DNA of 64,000 bases, taken from positions 992,001 through 1,056,000 of the forward strand of contig MU004190.1 in assembly GCA_010093605.1 (NCBI GenBank), in the 5' to 3' direction. Positions 1 through 64,000 of this stretch are shown in pieces. A program made the translations under genes and the position numbers. Source of the DNA: Lophium mytilinum (Eukaryota). The notes below the pieces were generated by a model. That model worked only from the letters and a program-made list of their open reading frames with translations. It made no database searches and was not told the DNA's origin. Every line of letters begins with the position of its first letter. Within the stretch, counting starts at the first letter, position 1.

Positions 1-1545
1 TCACCACTAGAGAATTGGAGCCGAAGAATGTGCGATGGATATGCGTTGGCAGCGGACCCGAGAGCTTCTCCGAGTTCTATTCCCCGGCCTCGAACGATTG
101 ACAACTGACATTGGCGCCACCATTGCGAGAATTGGAAGGTATGCGGAACCTCTCGCACGAATCCGACGGGACTATGCGGCTCCCCAATTACTGAACGCGG
201 AACCGGACGCTCTCATGAAAGACACAACGATATTGGAAGCGGAACCGTCCGACGGAGCGGGAAGCTTGAGTTCAGATGGAGTGATCATGGACCAAAATCC
301 GAGAGAAACCCTTGAATGTCGGAAAAGAATACTTTACTCGGTGAGATACCGGTAGAGGGGCCCTAGCTACCAAAACTCCTTACCTCAATATCGAGTGTCC
401 TCTCTTTCACCCTCATCCGGCCTTGGCGAAAGCTTGAAGCGTGCCTGTTCTACCATTGGTCTTCAATCTATCGATATCTGAGTTTCCTTAAAGACTCAGA
501 TCTCCTAGATCTTAGATCTCCATTGAAAAGATCTGTGGATACGTTCCTCTTCCCCAGATTCTCAAGCTGAAATTTCAATCTACGACGCATCAACTCTGAA
601 CCTCGTCAATGTCGTTTTACTCCCTTCTTACTTGACTTCCTCTTGTCTATACCGTGCCACTCGACTAAGTCCCTACTTACAACACTCTTTCAAATCTCCG
701 GAGTACTGCATGGCCGGTGCGTCGAATGGTGGTGAAGGGCCAAGACTAAGTTGAAGGTCACGTGAGAGACTCAAGATATTTGGGGATCAACCTTATCTCA
801 TCAACGGGAACCTGCATCATCGGACCCGCCACGTTGCTTTGCGATCAAGGATGTCTCCTGATGGTAGTGTCAGGAGTGTGGTGGTTCGAGGTCGGAATGA
901 GGAGACGTTCGAGGCGCGGCCACCTCCGCCCGCGCAAGCGAGGAAAAAGTCAGCCCACTGTCTCTCCACAACACCAGCCAAGGATCACCGCCATCACCCC
1001 ATCGCACCGTGAGCACGTCTCCTTTGTGCTGGATCAGCACCACTCCCATACAAAATAGTCCAAGCATGTAAAAATCCATACCAAACCCGCTTAGTGAGCC
1101 TCCTGCTATGGATGCCGCCTTGGCGGCGTACCCCGCCGTCTCCTGATATCAGCTCCGTCGACTGTTCTAGGTAGACGTGCCAACATGACCCCACAGTGAG
1201 AATACGGTAATGTTTCGGGCATTTCACGCCTCAGGTGATGCTAAGCGATAGACTCACAGCCCCATAGTTTCTTTGACCCGTCCTCATGCTGCTGATATAT
1301 AACCTCTCGTGCTACACCTCACTGTCTCTCCCATCATCATCAAGCATCAATACAGGGCATTCACACCAGTTCCAGCAATCTCCAATCAACCACACATCTC
1401 TACTCCGGCTACTCACGAACGACTAAACTCGATCAAAACTCCTCTTACGCCAAAAAGTGTATTACTAAAATCACATCTCTACAATCGACGAATCAGTAAA
1501 CGCCATTCAACGGTTCTTAATCTCGATTTCGACATAATCCACAAA

Positions 1546-1831
1546 ATGCCTTCCGCAACCCCCATCCGAACCTTCATGCGCTCCGCATCCCGCTACCTCA
1601 CCGAGCCGCACCCATTTGCGCGGAACCCAGTCTCCACCCCAGCGCACCGCCACTACGCGCCGTTCTTCATCAAGCGCGCTGCTGCGACGGCCGGAACGTA
1701 AGCATTTCCCCAATACGTGCTTCCTCTGAGCAATCCAAACTAACAAAATCAACAGCATGATCCCCTTCTACAGCGTGGTCCTCTTCTGGCCCATCCCCGT
1801 CGCCGCCCTCGGCCGCCAAATCGGCATCTGA
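1546..1831 (+). CDS. Small (75 aa) single-pass probable mitochondrial protein, Cox26-like; 2 exons
   Basis: ATG in ACAAAATG context at 1546. Intron 1698-1755 (GTAAGC...CTAAC...CAG). Spliced product MPSATPIRTFMRSASRYLTEPHPF...GTMIPFYSVVLFWPIPVAALGRQIGI*: Arg/Ser-rich N-terminus and a hydrophobic C-terminal segment with an LFWP motif. Confidence 0.75.
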
Positions 1832-2503
1832 CTTGCTGAATCCCTCGTCATCGCTGTCGACGGCATGGGCCCCTCAACTTACCAGGGCCAGGCCTCAGTC
1901 CCGTGGGAGGTCACCGACATGGCGACGCTCGACGAGATCGAGCGCCATCGGAAGTCGTCGGCTGATGCGAGGGAGGTTATGGACATGATCCTTGGCATGG
2001 AGTTCGATGGTTGAGCAATGGTGTTTTGTTTGTTTTGCTTCTTATACAAACCTTTATTTGCGGGGGTTTGGTGTTTTTGTTCCGAGACGAATCGGCTTTT
2101 ATGCATGGTTTGCTGGAGTTTGGGGGCGTTCGGGGTGTTGAATGCCCGCGGCGGCTTTGTGGGCTTTGTAGCATAGCGAGTTCGAAAATGATATCAAGTT
2201 CAAATCAAGCACGTCTTTCCGAGCAGAGTGACAGTGACCGTGGGTTTTATTAGGGATCCAACTTGGAGGTGATTGGTATTGTACTTTGGGAAGAAACAGA
2301 AGGACCAAAGCATTGGGGAATCTCAGAGACCGAACAAAGAGACAAGCAACCTTTGATACACAGAGAGAATCTTAAAACCCAATGCAAGAAGACCAATGAC
2401 CCGACAATGCCGCTTAACGCAGGACGAAGGAAAATCGAGCAAATTTGACCGAAAGAAAGGCTCGCATTCCTTGGACACCTAGCGCCCAGCATACAATCGG
2501 CTT

Positions 2504-3258
2504 TCAAGGGAACATGGAATCATCCGGCATGACAAAACCCTTCGCGTCGAAGTCGCGGCGAATGTAATCCGTCATGGCGTCAATCTTCTTGCGCTGAACA
2601 TGCAGAGCTCCACCCTGTAGATCCCTGTCCCGCTGGCTCATGTGACTGTCGGCCATCGACATAACTGATGGTTTCGGGGAGGTGGCGCCTTCGGCGAGGG
2701 TAAATCCCTCTTCTTGGGCGAGATCGGAGACTGCCTTGGGATGGGTTCCGGCGGCTTTCAGAGAACCTTCCTTGCTGCTAGGAGCCTCAGAATGAGGATA
2801 TCGAGGGTCGCCATAGACTTCCGGGGTGATCTTGAAGGACGCGTGTCGTCCGGGTGGAACTCCTCCCACGAGAACCAGGAGAAGCTTGGGCTGAAGAGCC
2901 CGAACGATGAGGTTGTTGGCTTCGAACTCGATAGTCAGAGTCTCCAAAGTGGGCTTGGACAGAGAGCTGCTGGATTGTGCGATATCCGAGTCCAGGCTAG
3001 CCTGGTCATGAGAAAGTTTAGAGGCGATAGCTTCTTCATGCTCCTTCCAGGCCATGGAGATGAGGGCAGCCTGATCTCTCAGATCCTTGATGTCGACAGG
3101 CACAGAGTATGCCAGAAGAGTTCCATTGGGTGACATTACACTGGTATATTAGCGGGATCTCGAGGCGCGGACGGCTGCATCACGTACAACATGCGTGGAT
3201 AGAGCTTCGGGTCCACATTCTTGGCCAAAAGTTCGCTAAGTTTCTTCGCGTTCAACAT
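2504..3258 (-). CDS. Roadblock/LAMTOR2-like domain protein; 2 exons
   Basis: Exon 1 MLNAKKLSELLAKNVDPKLYPRMF, then a GTACGT...CTAAT...CAG intron, joins ORF 2504..3136 (VMSPNGTLLAYS...DLRDQAALISMAW). This resembles the LAMTOR2 N-terminus (G-LLAYS...AAIASNIW). Confidence 0.7.
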
Positions 3259-4112
3259 TTTGAGCGTCTCTAGAGAAGGCGCGGTTTAGCATTGAGGGAG
3301 ATATTGCAAAAACATATTAGGCACGCGACATCGGAAAATGTGTTATAACAGGTGGGCCAGAGTTCCAAAAGACAGATTCGTGTACGTAAACATCTTGAGA
3401 CCGGATTGACGACGGATTTACTCCTAAGGAGAGAAAGGAGGTCGTATGAGAGTTAAATTCAGGCAACTTACACCAACACGCTGCGCGCCGCGGCGATGTG
3501 ATAAGAAGTGAGGTGGAAAGATTTCAACGTTCAACACGAGCGAAGAGGGTCGACAAAGCTCTCCAGAAGGGCATAGTCAAGGCGCCGGTCTACCAACGTG
3601 GGAGGTGAATGCAATGCGGAGCTTTGTCGCATTGTTGATGACGGTGTGACGAAGACTGGGCAAGTCGTGGGAGCTCAGCCTCAACTGGAAGGCGCCCGGA
3701 TGTGGAGAAACCTTTGGCCGCGTAGCTCCACGTGACTGCTCCTATCTCTCGCCATCCGAACATCCCCAAACTGCGTCCGCGCTGCTTTCTCCGATTTCCG
3801 AGAAGTTGGGTATGAGTCACTATATGCAATTGGTCAATAGCAAATAGCATGTCTCTTATGCAGGATCGAAAGGCACGAGAATCATGCCGCCGAGAGATAT
3901 CCCGGATCCCGCTAGAACGTGGGGTTGATTGAGCTCCTGCGCGCGTCATTCATCACTCCAGCGCGCGCTCTCAATTCTTTTCCCCCGTTCAATCGATGCT
4001 TATATTCAGCCGACTGTCCGCAAGATCATACAATCATAAAACCTCATCTACATTCATCTCACGAGCCTCTAGCCTTTCTACCAGACGACCACTGGTTAGG
4101 ACGTTCGCAATC

Positions 4113-5248
4113 ATGGCTACCAACACAAGCTCCTATAAGCTAAATCACTCAATGCAAGGCCTCTCGCTTCTAGACCTGTTGCGCACGTAGATCTATATCA
4201 GTGCTAACATCAGCGTAGGATTCGGGTGAAGGACCCCAAAATCTCAGTGAAGTTCTACGAACTCCTCGGCATGAAGCTGATCAACAAAATCGAGAATGCC
4301 GATGCCAAGTTCGACCTCTACTTCCTTGCGTATGATACCCCGAAAGCAGCCAACCACGGCAACCATTGGACGGATCGCGAAGGACTCATAGAACTCACCC
4401 ACAACTATGGCACGGAGAACGACCCAAATTACAAGATCGCGAATGGCAACAGCGATCCTCATAAGGGGTTTGGACACACTTGTATCTCAGTGGACAACAT
4501 CCAGGCTGCCTGCAAGCGGTTGGAAGATGCAGGGGTCAAGTTCCAGAAGAAGCTGGCAGATGGAAAGATGCATCACATTGCGTTTGCATTGGATCCTGAC
4601 AGCTACTGGGTTGAGATCATTGGACAAAAGCCGGTCGAGGAGACAGAGAGTGTCACGGAGACGGACGTTGAGACATATCGCATGGTGAGTGTGGTGAATT
4701 GCGGTAGCGGAGTTGAGCTTACATGGCCGACCAGAACCATACCATGATTCGCGTCAAGGACCCTGAGATCTCACTCAAATTCTATCAAGACGTCATGGGA
4801 ATGGACCTCAAGCGAGTCACGGAGAGAACTGCAGGCGGCTTCAACCTCTACTTCCTCGGCTACGGAGCTCCAGCTGTGCAAGTTGCGGACGGCCACAATC
4901 CTGTTGCAGACCGCGAGGGCATACTAGAGTTGACATGGAACTACGGAACGGAGAAGGATCCCAACTTCAATTACCACGATGGTAACGCGGAGCCGCAGGG
5001 CTTCGGCCACATCTGCATCTCAGTTGATGACTTGGATTCTGCTTGCGCCAGATTCGAGGAAAAGAAGGTCAACTGGAAGAAGAGGCTCACAGATGGCAGG
5101 ATGAAGAACATTGCCTTCGTTCTCGGTATGTTGTTGCTATGTGTAAGATCATAAGACGCAGATAAATGACAGATATCAATCAGATCCTGATGGCTACTGG
5201 ATTGAGGTAGTCCAGAACGAGAAGCTCAAGAACCGAAGCAACTGGTGA
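4113..5248 (+). CDS. GLO1: Lactoylglutathione lyase (glyoxalase I), two-domain fungal type; 4 exons; possible upstream start at 3996
   Basis: Two VOC repeats with NH(S/T)MIRVKDP, FxLYFL, ELTxNYGTE, GFGHxCISVD and DPDxYW(V/I)E. Introns 4154-4218 (GC-AG), 4685-4734 and 5126-5183. Confidence 0.95.
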
Positions 5249-5701
5249 TTGAGTTCCTTTTAGCTAAAGTATAACAGAAGTCCAGAAATAGAACATTAGA
5301 TTGACTCAGGTATCTGACTGCTCTACATGCTTAGATAGCTCAAGGAACCATTGCCCTGTTTAGCTATCTAATTCGATGGAGCTTCTAACTTTCATCATTG
5401 TCTTCTGTTCGGCCGTCTCGTTCTAGATAGGGTCACGCTTCTTTGTTTCTTTCCACTAGCATGGAACAGCGTGGGGAAGGCGCGGGAGCGGGGTAGTTCT
5501 CTTGCCCACTTTGAGACAGCCCGCCATTCCTCACCACTCAGCTGACTTCATCACCGCAGCACCTGCAGCACCTGCAGCTCTCATACACGCGAGCCTGTGG
5601 TACCTTCGCCGATAGCGGCCCGGGAATTGTTCCACTGTAATAAAGCCAGCAAACAATCCCAGTCGCGTCATACTCGCTTTCCTCTTCGCTTTCTTCCCGT
5701 C

Positions 5702-5708
5702 TGACTCA
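5702..5708 (+). promoter_or_regulatory. Gcn4/CpcA-type element TGACTCA upstream of the phosphoglycerate dehydrogenase gene
   Basis: Perfect TGACTCA just upstream of ATG 5735, with a second copy at 5302-5308. Amino-acid biosynthetic genes are classical cross-pathway control targets. Confidence 0.5.
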
Positions 5709-5734
5709 CTACTTTCTCTCTTTCATACTACGAC

Positions 5735-7656
5735 ATGCCTATTGCCGTGCCTAGCAGCGGAGCGTCCACTCCAAAGCCGAAGATCCTCATTCCAGAGAAG
5801 GTCTCTCCAGATGGATTGGCATTGCTGCAAGCCTCCTTCGAGGTTCACGAGAAGAAGGGATTGAGTGCCGACGAGCTCAAAGCCATCATACCTGAATATG
5901 AAGCCCTCATTGTCCGGTCTGAAACCAAAGTCACAGCCGACCTGCTCGATGCAGCGAAGAAATTGAAGGTGGTAGCCAGAGCTGGTGTTGGCGTTGACAA
6001 TGTCGATGTTGGCAGTGCAACGAAGCATGGGATCATCGTGGTGAACTCACCTGTAGGGAACATCAATGCTGCTGCGGAACATACAATTGCTTGTAAGAAC
6101 CCTGTTGCTGACACTAGACAACTACTTACTCTTCATAGTGCTTATGGCAGTCGCTCGTAACATTGGAGATGCGAGCTCAAGTATCAAGGCTGGGAAATGG
6201 GAGAGGAGTCGTCTGGTCGGCGTGGAAGCAAAGGGAAAGACTCTTGCTATTGTCGGCCTCGGAAAGGGTCAGTTACTTTTGGGCCAACTCGAAACGTATA
6301 CTGACTTGGAACAGTCGGTCTCACCGTGGCTCGCATTGCGAACGGCTTGGGAATGAGCCTGGTTGCATATGGCAAGTGTTGTCCTTCCTTTCAAACATGA
6401 TCAATCTAATCGTCTAGCTAGACCCATACGCGAATCCTTCTCTCGCGGCAGCAGCTTCTGTCACTTTGAGACCCACCTTGGCTGAGCTCCTGAAAGAAGC
6501 CGACTTCTTGACCCTCCACACCCCTCTCATCGCATCGACCAAGGGAATGATTGGAGCGTCGGAGCTAGCGACAATGAAGATGACCGCGAGAATATTGAAC
6601 GTCGCGAGAGGCGGCATGATCGACGAAGCAGCTCTTCTGGAAGCTTTGAACGCTGGGACCATTGCCGGAGCTGGAATCGACGTCTTCACCTCCGAACCCC
6701 CAGAGGCTGACTCGACTGCATCACGTCTCATCGCACACCCCAAGGTTGTCGCCACACCACATCTTGGTGCGTCGACCGTAGAAGCCCAAGAAAACGTGTC
6801 CATAGATGTCTGCCAGCAGGTCATCGCAATTTTGAATGGAGAGCTTCCTCGTTCAGCCGTCAATGCTCCCATAATTCTACCAGAAGAATATCGCACTCTT
6901 CAGCCATTCGTATCGTTAGTTGAGAAGATGGGTTCGCTCTATACTCAGCACTATAGCCCTCACATCAACCCAAGCTCCAAATCGTTCCGCACAACTTTCG
7001 ACCTGACGTACGAGGGTGCCCTTGCTACTCTCAATACTACCAAACCACTTTTCGCCGCTCTCATCAAAGGGCTCCTCACTCCCATTACCTCGTCCGATGG
7101 CTTGAATATCAATATCGTCAATGCTGAGATATTGGCCAAAGAACGCGGTATCCTTGTCAACGAGAACCGCAGCCGTGAAAACGTGGAAGAAAAGCCCTAC
7201 TCCTCCTTCGTCACTCTCCGCGCTCGCACCTCCCGCTCAGCGTCACAATCTCGGACTCCCTCCCCTGAGCTGAAACGAACATTGTCTCAGGCTGCTCTAC
7301 CGCAGGACCAAGACGACCAAGTGATCCAGGGATTCGTTTCCGCGAACAAGCCGTATATTTCTCGACTAGATCGCTTCAAGGGCGAGTTCGTTCCTTCAGG
7401 TACTCTCATCATTTGCCGGAACTTCGACTCGTGTGGCAAGATCGGCTTCGTGGGCTCTGAACTTGGCAAGGCGGGCGTCAATATCAAGTTCATGAATGTG
7501 GCACCGCTACATGAGGATGAAGAGGACAGGGAGGGCGATGCTTCAGGGCAAGAAGCTCTCATGATTCTCGGAGTGGACAGGCCCGTAGGTGATGATGTCG
7601 TGAAGGGACTCATCTCGGACCAAGGTGTGTTGGAGGTGAGCGTTGTTACTTTGTAG
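5735..7656 (+). CDS. SER3: D-3-phosphoglycerate dehydrogenase with C-terminal ASB/ACT-like regulatory region; 4 exons
   Basis: LIVRSETKVT, ARAGVGVDNVD, AAAEHT, GKTLAIVGLGKVG, LNVARGG, TPHLGASTVEAQ; ACT-like GKIGFVGSELGKAGVNI. The third intron, 6372-6421, is GC-AG. Confidence 0.93.
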
Positions 7657-7729
7657 GTTCAGAGGACAGCCTGGTCATGACATAGTCCGTTCAAGCGCTT
7701 TTCAACATATTTGATATTGGCCAAAAGAC

Positions 7730-9705
7730 GAAATGCATGGCAAGCGATGGGAACGATCCGGAAAAGCATGGGAGTTATTTGTAGGACTTCAACGTCATAT
7801 AAACACATAGCATGATATCCAAGGTTGATAAATCAAGGCATAGCTTTTTGGCCCTTGAAAGTCGCCAATTATACAAGTAATACCCCCCTTCACCCCCAAG
7901 ACACCTTCCGCCCATTCCATGGAGTATTCGCGAGCTGGGACCGGACGATGTTTTTGACTCGGTACTCTCTTTGCTCAAGCAACGGCCCAATACCTACGCG
8001 TCCAACCGACATTCGATGGTAGCCGCCATTGTGCCACCCAATACTCAGCTTTACCATGCCAGACCAGACGGTGGGCCTCCTAAGGTTCCTACGTTCTTCG
8101 CCTTCGATGCGTCAGTGTCCTGATTTTTACTGTTCACGCCTTTCGCTGACTTACGGCAGAGAAATGTCGCTCCGGATGTATGGAGGGTCTGGAAACCCCC
8201 AGTTGTATACAATGGTCACAACTAGAACTCTGAATGTTCTATAGTTTGATGGACAGTCAGCATCGTTGACTAGATGGGGTACTCTTGATGCCTAGATGGC
8301 TCTTCTTCAAAATGAAGTACCACCTTATCCCAGCGAAGAGCTTGTGTTCGACGAGAATCAGCGGGGTGTCGAATCTCTGTGCTCTTATTAAGAACTTTAA
8401 GTTGGACGGCGTTGCCCGAATGAATGCAGGATTTGAGGTCATGCTCTGCGATCTTGTTGTGGCCGGTGTTACGCAACTGTACTCCAGTAATGTGACTGTA
8501 CCAGGTAATAGGAAAGAGAGGAAGACCCTACCCTTCCCCAGAATCCCAAACGCGTTCCTCCCTTTGGGTTCGGCAATGATTTCGCCCCTCAGAATAGTTG
8601 GGAATGGATCAGAAGCGGCACCTGGTATTATGGCACCTCAGCTACCGATGCTGGAAGCACTAGGGAAACCAGGATACAGCTTGACCTCTGCGGATTTATG
8701 TCCCTACTACGACCCATGCCTCAGCAGTTTGAGTGGACTTCACCATGGGGTGTAAGAGGAAACGATACATACCAGAACGGGTGGGGGCTTCGTAGGGGCC
8801 ACCGTCTATTGGGCATCTCACGGGAGGATATTTCCACAATGAAGAAGTGGTTGAAGCCTATCACGACTGCCCACGTATCTTCGCGGAGACACTGTTCAGG
8901 CATCGACTGACAGGCGCTGACTGAGACAATCACCAATCAACACCGAAGCCGAGCACGAGAAATATCAGTCGCCCTAAGGAACGGACCCCAAGACAGCGAT
9001 TCCATCCAGCCCATCATCAAGACCATCCACGAGCTTAGCTACGCTATCCTTTACACCTACCTTCAGTATCCCTCCGCCGCAAAGATATCCTCGCAAGAAG
9101 CTAGAAATCTGACTATTGCACGATGCTCTTCTGTTTATACGGAGAACATCAAGCCAAGTAGCCTCAACGAGTTCGAGGTAATCATAAAAGAGTCTATCCG
9201 AATAGTCATGGCCGAGCTTTGCTCCTGGGAATGGCATCTGTTTGAATGGAGCGAAAAGCATACAACAAATCTCATTGATCCGGAAAATGAGCTGGTCCCT
9301 GTTTCTACTGATCAGCAAGATCTCCTCGAAGAAATCACACAACATGCTCAAACGACCACAAAGTTAATGGATTGGATTGGATTGGCTGGGACGACTGGCA
9401 CGACTGTGATAGGAAGTGTGAGTCTAATGTGAGACCTTGCTTTCCCTTCTTATTGCATCGACAGAAGCTGATTTTGGATATAGGAGCTCTGCTATATCCC
9501 TATGTGGCCTGTCATTCATGCACCAGGCAAGCATCAGGGCGGATTCTATGCGGATGATTCTTATACTGAGGAAGAGATGTATGATTTCTGGCGGCCATGG
9601 TGTTTGAATCGTACTTTGTTCGATCGAGGGGGCGGACGAGCGCGAGAGCCTGCGCATCAGATTCCAGATGCACCCAACAATCTACCCGTCCTGACTAGCA
9701 GTTGA
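7730..9705 (+). pseudogene. Disrupted gene of a fungal hypothetical protein family (boundaries approximate)
   Basis: Coherent protein-like blocks VPPNTQLYHARPDGGPP..FFAFDAEMS, TTRTLNVL*FDGQSAS..GTLDA*MALL, LDGVARMNAGFEVMLCD and GWDDWHDCDRKC..CYIPMWP..WRPWCLNRT. They are broken by in-frame TAG at 8242-8244 and 8293-8295 and by several frameshifts. Intron signals are still visible. Confidence 0.7.
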
Positions 9706-10391
9706 AGAAAGCCAAACGATCGCCCTCAACTCGATGCGGTGAGAGATGAGAGCGAGAAAGAGGAGAGACGAGAGTAAGGAGAAGATGGTGGAGGATATGG
9801 AGCTAATGAAAGAGGGTCAAAAGCCTGCAATAGATGCGTCCCGGAGACGCTGTGCTGAAAGTGTGGAGAGACGATCCGAGGCTGAGAACACGATCTGCAG
9901 TAAATTGGGCGGAGATCTATATTTATCAGGTTCAGAGACGCCTGCTTAGGGGGTTGATGAGCTATGATATCTTCAACAATATGAGTGAAAGCGGCTTTGC
10001 GAAGACAGGTAGTCTAGCTAGCGATGAATCATCATGCATAAACACCCAATCCAGCCTACTTTTTAATAGGAAGCTAGAGTCAATGAACGTCTGAATAGGA
10101 CAACGCTCTGGTTTCCCTTGACGCTATTCGGATAACTTTCCCTCCGCAAATCATAATGCACAGACCCTTCCCCGCATTCGTCCCGGCTTGCCCTTCTCAG
10201 CTTACCTCATTGTGCATCCCACTTCTCCCACTTCTCCTCGGCATCGGCGAAACAACAATGCTCCGCAATTCCGCTATGAAAACATCCAGTGTCCTCTATT
10301 CTATGACACGCACGCTTCCGCCACTCCTTTGACCCAGATTCTACCCAATTGACCCCTCGCCCCGTCTTCATACTCACATTTCCACCCCAAA

Positions 10392-12002
10392 ATGTCACTA
10401 CGCGTCGCCCCGACCCGCGCCGCCCGCGCCCTTTCCCTCCTTCGCACAGTACAATACACGCACCCACCCTCGTGTCCCTGTCACTCGAATCCAGGACACC
10501 ACCATGGCCCTTCCACCAATATCATAAACGTAGCGAAGCGCTCGCTAGCTACCCCGCTCGATGCGAGCCAGCAAAAAGAGTACGCGTTTGAGATGGCGGC
10601 GAGTAGTATACGGTTCGGAGCAGGTTGCACGAAAGAAGTAGGGATGGATTTCAAAAATATGGGCGCGAAGAAGGTCATGGTGGTGACGGATAGTACGGTG
10701 AAGAAACTGGATGCTATGAGGCAGGTTGTGGAAGGATTGGAAGCCGAGGGGATAAAGTTTGAGGTCTTTGACGAGGTGAGGGTGGAGCCGAAGGATAGTT
10801 CGTGAGTACCGCTTTGTGGATTGAAGGTTGTTTATGGGGTTGGACGTGTGCTAATGAGATTATAGGATTAAGCAGGCGATTGCGGCTGCGAAACCCTATC
10901 AACCAGACGCTTTCTTAGCTGTTGGCGGTGGATCAGTAATAGACACTGCTAAGTTGATGAACTTGTACACCACCTTCCCTTGTACGTCCGCGTTACTTCT
11001 TCCCTTCCATACAACAAATTCAAGAAGATGTTCATCTGACCCATCCCAGACGCCGACTTCCTCGACTTCGTCAACGCCCCCTTAGGCAAAGGCTTTCCCA
11101 TAACCCGGGGTCTAAAACCCCTCGTCGCCGTCCCCACCACCGCAGGCACAGGCTCCGAAACCACCGGCACCGCCATCTTCGACCTCGTAGAAAAGCGCGC
11201 GAAAACCGGCATCGCGCACCGCAACCTCAAGCCCACCCTCGGCATATGCGACCCCATAAACACCCGCACCATGCCCTCTGCCGTCCACGCCTCCTCGGGC
11301 CTCGACGTCCTCTGCCACTCCCTCGAATCATGGACTGCAATCCCCTACTACGAGCGTACCCCTAGGCCCACCAACCCGATCAATCGCCCCGCGTACCAAG
11401 GCGCGAACCCCATTTCCGACATTTTCAGTTTGCAGGCACTGCGGAGTACGGTCAAGTACCTACCCCGCGCTGTAGCAGACCCAGATGACTGGGAAGCCCA
11501 GAGCCAGATGCTGCTCGCTGCCACGCTGGCCGGCGTCGGCTTTGGTAACGCAGGCGTGCATCTATGTCACGGCATGAGCTACCCCATCTCCGGCCAAAAC
11601 CCAGGTTATAAGCACGCCGGGTACGCCGTCGACGTGCCGATCATCCCTCACGGCGTCAGTGTTGCCGTCACCGCACCTGCAGTCTTCAAATTCACTGGGG
11701 CGTCGAATCCAGAACGGCATTTGGCAGCCGCTGAATGCTTCGGCGTTGATATTAGTCAAGTGAAGAAAGAGAGCGCTGGAGAGGTGCTGAGCGAAGCACT
11801 TGCGAACTTCTTAGTGAAGCTGGGAGATCAGCCGAGGGGATTGATGGCGCTGGGGTTCAAGAAGGAGCACATTTCGGGGCTGGTGGAGGGGACGATTCCG
11901 CAGGCGCGAGTGCTGATGCTGGCGCCGTCATTAGATGCGACGAATTTGGATGTGGAGAGGGAGCAGTTGACGAGGTTGTTTGAGGATGCGATGGAGTACT
12001 AA
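10392..12002 (+). CDS. Hydroxyacid-oxoacid transhydrogenase (ADHFE1/HOT, iron-containing ADH family), mitochondrial; 3 exons
   Basis: Presequence-like N-terminus with CPCH; EYAFEMAASSIRFG, AVGGGSVIDTAK, PTTAGTGSETT, GLDVLCHSLES, GFGNAGVHLCHGMSYPI, PHGVSV. Confidence 0.92.
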
Positions 12003-13055
12003 GCGATGGTGTACGGCGAAAGTGGGGGGAAGTGCTTTGTAAATACGTTGGCTAGAAAAAAGAAGGCACGGAAAGTTACTGAACATATACTTCAGAAAAG
12101 ATCAACGTTTTCTTCCATGAGATTGCAGTTTAGTCGGCGGGTCTCTCTTCTATGTTGGTAGGCAGTTGAGGAATACTGCGTGAATCGGTGTAACGGTCAC
12201 GTGATGCCTTTGAAAAGAGTGAATTGTTTATGATTTGAACACTGGATCTCGAATTATCTTACACCTTGATTCGACTGCAGTGGAGGTGACTAGAGATATG
12301 CCGTTTCAAAATTTCGCGCAAAGAGGCTGATCCACGTGATGGTTACAGAAGGAGTGAATGGCTTGTTATCCCTTGGCACTCGAGCTTTGAAATTTCCAAC
12401 CTGCTCTGACCACGGCAACAGTGACGGGAACGACCAGAAGCACGATCTCATTTCGCCCCATTTCCGCAGGATATCACAGTACCTAGCGTGTAGTGTGGAG
12501 TTGGAGAGGAGGATGATATATAGCAGAAGATGATGAAGAACATTGCGTTTGGAAAGTGTATATAGAAGATAGCGGGTGGTGTTTAACATTAACAGTGCTC
12601 GAAGAAGAGATAGTGGCAAGAGAAGACGATGATTAGAGCATTGAAATACGCCCGGACTATCTTTAGAAAGAGATCGTGATGATCATGAGAAACGGGGAGC
12701 AGGAAGCCACCGCAGCCACCATCGCGCAGTTCTTCCCTCTTTTTTGCACCCGCCTCCAGACCGCAGCACGCCATGGATACTGCTCATCTCCATTTTTAAT
12801 CCACCCCACTCATCAGATCGCCTGGTCGACATTTTAACCAGACCCAGAACCGGAACCTCCAATCAACCTGCCATTCCCAAACCCGCGACAGAAACGAAAG
12901 ATATACCCGCCCACCTCACCCCTCACGTGACAATCCCCAAAGTCACCTGCCCCACCCCCTTCCCACATCACGCATCACGCTTCACGCATCACACACATCA
13001 GCCAACGAATCCTCTACCGGTATCCATAAGCTGTAAATACATTAGACTAGACTGA

Positions 13056-13092
13056 TCATCCCAATCCATCCCATCCATCCATCCATCCATTC
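13056..13092. repeat. (ATCC)n microsatellite
   Basis: atcccaatccatcccatccatccatccatccattcc. Confidence 0.6.
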
Positions 13093-13747
13093 CCAATCCT
13101 ACTCCTCCCATCTCATCTAAAATCTCCCATCACGCTCAATCTGTACAAAACCCGTATCCCACTCTTGCGCCCCCTATAACATCCCTAGGTCCAAGAGAAG
13201 CCCAAAGCCCAAAGCCCCAGAAGAAGAGAGGCCCGCCCGTGTTGGTAGGGGAAGGGGGAGGATATGAACGGAGCGAACTGGGTCGGGAGGGCAAAACCAA
13301 ACATTATCGTACAGAGAAAAGAAAGCCCCTAGCACACGACCGGGCGGTAGCGACAGCATTGAGAAGAAGAGAAGCCCGGAGCAGGCACAACATCGAGTCC
13401 TGCCCGCTTCAAAAACAAGACACGCAGACGTTAAAGTCTGAGTAAAAGGAGGAAAAAGCAGCGCTCGCTATGCATTCATGAGTGCGTATGTGTCCCCTTC
13501 CCAAAACGCATTTGCTTCCCAAAAGATACGCCATACCCGTCCCAAGCACGAAGACTTGGAAGAAAAACGAGGAAAAGAAACAGAGGACCAGGAAGAGGAA
13601 ACCGGTTACATATACAGTCTTGGAGGAAGGTAAACATAAAAGCTGTCCGTGTTGTGGTGGGGCGTAGAAGATAAATTTGATTTGATTTGATTGAATTGAT
13701 TAGGGTTAGATATTATACCCACCTAACTGACTAAAAACCCACTGGGG

Positions 13748-16700
13748 TTACCACATCTTGTTCTCTTCCGAGGGCGACTCGTCGTCGAACATGCCGTCCC
13801 CGTAGTACGGCGTTTGCGACGGTGGCGGCGACTTGCTCTGCGGAGTGTTGCGGGGTTGACCGAGGTAGTCCTGCCCGCTGGAGACGCTGTAGGAGTTTCC
13901 GTTCGAGTTACTGTGGGATTGCTGGGCTTGCTGAGAGTGTTGGGAGTGCTGGGAATTCTGAGATTGTTGAGATTGCTGAGAGCGTTGGGTGTGTTGTGAT
14001 GTGCGGGAGTCGGGCCTGGCTTGACCATGGCCTTCGTGGTCGGGGATCTCCTGGTTGCCCTGATCCTCCTGGGTGGCTGGAGTCTTTTTGTTTTCCGCTT
14101 GGTCTTGCTGCTGTTTGATGTTAGCCTGCGAACTATAATAGTAAAGGTGTTGTGTCGCCGTACCTGTTGATACCGCTGATACTGTGAGAACTCCTCAGGC
14201 TGGTCCTTCTTCTGCTGCTGCTGAGCTTGCCGTTGCTGCTGCTTTTGTCCAATCTGCATCTGCGGGTGCATCTGCTGGACCTTGGCAAGGTACGAGTACA
14301 TGAAGTTGCTAAGCAGGACCTGTGAATAGAGTTCTCGGCGGGGATTGGCAAGCTTGATGTGCGCCATCCGGTAGATAGCACGCTCCTCCATAATTGAGAA
14401 TCGCGTCCAGTTGTAGTCGATGTCGGGCTTGAGAATCCGTGGCGGTGGTTCTGGCGACAGTCCACGCATTGAGCTTCCCTTCTTGTGTGATGTTTCTTTC
14501 TCAGCCTTCTTTTTCTCGCCGCCAAATAGCGAGGAGAAAATCCCGCTCTTCTCCTTCTTAGTTTCTCCGCCAGATTTCCGCGTGCTCTCCTTCTTCCGTT
14601 CTTCCTCCAGCTTGAGGCTTTCTCGATCGATTACAATACTTTCACGTCCCTTCGATCCGTCGATCGAAGACTGAAGCACGTCGAGACGGGTGTTATCATG
14701 AGACTTGTCCACCGCCTTGCTAGCCTTGATTTTAGCCTTTCTAGCAGCCTCTTCCTTCTCTTTCTGTTCGCGTTCTCTCTCCTTCTGCTTATCTTCGCCA
14801 CCCAACAGCCACCCCCAACTCGTCTTCCTCGACCCACCTTCAGAGTCCTTTTTGTCTTTCGATTTCTTGTCAGGCTTCTTCTCCTTCTCATCATTAAAGG
14901 TTGGGATGAAGGACAACGAATCGGTGCGAGTGCTTTGATTTCCGGGTAGTGGGGAGGGATGCGAGGCCATGTCCTCGATTGTACGGTTGTCAGTCTTGAT
15001 AGGAGGGGTCCCTGTGCGATGCATGGGAGGCCTTGCAGGTTGCTGTCTCGGTGGGTGTAGTTGACGAGGCGGCGGCGCTTGAGATTGAACAGGGCGAGGT
15101 TGATGAGCTTCGCGGGAGGAGCTTCTTTCTGGCAATTGCAAAGATGATGTCCTTTGCGGTTCCTGGGGCGGGGGCGGTGTTTCGATTATTTGCGGGACGG
15201 ACTGAGGCGCTGTATAGCCGGGTAGCGGTGCTGTAGTACGGCCATTCGACGCAATTCGAGAGTGGAAAGGTTTGGTCGGAGGCGACTTTCTTGATTGCGG
15301 CTCTGGCTCTTGCTCGGGTATAGATTTAGTGGTGAGAGGTTGCTGGAAGGGTTGGTCTTCAGAAGATTTTCGTAAAGGTGGCGTTATAGGAGGCGATCGT
15401 TTCCGGCCAGGGCGTGAGAAGTTCTCTACGGTTTCTGGCCGTAGATGTATTGGCTCCGTTTGAACTCTCGAGAGTCCTATAGTAGGCAGGTCTGGGTGTT
15501 TATTGTGCGTTGGGGAAGACACGGGCGACTCCTCCGTATCAGTTTCTGACTGTCGTCCAGCCATCCGTCTTGAGAATGGCACCCGTTCCCCCTTTCGAAG
15601 ACTGCCACGCCGATAGTTTGTTCTCGTCGATCTTTTCAGAGTTGGCTGGCCAGCTGACTTTGGTGGTAGAATCGGCATGTCCTCGCTCGTTAGCTCAATG
15701 CCCGAATCCGTAGAGGTACGAGCCGCTGAGTCAATGCTCATCCGGCGCATCATCGAGCTCGGATCCTCGACCAGCTGTTCCAGCTCTTGCAAATCAGCCA
15801 AAGGCGTGCTTCCTTCGCCTTTTATCTTCTCAGATCTTTTTCTCTCCAGTCTGTCCGCCCCATCCCGGTAGTTATTTGGTCCGTCGACCTGGCGCGAGAG
15901 CATCGACTTCTTTCTTTTTAAAGATCCAGACCCTGATCCTGAGCGGCCTATACTATCGGGAGACAGCGAATCTTCTCCGCCAGACCTCCGCCTTATCTTA
16001 TCAACCTTCTCTTCAATAAACGTCTTGAACTCTTTCGGTGCTAGTTCAGGATGCAACCTTGCAGGAACCCAGAACAACTTCGACGGGTCTTCATCGTCAG
16101 TGAAATTGGGTGGAGCAACGGAAGGAACGCTGAATCCAGAGGAGAACGAGGGAAGATCGGGGTCCGAAGCATTTACGTCCATTGACATTCGCCGTATCGC
16201 TTGCAAATTACTCAACTCCTGTGCCACCGCAGCCGGACTCGACTCGTAATCTATGTCATTTAGGGGGAACTGTTGGTTGGCGGTGTCCGAGTTGGTTCGG
16301 CTCAGAGCGGGTGGTGAGAGCGGGCTGGGTTCGTTCTCGCGTCCGAACGACGAGCTGCGGGTGGACAGCATCTTGGGCCTTCCATTGACCTGCGCTGGGG
16401 GTGTCCTCTCATTCGATTGTGTAAGGCTGAGCGGGGACCGTGGTGGTGAGCTGCGGGCAGCGTCGAAGGACGGGGGAGCGGTCTCGAGGGACTCGCCGAG
16501 GGGGGAGGATATGAAGCTCAGCGGACGCGAGTCGCGCTTTGGCACGTAGTCATCTTCGTCGCCGTACAGGTCGCCGATGGCCTCGGTGACATGGTGATTG
16601 TCGTCGCTGATGGAGATCTGCGGAGCATGGCCGCGCCTAGCCTGATACATGAGCTCAAGCTCTCGTGCTCGAGTAGCGGACTGGGAAGAAGCAGGCAGGA

Positions 16701-16866
16701 TTAGCACTCGAATTCTGTAGAGGGGCAGCAGGCGCTGGGGAGTGGTGCGGTGTGACTTCCGGCTCAGGGCAAGTGAACAGGTATGGTATGCGGAGGGCAA
16801 TGGGGGCATGGAGCGGTGGTGATCACGGCGTGCAGTGTCGCAGTCGCGGGTTGGGCTCACCTGCAT
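13748..16866 (-). CDS. ZDS1: Zds1-like PP2A-Cdc55 regulator (Zds_C domain); 3 exons
   Basis: LFWVPARLHPELAPKEF and RFSIMEERAIYRMAHIKLANPRRELYSQVLLSNFMYSYL (Zds_C). Probable introns at 16860-16681 and near 14160-14110. The last exon ends ...DDESPSEENKMW* at 13748. Confidence 0.88.
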
Positions 16867-17750
16867 TCCTCACGGCGAGGGTGCTGCCACAGCGAGGGCG
16901 CAGCAGATCTGGGGGGCTCCGGGCAGCGGGAGGGTATGGCATCGAAGGGCTCGTGGTGTCGAGAATAAGAATAGAGGAGGGCCCTCTGCTTGCAATGCCA
17001 GGGGAGGAGAGGTCGATGTCCAAGGTGCTCGGCGCGTTCGCTAAGGCCGACCGGGAACAACGGCGGCGGGACGCTTCAAAAACGCGAGATGGCCGTGGGG
17101 AAGGGGCCTGGCTCGGGGAAGGCCACTCTTCAATTGCTGCAGTATTGGCGATGCTGTTAGGCCAGCAGCGTGGGCAGTCTTCACTGGCTTCACGCAGAAC
17201 AAGCGACGAGACGGCGCAATCAAGGCAAGCTTCACCACCCAGCCTGCTCAACAACATGATCAACCCCTCCTCAGGTTCATCCTTGCACGAGCCGCTCCAA
17301 TTCGGACGACAACGCTGATGCCCTCTATGCGGCCTCCGTTCTAGGGCCCCTATCGCATCTATGGCCAGCCCCTTTCAACTTCATCGATATCACTTGCAGC
17401 GTCATAGGTCTACTATCTAAGCGCCGTGCGTTGAAGCGCCCAGATACCGTTTATGTACCCATTCACACCAGCCACCGTCTAGTCTCCGCGTGGCGCCCTT
17501 GGCGAGCTCCAAAAAGGTTGACGAGAGGACGCCGCATGCAGCCAAAATAGAATCAACTCGTCAGGTCACATGGAGAACTTAAGAAGGCACAAAGCCCTCG
17601 AGAATTGCACGTGCAGGGAGGGCAAAGCGACCCCACCCCTTGCTCATACTGCCATGGGCTACTCTTGGAGGCGAGTTATTATATATTACACTTTATCAGT
17701 ATCCAGTTGTCTCATCCAGGACCCTGTCGGCCTGCTAACCAACGCCATGT

Positions 17751-19748
17751 CTACGCCGCAGCGGACAGATTTCGCTTCAAAATCACTATAGACACTGCCG
17801 CTACGCTGACAATTGCGGCCAGCGCAAGGTACAGATTCGTGCGGTCGACGGGTTCATCGTCCAGCTTCGGAAACGCTGTCGATGGGTGCGTGGCGCTTTC
17901 GGCCAGCTGAAGCCGTGTCAGTGAGGCAAATACGACAGTGTAACGGGACACTTACGTGGACAAACAGCTCTGAGATGCTGCCCCAGGTTGCACTGACATG
18001 CAGTGGCGCTGCCATGTTCAATGCGCTGGTGTACTCGTCTGGCTGCTGCTCGCACCGCTGCATTGTCTTGTCCTGGTCGGCTTTGAGCGCAGTGTAAACT
18101 GCGGGTAGGAAGTCCAGCTGTGGGAACTTCTTCCTCAGCTCTACGATATGAGCGAAGCTATCGGGCTCGCTGGAGTCGTATGTGTAGCACAGGAGATCGC
18201 AGGCGTCGAGCTTGGCCTGGTTCTCTAGTATTGCTGGCTCTAGCTCACCCAGTTCCTCAAGGATCAGGTAGCACTGCTTGCCTCCTTTTAGCTCGACACT
18301 GTTCACTGCAGTTCGAGGCTTGATAGTTGGGTGGTAGGTTTGGCTGAATGGTCTGTTGAGGAATGCGGACAGCAGCGAGCTTTTCCCACTCCCTCCGGCC
18401 CCTATCACGTAGCACTTGAAGACGTTCCGCTCGACTCTCCCTGGCTTGTTGCGCCTCTTGCGTGCTTTGGTGACCTTGAGTGCCGCAGTCGTGCCTCCTC
18501 TATCAGTGCTTTCGAATCCAAGATATGCGAGGTATTCTAGAGTCGTCTTGGGTTCTTCAAAAGTCGTCATGCTCCACTGAGCCAGCCAGCCCTGGAGAGT
18601 GATATAGCCAGCTTCGTTCCGTACGGTACATGAGGGGAAGGCAGAGTCAACCCAGGAAGGGGGGATTCCTGGGGTGGGGTTGAATAGGGCCTTGAGCTCC
18701 GAGTTGTTCAATCCGCCATCGTTGTCCTTGTCGAAGAGCAGGAATAGATCCACGAAAAATCGATATCCAGTGGGGCTTAGTTCTGCGGAGGAGTACTGAG
18801 GCACGTCGAACTTGGGTCGCAGGAAGGTGTCCTTCAAGCTTAGACTATCCGTGTAGTGGAACTTCCTCAAAATTATCCAAATAGTTTCATGGCGGCCCTT
18901 CTCCGCAAAAATCTTGTTGAGTACCAGGAACCCCTTCTCATCTATTCCCTCGTCACTCGCGGACTGTGGCGCAAACCGCTGTATTGATTGTTTGATATTG
19001 CGGAGGTCGTCGTCTCCTAACGGCTTCTCAAAGCACTTCATCTGGAAATCGTGGATCTCGGTGTCGTTCAGGTATCCGTCCTTATCTTTGTCACAGAGAT
19101 GGAATACGCGCTGGAGAGCGGACACGGCCGCAGGCTTTAGCGCAGCTTCCTTTGCATCGTACAGCGGAGCTATGGGATGCGTGACAGCTTTTTGGCAGAG
19201 GAAGAAGACCTCGTTGATGTTGTGGTGCTCCTTGGCGCTCGTTCGTATGCACGAATCAATCTCTTTGAACTCGTTCATGACCGGCACCATCTCATCCGAC
19301 ACTACTTGCGACGTTGTTCCACTGGACTGGAGGTCTGATTTGTTTGCGCATAGCACCACCGGCACATTTACACCCACTGTGCGGAAGTAGGGCATCCAGA
19401 ACAGCGCAACCCTCTCATAGCTGTAGTGGTCCGAGTAGACTAAGAGTATCACATTCGATTTCCGCAGCTCCTTCCTCAATGTATGGCGCTCATGTACTAG
19501 TGCAGAGGTGTCGACAATGGTGGTGGTAACATTATCGGGCGTGCCTAGAGTCGGCGGGAGGGTTACTTGGGGGAGGACAGGCTGGATTTTGGCCGTGACG
19601 AAGACATCTTTGACTAGCGAGGTGATAATGGAGCTTTTTCCGACTCCTTCATCACCACAAACACAGATCCGGACTGTGTCGGCGGACGAGTTAGCCATGG
19701 CGTGATAGAGGCGGGAGATCAAGCTGGAGAGTGTGTACCTGTCGCCAT
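17751..19748 (-). CDS. GEM1: Mitochondrial Rho GTPase Gem1/Miro; 3 exons
   Basis: [18 protein letters not shown] after removing intron 19738-19674; two EF hands ([18 protein letters not shown]); second GTPase domain GAGGSGKS; C-terminal transmembrane anchor [21 protein letters not shown]. Confidence 0.95.
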
Positions 19749-20628
19749 GCTTGGGAGGCATGTTTAGAGCATCTCCTAGAAGTTAGTGCAGGTGGAACGG
19801 GTGAATGGGTAAGTGCCACTGGTGAATGAAGCTCGAGTGTTTGCGACAAGGTGATGGGAGGGAGGGGTGCAGCACAGGGCTGGCACTGCGTTGTCTTTTC
19901 GGCTGGGGTAAAATGCAGCGCCTGGCTAGGGCCCCTTGCGCTTAAAGTGGCAGCGTTCGAATGCATGCACAGTTATATCCTGGCATTGCTCCGAACAAAC
20001 GGTAGACACACTCCTACACTGATACGCACACCATCCTAGCACTGCTTGAGGTTCTCCAGTGCAGTATCAAAAGTTGCAAGGCGACAATCTCGGCAGCGTG
20101 ATCGCGCCCGGGCCAGCTCCGACGGTGAGTGCCACTTTGTATTCAGGGCGCCTGTCAAGCACGTGCCCGCATCGGCGCTCGGTGAAGAGGCCGTTAGGCC
20201 CGCTGGATTGGTTTGCGGGAGCTGTCAATATTTGGAAGCTGGGAACAACGCCGGGGTTGTATTTGATATCAGAAAGTGGCGCTTCTCTGGCCCCGGAGAG
20301 GTTACACCTTCAACGGCGGTCCTTCTCCGCACACGCTCCAAGTTCCGGCAGCAATCTTCCACCAAGAGCGGCCTCGACGTCGACACCAAGTGGGCATCCT
20401 TCGTATATTAGCCGCAACTCGGGGCCCTCTGCGGCGCATGCGGACCCTCGACGACACCTCATCCTCCCCATACCCCACATTCCCAGGCCTCCTCCTGTCG
20501 CATTACCCCATGGTCCTGCACACATCGTCGCCAGCATTGGCCCAGCCGCGTGGATAGCAAAGAGCGAGGAAACAAGTGTCGCGACTCACAACCACGGTTC
20601 CTGAGCGCCGCGCCGAGCTTCGATCGCT

Positions 20629-23311
20629 ATGTTGTAAGTCGCACGCATCAGCCCAATCATGCCACCGAGCTATCGCATGCAGTTACTAACCTTATGGTGC
20701 TTATGGCAGTGTACTTCCCCCTCCGCCCCGATACCCAGCGGCGGCGTACGGCCAGCCTGGCCAACCGCTCATCGAAACCAACAACATCCTCACGCATCCT
20801 ACGGGCCCGGAGCACCAATTGGTCGTCGGAGAAGGTAATCAATGCTCTAGAAGTCGCATGCATGCTCTACTCACGCGCGTGTCGTCGCAGGAACCTACGT
20901 TCTAAGGGACGCCCTCCTCCTCGCAACACCCCCGCCTCACCCTTCCGAAGCCCCCGTCCACAACAACAACCCCCTCGCGACCACGTTATCCCCACCTACA
21001 GCTGGCACGAAGATCTCCGTGTTGGTGCTGGCGCCGCGACAGCAATCATACCCTCAATTATTCCGCCTCACTACGAATAATAGCACAAGATCTCAGATAC
21101 CGGCGAGCATACAAGAGAGCCCTCATGAAGGACAGAGTCAGGCCAGCGACACAGCTTCGCACCCGCCTATGACAAATGGGGTAGGATCGCTAGATGGGAG
21201 CAATGCGCCTGCATTTGGGGAAAGCAATCCCGTGCTGTCATTACCTAACGGAAAAGATCTCAAGGATCCTCTCAAACGGCGGAAACCGAAGAGTAACATC
21301 GTCAAAAGTAATTCGTCATTCGTATCCAGGGTCATACCACACGAGGCTTTAGCGAAACGGTTACAGGAGCATGATCCGAAAGGCATCTACGTCTTCGCGA
21401 ATGTTAACAGGGCTATGCAATGGCTCGACTTGTCTTCCCCTACAAAGGTAGGCTTCCTTATTCTACGTCATCGGAAGATGCGTACTCTTTCCACTGCTTG
21501 AGGAATCTCCTTGCATTTTCAGACTCTTGAAAAATTAGAGATGAATGGAGTTGAAACAGGAATTGACCTGGTCGAGCTGCTCCAGCGGCCTAAATCAGCT
21601 CTTTTCGAAGGAAACGACCACGCATTCTCTCGCTATTTCAAAACGCATGGAGGTGGTCCAAGTATTGGCAAATGGTTGCGCACAGACACAGAAACATGCA
21701 CTACCACGTTGTTCTTGTAGTCAGTTGTTCTAACATTTCCAACAGGAAGAACATATGACCAAGATCCTCTTCACAAAGGCACACCCACTGTGTCACGATA
21801 TCCATCCTACGACGAAAGGACCAAACCATGTCGATATCGTTCTAGGGTTCTCGACAGGGGATATTATATGGTATGAGCCAATGTCGCAGAAATACGTCCG
21901 GATAAACAAAAATGTAAGCGAGTGTGTATTCAAAATACGCAGGACAGCATCTGATCTCTCTAGGGCGCGATCAACCCATCAGCAGTGACGGAAATACGAT
22001 GGCTACCACATAGCGAGAACCTCTTTATTGCGGCGCATGCGGACGGGACATTGGTGGTCTACGATAAAGAAAAAGAAGATGCACCTTTCGTGGCCGAGGA
22101 AGAATCGCCGTCATCGGAGAGGCTGAATGAGGAGCAGAAGAAAGTTTCACTAAAGATCAAGAAGTCGGTAAATTCGAAAAACCAGAAATCAAACCCAGTA
22201 GCTTGCTGGAAAGTGTCGAACTCGAAAATCAACGCCTTGGCTATATCACCGGACTCGCGGCATCTCGCGGTAGTTTCGGAGGATGGGTCGTTCAGGATAA
22301 TTGATTACTTGAAGGAGCAGTAAGCACGACGAATCCCGAATGCATGATTAGTGCTGACAAGTTAGGTTGCTCGATCTCTACAACAGCTATTACGGCGGGA
22401 TCATGTGCGTATGCTGGTCGCCAGACGGCAGATACGTGGTGACGGGAGGCCAGGATGACCTTGTTTCCATATGGTCTCTAGAAGACAGCATGCTGGTGGC
22501 GCGATGCCAGGGTCACAATTCGTGGGTTACGGCTGTGGCGTTCGATCCATGGCGATGCGACGAGCGCAACTATCGGATAGGCAGCGTGGGGGAGGACTGC
22601 AGACTTTTGCTGTGGGACTTCAGCGTCGGCATGCTGCATCGGCCCAGAGCGGTAAGCCATCCTCCCAACAATGCCCCGAGACGGATGCTAATCATGGATG
22701 TGGGTTTAGGCTTCGGTGCGACACCGGGGCAGTGTGGCGTCGGCAACGCTAAAGGTTTCACGGACTCGCACAGACACATCGAGTAACAGCCGGCTGCGAT
22801 CAAATTCTAACCTGACGTCGGGCAGCATGGCGGGCGAGGGCGAGGATACAGTGCATCCGGTAGAACCGCGGGCCCGCACAGCGATGCTGCCGCCCGTCAT
22901 GGTGAGTTCACGTTGCAACATCTAGAATTGGCCCCACTGACAATTCGACAGGCAAAATCAATAGACGAACACCCCCTGACCTGGCTGGGCTTCGAAGAGG
23001 ATGTGATCCTGACCACATGCGCGACTGGTGAGTGAATTTTCTTCTCTGCAAGCAGACAAGCCTCGGGCGGGTCGAGGCGATGTCGTGCAGGAACCCGCTC
23101 CCCTGTGCCTCAGCGCAAGCGATAGCCACTGCAGCCACTCTAGCGCCGTGGCACAGCATGTGCATGGCTAGACTTGTCCGTCAACGGCTGGCTGACAGCG
23201 ATTGCAGGCCACATCCGCACCTGGGACCGACCCAAAGAGGGCGCTAGCAGCGACGACGGGGCGGTCTCGACGACGTCGGCGAGCGCGAGTGCTGGGACGG
23301 GCAGCGGATAG
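20629..23311 (+). CDS. creC: Catabolite repression WD40 protein CreC (WDR20-like partner of a deubiquitinase); multi-exon
   Basis: Spliced N-terminus [96 protein letters not shown]; ends GHIRTWDRP...GSG*. Confidence 0.93.
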
Positions 23312-24478
23312 ATCAGAGGCAGGGAGGCGGTGTGTTCCTGTTTCGAAGCCGCGGATAATCCCTAGGTACCGTGGCCCACGCCGCTTGGAGCTGTGGCAAC
23401 GGGCGCGTCCCGAATTGTTCCGAATCACATGTCTATATTTTTGCGCGCGGCTTCTTCAGCCCTATGAGGAGCTCCACTCTGTATGATAGCGGACGGAAAT
23501 GGATTGTTGGCGGCTTTGTACGTGCAATGGTGGGGCGGGATGTTGTTGAGCATCGAAAACGTGGTTCGCGCGGTTGAAAACGTCTTACCTATGGCGGCGG
23601 CTGTCGCGCCGAGAAAAGGCCATGCCACAGTGATGCCGTGGTGAGACAAGCTGATAGCGACGCTCTCGCCTGCGCAAATCCTGCGGACTGGTGCGCGTCG
23701 TGGCCGGTATCGACGCAGAATTGCGGGCCTGTCGAGGAAAGCAGCGGGCTAAGGGGTGCGGTGCGGTGGGTATGCTTTCAAGTCACGGGCGTGGCGCAGA
23801 TCGCAGACAAGCTTTTCGGGCTTGTGGCCAATGGCAGGGCGGGCCGAAGAATGACCTCAGACAGAGCTTGATGCAGCAATTTGTCCATGACGGCTGCAGC
23901 GATAACACATAAACGGGGCTGATATCCGATGCGAAGAGGCCCTGACACCGCTTGATGGATACCTAGTTCTGCAGTATAAGACTCTCCACTGCCCGGCTGC
24001 GGCTGCATCACGCTCGCTCAGCACACGCCTGACACACCTGCACCTGCACTTCTCTGGCAGCCTTGCCCCTCGCGAATCGCATCACGGCATTCGCTGGACC
24101 CTATCCCACAATCCCTACTCGCTATCGCACCACCCGAGACCCTGCCCACGCGCGCACCCAGCTCGGCATCCTTTGTTCGTCTAGCCGAACGCCCCTCCTG
24201 CACCTAAGCAGCATTTGCAGCCGGTGTCGCGGTGTCTGCCAGCCCGCGCAGCTGTGTCGTCAACGGCAGAACGGCAGCTGCTGCAAACCAGCCTGACCAG
24301 CGTGGGATGAGGCTTGCTCTGCCGTCGAATGATCCGTAGCCCTGCGCCTGTCGCGGTCATCCAAACCCCCAGTCTCACCGCGCCCCCAAATTCTTTTTCC
24401 ACCGCAAGCCGCACTACTACAAACACCCCGCCTCCAGTGCTGAAGTCGTAAACAACCCCTTTGCGTGAGTCTGCAACC

Positions 24479-26534
24479 ATGGTTCGCGGTCCGGTTGGTG
24501 TCTTTGGAAGCGCTGCCTCGCGACCGACGCTCGAAATCCTGTACGTACCCATGTGCCTACCGCGGTACCAACTTTTCCCGCGACCATCGTGAAGGAACCG
24601 AAAGCTGACTCCCGACCGCCAGACCAGACTCTCCCTTCGTTGTGCTCTATGGCCTCCCCTCCGAAGCCCAGCAGGTCGAGCTCACCGGCAAGCTCGTCCT
24701 CACCAACCACGAGTCCATGGCCGTGAGGGGCATAAAAGTGAATTTATCCGGCATGCGCAAGGTCTCGTACGTACCCGGACCACCACCGCAGCTCCACAAT
24801 CCACTCGCGCCGCCTGCTGACTTTGTGCCCCGTCGCACTGCAGGTGGATGACCAACACTGTGACTCCGCAACCCATTGTGTCTAAGCGGACCTTCCTGAA
24901 GGAGGAGGTGAATCTGTTCCCTGCTGACGGTGTGAAGAATAAAGCTCACAAGATTAACCCGGGAGTCCATGAGTGGACTTTCAAGTTTACCATTCCGGGC
25001 GATGCGGATGAGAGTGTCGAGGGGCTGGTGGGGAACTACATTGTTTACAATCTGAATGCTGTGGTGGATAGGGGATATATCTCGAAACAGATATGTGCTA
25101 CTCGGCACATTCGGATCGTGCGGACGCTGGGGCAGGACCTCATGGAGTCTGTGCCCATGGAGCAGGTAAGCTGTCCAGAGAAGGATAGGAGAGTCAATTG
25201 CTAATACGGAGTTGCAGATCAACGAAGATATCTGGGGCTCAAAACTGGCCTACAAGATCACCGTTCCGCAGAAAAACTACATCATCGGCACCTCGATCAC
25301 AGCTGACTTTGTACTGGTGCCTCTGCGGAAAGGCGTTGAGATCACCACCATCAAACTGGAGGTAATAGAGCATATGGTCCTGGCCAGCGAGTACACCGGC
25401 CGCACAATCTCACATTCGAGAGACCAAGTCGTGGCTTCGACAGAGGGCAACATGCCTGCGAATTCGGCAAATCTCGTTCCCGACGACGTCGAAGAGGGGG
25501 ATGAGATGTTCGACGAGTCACACCGCTTCTCGATGACCCTGGAGCTCCCTCGATCATTAAAGTCCTGCAGACAGTCGGTGGACACGGATCACATGAAAAT
25601 CGTGCACAAACTGCGGTTATACGTGAACCTGCACAACCCCGAGGGGCACACGAGTCAGGTCAGTAATGTTGTCGAGAGTACAATGGAGACAACTTCTAAC
25701 TTTTGGCAGCTTTTGGTTAAAAATCACCTCCACTTGTTTATCTCACCCAATCTTCCGCCAAATGAGGACCAGAGCGTGCTCATCGATCACAACATAATAT
25801 CGTCCAATGCTTTGCGAGATGAGGCGAATCAGACTGCCCCTCCTTTATACGGACTACATCAGCTTGATGAGCTGTACAATGGCATTGATACCAGCGGCTT
25901 CATGACCCCTGGAGGCGCCAATAGCGGACTCAACACACCCTTCTACAGCCAAAGTCGAAGTGGATCCAATGAGGACATCCCAACAACGCTTGATGCGGTT
26001 GCACACGAAGATGGCCCTGGTGCCTCTGCCAGTGCCCTCCACACCCGTCTCAGCAACCTGAGCATGGCTCAAAATGGCCGGCAAGCCCGGTTCATTCCGC
26101 CTCACAACGCAGATAGGAGTAGATCATATCACTCCTCCGGAAACAGCACACCTCACACTGAAGACCAGGGCAGCAGCAGCCAACCCAACAGCTACCGCTC
26201 TGGTAGAGGCTACTTCGACATGAGGGGCAGCGCCAACCCCGCCGAAGAGTCCGGGTCTCCCGAGTACAACATGGAAGCTCTGTCCAAAATCCCCAGCTAC
26301 AACACCGCCGTCCGCACTCCCGCCCGCACCCCACTCAGCGAGAACCTCCCCACCTACGAGATCGCAACAAGTAGACCCGCAAGCCCTGCCCACACTCCCC
26401 GCAGCGACCACAACACTCCTTCCCCCGCCCGCAGTCTCGACACCCTCACCGAGGAGACGGAACGCAATACTGAGCTGAACTCGCGGCGGGCTTCACCTAC
26501 GCGTGAGGCCGCTGGGTCCGGCGAACAGAGGTAA
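24479..26534 (+). CDS. creD: Alpha-arrestin, HECT ligase adaptor CreD/Rod1-like; multi-exon; may extend to 26704
   Basis: Arrestin N/C segments (LTGKLVL, HEWTFKFTIPGDADESVEG, IRIVRT, EDIWGSKLAY, HKLRLYVNLHNPEGHTSQL); PY-type motifs PPLY, IPSY and LPTY; adjacent to creC. Confidence 0.88.
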
Positions 26535-28665
26535 TGCCGCCTTTTGTTTATATTCCCAAACAAACACACATATTCCCAATGTACCCCTTTTCTACCCCCA
26601 TACTCCACTCCTGTACCCCAATAATCACATCACCTACCCCTATCTTGTACAGAAAAGAAAGACCCCGCGTTAAACGCTGGCGCTTCCCCCGGGCGCGCCT
26701 GTAGACCGGCCTCGCAGCTGTCCTCACCGCCACAGGGGGTCGCCGCAGCTGACGCCTCCACCACCACTGCCCCCCAATTTTTCACGGACGAACTACGCTG
26801 TCTCCCGTCGTCGTTCCACGCCGTCTTTGATACCCATCCCCACCTCCATCTCCACCCCCGTGCCCGCTCCCACAGTTCCGCTTCCGCTTCCGCTTCTACT
26901 ACCACTATTCTCTTCGTTCATTCCGCGCTTAAGAGGGCTTTCGGCTCACGCCGGTATACGCAATAGCTTGCTACCACCAATACCACATACACTACATCAA
27001 CTAGACCATCAACAACAACAACAAATACAACAACCTCAACAACAATCTACAAATCTACCCAACCTCTCCCCTACCCCCTCCAACTCCTCAACCGCCAGCA
27101 CCGGCACGCGCTCCTCAATCGCCTCGTCTGCGTCGGCGTCGAGCACGTCGCCGCCCCCCTCCCCCACCGCCGCCGCGCACAAATTCCGCCGCGACATCCT
27201 AGGGAGGCGGAAACCTCGCGCGGCGGCCGTAGTGCCGGGCGGCGGGTTCTGGGGCGCGGCGGCGCATTTCCATCAGCAGCGGCATGCGCATTATGCGCGT
27301 GAGCCGCCGCGGTCGGCGCCGGGGTCGCGGCCGGGGAGTTCGCAGGAGAGCAGAGTCACGTTTATGGTTGCGGAGGGGCCGAAGGTGGAGAGGGTGGAGG
27401 AGGGGGCCGTGAGGGCGGAGGTGGGGGATTAGGGTTTGGATTAGGGGAAGGGAGAAAGGGGGTTGAAAGTACAAGGGTTTAGGGGGGTTGCATCAGGTGG
27501 AGTTTGAGGATAGGGAGGTTTTATGAAATGTTTCAATGAGCGGGTGGGTGGGTAGATTTTGGACTTCCTAGCATTAGCGGTCAGGGGCGATACCATTATG
27601 CACTTTTTTCGATTCTTCAGAGGATGGAATGAAGTGATGCGAGTTGAGTGAGGCTTTGTGATTGTACGAAGCACGTGCTCGACGCAGGTGGTTGTGTAAC
27701 CCAGGCGGCTATTTTCTTCACTTTCGTGCGTGATACCGCGTTCGGCGAAGACCCCCGAGCAGTAAACAGAACAGAACAAAATACTGATTAGGCGAGGGTG
27801 CTGGCCATTAAGGAGGGTCCACGTTCACATGCTCAGAGCATCGTTTCTCGCCCATCTCGGATTCTTCAAAAGTGTCTACTTGCACATGCTATTCACATGC
27901 TTCTCTCCCCTTTCCACGCATTCGCAAGAGAGTCTAGATCAGGGACCCAGCACGTCGCGTCGGCTGCCTATTTCCGCTCTTGCACAATCCAGGATATGCC
28001 TATGTTTGACCACCGCTCGATTCCGCGGCTTCCGATGCACAAAGCAGCCATGCAGCCCAGCAATCTGGGTTCGGGAACGACGGCGGGTCATCAGTGGCAA
28101 GGAGGCGCGCGTCGAGTCCGAGGCGATGTGCAGATGAGCTGCTGGGGGGGTTCGGAGAATTGCTGAGGGGACGCAACGGGCATGTTCGGAATGAGGGAGC
28201 GGCAGTGTATGTGCGCAAAAGAGAAAGTCCAGCCTTTGCCCTGTGGTACTACATAGCTCGGTTCGAGGTTCGAGATGCGTTCGGACAATCCTAGATCCTA
28301 GATAGCAGCGGGTCGGCCCGGCTGGTGGCTAGTTCGGCCGATTTGGAGACCGTAGGTCGGCTGACGAGGGGTGGTGAGAGGTGGGGTAGAATGGTGGAGC
28401 GATGGGTCGATGGGGCGATCGTTATGAGAATCGGAGAGCGGTGAGGTGGGTGGGTGTTGGGATTCCGAGTTGCCGTGATGCCGTACCCGTACCCGTAACG
28501 AGCTTTGCACACAGATGGTTTTCGCGCTGGTTTCGAGGTGGAGGTTCAGATCTGTTTTCAGGGCAGGAGATTGCTGTGGCGGTGCATTCGATCCGGGGTA
28601 TTCTCGTTTAGTTCCCATTTATCCCAGATATATTTGTATTCGGTTGGAAAGCGAGCTTCTCGATC

Positions 28666-30145
28666 TCAGCTCTCGAATAGAAGCCCAGCTGCGATCTCTA
28701 CGTTCCCGTCCGTCGCGTTTAGAGCAGCCACGGCCTCCTGTCTCGAGAATCCTATAACTGTGAGTGATTCGATTGATTCCGCAGGCCAGGAAACGGGCGG
28801 GGTGGGCAGAGAGGCGATGATTTGACCCAGATTTGCCCCAGACAGCCCAGGTGCTGTGGAAGCTGGAGGGTCAGGCGTCCGAAGAACGGTTCCTAGACCG
28901 CCGACCCATCCAGCTTGTCCATCGGCGCCGTTGCTTATAGCCTGGAGATGGGCTTTATCCTCACCACCACCGGCATTGAAATACTGCAGCTAATATTAGC
29001 GAAATCCACACGAGTTTTCATCAGTCGGACTCCTCGAAAGAGAAAAACATAAGATGTTCCACTTACCTCCCACCCCATAACGCCCCCAAATCCCTCCCCA
29101 CGGTCTTTATACCGTGCCCGTAAAAGCCCCAGTACTTCTCTTAGCTTGGCTAATCCCACATACCCTGCCCCGTTACCCGGATTCGTAACTACGCCCACAA
29201 CCACCTTGCGGGGATGCCACCCGGCCGCTACGATAGCATCGTACCACTGAGTGCTCCCCGCATCGCCCCACCCGCAGTAGAACTGCGTGTTGTACCAACT
29301 AACCTCCTGTCCAGCCGGCGAGTTCTCGAGAGCCGGGTAGCTGAAGCCTGAGAGGTGCGGGAGAGTGGGGTGGAGCGGGTTTGGCGTTGGATTTGGGGAT
29401 AGAATGGGCCGTGGGTGGAGATGGGCATGAGCGGGATCGGGAAGGAGAGCAGTCGCCACGGGAGCGAGGGTGATAAGGAATTCGGGCCCGAAGTCAGTTC
29501 GGAGACGATGGATAAGGCGTTGGGCTGTGGCGAGGGAGATTTGTTCTTCGACGTCCAGATCTAGACCGTCGAGGGCGTGAACACATATGATATCGTGGAG
29601 GGGCCGGTAATAGGATTCGAACTATTGGGTGTTAGGTAAGCTCTAGGTGCGATCTAGCAGGTGGAGGGTTTGGAAATAGTGGAGTTTGCTGTCGAGGGGT
29701 GTGGAGTGCTTCGAATCTCTATCCCGCACAGCACCATGAACGAGGCTTCGACCCAATCTCCGCTCTCTTTCTAGCCCTCTCGTAATCCGCCCTTGAAAAG
29801 AGACAAAGCACTCACACTCTCGTCGCCCCCACTCAACCTCTCAAAACTCCCTCTCGCAGCACCGCCCAGCATCCCTAGCACCTTGACTCCAGTCCCCTGT
29901 AACCACTTGACCTCGCTCCACAGGGTCTTAAACTTGTCGGCGCTAGGCGGATTATCGTTGAGTGTGATGTTCCCGGGGCCTTCATTGAGATGGATCGCAG
30001 CGACTATAACGTGTGTGACGCCAGTGTTTTGCGTGATGAGGGGGAGGAGGGAAATTGGATTGCCGCTACCATCGTGGTGGGTTTGGGCATAGAGGACCAG
30101 TCGCGGGCCCATGTGGTGAGGGAGGAGGGTTTGGGTGGGCGGCAT
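28666..30145 (-). CDS. Cytosolic GH18 endo-beta-N-acetylglucosaminidase-like protein with C-terminal UBA domain; 3 exons
   Basis: RLVLYAQTHH, VTHVIVAAIHLN, LGMLGGAARGSF, catalytic DGLDLDVEE, WYNTQFYCGWG, GGVMGWE|YFN; no signal peptide. The last exon, missed by the ORF track, ends WPAESIESLTVIGFSRQEAVAALNATDGNVEIAAGLLFES*. Confidence 0.88.
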
Positions 30146-30685
30146 GGTCGTTGTTATGCGTCTGGTAAGCTGCGAATGAAGCTGGGAGGTTGTGTTGTGC
30201 AGGAGGGGAGATGGTGGCGTTCATCCCTAGCTTCGTAAGGCTGAGTGTGGGGTTGGGTCTGAACTTTACGAGATGCCAGGGTCCGCAACACTATTTGAAC
30301 ATCCTGTGATATTCCACTGGTGGCGAGGTTGTCCGGTCTATCATAGAATATGGTGAGTTAGTTCATGCAGCAGTAGTCAAGCACTCTGACGAACACTGTG
30401 TGAGCATCACGTTCATGAAAAGGTAGGACGTCTATCCAAAACACGAACTAGTTCATGCAATTACAAAGTAAAGAGTGCGTGAGACTACTCCACAGAACCC
30501 AAAACGCCCGGTGCCAGCCTCACTTCCGTCCCATGTGTGAGCCATCATGCATTGAGGCATAATTGAAACAGCAAACCCACAGCTCTACCGAGTCCCATCC
30601 CACCCTGCAGCTATGCCCAAGAATGCCTACCCCCAGAACTCCGTAACTGCAACATCATCATCATATTCGCCTTGACATAAGAGCA

Positions 30686-31859
30686 TTAATGGTAGCCATT
30701 GTATGGCGCTCCAGCGTAGCCGGCCGGGGGCTTGCCGGTGAAGTATGGGTGGATCACTGCTTGCTTAGCTGAGATACGACCGGCAGGATCATAGACTAGG
30801 AGAGCGTCGAGTAGATCAAGGCCAGCGTCATCTAAGGTGGTAACGACAGTCGCAATGTCCGTCCGAGGCCACTTAGGGAAAGAAGCTTTGAAGTCGGGGA
30901 ACGAAGTGACACCCGGCCATTCAGCTTCAGTCGGCGTTCCGAGGACGCTGTATATAGTTAGAGTTTATCTCAATGTGATAAGTCGGTATGACATACCGGA
31001 AGATCTTGAAGATCTCGTCGATCTCCGAGTCACCAGGGAATAGTGGTTTCCGCGTGCACATCTCGGCGAAGATGCAACCAACCGACCACATGTCGACACC
31101 GGTGGAATATTGGCGGCCACCCAGCAGGATCTCCGGAGCGCGGTACCAGAGAGTGACAACCTATAACATATTAACATTCTGCCTCGTACTCCGATAGTAA
31201 GGACCAGTCGTACCTCATGCGTATAAGTCCGCAGGGGCACGCCAAAAGCCCTCGCCAAACCGAAATCCGCCAGCTTCAAATTGCCATCCTTGTCAATCAA
31301 CAGATTCTGCGGCTTCAAGTCGCGATGTAGGACCCGGTGAGCATGGCAGTACCGAATGCCCTCAACCAATTGTCCCATGAACTTCTTGACCATGTCGGGT
31401 CCCAGGCCGAGAGTCTGAAGCGCGGCTCCAGTGCCGTCGGGGAGAGCCTTGCCACGACCACCTTGGTTCACCGGGAGCGCCTCCATGTACTTCTTGAGAT
31501 CCAAATCGAGGAATTCGAAGACGAGATATAGCTTGTGGCCATCGGCGTGGACGATGTTGAAGAGGCGAACGATGTTGACGTTGTTCATCTCTTTCAGGAG
31601 GGAGATTTCTCGGATTGCGGTGCTGGGGACGCCTTCATCTTCGGCCTCTAGACGGATTTTCTTGAGCGCGACAATGCGCCTGTCCTTGTGCGTGAGGTCG
31701 ATAGCTTTGTACACGACTCCGTAGGTGCCTTATTGCGAGGTAATGTCAGCATTGAGCTCATGTAAACATCGTGGACTCAAAGGTCCCTCGCAAGGCTTGA
31801 GCTGTTAGAATTGAAATCTTACCCTCTCCGACCTTCTCCATCTTCTGGTAGTTCTCCAT
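30686..31859 (-). CDS. CDC28: Cyclin-dependent kinase 1 (Cdc28/Cdc2/NimX); 4 exons
   Basis: [72 protein letters not shown]. Confidence 0.97.
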
Positions 31860-32426
31860 GACGGATTGCTATGCTGCGGAAAGTATGTGCGGTGGGTAGG
31901 TGTGGTTTAATGGAGCACAGCTGTATTTGTGCTGCGCGACAATTTAAGGAGTGAGCTTTAGAACGACGTGCAGGCTTGCTGGTGAACGAAGGGCCGCTCG
32001 GATGTAGCGAAGGTGTAGAATGGCCGGCCGAGAACGCAATGGCGGTCCTGTGTGTTAGTAGTGAGCAGCGAGGGCGGTGGAAGTGTTTGGTGGTTGCTGG
32101 AGGGGGCGTCGTGTGAGTAAACAATTCGCGGCGGTTCAAAACGCGAACCAGGAACAACGGCCTTGGCGCTATCATCCACACAAAATTCACCATCCGTATG
32201 TTATCGAAAGGTTTCACTTAGGGATTTGAAGAAGCCTAAATCGTTATATCTGCACTCGCGAGATACTATGCTCCGTTGCGAGATCATCGAGATTCAACGG
32301 TCGGATTGGTGACATCCATTCGTGCAAAATTTGTACCTCTTGGAGGTGCTTCATGGACTTCAAGGCATCGGAAAACCATCACATTCCAGGCCGTAAAATC
32401 AAGCAGAATACTTCAGAGTCTCAATC

Positions 32427-33699
32427 ATGCCTCAAACCCCCTCGGCGCCTCTCAATCCTCATGAGAGGCCTCCGGAACAGGTTAAAAATGTCTACAAAAC
32501 CTATCAAAAGATGAAGCCAAAGGAGCTAGCTGTAGACCCAGACATCATAGACTTCACGAGAGGACTATCCGAAATTCAGCGCGCATCTATCAACGTCATT
32601 GAAGAAATTGACCCTAAGAAGCTCAACGAAGCTTTCCGCGACTTCGAAGGTATCGAAAGCAGCTCCGGCGACGAGATCACAACACCCATTCGAGTGTACG
32701 AGCACTCAAATATGCCAGGTAAAGCGCACTTCCCTCGCACTAGCTTCGCGGCTATCGCTTTCCTTCCATCTCTTCTCATAGTCTACTGCTGTATTTCTTC
32801 TCATAATCTACTGCTGTATCTCTTCTCATCCTCTACAGCTATGCCTTACTTCTTGTCCCCCAATTCTGAAACAAAAAGCACACTCCTCATCTATCAACCC
32901 CTAACACACACCAGGCCTCCACATCCTCCCCTCCCTCCTCCCTCCCTCCACCCAACGCCTCCTCCTCACCCGCCTCCTCCACCGCGACCTCAGCAACCCC
33001 ACCCACCTCACAAACATCCACACCCACTACACCCTCGCCTACCCCCCTCCAACCGCCTTTTCCCCAACCCCCTCCCTCTTCACCCACCCCCCAACCTCCC
33101 CCCTCCCCATCGCCGTTCCTCTAGACCCTAGCATCCACCGCCCCTTCCCCGCCCACCCCCTCCTCACCCGCAAACTCCGCTGGCTCACCCTCGGCGGCCA
33201 GTACGACTGGACCGCGAAACGCTACCCACTGTCCCCACCCCCGCCGTTCCCGCCCGATATCGCCGCGCTCCTCGACTCTGTCTTCCCGGAAACGCGGCCA
33301 GAGGCTGCGATTGTGAATCTGTATACGCCGGGGGATACGCTGAGCGTGCATCGCGATGTGGCGGAGGGGAGCGAGAGGGGGCTGAGCTCGGTGAGTTTGG
33401 GGTGCGAGGGGGTTTTTGTAGTAGGGTTTAGTGGGGAGGGGGAGGTGGGAACGGGGGGGACGGTGTTGACGTTTCGCTTGCCATCGGGGAGTGCGGTGTA
33501 TATGAGCGGCACAGCAAGGTGGGCGTGGCACGGGGTGCCGCAAGTAGTGGCGGGGACGTGTCCGGGTTATTTGGCGAATTGGCCGGCGGAAGAGAGGGGA
33601 AAGGATGGGGAAGACGCGGAGGGTGGAGAGTACGAGGCGTGGAGGGGGTGGATGGCGAACAAGAGGGTTAATTTGAACGTGAGGCAGATGTGGGATTGA
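32427..33699 (+). CDS. AlkB-family Fe(II)/2-oxoglutarate dioxygenase (ALKBH1/Abh1-like); 2 exons
   Basis: Intron 32719-32914; LLHRDLSNPTHLTNIH, KLRWLTLGGQYDW, AIVNLY, HRD, WAWHGVP, KRVNLNVRQ. Divergent from CDC28. Confidence 0.9.
32771..32845. repeat. 25-bp tandem repeat (~3 copies) inside the AlkB intron
   Basis: tcttctcatagtctactgctgtatt / tcttctcataatctactgctgtatc / tcttctcatcctctacagctatgcc. Confidence 0.75.
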
Positions 33700-33930
33700 G
33701 TCGGCGATCCGATCCGCCATCGCTCCAATCTTTCAATTTCATAGTCACACAAGCATAGGGACAGAAGACATGTTGTGAGGATTGGAAGAAGAATTGACAT
33801 TAGAAACGTTGCTCATAAGCTGACGTGGATGGTATACTTCGCCGAAACCCAGATCCATTACTACCCCAATCTGGAATGAGATGCAATTTACTCCTCGCTC
33901 GACCGCCTCAGATGGAAGAAATCCGGCACT

Positions 33931-35819
33931 CTAGTACGCACCCGGCTTCCCCTCGATTCCAGACTTAGGCTGTGAAATCGCGCTCGCAGGTGTAGCACTG
34001 GCTGGGTGCGCACTGCTCGGGGTCTGGTGCAGCGTCTCCTTCTCCATAGCTAGGTTCTGCGTATTCAAAGGCGCAGGCTGCCTGGACTCAGTCGGACTAA
34101 TAGGGCTGTTCGGGGAAGAGGAGTCAGGTAGCTCGTTTGTCGTCTGGCCAGCAGCGGCTCTGATAATCTCCCACCACTGGTTCGCGTCATTCGGCGTGTG
34201 AGCCTTGAATGCGAACTCGTGGGACATGCTGAAGGTGTTTCCGACCTTCCCTTTGCTGACGTCCTTGCCCTTAACATTGAACTTCTGCCCGGAGCACGCG
34301 CCGACGATGCAGTCGGGAAGGTACAACGAGACTTCCGGCGTGGGGTCTTTGGCGAAATCGTCGTCGGTCTTGAACTCGTGGAGGAACTTGGAAGGTGTGA
34401 CAACATAGTAGTTGGTGTCGTACTTCTTGAGCAGCTTGCCCTTGCGCTCAAGGGATCCCGCAATCATGGGCTGCGTAGCCTTGTGGTTCTGGTTCGGGAA
34501 GCTGATGTTGGAGATGGAGCGAGCAGGGGCAGAGGGATTGATTAGGATGCCTTCTTCGCGGTGGATGAAGCCGTTCCACTCGAAGTCTGGTGCGATGGAT
34601 TGTGTCGTCATGGTCATGTCGGCGTACATGGCCTTGGTCTGCTCAGCCTGCGCGGCGAGGACCTGGTTGAAGGAGCCCCAGCCCTGCTGCACGACAGCAA
34701 TGACGTGCGCCTCGAATTGCGCGAAGCTGTTCTGCACTGCGATAAGGTCCTGGCGGTTGTTGTTCTCCTCTTGGATCTGCTTGTTGAGGCGATGCATCAC
34801 GCCGCGTTGGAGGACGTAGGGGTCTTCGGTGGCGCTCATCTTGCCGCCGGTGGAGTCGTAGCCGGCCGTGTGCTGGCCTAGAAGTTCAATATGCTTCTGG
34901 GTTGTGTTTCGTGCCTTGTCCACCAACTTGCTGCCTTTGCCGGCACCCTTTGTAAGCTCCTTCTGCTTGTTTTTTATTTCAGTGTGGAGGCGTTCGAAGA
35001 TGGGGAGGATGGTGCCTTTTAGTTGCTTTGCGGTGTCGTAGTGGGAGTTTGAGATGCCCTGCATATGTCAATAACTGCCGTGTCCTATCATGGTAGAGGT
35101 ATTACCTGTGTGTTTGACCTGATGTTGTCGAACATGCCTGCAACGCCGCCGAGGCTCTGGTTGAACTGTGTACCTTCTTTCAATGGGCTAGAGACTGCCT
35201 ATCATATTGTTACTATACCCAGACGTTGCTCAGGATCGAGCTGGACTTACCTTGAGCACTTTCTCGTACTCCTTCCCGTGAGCATGCTGCATCTTCTCTG
35301 TCGCGGTGACATAGTCTTCTATATAAACGACAGCGTGCTTCCAGGCCTGAAGCCTCGTATTGAACAGCTTGGTCACCTGTTCGAACCTTTAGCTTTCAGT
35401 CCAATCCAAGAAGAAATTCCCATCCCCTGAGAAGGAAAGAAAGAATCGGCGGGCTGGGCCTTGAATGGAAAAGTGACAGTTCCCTCGGTTTGTGCAGCAG
35501 CAGCTACACCTACACGTTCAAGAGCAGCCCTGTCAAGTTCACTTTGCTTCTTGTAGCTGAGAACTGGAGATGCCCCGCCATCAGGCTCTTCCGGGGTATC
35601 AAACCACTCTTCAACCGGTTGGGCGCCGTCACCTTGTCCATAGCAATCCACGCGCACCGAAACCTTTGTAGACTTGAGACGAAAAGGAATAGCGATAGAG
35701 CCCTGAGCTCTCATCCGGCGTACCTCGCTGGTGTCCTCGCCGGGTACAGCGTCTTCCTCGCTGCCGTTCGAGAAGGTCCGTGATGGTAGCACAGACTGCT
35801 GAGGTGATGTCGCTGCCAT
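33931..35819 (-). CDS. Slm1/Slm2-like BAR-PH domain protein; 4 exons
   Basis: Helical N-terminal region (RLQAWKHAVVYIEDY, EDPYVL) followed by a PH domain: GSLERKGKLLKKYDTNYYVVTPSKFLHEFK..PEVSLYLPDC..FAFKA..WWEII. Confidence 0.82.
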
Positions 35820-38800
35820 GATAGTGATGTTTATCCGGTAGCGAATGGATGTGTTGTTGTTAGGGAAATTGTAGGAGGAGGAGGGTGTAGGGTGATGTTT
35901 AGGTCTGCTCCGTGTTCGCAGGAAGGTGTATGCTCAAGGCTAGCTAGCTTGGGATATCACGCCGTAGAATGCGTAAACAGCTAAAATGAGCAAGAGCAAA
36001 TGGGGAGCACGTCGATGCAGTTCTTGCAATATAGAGATGGATCAAGTTATGTGTTCAGCAGAACGAACTTATATTCTTTTTCCAACTGGACCCTGTTGTC
36101 CTGATGGTGCTACGTCATGGATCACTGAAAATCATTTTTGGGTGTGGTGGCCCATCTCGGCCTGGAACCCGATTTTACCTAGGGACTGCTGGGAGATGCC
36201 TGCTCAATCAAATATAGGCTTGGCGGAGTGGGGCAGTGCATGTATAATTTCGCGCACGGGTACAAACTTTATCAGACTGTCTCTGATTTCCCTTGGTGAG
36301 TGTGACTTTTCATCTCCAGAGCCCTCGGAGCTCGTTCCTAGCTCACTGACATCAGTCTAGTCTACGTTACGCTGCTTTGCCCTAAGTCCAGTCGCACGGT
36401 GTTGGTGGCGGGTGCAAAAGGCGGCTGGCCTTGATGGAGAGTCTCTGCGATGGCTTTCAACCTTCCATTCTTATGATAGTTACCATCCCTTTACACAGAT
36501 TCTCCAAGAAATTCTTCAGTCTTCTGCTCTTTATCTCCACTCGATCCTATGTCCATTATAAAAAACTATCATTGTTAAGCACCACCTCCTCCTATTCTCG
36601 TTCTTCATCTCAGCATATCAATGCACATCATCATTATTCATATGTTCCTCCTCTCTAAGTTCGAATCACTCCCCACCCATCAAACTCCTCTTCATTTAGG
36701 TTTGATTCCCCACAGCACCATAGATGCTTTTCATTCTATCGTCGACTCCCCAGTCCCCGCCCATGGCATCCTCCTTCCCGCCACTGTCTGATCCCCAGAA
36801 CCCCAGGAGCATGGCAGCTTACTGTTAGAGATTTCGATCGCCAGCCAGCACACAATCAAATATTGAAGTGTAGTTGTTGCTCCCGATCTGACCATGAGAC
36901 TGTTCCTCTGAAGGTTTGATGCCTCAACTCCACTGTTATCTTCGCGGACCTCTTTTCACACATGGTACGTTGCCGCAGCCGATGTAGCCAGATCCGCACA
37001 TAATGGACTTGCATGTGAGTGTTTGATGGCTGCACCCGGTCACATTTCTTAGGCAGAGGTTTGACGAACTCCACCCGGCCATGGAGAAGTGCGCTTGTTG
37101 AGGCTGATCGAGCCAGGCACCGCCCATAAGAGCGTACAGCATGGCTTGATTGAAACTGGCTCCACCCATGTAGATGAGCAGTTGGTTGTTTGATACACTC
37201 CTCCCTCCATCTTCAACCTCGAGTCACTTTGTTAATCAGGCACAACACTATCCTGCCCATTGTATCTCCGTCTGGTACGGATTGACCGCCCTGGACATAG
37301 CCCATAGCTTGTTCGTGCGGGAGTCGTTGATGCCGCTCCTCCATTACATTTCTGGCTGGAACTGTTCGGCCGCCACAGCCCGACGGATCATCGTGGGGTG
37401 ACCCAAGTGAATTTTGGTGGCCAACCACCACACCATCAAATTAGAGCGATTCTTTTGCTGACGCTGACACCAACTCTGCTCATAAGAACCCCTTGCAGCC
37501 GAGGTTTGATGCTTCCACTCCATTCCAGAGGTCTTTCCAACTTTTGAACGAGACACCACTCCACTCTCATCGATCGGGGCATCCAGGCGGTATTATCTGA
37601 CCCCAGACACCATGAGGACATTCAGCGATGGGATTTGTTGAAACCAACTCAACCCCATGAGAAGTTTGAAGTGATTCTTTTGATGCCTCCACCTCACCCA
37701 TCATATCGTCCACGTAAGTATTTGAACGACTCAGACACCGTTCCACCCATCAATCTTTCTTTTTTTGGTTGTTAAATACCCCAGGCATCCCCATGCATCG
37801 ATCGGGTGTACGATTTCGCAACCCGGACACCACCCCACATAGATCGTCGATGCAATGGGTTTGAACACTCAGACACCGCAGCCATCACAGGTAGTCTGGC
37901 AACGTGTCGACTTCCCATCACATACGCATGTAGCAGTTGGTTTTCTGATCCCTTCTTCTTCTTCTCCCCTGCCTCTGAAGAAGAGAAACGGGGCGGGGGA
38001 GAGGGGCTCTTATACGAAAGCAAGAGGGGGCGTTTGTCAGCGGCACGTGGTGACGGGGAATTGCGGGACTTTCAACGGCTTTGAGTGGCTGGGATTGACG
38101 GCGGTGTGGACATGATAGATAAGAAGTGGACAGAGTAAGGGGGGTAGCGGTCATGTGAGGTTCACGTGCGCTTGGCTGGGGTCAGGGTATAAAACTTCCA
38201 CCTCTTAGAGGGTTAAGAGGGTAAGGGAGGTTGTGGTCGGTGTGGGATCAAACATGAAAGGAGCTCGTCCCATGGGGCAGAATCGGGATGTCGAACGTCT
38301 GATGTCTGTTGTCAGAAACACAGTAGACTGCTGGGCTGCATGGTGCGAAACCTGGTTAGCGATGAAATTATGCCGAGGGAGGAGGTTCATATATTGGTGA
38401 TTTCTATCGCCATTTCCCTTTACTCTCCAGCTTGATGTCTTTTGGATGCTGTCGATGGTGGTTTCTTGGAGATTCCGAAGGAAAGGTTTGAAGAATGCTG
38501 CTGGTGGGCGTCAGTGCGGATTGAGGAACGTCCCGCCTCCATCATGCTTTCGAGATCTTGTTTTACACTCGCACACGCACACCCTCCACCCATGGATCCT
38601 TGCTCCTGGTAGTGTTGATCCCCGGCGACCTCCACTCATTCAGGGCAGGTACTTTCTGATTGTAATTGCCCCGAGGAGAAAAGACCCGCCCCCTGCTTAG
38701 GCCCATAGAGGTTAAGGGGAAGGTCTTTTATAGAAAGGGATAGACAGCATTATTCAGCTTTCATGTGACTTCTACCCCAGTCACGAAGCACATTTTCAGA

Positions 38801-39444
38801 ATCTGTGTCTGTGCAAGAAGTACAAGTTGGATGACGCCCGCTAGTCGGACCCTTTAGCTAACTTAAGGTCTAGAATAGGAAAATTTGGAAGAGTTGATAT
38901 CAGTTTTTCTGCAGTCATTCGTATTTGGTCAGTTCGCAGAACCTGCCGCTAGAATATTGGCGCAGCAGTCTCGCTTTCTAGTGGATAAAGATATATCAAG
39001 GTAGGATCCATAGTAGACCTCTTACTTATGTTCTGCTTTCTCCTTCCTACGCCCATCCTTCTTCAACCACAGCTGCGGTACTCCGTCCTAAATTTGGGCA
39101 CCGGGATATTTGAAGTCACTGCTCTGGCTCTACACTTGTCCGCTCGACATCACTATGAGGAGTGCCATAGGTACTAGGTGATGCCTCCATCAAAGGGTAG
39201 CTTCATCTCCACTATGTCAGCCTTCACCTCGCATATAAAGTTTCACAAGTCTATCAGGCTACCCCAAGCAATTGCAAGGAGTGCCCACACTTACAGCTTG
39301 CTACTCTAGCTCGCGCCCTCATCCCCCTCCGCAACTTCTCCTGGAGCAATCTAAGAACTACTTCATAACCCGCTCTCTAATCTCTACTCCAGAGTCCAGT
39401 CTCGACTTCAGTCAGCATAGGGAGGAAAAAAGTGCAAAAGAAAA

Positions 39445-39540
39445 GATCACGATGATCCCAACGGGGATCGAACTCCAACTAACCCAGCAAAACAAAACAG
39501 CAAAACGTAACCACCCAGCTACCACTGCGCTACTACACTC
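39445..39540 (-). ncRNA. Degenerate tRNA-like / SINE-head Pol III element
   Basis: On the minus strand: A-box TAGCGCAGTGGT (39532-39521), B-box GGAGTTCGATCC (39476-39465), followed by T-runs. The acceptor and anticodon stems do not pair convincingly. Confidence 0.4.
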
Positions 39541-39695
39541 TAGAGTTGCAAATTTTCACGGGGCCGCTGAGTGGCTACGTTTGCCTATTTGTTAGTGGAA
39601 GAGTGCCCAAAAATGATAGGTATACAACGTATCAATTAAGGTTGGACCCTGAAAACCCTCGATCATAACAAACGCGCGGACCATCTTCTGACCTA

Positions 39696-41972
39696 TCAGG
39701 TCCGCCGCATATACAGCACCACCCATCCAAGCACGCGGTACCCGAGAATAATGAGCAGCATGTAGCCCACATACTTCCCCGTGCCATCCGTATCAAAGTT
39801 GTACGCCGCAAGCACCGCCTTCCCATCAATCTTGCACTGATCCTGCAAGTCGCTCACATAGATGCAGTGGCAATCGCTATCGCAGCTGTACGAGCGCTCC
39901 GCAAACTCGTTGATCATCATGCCGCGGAAGACGTAGGATTGGTAGTCAATGTAGTGGAAAACGTAGCGCCAGAATACGTTGAGGGCCTCGGGCGCGACCA
40001 TGAAGCCGTCGACGCTCATCCAGAGGCCGTTGGCGAAGGCGGTGGCGGCGAGCGAGACGACGAAGATGGGCACGAGGCTGGAGATGAGGACGACGAGGGA
40101 TTCGGCGGCGACGAGGTCGAGGAAGAGCCACATGACCCAGGTGAAGAAGCCGGAGGCCGAGGGACGGAAGTTGGAGAGCCAGTAGGTCACGATGGAGAAG
40201 AGCAGGGCGATGATGACTGTAAAACGTTAGCGGAGTCTGGATAAGTAGCTATGATAGGGGCCTTACATAGATATGGAAGTCCGATGATGAAGTTCGCGAT
40301 GATGAATGAAGTTGGCCCGTATAGGCCGTTAGCTCGCTCCTTGACATATAGGGAGCGATCTTCGAGAAATGCGGGAATGTAAGCGACGGCCATGAATGAC
40401 ATGAAGGCTCCGCCGAAGAATATAGCGTTGGTGAAAGCTCCGATGTTCTCTTGCTTCGCGTCGAGTCGTAGCCAGATGGTGCCCATCATGATGGCCAGGC
40501 CCATGTACATAGCGACGCGGATTCCGTATGCAACAACGTCCCTGTAGCTCTTGATGAATGATCGATGAATAAGCGTCAGGGGAATCAAGAGTTTGTTGGC
40601 GCCGTACTGCTCCTCCAGATGGCTCTCTGAAGGCTGGATGGTAACTGCGGTTTCGATATCCTTTACCACGATTCTAGCAGCCTCAGACTTTGTCCAACCA
40701 GATACGAGCCCTTCCAAATGTTGAGAGGCTTCGCTTTCATGGCGTGAGAAGTCAGTGTTGACTAGGTCGATGGCAAACTCGGCAGGGTTCATATACAGAG
40801 GCATTGCGTGGCCCTGAGATTGGAAGTAGTTGCGGACGCCGGCCACAGAGCCATTATATGTGGTGTGTCCTCTTGACAAGAGAAGTAGCTTGTCGAAGAG
40901 CTCAAACGTCGTTGTGGAGGGCTGATGGATGCTTGCGATGACAAGAAGCTGCGATTGAAATTAGCATCGGTTTGGTCATAGGACGTGTTGAGATAGAATC
41001 CTACGTTGTGCTTTTTGGCCAGGGCCTTCACTAGAGAAATGACCTCGTAGCTAGCTGTGGAGTCAAGACCGCTCGTAGGTTCATCAAGGAAGAGCAGCTT
41101 GGGACTCGTTATTAGCTGACTAGCAACGCTGACACGGCGCTTTTGTCCGCCACTTAGGCCTTTCTGGATAGGCGTTCCGATAATCGTGTCTGCCTGGCCT
41201 TGCAGACCGAATGCAGTGACGAGGGCATTGATCTTGATGATCCGCTCCCTCTTTGTAATGGAACTGCTACAGTCAGCATGCTGTTCGGCGGGAGAAGCCG
41301 GAAGGGAGCTTAGAAACGACTATCTGCCCATACCTAGGAAGTGCGAGCTTTGCTGCAAAGTAGAGGGTTTCCTTTACGGTAAGAGATCCAACGAGGGCAT
41401 CTTCCTGCTCAACATAGGAGCTGATCTTTTGGAAGTCTTTCAGGTTCGTCTGCTTGCCGTTGATATAGAGCAACTTATGTACGGTCGCGTTCGGCGTGGC
41501 TTCGCGGTGAGCCAGAACGTTGAGCAAGGTGGTCTTTCCAGAGCCACTTGGGCCCATTAGGGCAAGTATTTCGCCTGTCAACAGTCAGTATGGAGCCTAG
41601 GAGTGACTTGGATTGCGGAATAAGTCTAAAAATCTTTCTTCGAAGTGCTTCCCGGTGAAAGCTATCACCTCTTGAAGGGATTCGATTTGTTGCGTGCAAA
41701 AGCTCACAAACTGCCTAGGTTGTACGTATGTACATACATACATATATACATACAAAACAAAGGAGGAATCTAAGCGTGGAGCAGTACTGACCCGCTTTCA
41801 CAATGCCATTAACATCCGATAGGATGTTCTTTGCTCGCTTGGTCGTCCGGTCGTTGACAGTAACGGTGATTCCCTCAAACCCGAAGGTTTGGATGCTGTT
41901 GTTGGTCAGATGGGTATAGTCACTGCCTACGCCATTCTTCTCGACATCCGCGGCGGGAAAACTGTCCGTCAT
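39696..41972 (-). CDS. ABCG (White-type) half-size ABC transporter; multi-exon
   Basis: Walker A GPSGSGKT, signature LSGGQKRR, Walker B LLFLDEPTSGLDS, SIHQP, NPAEF, KERANGLY; NBD precedes an ABC2 membrane domain. Confidence 0.93.
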
Positions 41973-44264
41973 GTTGGCAACTTCGCAAACAAATAATGAA
42001 GTCAGGCAGGTCTGTGTTGGAGAAGATGGTGCCTAGACTCTCATGGCTGTATGTCTGCGTAGCAACTCTGAGGTTTCTGTATTCACTTTGCACTTGACGA
42101 AGCGTAGCAAGCCATATACTTCCCAAATAGGTCGGCGAAAGAAAATAGACGGCGACCACGCAGTCAGCCAAATATCCGGCCCTACTAGCAAGCCGCTTCT
42201 ATCAAGGGGGCTTAGTGAGGGCGGGGCCTACGGGCTATCGGCGACGCTCCTAGCTCCACTATGTGTGCCATGTCGAGGACTGGAGAACGCCTGCCAGGCT
42301 AACACGCTTTCTTATCGAGGTTGAGACTGTCATTCATTCTTGGGTATGCGCCTAGCAAGCTGAACCATGCAGTATTATGCAGGCGGTGCAGATTGGCCTG
42401 TGCCGCGTCAGATGAAGGCTTTGGGAACAAGAAACGGCTAATGCTGCATATCACATTGGACTAGGACAAGGTCGAGCCTTCTACACGCCATGTGACACAT
42501 GTCGGTATGTATTGAGGAATAGATGAGGGCTAAGAAACAAAGGCTGAAAATGCACGCAGAGGATGGACTGGTGATGGAGCTGTGATAGGGCTGAATGGGA
42601 GTTGAGGATGAAACCTTGGAACGGCCCGAAGGCCCCGCGCTCCCTGGCGCTGTGGTCATCTTCGGCGACCTCAATCCTTCACCAGTCTGACCACCTCCCC
42701 GAGCCGCGTCCAGAAACCCGAAAATAGACCATAGAAATTACAGGTACAGTGGCTAGGATCCGTTTCGTTATCTTCTCCCGAATTTCTTAAGCAATGTCAT
42801 CCGCTCTGCTGCGCACGCATCACAGCACCTAGCAGTAGACTTTTCTGCGACCTGCCATTCAAGAATCACTGTTGAACCACTAGCACGTGCACGTTGACTA
42901 CGTGGACAGGTTGACGGGGTCAGGACAGAGTCATCGAATGAGAATGGTTCATGGATAAGCCGATCAGTGTGGGCTGGAAGCGTTACGACTGATGAGGCAG
43001 CCACTCGACTCAAGCACCCCATGCTGCCCTAAAAGACTCTCTACGTCCTCGAGTCGGTAAAAACTGTCTTCTTGGGCAGGCTTGCTGGTGCAGAGAACCT
43101 GGGACCATGAGACTACCGACTGCAGTCTCCAGCCGTTGCCGTTACCAGCAACAGCCCGTTCAGCCATCTACTCTGATCGAGACGACAACACTATTCAAGG
43201 CACACGTTACCGGGTCATTCCCACACAGCTTTGTGCATCTGAACCTTTGGCGGCTGCATCCCGGTGGACTGCTTCTATCAGCCAGCCAACCAGCCGGTCA
43301 TCGCCTTCTCGCTTAAAAGCAACGCGCATTGCTTTCAACGAACCAGACATCGTCTTCATATCCCTATGCCAGCGCATTCAGCTTACCGCTTCGTATTGTG
43401 ATCGTCCTGGAAAGTCTTTGGATCGCAGTGCAGCAGCCCAGCTCCATGTCGTCGACGCCTCTTCATGTTTCCATCCTAAGCGCCTGCCGTGCGCCCGAAT
43501 TGGCTATGGCGCCCGAATTAGCGTCGCCCATCGCCTGAAAAGGAAATGGTCTAGCCATTAACATTTTCCAGAAAGGTTTGACCCCATGAGCTTTTCCACA
43601 TCAAGGAATGAGTGACAAGCTATACCGCGAATGAGCAGCCTTCAACAAGGAGATGCAGCATCAGTGCAGCAACTGAGAACATGTGCGCTAACTTAGCGGT
43701 CGTTCCAGCTGCTGTGCGTTGCGATGCTCTCTGATCCTGGAAGTCTGTTCACCAGGAAGCTTTGCTGTATTGACGGAGCCTATACCTTACGCACTTTGGA
43801 ACGCTCGTAGATGACCTTAACCCATCAGCGTAAAAGAGGGTCCGGATCTGTGTTGTCAGGCGCCGACAGGCCTACACATTGACTCGATAGGGGTAACCTG
43901 ATACGCTTGAGCACGTAAGGTACAAATAGCGTGCCAGGTGGGCGCATGGATATGCTCAGTTAGGACGGTATTCGTATGATATGTCACTCTATTGTCCGTT
44001 GCACTGCTGTACTTCGCATTTTGAGTAATTTGGGCAATTACACCTCCTGTAAGCCACTTCAACTTCCATTGCTATGGAGGTCGTCATTCACTTTTGCTCT
44101 TTCCTATTTATACACTGTTTCACTAGAGAGCGACGTCTTTACCACGCACGTGATCACCCCCAATCTTCCTTCACAAGCCCTTCATAGCTACTCCGTGCGG
44201 TGTCTCATCTTCTACTTATGCCCACCAACCGCGTGGTGAGTTTCCTCATACCCACCACCCATTT

Positions 44265-46270
44265 ATGTCTCCTTATGCCCACAAAGATGCAGCTACATCT
44301 GGTGGAACGGAATTGGATACTTACGTTCCACCACGAACGGTACCTGCATATAATAGCCGCGTAGAAGCTTTCCGGGAGGATCAGTACCCAATGCTTAAAG
44401 GTTTGCCGAAGCACGACATGGTTGCCGGTATAAACAGCTAATCAGAGTAGGGAAAACTTACCTGGATCATGGTGGCACTACCGTAAGTTGCTGCACCTAA
44501 GGCGTGATTCAAGCCACAACTAACGAAAATAATGCTTAACTGTACGCCCGATCACTTATCGATGATTTCTCGAACGACATGATGTCGTCCCTTTACGGGG
44601 TCGGTAGCTAGATCATCCACTCCATTAGATTTTCACGTACTCATCTGGTTTCACAGAATCCTCATTCAGCCTCGACGCCCTCGGCTGTGGCGGGTGCCAA
44701 GGTCGATGAAGTTAGACTGCAAGCGCTCAAGTTCTTCAGGTCAGATCCAGAGAAATTTGACCTTGTGTTCGTATCGAATGCATCTGCCGCCATCAAGCTA
44801 GTAGCAGAGTGCTTTCGCGACTATCGAGCTCCCGGGGAAAAGACCCGCGGTGGGTTTTGGTATGGCTACCACCGTGATGTACACACTAGTATGGTTGGGA
44901 CTCGTCAACTATCGAAAGATCAACACCATTGCTTCGTGAACGACGATGAAGTCAATCAATGGATCAACGGAACTCTCAAGCGTAAAGTTGGCCCGAAGAA
45001 GGGCCAGGTTGGCTTGTTCGGATTTCCTGGCCAGTCTAATATGACTGGTAGACGTTTGCCCTAGTCCTGGTAAGTCTGCCTGGTAATTTGGTTTCTTGCA
45101 TTGCATCTGACACTATCCTTAGGCCCTCTAAGCTCAGGACCAAGTATGGTAGTCGTATATACAGCTTGCTAGATGCTGCCGCTCTCGCTACAGCATGTCC
45201 CATTGACCTAAGCGATGAGGCAACCGCGCCAGACTTCATGGCTGTCAGCTTCTACAAGATCTTTGGATTCCCAAATGTCGGGGCTCTGATCGTACGAAAG
45301 GAGGCTGGTTGCGTGCTCAAACAACGCAAATATTTCGGCGGAGGTAAGACTCAATGTCACTGTCCGTAAATTCTCAGCATACTCATCTCTGCAAGGCACC
45401 GTCGATATGGTCATAACCTTGGATGACACCTGGCATGCGAAGAGGCAAACCTCTCTCCACGACCAACTCGAAGACGGCACACTTCCGTTCCATTCTATCT
45501 TCGCACTGGGTCATGCAATCGAAGTTCACCAGCGCTTGTTTGGTTCCATGTCTCAAATATCAGCACATACCGCCTTCCTAGCCAAACGACTTCACGGCGG
45601 CATGAGCAACCTCACCCATGTAAATGGTGTACCGGTTTGCCGAATATACAAAGACCCAGAAGCAATTTACGGCGATGCTAAGACCCAAGGCGCTACCGTT
45701 GCTTTCAACGTCCAGGACTCTTCGGGTATGCCCATAGCTTACTCCGACGTCGAGAAACTCGCAGACGAGCACAACCTCTACCTCCGTTCTGGCGGTCTGT
45801 GCAATCCGGGAGGAATCGCGACGTTCCAAAATTTCACAGCCCCCGATATGAAGGCGATCTTCACCCTTGGCCATCGATGCAGCAAACCCCTGACGCCGGA
45901 ACAGCTTGGAGGAAAGATGCCCGGGGTTGTACGCGTCTCTCTGGGTGCTATGAGCACCATCTCCGACGTAGATATCTTCCTCGCATTCATGGCAGACCAC
46001 TACGTCGAGACGTATCAATCGATTAGGGAATCACCGATGGGGTTAGCCGAGTCCGACCGGCTAGAATTAGTACACTTCGTAAGGCCGGCGAATCTCCCCT
46101 GCATCTACCCATCCGCGGCGAATCCGGCGGTCTTGGAAGAGCCCGTTACTCCTCCCGTCCAGGATGCTTACCAAAAGCCGGTTGTTCAGCCGAAGGCCCG
46201 CCTCCGCTTGATGCGAAGTTTCTCTTCTTTCGGCAACCAAGTCAAAAACCTAGTCTCTGTTTCAACATAG
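44265..46270 (+). pseudogene. Molybdenum cofactor sulfurase-like PLP (aminotransferase class V) gene lacking the MOSC domain; apparently disrupted
   Basis: YLDHGGTT, NPHS, FPGQSNMTGRRLP, LLDAA, SFYKIFGFP, LEDGTLPFHSI, LRSGGLCNPGG, VRVSLG. There is an in-frame TAG at 45062-45064 and the intron-2 acceptor reads AA at 44538-44539. Confidence 0.8.
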
Positions 46271-46785
46271 TCTTGTCCAAGCGGCCCCGTTGGAAAGATG
46301 GTACTATCATATACCCAGGGCTATTGTTCGGTTAACCAGTTGACACGTTGATCGAACTAATTAACATCAAGATCAATCGACTCAATCATCGGGCCATCTG
46401 GACACGTTTCAATTAATCAACACCGAGTATTGGATGAAAAATCACGCTCCGCCTGAGGTTCGGGGGATTTCGAGCGGTGCAAATCAGACTGCATATTGGC
46501 TATTTAGCTGCATAGCAGCCAGGCTATCCCTACAGTAGTGTCAAGTGAGCATCATTAAAGCTAAGCAGTAATAGACCCGTGTGTTACAGTATTTTGAATA
46601 TTCAAGGGCGATATCGAATTTTGAGCAGTGCAGATTAGACTGCCTCTTGACTGATCAGCTGCTTGGCAGCAAGACTACCCCCTACAGTGCCGTTAAGTGA
46701 GCAACATGAAAGCCAAGCAGTAACATTTTCGTGTGCCCAGATTTGTAGCTTAATACTATACCGTCGCTCTCACACCCTAACCCCC

Positions 46786-48494
46786 TCAATACTCCACTCC
46801 TGCTATCCTCACCTCCCCTTTTCCCACATCAAACACGACCACGACCCCCTTCAGAAACGGATCCCCCAGCACCGCCAACCCCTCATCACTCCCTTGTACC
46901 GCACTCATGCAACCCCCATCCCCAGCTCCCATCACCAAATCGCGCCGATCCACCGCGAACCGCCCCCCACCCACCAGTACCTCAAATACCGGTATCTTCG
47001 CGCTACAGCTGACCCTCCACAGCCCGTCTGCATCCGACCAGCGCGCCGGCGGCACCCACAAGCTGTTGTAGTACGACGCGATCTGGTTAGGCATGTAGAT
47101 TAGCGTCGTCCCCGAGTCGATGATTACCTGCAGGGTAGTGTTGTAGGCGGGAAAGGGGGGCGGGAGGTTTGGCGGCAAGGATGACGGGGCAATGTCCAGG
47201 CCGTCGATGGTGGTGGCGTAGAATTGGTAGGTTGGGGAGGTTGGAGCGCGGAGGCGGGGGTTCGGGGAAATCAGTTGGATGGGGGAGGCGGCGAAGGCGG
47301 AGGTTAGGGAGAGGTTTGGGGGGATGCCGCCGAGGGCGAGGAGGCCGCCGCCGGTGTAGTTCGGGGCCGTGGGGCGGTGGAGGGTGAGGCTGAAGATTGG
47401 CGGGATGGACGTGGTGTTACAGCTGGTTGTATGATGAGAAGAGTGTGAAGAGAAGAATGGTGAGGAGAGTATGTGAAGGGAAGAGGGGGGAAAGGCTTAC
47501 AGTGAGGTGAAAAAGGGGGTATATTGGTCGGTGGATTGCCGTGGTGAAGTGCCATTCCACCTAAAGTTCGGATGTGCGAGGGCTAGGCCTACGAGCCCGC
47601 TACTCTGGCCATCTCCAAACCAGGCGGCTGTGTCTACGACGCCGATTGCTTGTGTGAAGGTCAACCCGCCCGCAGTTAGAGTTTCGGTTCCAAACCCGCC
47701 GCTCGCAGCCTCGCCGTCCGCGTAAGAGATGTTGAACGTCTCATTCGGGATATCGCGGAACGCATCCGATGGCACATATGGCGATCCGAAGGCGCATTCC
47801 TCTTCAGAAATGGGGACGTTGGTTCCCACATCAAAGCACTGAAAGTCGTCCTTGACGAGCCAGGTATCACTGCTGCCAGTGTCGATGACGACGGTGTAGG
47901 TGTTGCCGCTAATTTGGATGGTAGTGAAATACACGCGACCGCCTATTGTCGTGAGATCGAGGTCTGCGACAGGGGTTTGTGTTTGGCGTTTGTTTAAAAG
48001 GAGGCGGCGGAGATGAGATGTGGAAGGAGGGACGATGCCATTGATGGCGGTGAGCTCGAGCACGTGAGGTGTGACTGATGAGAGATGATAGTTAGCTAAA
48101 CGCTGAGACGGTTGGTGATAGTATAATGACTCGTCGTAGAAATCCGTATACTCGTTCACCACTGCTTGAGGAACCTTATGATTTTTTTCAGCATGCCGGA
48201 TAATGGAAAAGTACGGCATTTTAAACTGCTAGTAAACTTACGAGGCTACTCTAGACAGCATCAACACGATGTACACAGATTGATAGTTTATCTGCTTTCC
48301 CGGTGTCTAAGATTACGTCGGAGCCCCTCAAACAATGGCAGGAAAGTGTACGGAAATCTGTGGCAGGGGTGTAACGTACTGATGTTTTTAGATGCAGCTT
48401 GAAGTGTTCTTGGGGAATGAGGGTGTGCTTGAACGCTAATAGAAAAGAAAAATGCTATAGCGAACACCACCCAATGCGAAATTATCCCCATCAT
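46786..48494 (-). CDS. Secreted pepsin-like aspartic protease (A1); probable premature stop in the prosegment exon
   Basis: Signal peptide MMGIISHWVVFAIAFFFSISVQA; catalytic motifs VIDTGSSDTW and IIDSGTT; flap ISYADG; LGDPFL. My best splice model leaves a TAG at 48253-48251. Confidence 0.82.
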
Positions 48495-48784
48495 CAGGAC
48501 TAGATGTGGAGGTAATGATAAATGGTTTAGATTATGACACCTACTTCATGCAGCTCCCTTTCGCTAATGCCAAGAAAGGTAGGAATGTTGATGACACAAT
48601 TGGAACGACGATCTACAACCGACGCCCTTACATGCATACATCTTTACAATACCTCTGAGGTGCGTTTTAAGCTCTGTGCAACCTAGATCAAAGGTCGGTC
48701 GGAATGAGTATCATCACTACGTATTTTTGCGACTTCGACAAGTAGATGTTCAGCAATGGCGTCCGCAGGAGTCGGTCTTGAGAG

Positions 48785-48820
48785 CAACCATATCGGAAAC
48801 TTCAACCATATCGGCAACTT
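48785..48820. repeat. 18-bp tandem duplication
   Basis: caaccatatcggaaactt / caaccatatcggcaactt. Confidence 0.7.
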
Positions 48821-49450
48821 TAGCCAAATGAGGAGATACGAGCGGCTGGGAAGCATAGGAAAGCAGTATATAGTGCCTCACGAGGCTCGAGGCAAGAAGG
48901 TTGCGCTTAGGTATCGTCTGATCGAGAGTGAGAAGCTTCAGCCTCACGAGGTGTAGCAAAGGGTTTTCTGATGCCCTCGTCCGAAATGATAAGAAGATAC
49001 ACGCACAGGAGACAAAGGAGTATGGTACGAAAAGGTAGAGATTCAAAACAGTGACGCCGACGGGTTGGGTGCCATTGGGGATCTCCTCGTCTGAGACAGA
49101 AAAGGGACGCCGACTAATCCGAATGTGGGTAGCACGGCGGGCGGTTTAACAGTTCAGGCCTGATGAGCGTCAAACCGATCTCTACCTGAAGGCTTCGACA
49201 TGATTTAAGCCATTGCTGGTGGAATCCATTTGTATGCTCGTGAACTCTACAGCTTTATTCCATTGATAGGAAAAGGCTCGGTGGCACCTGCCTAACTAAT
49301 CCGTGCGACCACCCTGCATGTCTCATCAGCACTACATCCTTACAACCTCACAAACCTCTCTCTTCTAGCTCTTCCACTACCGCTCATACTCTCAATACCC
49401 TAACTTCACTCAAACCTCACGATAATACCAACCAAACAACAACACCCAAA

Positions 49451-50245
49451 ATGCCTTCTTCAGTCTCTTCCTCCATAGCGCCCCTCCAGCCTATCTTTCC
49501 CCGCCCCGCTTCCGCTACATCTCCACCCCCGGAACCCCCCGCGCTGGCCTCTCTCATCTCTCACCTAAAACTCCAACCCCACATCGAAGGCGGCTACTTC
49601 GCCGAAACGGACCGCGATACCCTGCGGATCCCCAACCCCTTCCTAGCCGCATCCGCCCCCGCCACAGCCACAACCTCAAAGTCCATCGCCGCACTCCGAG
49701 GGGACCCCGACTTCGACCCGGAACAAGAAAACGCGACTCGCAGTGCTAGTACCAGCATCTTCTACCTGCTGACGCCCGGCACCCCGCTTGGCGCCTGGCA
49801 CCGTAATCGCGGACGTACGGTGCACACGCTGCATTGGGGCAAAGGGCGATATGTGATCATCCACGCGGACGAGGTAGGCGAAGATGGTAAGGCGAGGGTG
49901 GAGACGTTCGTAGTGGGGAAAGACGTGCTGAAGGGGGAGCGGCTGCAGTGGATTGTAGAGGGGGGCAAGTTCAAGAGCAGCTTTCTCTTGCCAGATGATG
50001 AGGGCGAGGCGAGTGGGGGATTGTTGATTAGCGAGGCGAGTTGGATTCCCTTATCACTTCGTTGAGACTACTTGCTTATTTCATTTCAGACGGTGATTCC
50101 GGGCTTCGAGTACTCGGACCATGATTTCCTGCGTGGAGAGAAGCTGAAGGAGCTGGTGACGCCGGAGCAGGCGAAGGAGCTTGGGTGGATGCTGAGGAAT
50201 GAGCCGCCGCCAGAGGAGCATGAGCTTGTGTACAAGCAACAGTAG
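49451..50245 (+). CDS. Cupin_5/DUF985 family protein (YML079W-like); 2 exons
   Basis: LKLQPHIEGGYFAETDR, STSIFYLLTP, HRNRGRTVHTLH, GERLQWIVEGG, LISE|TVIPGFEYSD; GC-AG intron 50036-50089. Confidence 0.9.
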
Positions 50246-51083
50246 GTCTTTCACAGCGCGAGCTCAAATGGTAAACTTCAACATTTCGAGAGGAGAAATT
50301 GGCTCCTGTGTGCTCTCAACGAAACTCGAATGCCGGTTTCCCCAGGTTGCGGTTTCCTGTCGGACCTGGGAACTATAGCACGTGCTTGTCTATAAATAAG
50401 CAAGAGAGGCGGTATGTTCAAATTCAACATACGAAACCAAGGATATTATGAAATAAGTTCTCAAAAGTCTCCGGGTTAATGTCCCGTCGAAAACCACCAT
50501 TTGCAAATACTGCGGTTTGATGTCTTAAATTGAGAGCCTAGAGTCCGAGCGGAAAGTATTAGAATTATCTTTCAACTGAGTCTCAATACTATCACTTTTT
50601 TTGGGCACGAGTATTTCCTCACCCTCCTATCGTATATTAACACCCCCCGATATTGGTAGATGCACACCCTCCTCCCGTCTGATCTTCTGATTGGTCCGGA
50701 GGGCTCGGATCACTGCCATTTCATCGCGCATTCTTACCATTTCCAGCAGCCTATTAAGGCCGTAGATGAGGCTATATATATAATCCGTACATGAGGCCGT
50801 ACGTAAGGCCGTACGTGAGGCTGTAGTTATGGTAAGGCTGTGCAGCATACCCGTTTTACTATGCATACTTCCCGTTTCCTATAGTGTATCCCATTTGTCG
50901 GGTGCAAAATAGTAGTCAATCCTTAGCGCCAGGTCCCTGCCACACACACCTTAGTTTATATAAGGAATGTCGGGATCCTACCTAGAGAACTTAATTTTTT
51001 TACTGCATCTTAATGCTACCTAACTTAATAATTAGTAAGGCTATTTATACTATTCTAAAGGCTATATACTAACTTTTTCTAAT

Positions 51084-52200
51084 ATAGTAGACTTTAAATT
51101 GCGCATTATAGCTACCGCCCGTTTCTTCTCTAGTAGTAATTAGTATTCTATAACTATATATTAATATCTTTAAGCCTTCTAGTTTCTTTACCTTAATTAG
51201 CGTTCTAATAATATTACGCATAAGGTTAGAATATACTAGTAAACTATATATTAGATAGATAAGAATCTTCTTACCTATAGGGTTTCTATACCGCCGCGGA
51301 TAAGAGCCGGGCGGCCGCGCAGGCTTACGCCGGTAGATAAAGACGCGCTATTTAAATGGCTAAAGGCCTAAGAATAGCGTAATTAAGATAAGATAGCAGC
51401 TTAGCTTAATAAGAAGTGTAGTATTAAGGCTAGTAGATCTACTATCTCTTATATAATAAAGTAACGCGGCTAGAGTAGAAAGGTAGTAAAGCGCAAGTTA
51501 TTAAAGGCAAGTAAAGAGCTATAGCTTAGCTACCTAGTAGAACTCTCTTAGTATAAGGCTAATAATCTTATCTTTCTAGATAAATCTATCTTTAATAAAA
51601 AGACTGGCTGGCGCCACTATATATATATATCTATTAGTAATTCTATATACTACTAGAGTAATATAATAAGAGGTAAGATATAGAGTATATATATAGTAAT
51701 AAGCTAGAAGAGCTAGCTACTATATATAGGCGTGTAAGAAGAATACTTTAATAGTAATAAGTTCTATAGCTAGGTTATTAACTACCTGCTACTAGCGCTA
51801 TAGTAGGTATTTAATAGCTAATCTAAGGTAATTATAATAGATAATCTAGGTATATATACTAATAATCGCGTTATAGAGACTATAGAGGCCTAGGGCTATC
51901 TAGTATACTATCTTCTACTATACTCTTCTAACTTTAATTCTATTAAATTAACCTTTATAATACTTAAGGCCTAGATCTACTATAACTACTACTATAAGCG
52001 CTGTTACTATCTAAACTTTAGTACTTTCTTACAGGCAGTAATTAAGTAGAGTTACTATAATAGGTTTACTGCCCGCTAGTTCTAGTATATAGCTAGTAGA
52101 ATATATATTATAAGAAAGTATATAGCGTAGGTATATACTAAGCTAGATGCGTATAAGAGAGGTAATACTAATATCTAGGTTAAGAAGAAGTAGGCTAAGA
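51084..52200 (+). pseudogene. RIP-inactivated IS630/Tc1-like DD34E transposase (end approximate)
   Basis: Single frame: GRPRRLTP (HTH linker), IFLD(K/E)SIFN..TGWR with D at 51579, VIIIDNLG with D at 51840, and YLLLYSSNFNSIK (de-RIPed YLPPYSPDFNPIE) with the E codon at 51945. There are 34 residues between D and E. Confidence 0.88.
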
Positions 52201-53573
52201 AGTATATAATTATATAGCTTTTCTATTTAATATATACTCTATATATAGTATTACTATTTTAGTATTACTATTTTTTATATACTATCTAGGCTAAGGCTTA
52301 AGTATTAGTACTAGCGGATAATCTACAGCTTATATATTAGTATAGAGTAAAGTTATATAGTAAAGCTTAATAGCTATTATTTATTTTTCCTATATATTCT
52401 TACCTCTCTCTTAATTCTCTTTTTTTTTTAAACTCTATATACTATTAATTACTACCTCTATAATACTATAGCTAATAATACTAGTAACTAGGGCTCTATT
52501 TTTAGCCTAATTAATAACGTTCTTATAGAGCCCTTTCTCTCTCTACCTTTTACCGCGCATCTCTTTAGGGTTCGCCCGGACTTTAGGGTTTACCCGGATT
52601 CTCTAGCAACGCAGGTAGTAGTAGCTAGGCCGCTTTCTATTAAGAAGGAGATAATAGGCGTTTAAGCTAAAGATAAGGCGCTAGAAGCTTCCTTTAGTAA
52701 GAGCCTAGAGAATTCTAGCTCTTAAAGGCTTTATATAGTATATAGTAGGCCTATATACCCCCTTTCTACTCTTACTATTAGTAAAGATATCTATAATATG
52801 CCTAATTAAGAGAAGAATAAGAATAAGAAAGAAGAAGAGAGAACTAATCCCCCTCTACTATATATAATTTCTAGTATAGTAGCTTAAGAATTTAGCTAAC
52901 CTATTTATATAGAAAGCGCCGCACTTACTACCCGCCCTCTCTTCTTACTATTACTATTATTCTAGGCCTACTAACTCCCTCTTAGTATACTAATAACCTT
53001 ACTACTATTCTTAGCTTCTCTACTATTACTATAGCTCTTTAAGAGCGCTTCTACTGCGCTAAGCTTACTTATATAGAGCTTATTAATAGCTAATATAGCT
53101 AGAATTAGGCGGGCCTAGCCTATAGTATATATCTAGAGTGCGCCTAGAATATATCTATAGGGGGCTATTATTAGTATAATATTAATTTCTATACTAATAA
53201 TAATCTAGATAGTAAATATAGTGCGTATAGAGTTAGAAGTAAGCGCTATACTTAGGTTAATACTATAGAAGATATAGTAGCGTTTAAATAGACTCTAAAG
53301 CCTAGAGCTAGTTATACTAGAAGAAAGAAGTAGAGAATTAAGCTTATTTAACTATATATTTAGAAACTATAACTATAACTTTAAAAGTTTATTACTACTA
53401 ATTAATATTTCTATATATCTAGCACGTAGATATAAATATACGCGTTTAGATGCGTAATTTAGCTATTTATTTATATAATTTAGACTTATATTTACTAAGA
53501 TATAATAAAGTAATAGATTCTATCTCTATATAGCCTTCCCGTTTTATATATACTCTATATATAATCTAACCTA

Positions 53574-53836
53574 AGGCTTAAGTATTAGTAGTAAGAATCT
53601 AATTTTAATATTTTATAGCTTAAGTATTAGTAGTAAGGATCTTATTTTAATATTTTAAGGCTTAAGTATTAGTGTAGGGTAAATTTCCTCTATACTAATA
53701 CTTAAGCCTTAAAATAAGATCTATACTACTAATACTTAAGCTATAAAATATTAAAATTAGATTCTTACTACTAATACTTAAGCCTTATAATATTAGAATA
53801 TATTTTTATATTTTACCTATACTAATACTTAAGCCC
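53574..53836. repeat. Palindromic array of GCTTAAGTATTAGT motifs
   Basis: Three forward copies followed by four reverse copies; the outer ~60 bp arms (from 53574 and ending 53785) are reverse complements. A further forward copy lies near 52295. Confidence 0.85.
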
Positions 53837-56703
53837 CACGTTATAATAGCCCTAATTTAAAATAGAAATACTAAAATAGAAAGGCTATATAGCCTATATA
53901 TTAAATAGAAAGGCTATATAATTATATACTCTATATCTACTCTATATACTACTATTCTCCCTCTAGAATAAAGCCTTCTCTATACGCGTTTATATATATA
54001 TCTACTAGGTTTACTAGGTTCTTTATAGCTTATATAGTTCTATAGAAGTCTTTAAATCTATAGATCTTATCTATAAACTTTATAGCTATTCTATCTAGTA
54101 TTTCTCTACTAGTAGCTATCTTATACGCCTTAGAGGATCTATCCTCTATTTTCTAGAGAAACTCTAAGGTCTAGGCCTACTATAAGTAGACGCCGGCGGC
54201 CTTAACCTATATTCCTTGCGCTATTTAGTTAGTTATATTATTTACTTTCTACTAGAAGAAGGCCTCTATTAGTTTAGTATTATCTACACCCGGCGCTATA
54301 GGGCTTAAGCTTCTAGGCTAAATAATAGGCGCGTAAGGAAGGGGCGCTATAGAGGGCTATAGAGTAGGGGTAGGCTATAGAGTAGAAGTAGGCTATAAAG
54401 TAAAAGTAGGTAGAGAAGAAGTATACCTAGCTATAGTATAGAGGTTTAGCGGCGCAGAAGCCCCCTAGTATAGCGGCGGCTAAGAGTAATAGAAAGAAAA
54501 AGGGATCTACTATAACTACTACTAAGGCTAGTTAAAGTCTATCTTAAATATTAATATAGCTATTTTTATCTATATTATCTTTAGCTATATATTTAAGAAG
54601 CTAGCTATAGTATTTTAAATATTTAGTACTATCTACTACGCTAGTTATATCTATATAGTCTATATAGGCTATTAGTATTACTTATTAATTACTCTATTCT
54701 CTATTAGCTTTTAGTATAGCTTTATAGGAGGCGCGCGGATTATAGTATTATTACTAATTATAGTATTAGCTTATATCTTATAGTACTTTAGAAGGAGGAT
54801 ATAGTACTACTTCTTCTCTATAAAGTAACTATTATTCTTATTTAAGTAATTCTTACTTATATATATCTAGTCCTTTATAATTTTAAGCTTAAGATCTCCC
54901 CTATCTATAAAGTAACTTAGTTAGACTTACTACTACTCTAGTAGCTTACTAGTATAGTACCTACTACTAGATAGAGGCGCGGGCGCAGGTAATAAGCCGT
55001 TAGGCTACTTAGATCTCTTTCTCTTAGCTAGCAGCGCTGGGGTGTTATATAAGACCTTATACTTAAAAATAACTATAATTATTAAGCGCGGATTATCCCT
55101 CTATATAGTATTTATTAGCGCGTGCACCTAGGTAAACTCTATTATTAAAAAGTCCTCTAGGTTGTAATAGCGCGTTCCTCCTCTTCTAGTAGATATTCTA
55201 ATGCTAGCTATATACTTAATAACTCTATAAATAGTATTATAGTTACCCTCTTAAATAGCTCTCTCTACTATCTTCTTAAGCTTCTTCTTAATAACCCTAC
55301 TATTAAGCTAAACGCGCGTACTATTTAGCTATATAGATTAGCTAATAGTCTTACTATTTATAAATAACTTAGATAATATAAGTATAATAAAGTTATTAAT
55401 AAGCTGCTTTGCAGGCATAAATATAACCTTAATATTAGATATAGTTAGGTCTATCTTAGTAAATAACTACCTTCTCTTCTTTATATACGCTTTTACCTTA
55501 ATCTTATTTATCTAGTTTATAAAGAGGCGCCTACTAGTTCTATTAAGATACTCCGCTATAAACTATTCTATAAAGCGCTTAAGCTTCTTATCTATCTTCT
55601 TACCCGGCTTAGGTAATATTAGTAGATTATTTTTCTTTTTCTTATCTACTTTCTCTATATCTACTATAACCTTATTAGCGCGACACTTATAGTATCTACC
55701 TTGCAGCTTCTAGCTAGGCGGCATCTTACTATTACTATTTCTTAATAGATTAGAGTCTATTCTATTCTCTATATTCTAATACTTACGCTTATTTAGAGTC
55801 TTAATATATATATATCTAGCCTTAAGTAAACTAGAGTACTAGTTACCTAAATAGCTACTAATTCTCTAGCCCTAGGGCGGATTAATAGTAATATTAGGGC
55901 GTCTTTTCTTAAGATCTACTAGGCGCTTAGCCGCTAACTTAGTAGTAGTAGAGCCCCTTCTATAACTAGTAGTAAAGCCCCTTCTATAGCTAGTAGAAGC
56001 TACTACTATAGCTACTATAGTACCTAAAAGGGCGCTACCGCCTCTTATAGTGCCTCTTATAGAGCCTTTTATAGCCTTAGACTTCTTATCTATTACCTTA
56101 TATATAGTAGTAGCTAATAGGTATCTAGTAACTTAAGCCTCTACTTTATCTTATAATAGATCTTTCTCTTCTATTAAGTGCACCTTCTCTTTATATTAGG
56201 CGGCCTACTCTACTATACGCGCCTGCGCTTTTATAGAAGCCTTTAGGGGCGTAGGCACCTTTATAGGCGCTGCTGCAGCCTTTATAGCCTTTAGTGCCTT
56301 TCTAAAAGCACGCATTAATACACCTAGCGTTAATATATTTAGAGAATCTAGAATAGCCCTATCTAGAGTACTACTAGTAGAGGTAGAGGCCTTCTAGTTA
56401 AAGAAGATATAGCGGGCTTTACTACGCGTTAATTGCGCAGGAATATAGGTATCTAGGGCTTTTAGAGATACTATAATATTAGGAAAAGTTAGTATATAGC
56501 CTTTAGAATAGTATAAATAGCCTTACTAATTATTAAGTTAGGTAGTATTAAGATGCGGTAAAAAAATTAAGTTCTCTAGGTAGGATTCTAATATTTCTTA
56601 TATAAACTAAGATATATATAGTAGGGACCCGGCGCTAAGAATTAACTACTATTTTACACCCGATAAATCGTCCGGTAAGGTGTAACGCTTAGGCCCGAAT
56701 ATT

Positions 56704-57180
56704 ATTTATCGGGTGTAAAATAGTATAGAATCCTTAGTAAAAGTCTCTACTATACTATATATTTTCTAATAATATAAAGTTTTAAATATAAAGTTATTAC
56801 CTTTAAATTTCTATAAAAGCTACCTTATAGACTACTTACTCTATCTTTAAAGTATAGGTATTAAATATAGATAGAAAGAGAAGTTATTTATAGGTAAAGA
56901 TAGGTATAGAATTAGCAGGTAATAGGGGTATAGTAGGGGTGTAATAGGGGTGCAACTTTTATAAATAGTACCTCTTCTTACTATAACTAGAATTTTATAC
57001 TTAGAAATTATTTATAAAAGCTAAAACCTAAGTAAAATACTCTAGTAGCTTATATCTATACTCTATTAGCTTTTAGACTTAATTCCATTAACGAATGCTG
57101 TAGTTGATATTCCTGGGAATAAATTCGGTGTGGCAGAGACTTTTGCCAAGTAATTCCGTGCTGTTTTACACCCGACAAAT
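56704..57180. mobile_element. ~480 bp MITE-like element sharing termini with the 5.8 kb element
   Basis: Left end ATTTATCGGGTGTAAAATAGTATAG (RIPed); right end ...GTGCTGTTTTACACCCGACAAAT; inverted similarity over ~55 bp. Confidence 0.8.
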
Positions 57181-57753
57181 TCTCAGATGTGCCCTCTGCG
57201 TACAACACAGTGCAACCGGCTTTGATTGGATGCAGCCTTATTGATAACATCGTACCAGTATCACCGGACGATGGGATAGAGGCCGTTGTATTGCTACCTA
57301 CGTGCCTACGTGCCTATAAGCATGCCAAAACAGTTAAATCCTTACCTTATTACGGCCTCTCTGTATTAAACCTAGCCCCCCCTACATCGCCGCTGTACCC
57401 TACTGGCTATCCTCCTCGCATAATGCTATCTGACGTTAGAGCTCCTTATAAGGAAGCCGCGCTGGCGCCGCCTAAGGCTAAGGAGCAAGCTGAGGCTAAG
57501 GCTAAGGCTTAGGATGGGCGCTCTCAGGCCGCTATACTGCCTTCCGTGGTGCTGCTGCTGTTCTATAATGCCCTCCTTTAAGCCAGGCGGCCGGCAACTG
57601 GATCTCTGAACAAAAGTCCAAGCCGTTCTAGCTAATTAAAAGATTAGATGATAGGGGTGTGCATCTACTAGAGTTGGGGGGTGTTAATATACGATAGGAG
57701 GGTGTGGAAATACTCGTGCCCCTTTTTTTTGTCGTTGTCTCTCTCTAAGCCTC

Positions 57754-58761
57754 TCACGTCCTCGCCCCGTACCCTCTTAAACTCTCACAATCCAAAGGAT
57801 TGTTTCCCACAAAACTTGGATCCGTTCTAATCCCCCACACGTCCTCCCAAACCTTTTCTCCTTTGAAGGTCTTAAGCCTTGCATTTACTTGCCCATTCAC
57901 TTCAACCGGCTGATAATGACCCGTCGACACACTTGTGTTGAATAACCGCACCATCTCATCGCACCTGCGCCCATTCGCCGAACTCGGCTGGTTCGTGACG
58001 TTCTTCCAGAACCTCATGTGGTATGGACCCGAACCCAGTGGCTTGAACCTTGAGTAGACGTCTGCGCTCATATGCCCGACGACCCGAAGATCGACGCTCC
58101 TTCCAAAAGTTGTCGTGTAATCGCTATCCGGCTCTCTATGATACGCTTCACAGTTTGGCTCAAATACCGCGTCATGAATGTCTGTGCCGAATTCGCGCGC
58201 CTCGGTGATCGCGGGAATTTTCGATGCCGTTATGGTTTTCAAAATTTCCGGTACCCATCTGAAAGAAGTTGAATTGTCTCCTAAAAGGTCGACGAAGGGG
58301 AACTCGATGCTCGCGCTCGAGAAGTCGGGAACGGCGGTTTGAGGGACAGAGCCTGGGTTCAACACGGAGCTGATGTCGTGGTAGTAGCTCGCTTGGAACA
58401 GGCAGGGGTACTTGTCTAATGGGAAGTCTGGGAGCTCGGCTTGGATGGCTGAAGTTAAGATGGTGTATTTGGAGGGTATAATGGAGCGAGCGAGGGAGAG
58501 TGGGATGGGGAGGACGGCGAGAGTGCCATTTATGGTCCCGGTTATTCTTCTATCGAAGTATTGCTTGGCGAGGGGGTTGGGTTGGGATTTGGAATAGGCG
58601 GTGCAACTTTTATTGGATCTAACTGGCCAGAGCGATGGCGGCGGCGGTGGCCCGTAGACGTCTTCCGGCCTGGTAACAGGGAACGGTTGTTCGAGGGGTT
58701 TTGCGAACGAAAAAGATAAGTATAGGAAGAGAGCGAGGAGGAGAATATGCTGGGGAGGCAT
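57754..58761 (-). CDS. Secreted hypothetical protein (335 aa, intronless)
   Basis: Signal peptide MPPQHILLLALFLYLSFSFA; long open ORF with several N-X-S/T sites and Cys residues; TATAAAA upstream near 58825. Confidence 0.8.
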   Translation of the reverse strand: MPPQHILLLALFLYLSFSFAKPLEQPFPVTRPEDVYGPPPPPSLWPVRSNKSCTAYSKSQPNPLAKQYFDRRITGTINGTLAVLPIPLSLARSIIPSKYTILTSAIQAELPDFPLDKYPCLFQASYYHDISSVLNPGSVPQTAVPDFSSASIEFPFVDLLGDNSTSFRWVPEILKTITASKIPAITEAREFGTDIHDAVFEPNCEAYHREPDSDYTTTFGRSVDLRVVGHMSADVYSRFKPLGSGPYHMRFWKNVTNQPSSANGRRCDEMVRLFNTSVSTGHYQPVEVNGQVNARLKTFKGEKVWEDVWGIRTDPSFVGNNPLDCESLRGYGART

Positions 58762-59356
58762 TTTGAAAGAAAGGCTGGAATGCTATGCAAAGAGAGGAAA
58801 TTGACGGCTTCTCAGCTCCTTTTATAAGCAACCCGGATTACAATCAAAATGGCGCTGGTGGTGATCTATGAGGCTGTTTGGGCCTAGGGCTTGCAGCATC
58901 GTGGTTTGACGTTGTAGCACCCACGGGTGCAATGCTTCTCGCGCCACGGCCACTGGATGCCTCCACAGTAACCCCAGGTAAACGTGCGACTAGACCCGTC
59001 TCACGCTGATCCAAGGGAATGAAGTGCACAAGTGACGAAATACCCGGCCAGTGAAATAGATCGATAAGGAAGATAACTCTTGCGCTTCCTGGTGATCGTG
59101 GTATTGCTTGATGGTGATTGGTTGGGCCTACAGATAGAGAAGCGGATCACATTACATACTCCGGAACGATCATTGGGAAGTGCTCGTAGAATCCATGGAA
59201 AGTTTAAATGATAGTTATTGCTTAGGTAAGTGAAGCCTTCTTTTTCCTTCAAGCCAGGTTTTGTGATCCCCATAAAGTCCCCGTCCGAAAATAGCAACAT
59301 TCTCCTTTCAATATACAATCGGTTCTTCACGATCTTAGCAAACTCCATCCTCCACT

Positions 59357-60253
59357 TCAGTTCTTAAAATAGTGCCCTTCTCCAATATCTGCAATAAGTC
59401 CAGGCTGCGTCGGCTCCCAACCAAGCGCCTCCCTCGTCTTCTTACTAGAAGTCGGATTGTCCCTCGAAAACGGCATTGCCACGAAACCAAAGTGCGCTGT
59501 GGCTTCTTCCATACTCTTGCTGACGACAGGCACGTTCAACCCCTTGCCAATGGCTTCCGCGATCTCCTTGGTGGAGACCGCCTCGTTGGCCACAGCGTGA
59601 TAGACAGCACCGGCAGTGCCCTTATCTAGAGCTAAGGCGAAGGCTTTGGCAGTGTCGAGCCGATGTGTTGCCGGCCAGCGGTTGGCTCCATCCCCGATAT
59701 AGACGGATATCCCTTTCTCCCGGGCAGTTTTGATGAGCATGTCGATAAATCCGTGGTCGCCTTTTCCGTAGTTCGTGGGTGGAAGGCGCACGACTTCAGC
59801 ACGCACTCCTTTCGGCACGAACGATAGCGCCAGCTGCTCCGCCAATCCGCGCACGGCCACAGGGACAGTGTAGTCGCCGTTGTCGTCTTCGGTAGCTATT
59901 TTTCCGAGGGGAAGCAACAAAGTCCCAGACGTAATGATGAAGGGGCGGTTGGTGCCGGATAGAGCCTCTCCTATAGCCTGAATAGCAACTCTGTCTTTTT
60001 TGTTGATGCCCTCAAAGTCAGAGAAGTTGTGGTCGAAGGCGAGATGGATTGTTGCGTCAGTATTGGAGGCACCCTTCTTTAGGCTCTCTAGATCTTCGAG
60101 CGCTCCACGATGTGCTTCGGCGCCGAGAGCCTTCAGTGCTTCGGCGCCCTTGTCTGAGCGGGTGAGGCCCAGAACTTGGTGGCCCGCGGCAAGGAGCTCT
60201 GGAACCACTGCTGTGCCAATGAAGCCAGTGGCGCCGGTGACGAAAACGCGCAT
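59357..60253 (-). CDS. NAD-dependent epimerase/dehydratase, atypical SDR (YLL056C-like), intronless
   Basis: MRVFVTGATGFIG Rossmann motif, HLAFDHNF, VRLPP, YIGDGANRWPATHRLD, LGWEPTQPGLIAD. Confidence 0.92.
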   Translation of the reverse strand: MRVFVTGATGFIGTAVVPELLAAGHQVLGLTRSDKGAEALKALGAEAHRGALEDLESLKKGASNTDATIHLAFDHNFSDFEGINKKDRVAIQAIGEALSGTNRPFIITSGTLLLPLGKIATEDDNGDYTVPVAVRGLAEQLALSFVPKGVRAEVVRLPPTNYGKGDHGFIDMLIKTAREKGISVYIGDGANRWPATHRLDTAKAFALALDKGTAGAVYHAVANEAVSTKEIAEAIGKGLNVPVVSKSMEEATAHFGFVAMPFSRDNPTSSKKTREALGWEPTQPGLIADIGEGHYFKN

Positions 60254-61772
60254 ATTGTTGGATGTGATGGTTTGAGAGTGTAAAGATTGACTCGGAAAAG
60301 GAGGCCGATGTAATTAGACGAAAGACAGATTTGATGAAGTGGAATCGTCCTTTTCGATATTGGAGAGTGCGTGAAGATCTTCAAGAACTATTTATATCAG
60401 ACAACAAAGAGGAACTATGACTTAGTCCACTGGATTCGCACGAAGATATTCGGTCGAGTAGTCGAGATTTATACATTTTCGTCGTGTTGAACCCCTTTGG
60501 TCTGTAGTATCAATCTTTACTCCGTAGAAATCTTAGCACCGGCGAACGGCGCGCTTGGCTGCCGACGATGCATACGAGTGAGAGAAGGAGGCTGGGGTTG
60601 AATCGATTGAAAATACGATGTAGGGCATAGCGCGATGTAGCCCCCGCAGAGTAAGTCCACAAGAAGTTAGCAGTCGGCCAAACTACGATGCCACACCCTC
60701 ATCTGCACATACTCACAGCCTGGAAATACTCCAATAATATGAAACGGCGTTCCAACACGAGCCTTAAATCCGACTAAACTCACTTTAAATATCGTGAATC
60801 CCGAGTGAACAGGCTTTAGGCGCATGAATCACGATTCGAGGTTAGAGCATTACCCGATCCAGAACCGGGTTTCGGACTTAACGGGAGTTGCGAAAGTCGG
60901 CCGATTGATCAATTCGATAGGCAGGTTTGCTTCAATGCATAGACGTTAGAAATACAGTACTATGTCATGGTTGGGCACTCCTTGTATCTGTATGGGGTAT
61001 CCAAATAGGCTTTCAAAGGTCCATGGACGATGTAAACATCAACACAGTGGATGCTAAGCTACCTTTTGATCGATGGCCTATGTTTCATCAGGAGTAGTGT
61101 TCGTGGTAACTGGTTGGCATTGAGAGTATTGGTGGTAAATCCTGCTCTTTAGCAAGGTGGTATATCAAAAGGGGTTTACGGCATCAGGTACGTGAACGAT
61201 TAGGTCATAAGTTTGGGCCCACGGAAATTAGACGTACTCGGGCTTCTCTCTTACTCGCTCATCACTATTGAGAGGAGTGTCCGGCTCGTAGGTGTTCTGT
61301 TAGTCAAAAGGTAGCCTAATTACCACTGCGATAACCTTTACATTGGATCTCAAGCTTGGACCCTATGGGGATACCCCGAGTACTAGTAAGATATAATGCC
61401 TAATCTTTTGTTGACAATAATTGCGTAGCGAACAGGCAATTACTCTGATCAAAATATAGGAGCTTTTGATAAATCCCGTATATCACTTGAGTGTTCTTGA
61501 TTATCTGCTCGACGCTACTGGGGGCACTCGTGCCTCAAGAAAGTGAACGTAGGATGTGAAGTTCCAGACGGTCCTGACGGTGCGAGTTAGTGCACAAACT
61601 CGTGTTTTGTGCCCTGTGCACGCCAAGGCTTTTCACAAACCGCCGACCACCGACGCCATCTGAAGCTCCAGCATCAACACCACGCTCTTTCACCAAGGCC
61701 ACAGTATCGAACATCCCCACCTAACAACCTCACTCTCTCCACCTCTTACTCTACCTTGCCAAGGATTTCAAC

Positions 61773-63350
61773 ATGGGCGACCCCCAATTTGCCAAGTACC
61801 CCAACCTCCAGCTCTCTCAACACGTCTTCCAGCTCACCAATCCATCGTCGCCGAAGGCCAGCAAGCAAGCTTCGCTCAAATCCCTCCAAGATGCCATCCG
61901 AGAACACAAGATGGCGCCTCTCTACAGGCATCTGGCTCACCCTGTAGAAGGCGTTCTGAATGCAACTGGGGAAGGCACCGCGTCACAGCCCGCTGGCCAC
62001 CGAAGACCCTCCTCAAGCGCCGCTACCTTTCTCGCCACGAAGAACCCTACTCTCGAGGTCAGCCTACCATGGGATGAGAAGCTATACGAGGAGTTGAAGA
62101 CGGAAAATGAGAAGGAACTGGAGGCCATCCAGAAGGAGGAGGACGAGGCGGCAGAGAAGGCTGGTGAAACGGAGGTGCAGACAGCTCGAGGAAAGCGGGC
62201 AGAATGCTATACACGCATCGGAGACAAGGTATGAAGGTCACTTTGGATTTCTATCTGACTAGACGCTGATCGTGTCTCCCTAGGAGAAAGCCATTGCAGC
62301 ATACGAAGCTGTGTTCGAAAAGACCGGCATTCTAGGCACGAAGATCGACATCGTGCTCGCCATAATACGTATCGGGCTTTTCTTCGGGGACAAGATACTT
62401 GTCAAGAAGACGGTAGAACGCGCAGGGACACTAGTGGAGAGCGGTGGTGACTGGGATCGTCGAAATCGCCTCAAGGCATACCAAGGGCTACACCTCCTCA
62501 CCGTTCGATCGCACGCCCAAGCCGCACCGCTTCTGCTCGACAGTCTATCTACCTTCACTAGCTACGAGCTTTGCAACTACTCCGCTCTTGTCATTTACGC
62601 TGTCCTTGCTGGTTCCGTGTCATTGAAGCGAGTCGACTTCAAGTCGAAGGTTGTGGATGCACCGGAGATCAAGGCAATTTTGGGTGATGGGGATGAAAAG
62701 TCATCTGCGCTATCTGGGAAGACGTCTGCAGGTGCAGGCGCTGGCGACGAGGAGATGCAGGACGGGCCTGCTTCTTCTGCAACCCCGCACGCAGCTGTCA
62801 ATCTGACTACCATCGGTCAGTCGCAGGCAGAGCAACAAGATGCTGAGGCGCCTGTTGATTTCACGGGGCTTGCCACGTTGGTTGGTAGTCTCTACAACGG
62901 AAACTACAAAGACTTCTTCGGCGCTCTGGCATCAGTCGAGGATGCGTTTCTCAGCCAAGACCGATATCTGTACGAGCATAAGAGTTGGTTCGTGCGTGAG
63001 ATGCGACTAAGAGGCTATCAACAGCTTCTCCAGAGCTACAGAGTGGTTGGCCTGACCAGCATGGCCAATGACTTCGGAGTGACCATTGATTTTCTGGACA
63101 GGTATGTTTTCGACCTATACCTTTCCTATTCCTTCCGCCCGCTAATGCAGCAACTAGGGACCTTGCCAAGTTCATTGCCGCAGACAGGATACCATGCACC
63201 ATCGATCGTGTCAAGGGTATCATCGAAACCAACAGACCAGACGACAAGAACAAGCAATACTCAGACGTGGTCAAGCAGGGCGATCAGCTCATCACGAAGC
63301 TTCAGAAGTACGGACAGGCGGTCCGATTACGGGGAAGTGAGAGGGGATAG
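61773..63350 (+). CDS. RPN7: 26S proteasome lid subunit Rpn7; 3 exons
   Basis: HKMAPLY, GGDWDRRNRLKAY, LLDSLSTFTSYEL, REMRLRGYQQLLQSYR, and last exon CTIDRVKGIIETNRPDDKNKQYSDVVKQGD. Confidence 0.96.
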
Positions 63351-64000
63351 GCGGGCAATTGGCTACAATAGTAGAGCATGCAGCACAGAGCATACAAGCG
63401 AGCTTGTAAAATGTAGACATAGACCAGCAATGCATCCACGCACTAAGACTCTGATTCGGCAGTGAGGCTCCTCACGGCGCAATGTCGAGATACTTCTAAT
63501 CTGTGTAGTTTGATTAACAGCAAGGTACCACTTTTATACTGTACATGACTCCGTATAAGGTCGGATGTCTCCGCTGTCTAGGTGGGGATTTATACACCAT
63601 CTCACCGTTTGCTTACCGCAACTTTAATCTGAGGTAGGTGCGCAAATCGGACACCGCCATTCTCCTTGTGAGATACATCCATCTCACCAACCCTCCGTTC
63701 CTCCATCATCATGTCCTGATCCCCATACGATCACTCCACCATCATTTTGCGGAGAAGCAGCAGGGTGGGGAGATGGCGCCAGGCGATAAGATAGTCGCGT
63801 CCATGCGCTCATCAACGAGAGCGATGGAGTCATACAAACAAACGGGCCGCCGCCACTTCAATATCAATGCATCACCGAAGCCAGTCTTGACTCTCCACGT
63901 GGGAGTACGAGGTAAATAATATATTCAGCGAATTCCCCCGTCTCTCCCCGAAAACCCCCATCCCACCCTAGAGAAAAGCATTGCGGGGCACGCGTTCCGT

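What the first reader, a model, noticed from the sequence alone, without database searches (positions are those of the whole stretch)
28666..30145. Cytosolic GH18 deglycosylase fused to a C-terminal UBA domain
Seen: the spliced last exon, absent from the ORF track, encodes a Pro/Gly/Ala linker and then WPAESIESLTVIGFSRQEAVAALNATDGNVEIAAGLLFES* (~28790-28666). This fits the UBA pattern (I..L..(M/L)GF.R..A..AL..T.GN.E.A...L) as in Ddi1/Rad23 C-termini. The GH18 domain has an intact DxxDxDxE motif and no signal peptide. Known: cytosolic GH18 ENGases of filamentous fungi have been linked to deglycosylation of ERAD substrates, and the fungal ENGases I know are described as catalytic domain only. 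Inference: this enzyme may bind ubiquitinated glycoproteins directly, coupling glycan removal to the proteasome without a Rad23-type adaptor.
Basis: partly seen in the sequence, partly recalled or inferred. Interest (0 to 1): 0.78.

Follow-up and report, generated by a model that had tools for sequence, protein, structure and literature searches.

The report
Fungal deglycosylase carrying a UBA tail
This fungal gene encodes an intracellular enzyme that clips sugar chains off proteins and ends in a small ubiquitin-binding-type domain; a whole class of fungi shares this combination, I found no study of it, and it could tie sugar removal directly to the cell's protein-disposal tags.

Summary
Window 28666-30145 (minus strand) is a three-exon gene for a 400-residue protein. 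A transcript-derived contig with zero mismatches removes both introns exactly. The protein is 382/400 identical to an annotated Mytilinidion resinicola protein.

The N-terminal ~300 residues form an Endo T-type GH18 barrel with DGLDLDVEE and no signal peptide. The last 40 residues are a true UBA domain: Pfam 29.9 bits against a cut-off of 22.4, best solved match the Ddi1 UBA, and a three-helix model.

The architecture is not unique to this window.
- 115 of 120 nearest database relatives carry the UBA, and every named one is a Dothideomycete. 89 of the 120 already have an automatic Pfam UBA label.
- 0 of 120 Sordariomycete orthologues carry it, including Trichoderma, the genus of the characterised Eng18B.
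- Seven paper searches found no discussion of GH18 plus UBA.

New here: a diverged UBA-like tail without the Gly-Phe loop sits on signal-peptide-bearing (secreted) relatives in several fungal classes. On a tree built from the GH18 part alone, all tail-bearing proteins form one clade.

Ubiquitin binding and ERAD coupling remain inference. Verdict: a real new variant of a known enzyme kind, of moderate interest.

The parts
29816..30145 (-). Exon 1: 110 aa, start codon at 30145. It holds the N-terminal part of the GH18 barrel and has no signal peptide.
   Evidence: 106/110 identical to P0005 residues 1-110. Hydropathy.
29622..29815 (-). Intron 1: 194 nt, GTGAGT...TAG.
   Evidence: Skipped exactly by the X1 contig. 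The junction GGDES|FESYY equals that of P0005.
29067..29621 (-). Exon 2: 185 aa, the core of the GH18 barrel.
   Evidence: 175/185 identical to P0005.
29544..29570 (-). Catalytic motif DGLDLDVEE (D128, D131, D133, E135 in full-length numbering).
   Evidence: It aligns with the Endo T motif. D129/E131 of Endo T are named as catalytic in the abstract of PMC3408457. The motif is identical to that reported for Eng18B (PMC3346758).
29358..29444 (-). Pro/His-rich loop insertion (full-length residues 170-198). It is absent from the solved relatives 2y8v and 4ac1 and from Dothideales orthologues.
   Evidence: Gap in the alignments, the alignment, and low pLDDT (58-64).
28984..29066 (-). Intron 2: 83 nt, GTAAGT...CAG, with a GCTAAT branch-like site.
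   Evidence: Skipped exactly by the X1 contig. The junction GWE|YFNAGG equals that of P0005.
28789..28983 (-). Exon 3, first 65 aa: end of the barrel region, two post-barrel helices (with invariant Trp321) and a poorly conserved Pro/Gly/Ala linker.
   Evidence: Conservation: linker 0.47 against UBA 0.72.
28669..28788 (-). UBA domain (W66-S105 of exon 3, full-length residues 361-400). Three helices, an Ile-Gly-Phe loop, and a C-terminal AAGLLFES.
   Evidence: Pfam; PDB sequence match; models; fold matches; conservation.
28666..28668 (-). Stop codon TGA.
30146..30175 (-). 5' untranslated stretch, up to the end of the transcript contig.
   Evidence: record 1 begins at 30175. A contig end is not a mapped transcription start.

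Best explanation
The gene encodes a cytosolic endo-beta-N-acetylglucosaminidase of the fungal Endo T / 'B5' GH18 group. It is the counterpart of Trichoderma Eng18B and Neurospora gh18-10, the enzymes that stand in for the inactive PNGase in ER-associated degradation. Here, as in Dothideomycetes generally, the catalytic barrel is tethered by a flexible linker of about 30-55 residues to a canonical C-terminal UBA domain.

Most likely mechanism: the UBA binds ubiquitin on retrotranslocated, ubiquitinated glycoproteins. This raises the local concentration of the ENGase on ERAD substrates, so that N-glycans are cut to a single GlcNAc before the proteasome.

Shown:
- the gene model and its splicing;
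- the domain identities;
- the intact catalytic motif;
- the absence of a signal peptide, by heuristic;
- strong conservation of the UBA, including its Gly-Phe loop.

Inferred:
- ENGase activity (from orthologues);
- cytosolic location;
- ubiquitin binding;
- the ERAD role.
For: Gene and splice:
- (382/400 identical to P0005, same length).

GH18 ENGase type:
- phmmer against solved structures gives A. fumigatus 2y8v at E 4.6e-84 and Endo T 4ac1 at E 4.3e-66.
- The AF2 model has pLDDT 83.6, with Foldseek TM 0.90-0.91 on those targets.
- The motif is identical to that of Eng18B.

Orthologue function:
- N. crassa gh18-10 deglycosylates RNase B and replaces Png1 in the yeast RTL ERAD assay.
- PNG1 there is catalytically dead and genetically uncoupled from rad23.
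- Source: bioRxiv 10.64898/2026.03.25.714127, passages.

UBA:
- Pfam 29.9 bits against 22.4.
- The Ddi1 UBA is the best solved match.
- Exon 3 folded alone gives three helices at pLDDT 86-89.
- The top fold matches are almost all UBA or UBA-like domains. They include the Ddi1 UBA in its ubiquitin complex, 2mro_B: Z 7.2, rmsd 1.6 over 43 residues, 44% identity.

Selection:
- UBA mean column identity is 0.72. The catalytic parts score 0.76-0.77 and the linker 0.47, in 34 orthologues.
- G373 and F374 are at least 90% conserved.

Loop and location:
- Tail-bearing proteins with a complete N-terminus were sorted by a crude hydropathy rule.
- The Gly-Phe loop is present in 88 of 109 without a signal peptide and in 0 of 14 with one.
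- This fits the loop being kept where ubiquitin is present.
Against: - No binding datum of any kind exists.
- The UBA is the only ubiquitin-system part. No UBL or other proteasome-docking domain was found.
- Homologous tails persist on signal-peptide-bearing relatives in Leotiomycetes, Lecanoromycetes, Orbiliomycetes, Eurotiomycetes, Dothideomycetes and one basidiomycete. The module therefore has, or acquired, a use that does not need ubiquitin.
- Sordariomycete and Eurotiomycete cytosolic orthologues do the job, where tested, without a UBA. The domain is therefore not required for the ERAD role of the family.
- Fold-match scores are middling: Foldseek found no match at E <= 0.001, and Z is below 8, as expected for a 40-residue helical domain.
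- The signal-peptide calls are my own heuristic and misclassify some proteins. P0223 and P0439 have evident signal peptides but fell under the threshold in one or other version.
Confidence: 0.55

Rival explanations
1. The UBA works in cis rather than as a substrate reader. It could be a stabilising or regulatory module: protecting the enzyme from being degraded when it works next to the proteasome, docking on its own barrel, or mediating dimerisation. Ubiquitin on substrates would then not be what it recognises.
For: - UBA-like tails homologous to this one sit on secreted relatives, where ubiquitin is absent.
- The homology is shown by reciprocal HMM detection: the HMM built from 6 secreted-type tails re-finds 146 proteins found by the cytosolic UBA HMM.
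- These tails are spread over several classes.
- On the GH18-only tree all tail-bearers form one clade, 97/94. The tail therefore travelled with the barrel through a change of compartment.
- Recalled, not checked here: C-terminal UBA domains of Rad23 and Ddi1 have been reported to act as intrinsic stabilisation signals, and some UBAs dimerise.
Against: - The secreted tails have lost the Gly-Phe loop (0 of 14).
- They no longer reach Pfam's UBA models: 0 of 7 hit PF00627 at E <= 5.
- So they are diverged, not equivalent.
- The cytosolic tail keeps the canonical signature as tightly as the catalytic domain keeps its own.
- The linker is long and poorly conserved, which suits a tethered reader more than a fixed intramolecular contact.
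Confidence: 0.25
2. The UBA binds a ubiquitin-like (UBL) domain or another partner of the degradation machinery, for example a Rad23/Dsk2-type shuttle or a Cdc48 cofactor. The enzyme would then still use an adaptor, reached through a built-in domain.
For: - The protein has no UBL or proteasome-binding part of its own.
- Among the fold matches is the Dsk2 UBA in complex with a UBL (2bwe: Z 6.7, rmsd 1.9 over 43).
- In yeast, Png1 works through Rad23 (passage of the preprint).
Against: - Nothing here distinguishes a UBL from ubiquitin as the ligand.
- The closest sequence relative among solved UBAs (Ddi1) was solved with ubiquitin itself (2mro).
Confidence: 0.15
3. The fusion is an artefact: two genes, or a mis-spliced model, joined by the reader.
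For: Gene models of this locus are often wrong in databases. 19 of the 120 nearest hits are fused to the neighbouring CDK kinase.
Against: - One contig with zero mismatches spans all three exons, with both introns removed.
- An independently annotated 400-residue protein has the same junctions.
- 115 of 120 relatives carry the tail within 12 residues of their C-terminus.
Confidence: 0.01

Closest known systems
Cytosolic GH18 ENGases: Trichoderma atroviride Eng18B and Neurospora crassa gh18-10
   Same: - Endo T-type GH18 barrel.
- Identical DGLDLDVE motif.
- The same style of proline-rich N-terminus, with no signal peptide.
- The presumed role of replacing the inactive PNGase in ERAD.
   Different: - Those enzymes are single-module. 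0 of 120 Sordariomycete orthologues have the UBA.
- Most end instead in a short aromatic-acidic motif. The strict form F[DE]Y[YF][ST]D occurs in 82 of 120.
- On the GH18 tree they lie outside the tail-bearing clade.
Endo T (Eng18A) of Hypocrea jecorina, PDB 4AC1
   Same: - Same family and fold: E 4.3e-66, TM 0.91.
- Aligned catalytic Asp/Glu.
   Different: - Endo T is secreted and loses a 43-46-residue C-terminal peptide (PMC3408457, abstract and passages).
- Endo T-like Sordariomycete proteins (P0160, P0520) gave no hit to either tail HMM. That cleaved peptide is therefore not shown to be UBA-like.
Aspergillus fumigatus 'ChiC', PDB 2Y8V
   Same: The closest solved structure: E 4.6e-84, TM 0.90 and 48-49% identity. 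It has a cytosolic-type N-terminus.
   Different: The solved chain is 290 residues with no UBA. Eurotiomycete orthologues of about 320 residues end in a different helical tail.
Yeast Png1-Rad23 (and, recalled, mammalian NGLY1 with its PUB domain binding p97)
   Same: Same idea: a cytosolic deglycosylating enzyme physically tied to the ubiquitin-proteasome route (Png1-Rad23: passage of the preprint).
   Different: - Different enzyme (an amidase with a transglutaminase fold, not GH18).
- Different chemistry.
- The link is made through a separate adaptor or a PUB domain, not a built-in UBA.
- This is an analogy of function, not membership.
Ddi1 C-terminal UBA (PDB 2MR9 / 2MRO)
   Same: The best solved sequence match to the tail: E 1.7e-5 over 41 residues. 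Fold match at rmsd 1.2-1.6 and 44-48% identity. It is also C-terminal.
   Different: Ddi1 also has a UBL and a retropepsin domain. Here the UBA is joined to a glycosidase and no UBL is present.
Mytilinidion resinicola 'glycoside hydrolase' (P0005) and other Dothideomycete database entries
   Same: - 382/400 identical, with the same exon junctions.
- Precomputed Pfam is UBA + GH18.
- Two protein-atlas clusters of 65 and 145 members carry UBA (85-86%) plus GH18.
   Different: None of substance. The window's gene is an ordinary member of this orthologue group.

Membership tests
Glycoside hydrolase family 18 (Pfam PF00704) | Profile match above the curated cut-off | tested here: met
   P0005, the 95.5%-identical full-length protein, scores 35.2 bits against 29.6. 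The window's exons scanned singly are below the cut-off (15.1 bits), because the domain is split by intron 1.
Glycoside hydrolase family 18 (Pfam PF00704) | (beta/alpha)8 barrel | tested here: met
   AF2 model with pLDDT 83.6. Foldseek TM 0.90-0.91 to 2y8v and 4ac1.
Glycoside hydrolase family 18 (Pfam PF00704) | DxxDxDxE catalytic motif | tested here: met
   DGLDLDVEE at 29570..29544. D131, D133 and E135 are invariant in 34 orthologues.
Fungal Endo T-type (subgroup B5) ENGases | Closest relatives are Endo T-type enzymes rather than chitinases | tested here: met
   The best solved relatives are 2y8v and Endo T, at E 1e-84 and 1e-66. The next GH18 chitinase is at 6.7e-10.
Fungal Endo T-type (subgroup B5) ENGases | Endo-N-acetylglucosaminidase activity on N-glycans | not testable with these tools
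   Inferred from the orthologues gh18-10 and Endo T.
Cytosolic branch of these ENGases | No signal peptide, transmembrane segment or anchor | tested here: met
   The hydropathy maximum is 0.86 against 2.1-2.8 for relatives with a signal peptide. The first barrel strand starts at residue 15. This is a heuristic only; no dedicated predictor was available.
UBA domain (Pfam PF00627) | Profile match above the curated cut-off | tested here: met
   29.9 bits against 22.4, E 5e-7, on the window's own exon 3.
UBA domain (Pfam PF00627) | Compact three-helix bundle of about 40 residues | tested here: met
   - Helices 68-76, 81-90 and 95-104 of exon 3, at pLDDT 86-89.
- The top matches are UBA or UBA-like domains. 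Ddi1: rmsd 1.2 over 40. 2mro_B: Z 7.2, rmsd 1.6 over 43.
- The scores are middling: no Foldseek match at E <= 0.001, and Z is below 8.
UBA domain (Pfam PF00627) | Conserved hydrophobic-Gly-Phe/Tyr loop between helices 1 and 2 (feature recalled from the literature) | tested here: met
   The window has Ile-Gly-Phe. G373 and F374 are at least 90% conserved.
UBA domain (Pfam PF00627) | Binds ubiquitin | not testable with these tools
UBL-UBA proteasome shuttle factors (Rad23 / Dsk2 / Ddi1 type) | N-terminal ubiquitin-like domain that docks on the proteasome | tested here: not met
   No ubiquitin-family hit in the Pfam scans of the three exons or of P0005, at E up to 1 and 0.1. The N-terminus is the GH18 barrel. 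The protein is not a member; it may work beside such factors.

The most novel reading that the evidence does not exclude
The C-terminal appendage is the targeting module of fungal cytosolic ENGases, and different classes have solved the same problem differently.
- Dothideomycetes use a canonical UBA that reads ubiquitin directly on retrotranslocated glycoproteins. This would be a one-polypeptide replacement for the Png1-Rad23 pair.
- Sordariomycetes use a short aromatic-acidic motif.
- Eurotiomycetes use an amphipathic helix.

In addition, a widespread clade of secreted ENGases would descend from a UBA-bearing cytosolic enzyme. It would still carry a relic of the UBA, put to another use or decaying outside the cytosol.
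Probability: 0.3. Interest if true: 0.7.

Novelty: new variant of a known kind. Interest (0 to 1): 0.55.

Why it matters
In filamentous ascomycetes the cytosolic PNGase is catalytically dead, and a GH18 ENGase is thought to take over deglycosylation of ERAD substrates (preprint passages). How that ENGase finds its substrates is not addressed in the papers I could read; 'ubiquitin' occurs 0 times.

A conserved, canonical UBA on the enzyme of a whole class gives a concrete and cheaply testable answer: pull-downs, a tail-less mutant and an ERAD reporter. That class includes many plant-associated and black-yeast species.

The UBA-like relic on secreted relatives is a rare case of a cytosolic ubiquitin-system domain carried into the secretory pathway. 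It offers a natural experiment on which UBA features depend on ubiquitin.

For genome annotation, the locus is a recurrent source of false kinase-GH18-UBA fusions.

Tried and rejected
- **Whole-genome search for PNG1 (Transglut_core).** No genome is held for this window, so the PNG1 and Rad23 status of this organism is unknown.
- **RNA runs.** No RNA holder is listed. The single holder X1 is only guessed to be RNA. Its contigs were laid.
- **Complex prediction of the GH18 part with the UBA part**, to test an intramolecular contact. The job was not folded, so there is no verdict.
- **Foldseek on the exon-3 model.** No match at E <= 0.001.
- **Idea that Endo T's cleaved 43-46-residue C-terminal peptide is the UBA-like tail.** Not supported. 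Endo T-like Sordariomycete proteins P0160 and P0520 hit neither tail HMM. Endo T's own sequence was not at hand.
- **Pfam on seven secreted-type tails.** No PF00627 hit at E <= 5. One UBA_RAD5A hit at E 0.25.
- **Fusion with the upstream CDK gene.** Rejected. Separate contigs end at 30437 and begin at 30175.
- **Pfam on six ORFs in 27441-28618**, under the long 3' part of the transcript contig. Nothing at E <= 0.01.
- **Earlier findings of this scan.** Nothing by place, words or sequence.
- **Papers** (all as search listings):
  - ENGase / GH18 / 'UBA domain': 47 papers hold 2 of the 3 terms, and none of the 20 listed holds 'UBA domain'.
  - ubiquitin-associated / endo-N-acetylglucosaminidase / cytosolic / fungi: nothing relevant among the 20 listed of 107.
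  - UBA + GH18 as whole words: 5 papers, all irrelevant by title and abstract.
  - PF00627 + PF00704: 0 papers.
  - 'ubiquitin-associated domain' + chitinase + 'glycoside hydrolase family 18': 0 papers.
  - The 2017 genome survey of fungal deglycosylating enzymes, cited as ref. 14 in the preprint, is not in the library, so I could not see whether it mentions the domain.
  - Eng18B: 22 papers, of which the main one was read by passages.
  - Subscription journals and supplements were not seen.
Full report
**1. What is in the sequence**

On the minus strand, an ATG at 30145 opens a gene of three exons: 30145-29816, 29621-29067 and 28983-28666. The introns are canonical: GTGAGT...TAG (194 nt) and GTAAGT...CAG (83 nt). 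All junctions are in phase 0. The exons encode 110, 185 and 105 residues.

Exon 2 holds DGLDLDVEE at 29570-29544.

Two independent lines confirm the model.
- The best database relative is an annotated 400-residue 'glycoside hydrolase' of Mytilinidion resinicola (P0005). It has the same junctions, GGDES|FESYY and GWE|YFNAGG. Laid exon by exon, it is identical at 382 of 400 positions with no gap.
- The one public run that holds this stretch (X1) contains a 2455-nt contig with zero mismatches. That contig skips exactly 28984-29066 and 29622-29815, with GT..AG ends on the gene's strand.

The run's record does not say RNA. A contig that lacks two canonical introns can nevertheless only come from spliced RNA or cDNA. 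An in-frame alternative acceptor six bases upstream (TAG at 28992-28990) is not the one used in the contig.

**2. The catalytic part**

Scanned exon by exon, the GH18 match is weak (15.1 bits), because intron 1 splits the domain. The full-length orthologue passes Pfam's cut-off, 35.2 against 29.6 bits.

Against solved structures, two relatives stand far ahead:
- A. fumigatus 'ChiC' 2y8v, E 4.6e-84;
- the secreted ENGase Endo T 4ac1, E 4.3e-66.

The next GH18 chitinase is at 6.7e-10.

An AlphaFold2 model of P0005, built with 34 aligned orthologues, has mean pLDDT 83.6. It shows a complete barrel followed by extra helices. Foldseek matches 2y8v and 4ac1 at target TM 0.90-0.91.

The catalytic Asp and Glu named for Endo T (D129, E131; abstract of PMC3408457) align with D133 and E135 here. 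The motif is identical to the DGLDLDVE reported for Trichoderma Eng18B (PMC3346758, passage).

The N-terminus is MPPTQTLLPHHMGPRLVLY... It has no hydrophobic core: the best 9-residue hydropathy is 0.86, against 2.1-2.8 for relatives with evident signal peptides. The first barrel strand starts at residue 15. This is my own heuristic, not a dedicated predictor.

A Pro/His-rich loop (residues 170-198) is inserted relative to both solved structures and is modelled with low confidence.

**3. The tail**

- Pfam's UBA model matches residues 68-99 of exon 3 at 29.9 bits, E 5e-7, above the cut-off of 22.4.
- The best solved sequence match is the UBA of yeast Ddi1 (2mr9, E 1.7e-5, 41 aligned residues).
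- Folded alone with 38 aligned sequences, exon 3 gives three helices (68-76, 81-90, 95-104) at pLDDT 86-89. They follow a disordered linker.
- Foldseek finds no match at E <= 0.001, as is usual for 40 residues. Even so, its list is almost wholly UBA domains: Ddi1 at rmsd 1.2 over 40 columns and 48% identity, Mud1 at rmsd 0.4.
- The search that does not lean on Foldseek gives Z 7.6-5 for NAC, Ddi1-ubiquitin (2mro_B: Z 7.2, rmsd 1.6, 43 residues, 44% identity), EDD, USP5, Dsk2, Ede1 and hHR23A UBAs and EF-Ts TS-N domains. By the tool's own note, Z below 8 is middling. The weight therefore rests on sequence and fold together.
- No UBL or other ubiquitin-system domain is present.

**4. How common the architecture is**

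*Nearest relatives.* I searched for longer proteins with exon 2 and listed the 120 best of 891 hits.
- 89 already carry a precomputed Pfam UBA-type label, by my count of the table.
- 115 match an HMM that I built from the family's own tail, always within 12 residues of the C-terminus.
- The five without a match are P0036, P0071, P0072, P0073 and P0091.
- Every named hit is a Dothideomycete: Pleosporales, Mytilinidiales, Patellariales, Botryosphaeriales, Venturiales, Dothideales, Capnodiales-type and Trypetheliales.

*50%-identity representatives.* Of the 150 best of 437:
- 16 hit Pfam UBA, 15 of them at or above the cut-off. Searches used thresholds of 1e-3 and 1e-4 respectively.
- 25 hit my HMM.

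*Protein atlas.* Two clusters of 65 and 145 members are labelled UBA (85-86%) plus GH18.

*Sordariomycetes.* A search with the Purpureocillium orthologue listed 120 proteins with the same kind of N-terminus, several Trichoderma among them. None has a Pfam UBA label and none hits my HMM.

*Eurotiomycetes.* Cytosolic-type proteins of about 320 residues (Aspergillus, Penicillium, Thermoascus) end in a different helical tail.

**5. UBA-like tails on secreted relatives**

This was an unexpected extension. Six representatives hit my UBA HMM only weakly (E 5e-7 to 6e-4). Two of them begin with clear signal peptides.

Look-ups name them as Cercospora (Dothideomycetes), Atractiella (Basidiomycota), Drechslerella (Orbiliomycetes) and an Oidiodendron cluster (Leotiomycetes).

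An HMM built from those six tails finds 146 of the proteins found by the cytosolic HMM, so detection is reciprocal.

A search with the Atractiella protein listed 120 relatives, of which 53 carry a tail. They include signal-peptide-bearing proteins from:
- Leotiomycetes;
- Lecanoromycetes (Icmadophila);
- Orbiliomycetes;
- Eurotiomycetes (Rasamsonia);
- Dothideomycetes (Meristemomyces, Zymoseptoria, Cladosporium).

Their consensus is about P.PF...L...GA.HFEAVRALN.T.GD..AA. The Gly-Phe loop is gone, and 0 of 7 hit PF00627 at E <= 5.

I sorted 198 tail-bearing proteins by a crude rule.
- 109 had a complete N-terminus and no signal peptide; 88 of these have Gly-Phe.
- 14 had a signal peptide; 0 of these have Gly-Phe.
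- 75 were fragments; 41 of these have Gly-Phe.

The rule misplaces some proteins, so these counts are rough.

**6. Tree**

I chose 60 of the 544 proteins held, taking named and mostly full-length ones and leaving out all others. I cut every sequence 4 residues after the GxxGWE motif, so that the tail could not influence the result. One Streptomyces protein served as the outgroup.

The careful tree (LG+C20+F+G4, 293 columns) shows the following.
- One clade of 40 rows has support 97/94. It holds all 19 cytosolic UBA proteins, a 100/100 clade of 20 secreted proteins (13 with the UBA-like tail, 7 without) and a tail-less Corynespora paralogue.
- The cytosolic UBA-less groups lie outside it: Sordariomycetes (100/100), Aspergillaceae-type Eurotiomycetes (100/100), Exophiala, and Orbiliomycetes plus Xylona.
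- So do the Endo T-like secreted Sordariomycete proteins.
- The secreted clade sits on a long stem (0.59), nested among Dothideomycete cytosolic proteins (99/88 and 95/96).

On this tree the tail arose once, and the secreted clade derives from a tail-bearing form.

The nesting of a multi-class secreted clade inside one class conflicts with the species tree. It could reflect long-branch effects, hidden paralogy with losses, or transfer. I leave that open. The root rests on a single outgroup row.

**7. Mechanism**

Established background comes from passages of the preprint 10.64898/2026.03.25.714127.
- In Neurospora the cytosolic PNGase is catalytically inactive and genetically uncoupled from rad23.
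- The cytosolic GH18 ENGase gh18-10 deglycosylates RNase B and substitutes for Png1 in a yeast ERAD reporter assay.
- In yeast, Png1 is tied to the proteasome route through Rad23.

On that background, the most economical reading is that a canonical, strongly conserved UBA on the cytosolic enzyme tethers the ENGase to ubiquitinated substrates. Its mean column identity is 0.72, against 0.76-0.77 for the barrel and 0.47 for the linker. The Gly-Phe loop is kept in the cytosolic forms and lost in the secreted ones, which fits a ubiquitin-dependent constraint.

- There is no UBL, so nothing suggests the enzyme docks on the proteasome itself.
- Other classes manage without the domain.
- The persistence of the tail on secreted relatives shows it can serve, or at least survive, without ubiquitin.

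I put the ubiquitin-reader mechanism at about 0.55, a cis-acting stabilising or regulatory role at 0.25, and a UBL or other-partner role at 0.15.

**8. Novelty and verdict**

Seven literature searches found no paper that links GH18 ENGases or chitinases with a UBA domain. The two papers read by passages never mention ubiquitin or UBA.

The 2017 genome survey of fungal deglycosylating enzymes is not in the library, so I could not check it. Subscription journals and supplements were not seen.

Databases, however, already annotate the two domains automatically on hundreds of proteins.

The finding is therefore real. It is not an oddity of this window. It is best filed as a new, undiscussed variant of a known enzyme kind, with a clear experimental path. 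The secreted UBA-like relic and the class-specific C-terminal appendages add moderate evolutionary interest.

Noticed in passing
window 30437-31729 (minus strand) and upstream: A CDK1/Cdc2-type kinase gene lies directly upstream on the same strand (Pkinase, E 2e-35). 19 of the 120 nearest database hits are kinase+GH18+UBA fusions, and several unfused ones are misnamed 'cyclin-dependent kinase'. In this window the kinase contig ends at 30437 and the ENGase contig starts at 30175, so they are separate transcripts. The fusions look like annotation errors.
   Followed up: partly
window ~27444-28665: The transcript contig runs about 1.2 kb past the stop codon, to about 27444 by record length. It ends just beside the end of a convergent + strand ORF (26674-27432). 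Six ORFs in this stretch have no Pfam family. It may be a long 3' UTR, an overlapping convergent transcript or a non-coding RNA; this is undecided.
   Followed up: partly
proteins P0198, P0223, P0180, P0435-P0450, P0458, P0480 and others (no window coordinates): Signal-peptide-bearing GH18 ENGase relatives from at least five ascomycete classes and one basidiomycete end in a diverged UBA-like tail (GA.HFEAVRALN.T.GD..AA). It lacks the Gly-Phe loop but is homologous to the cytosolic UBA by reciprocal HMM detection. On the tree these proteins form a single clade with the UBA-bearing enzymes.
   Followed up: yes
proteins P0131 and P0292-P0410 (Sordariomycete orthologues): The cytosolic orthologues end in a conserved short motif inside an acidic tail. 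The strict form F[DE]Y[YF][ST]D occurs in 82 of 120, and most of the rest read FEYHSD or similar. This may be an alternative docking motif. I know of no described function.
   Followed up: partly
proteins P0493, P0501, P0502, P0503, P0505, P0509, P0515 (Eurotiomycete orthologues): Cytosolic-type proteins of about 320 residues share yet another C-terminal stretch (..S[LM]SMGMKEV....L.DMMNQ..) in place of a UBA.
   Followed up: no
window 29358-29444 (minus strand): A Pro/His-rich insertion of about 29 residues sits in a barrel loop. It is present in Pleosporales- and Mytilinidiales-type orthologues. It is absent from Dothideales orthologues and from both solved structures, and its model confidence is low.
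   Followed up: no
protein P0223 (Atractiella rhizophila, Basidiomycota): Its closest relatives are Leotiomycete proteins (54% identity to Claussenomyces), and it nests among them on the tree. This could be gene transfer or contamination of the assembly.
   Followed up: no
window 28990-28992 (minus strand): A second, in-frame acceptor (TAG) lies six bases upstream of the one used and would add Leu-Gln. It is not seen in the contig or in P0005.
   Followed up: partly
window 25170-27432 (+), 32905-33699 (+), 33931-35067 (-): The neighbours are an Arrestin_C-domain protein, an AlkB-like 2OG-Fe(II) oxygenase and a BAR-PH protein. They have no evident functional link to the ENGase.
   Followed up: no
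representatives P0133/P0214 (ankyrin), P0154 (PhoD), P0162 (Peptidase_A4), P0256 (GH20), P0157 (F5/8 type C), P0200/P0252 (ricin B): Other domain combinations occur with this GH18 type among the 150 representatives. Some may be real (lectin modules, GH20) and some may be merged gene models.
   Followed up: no
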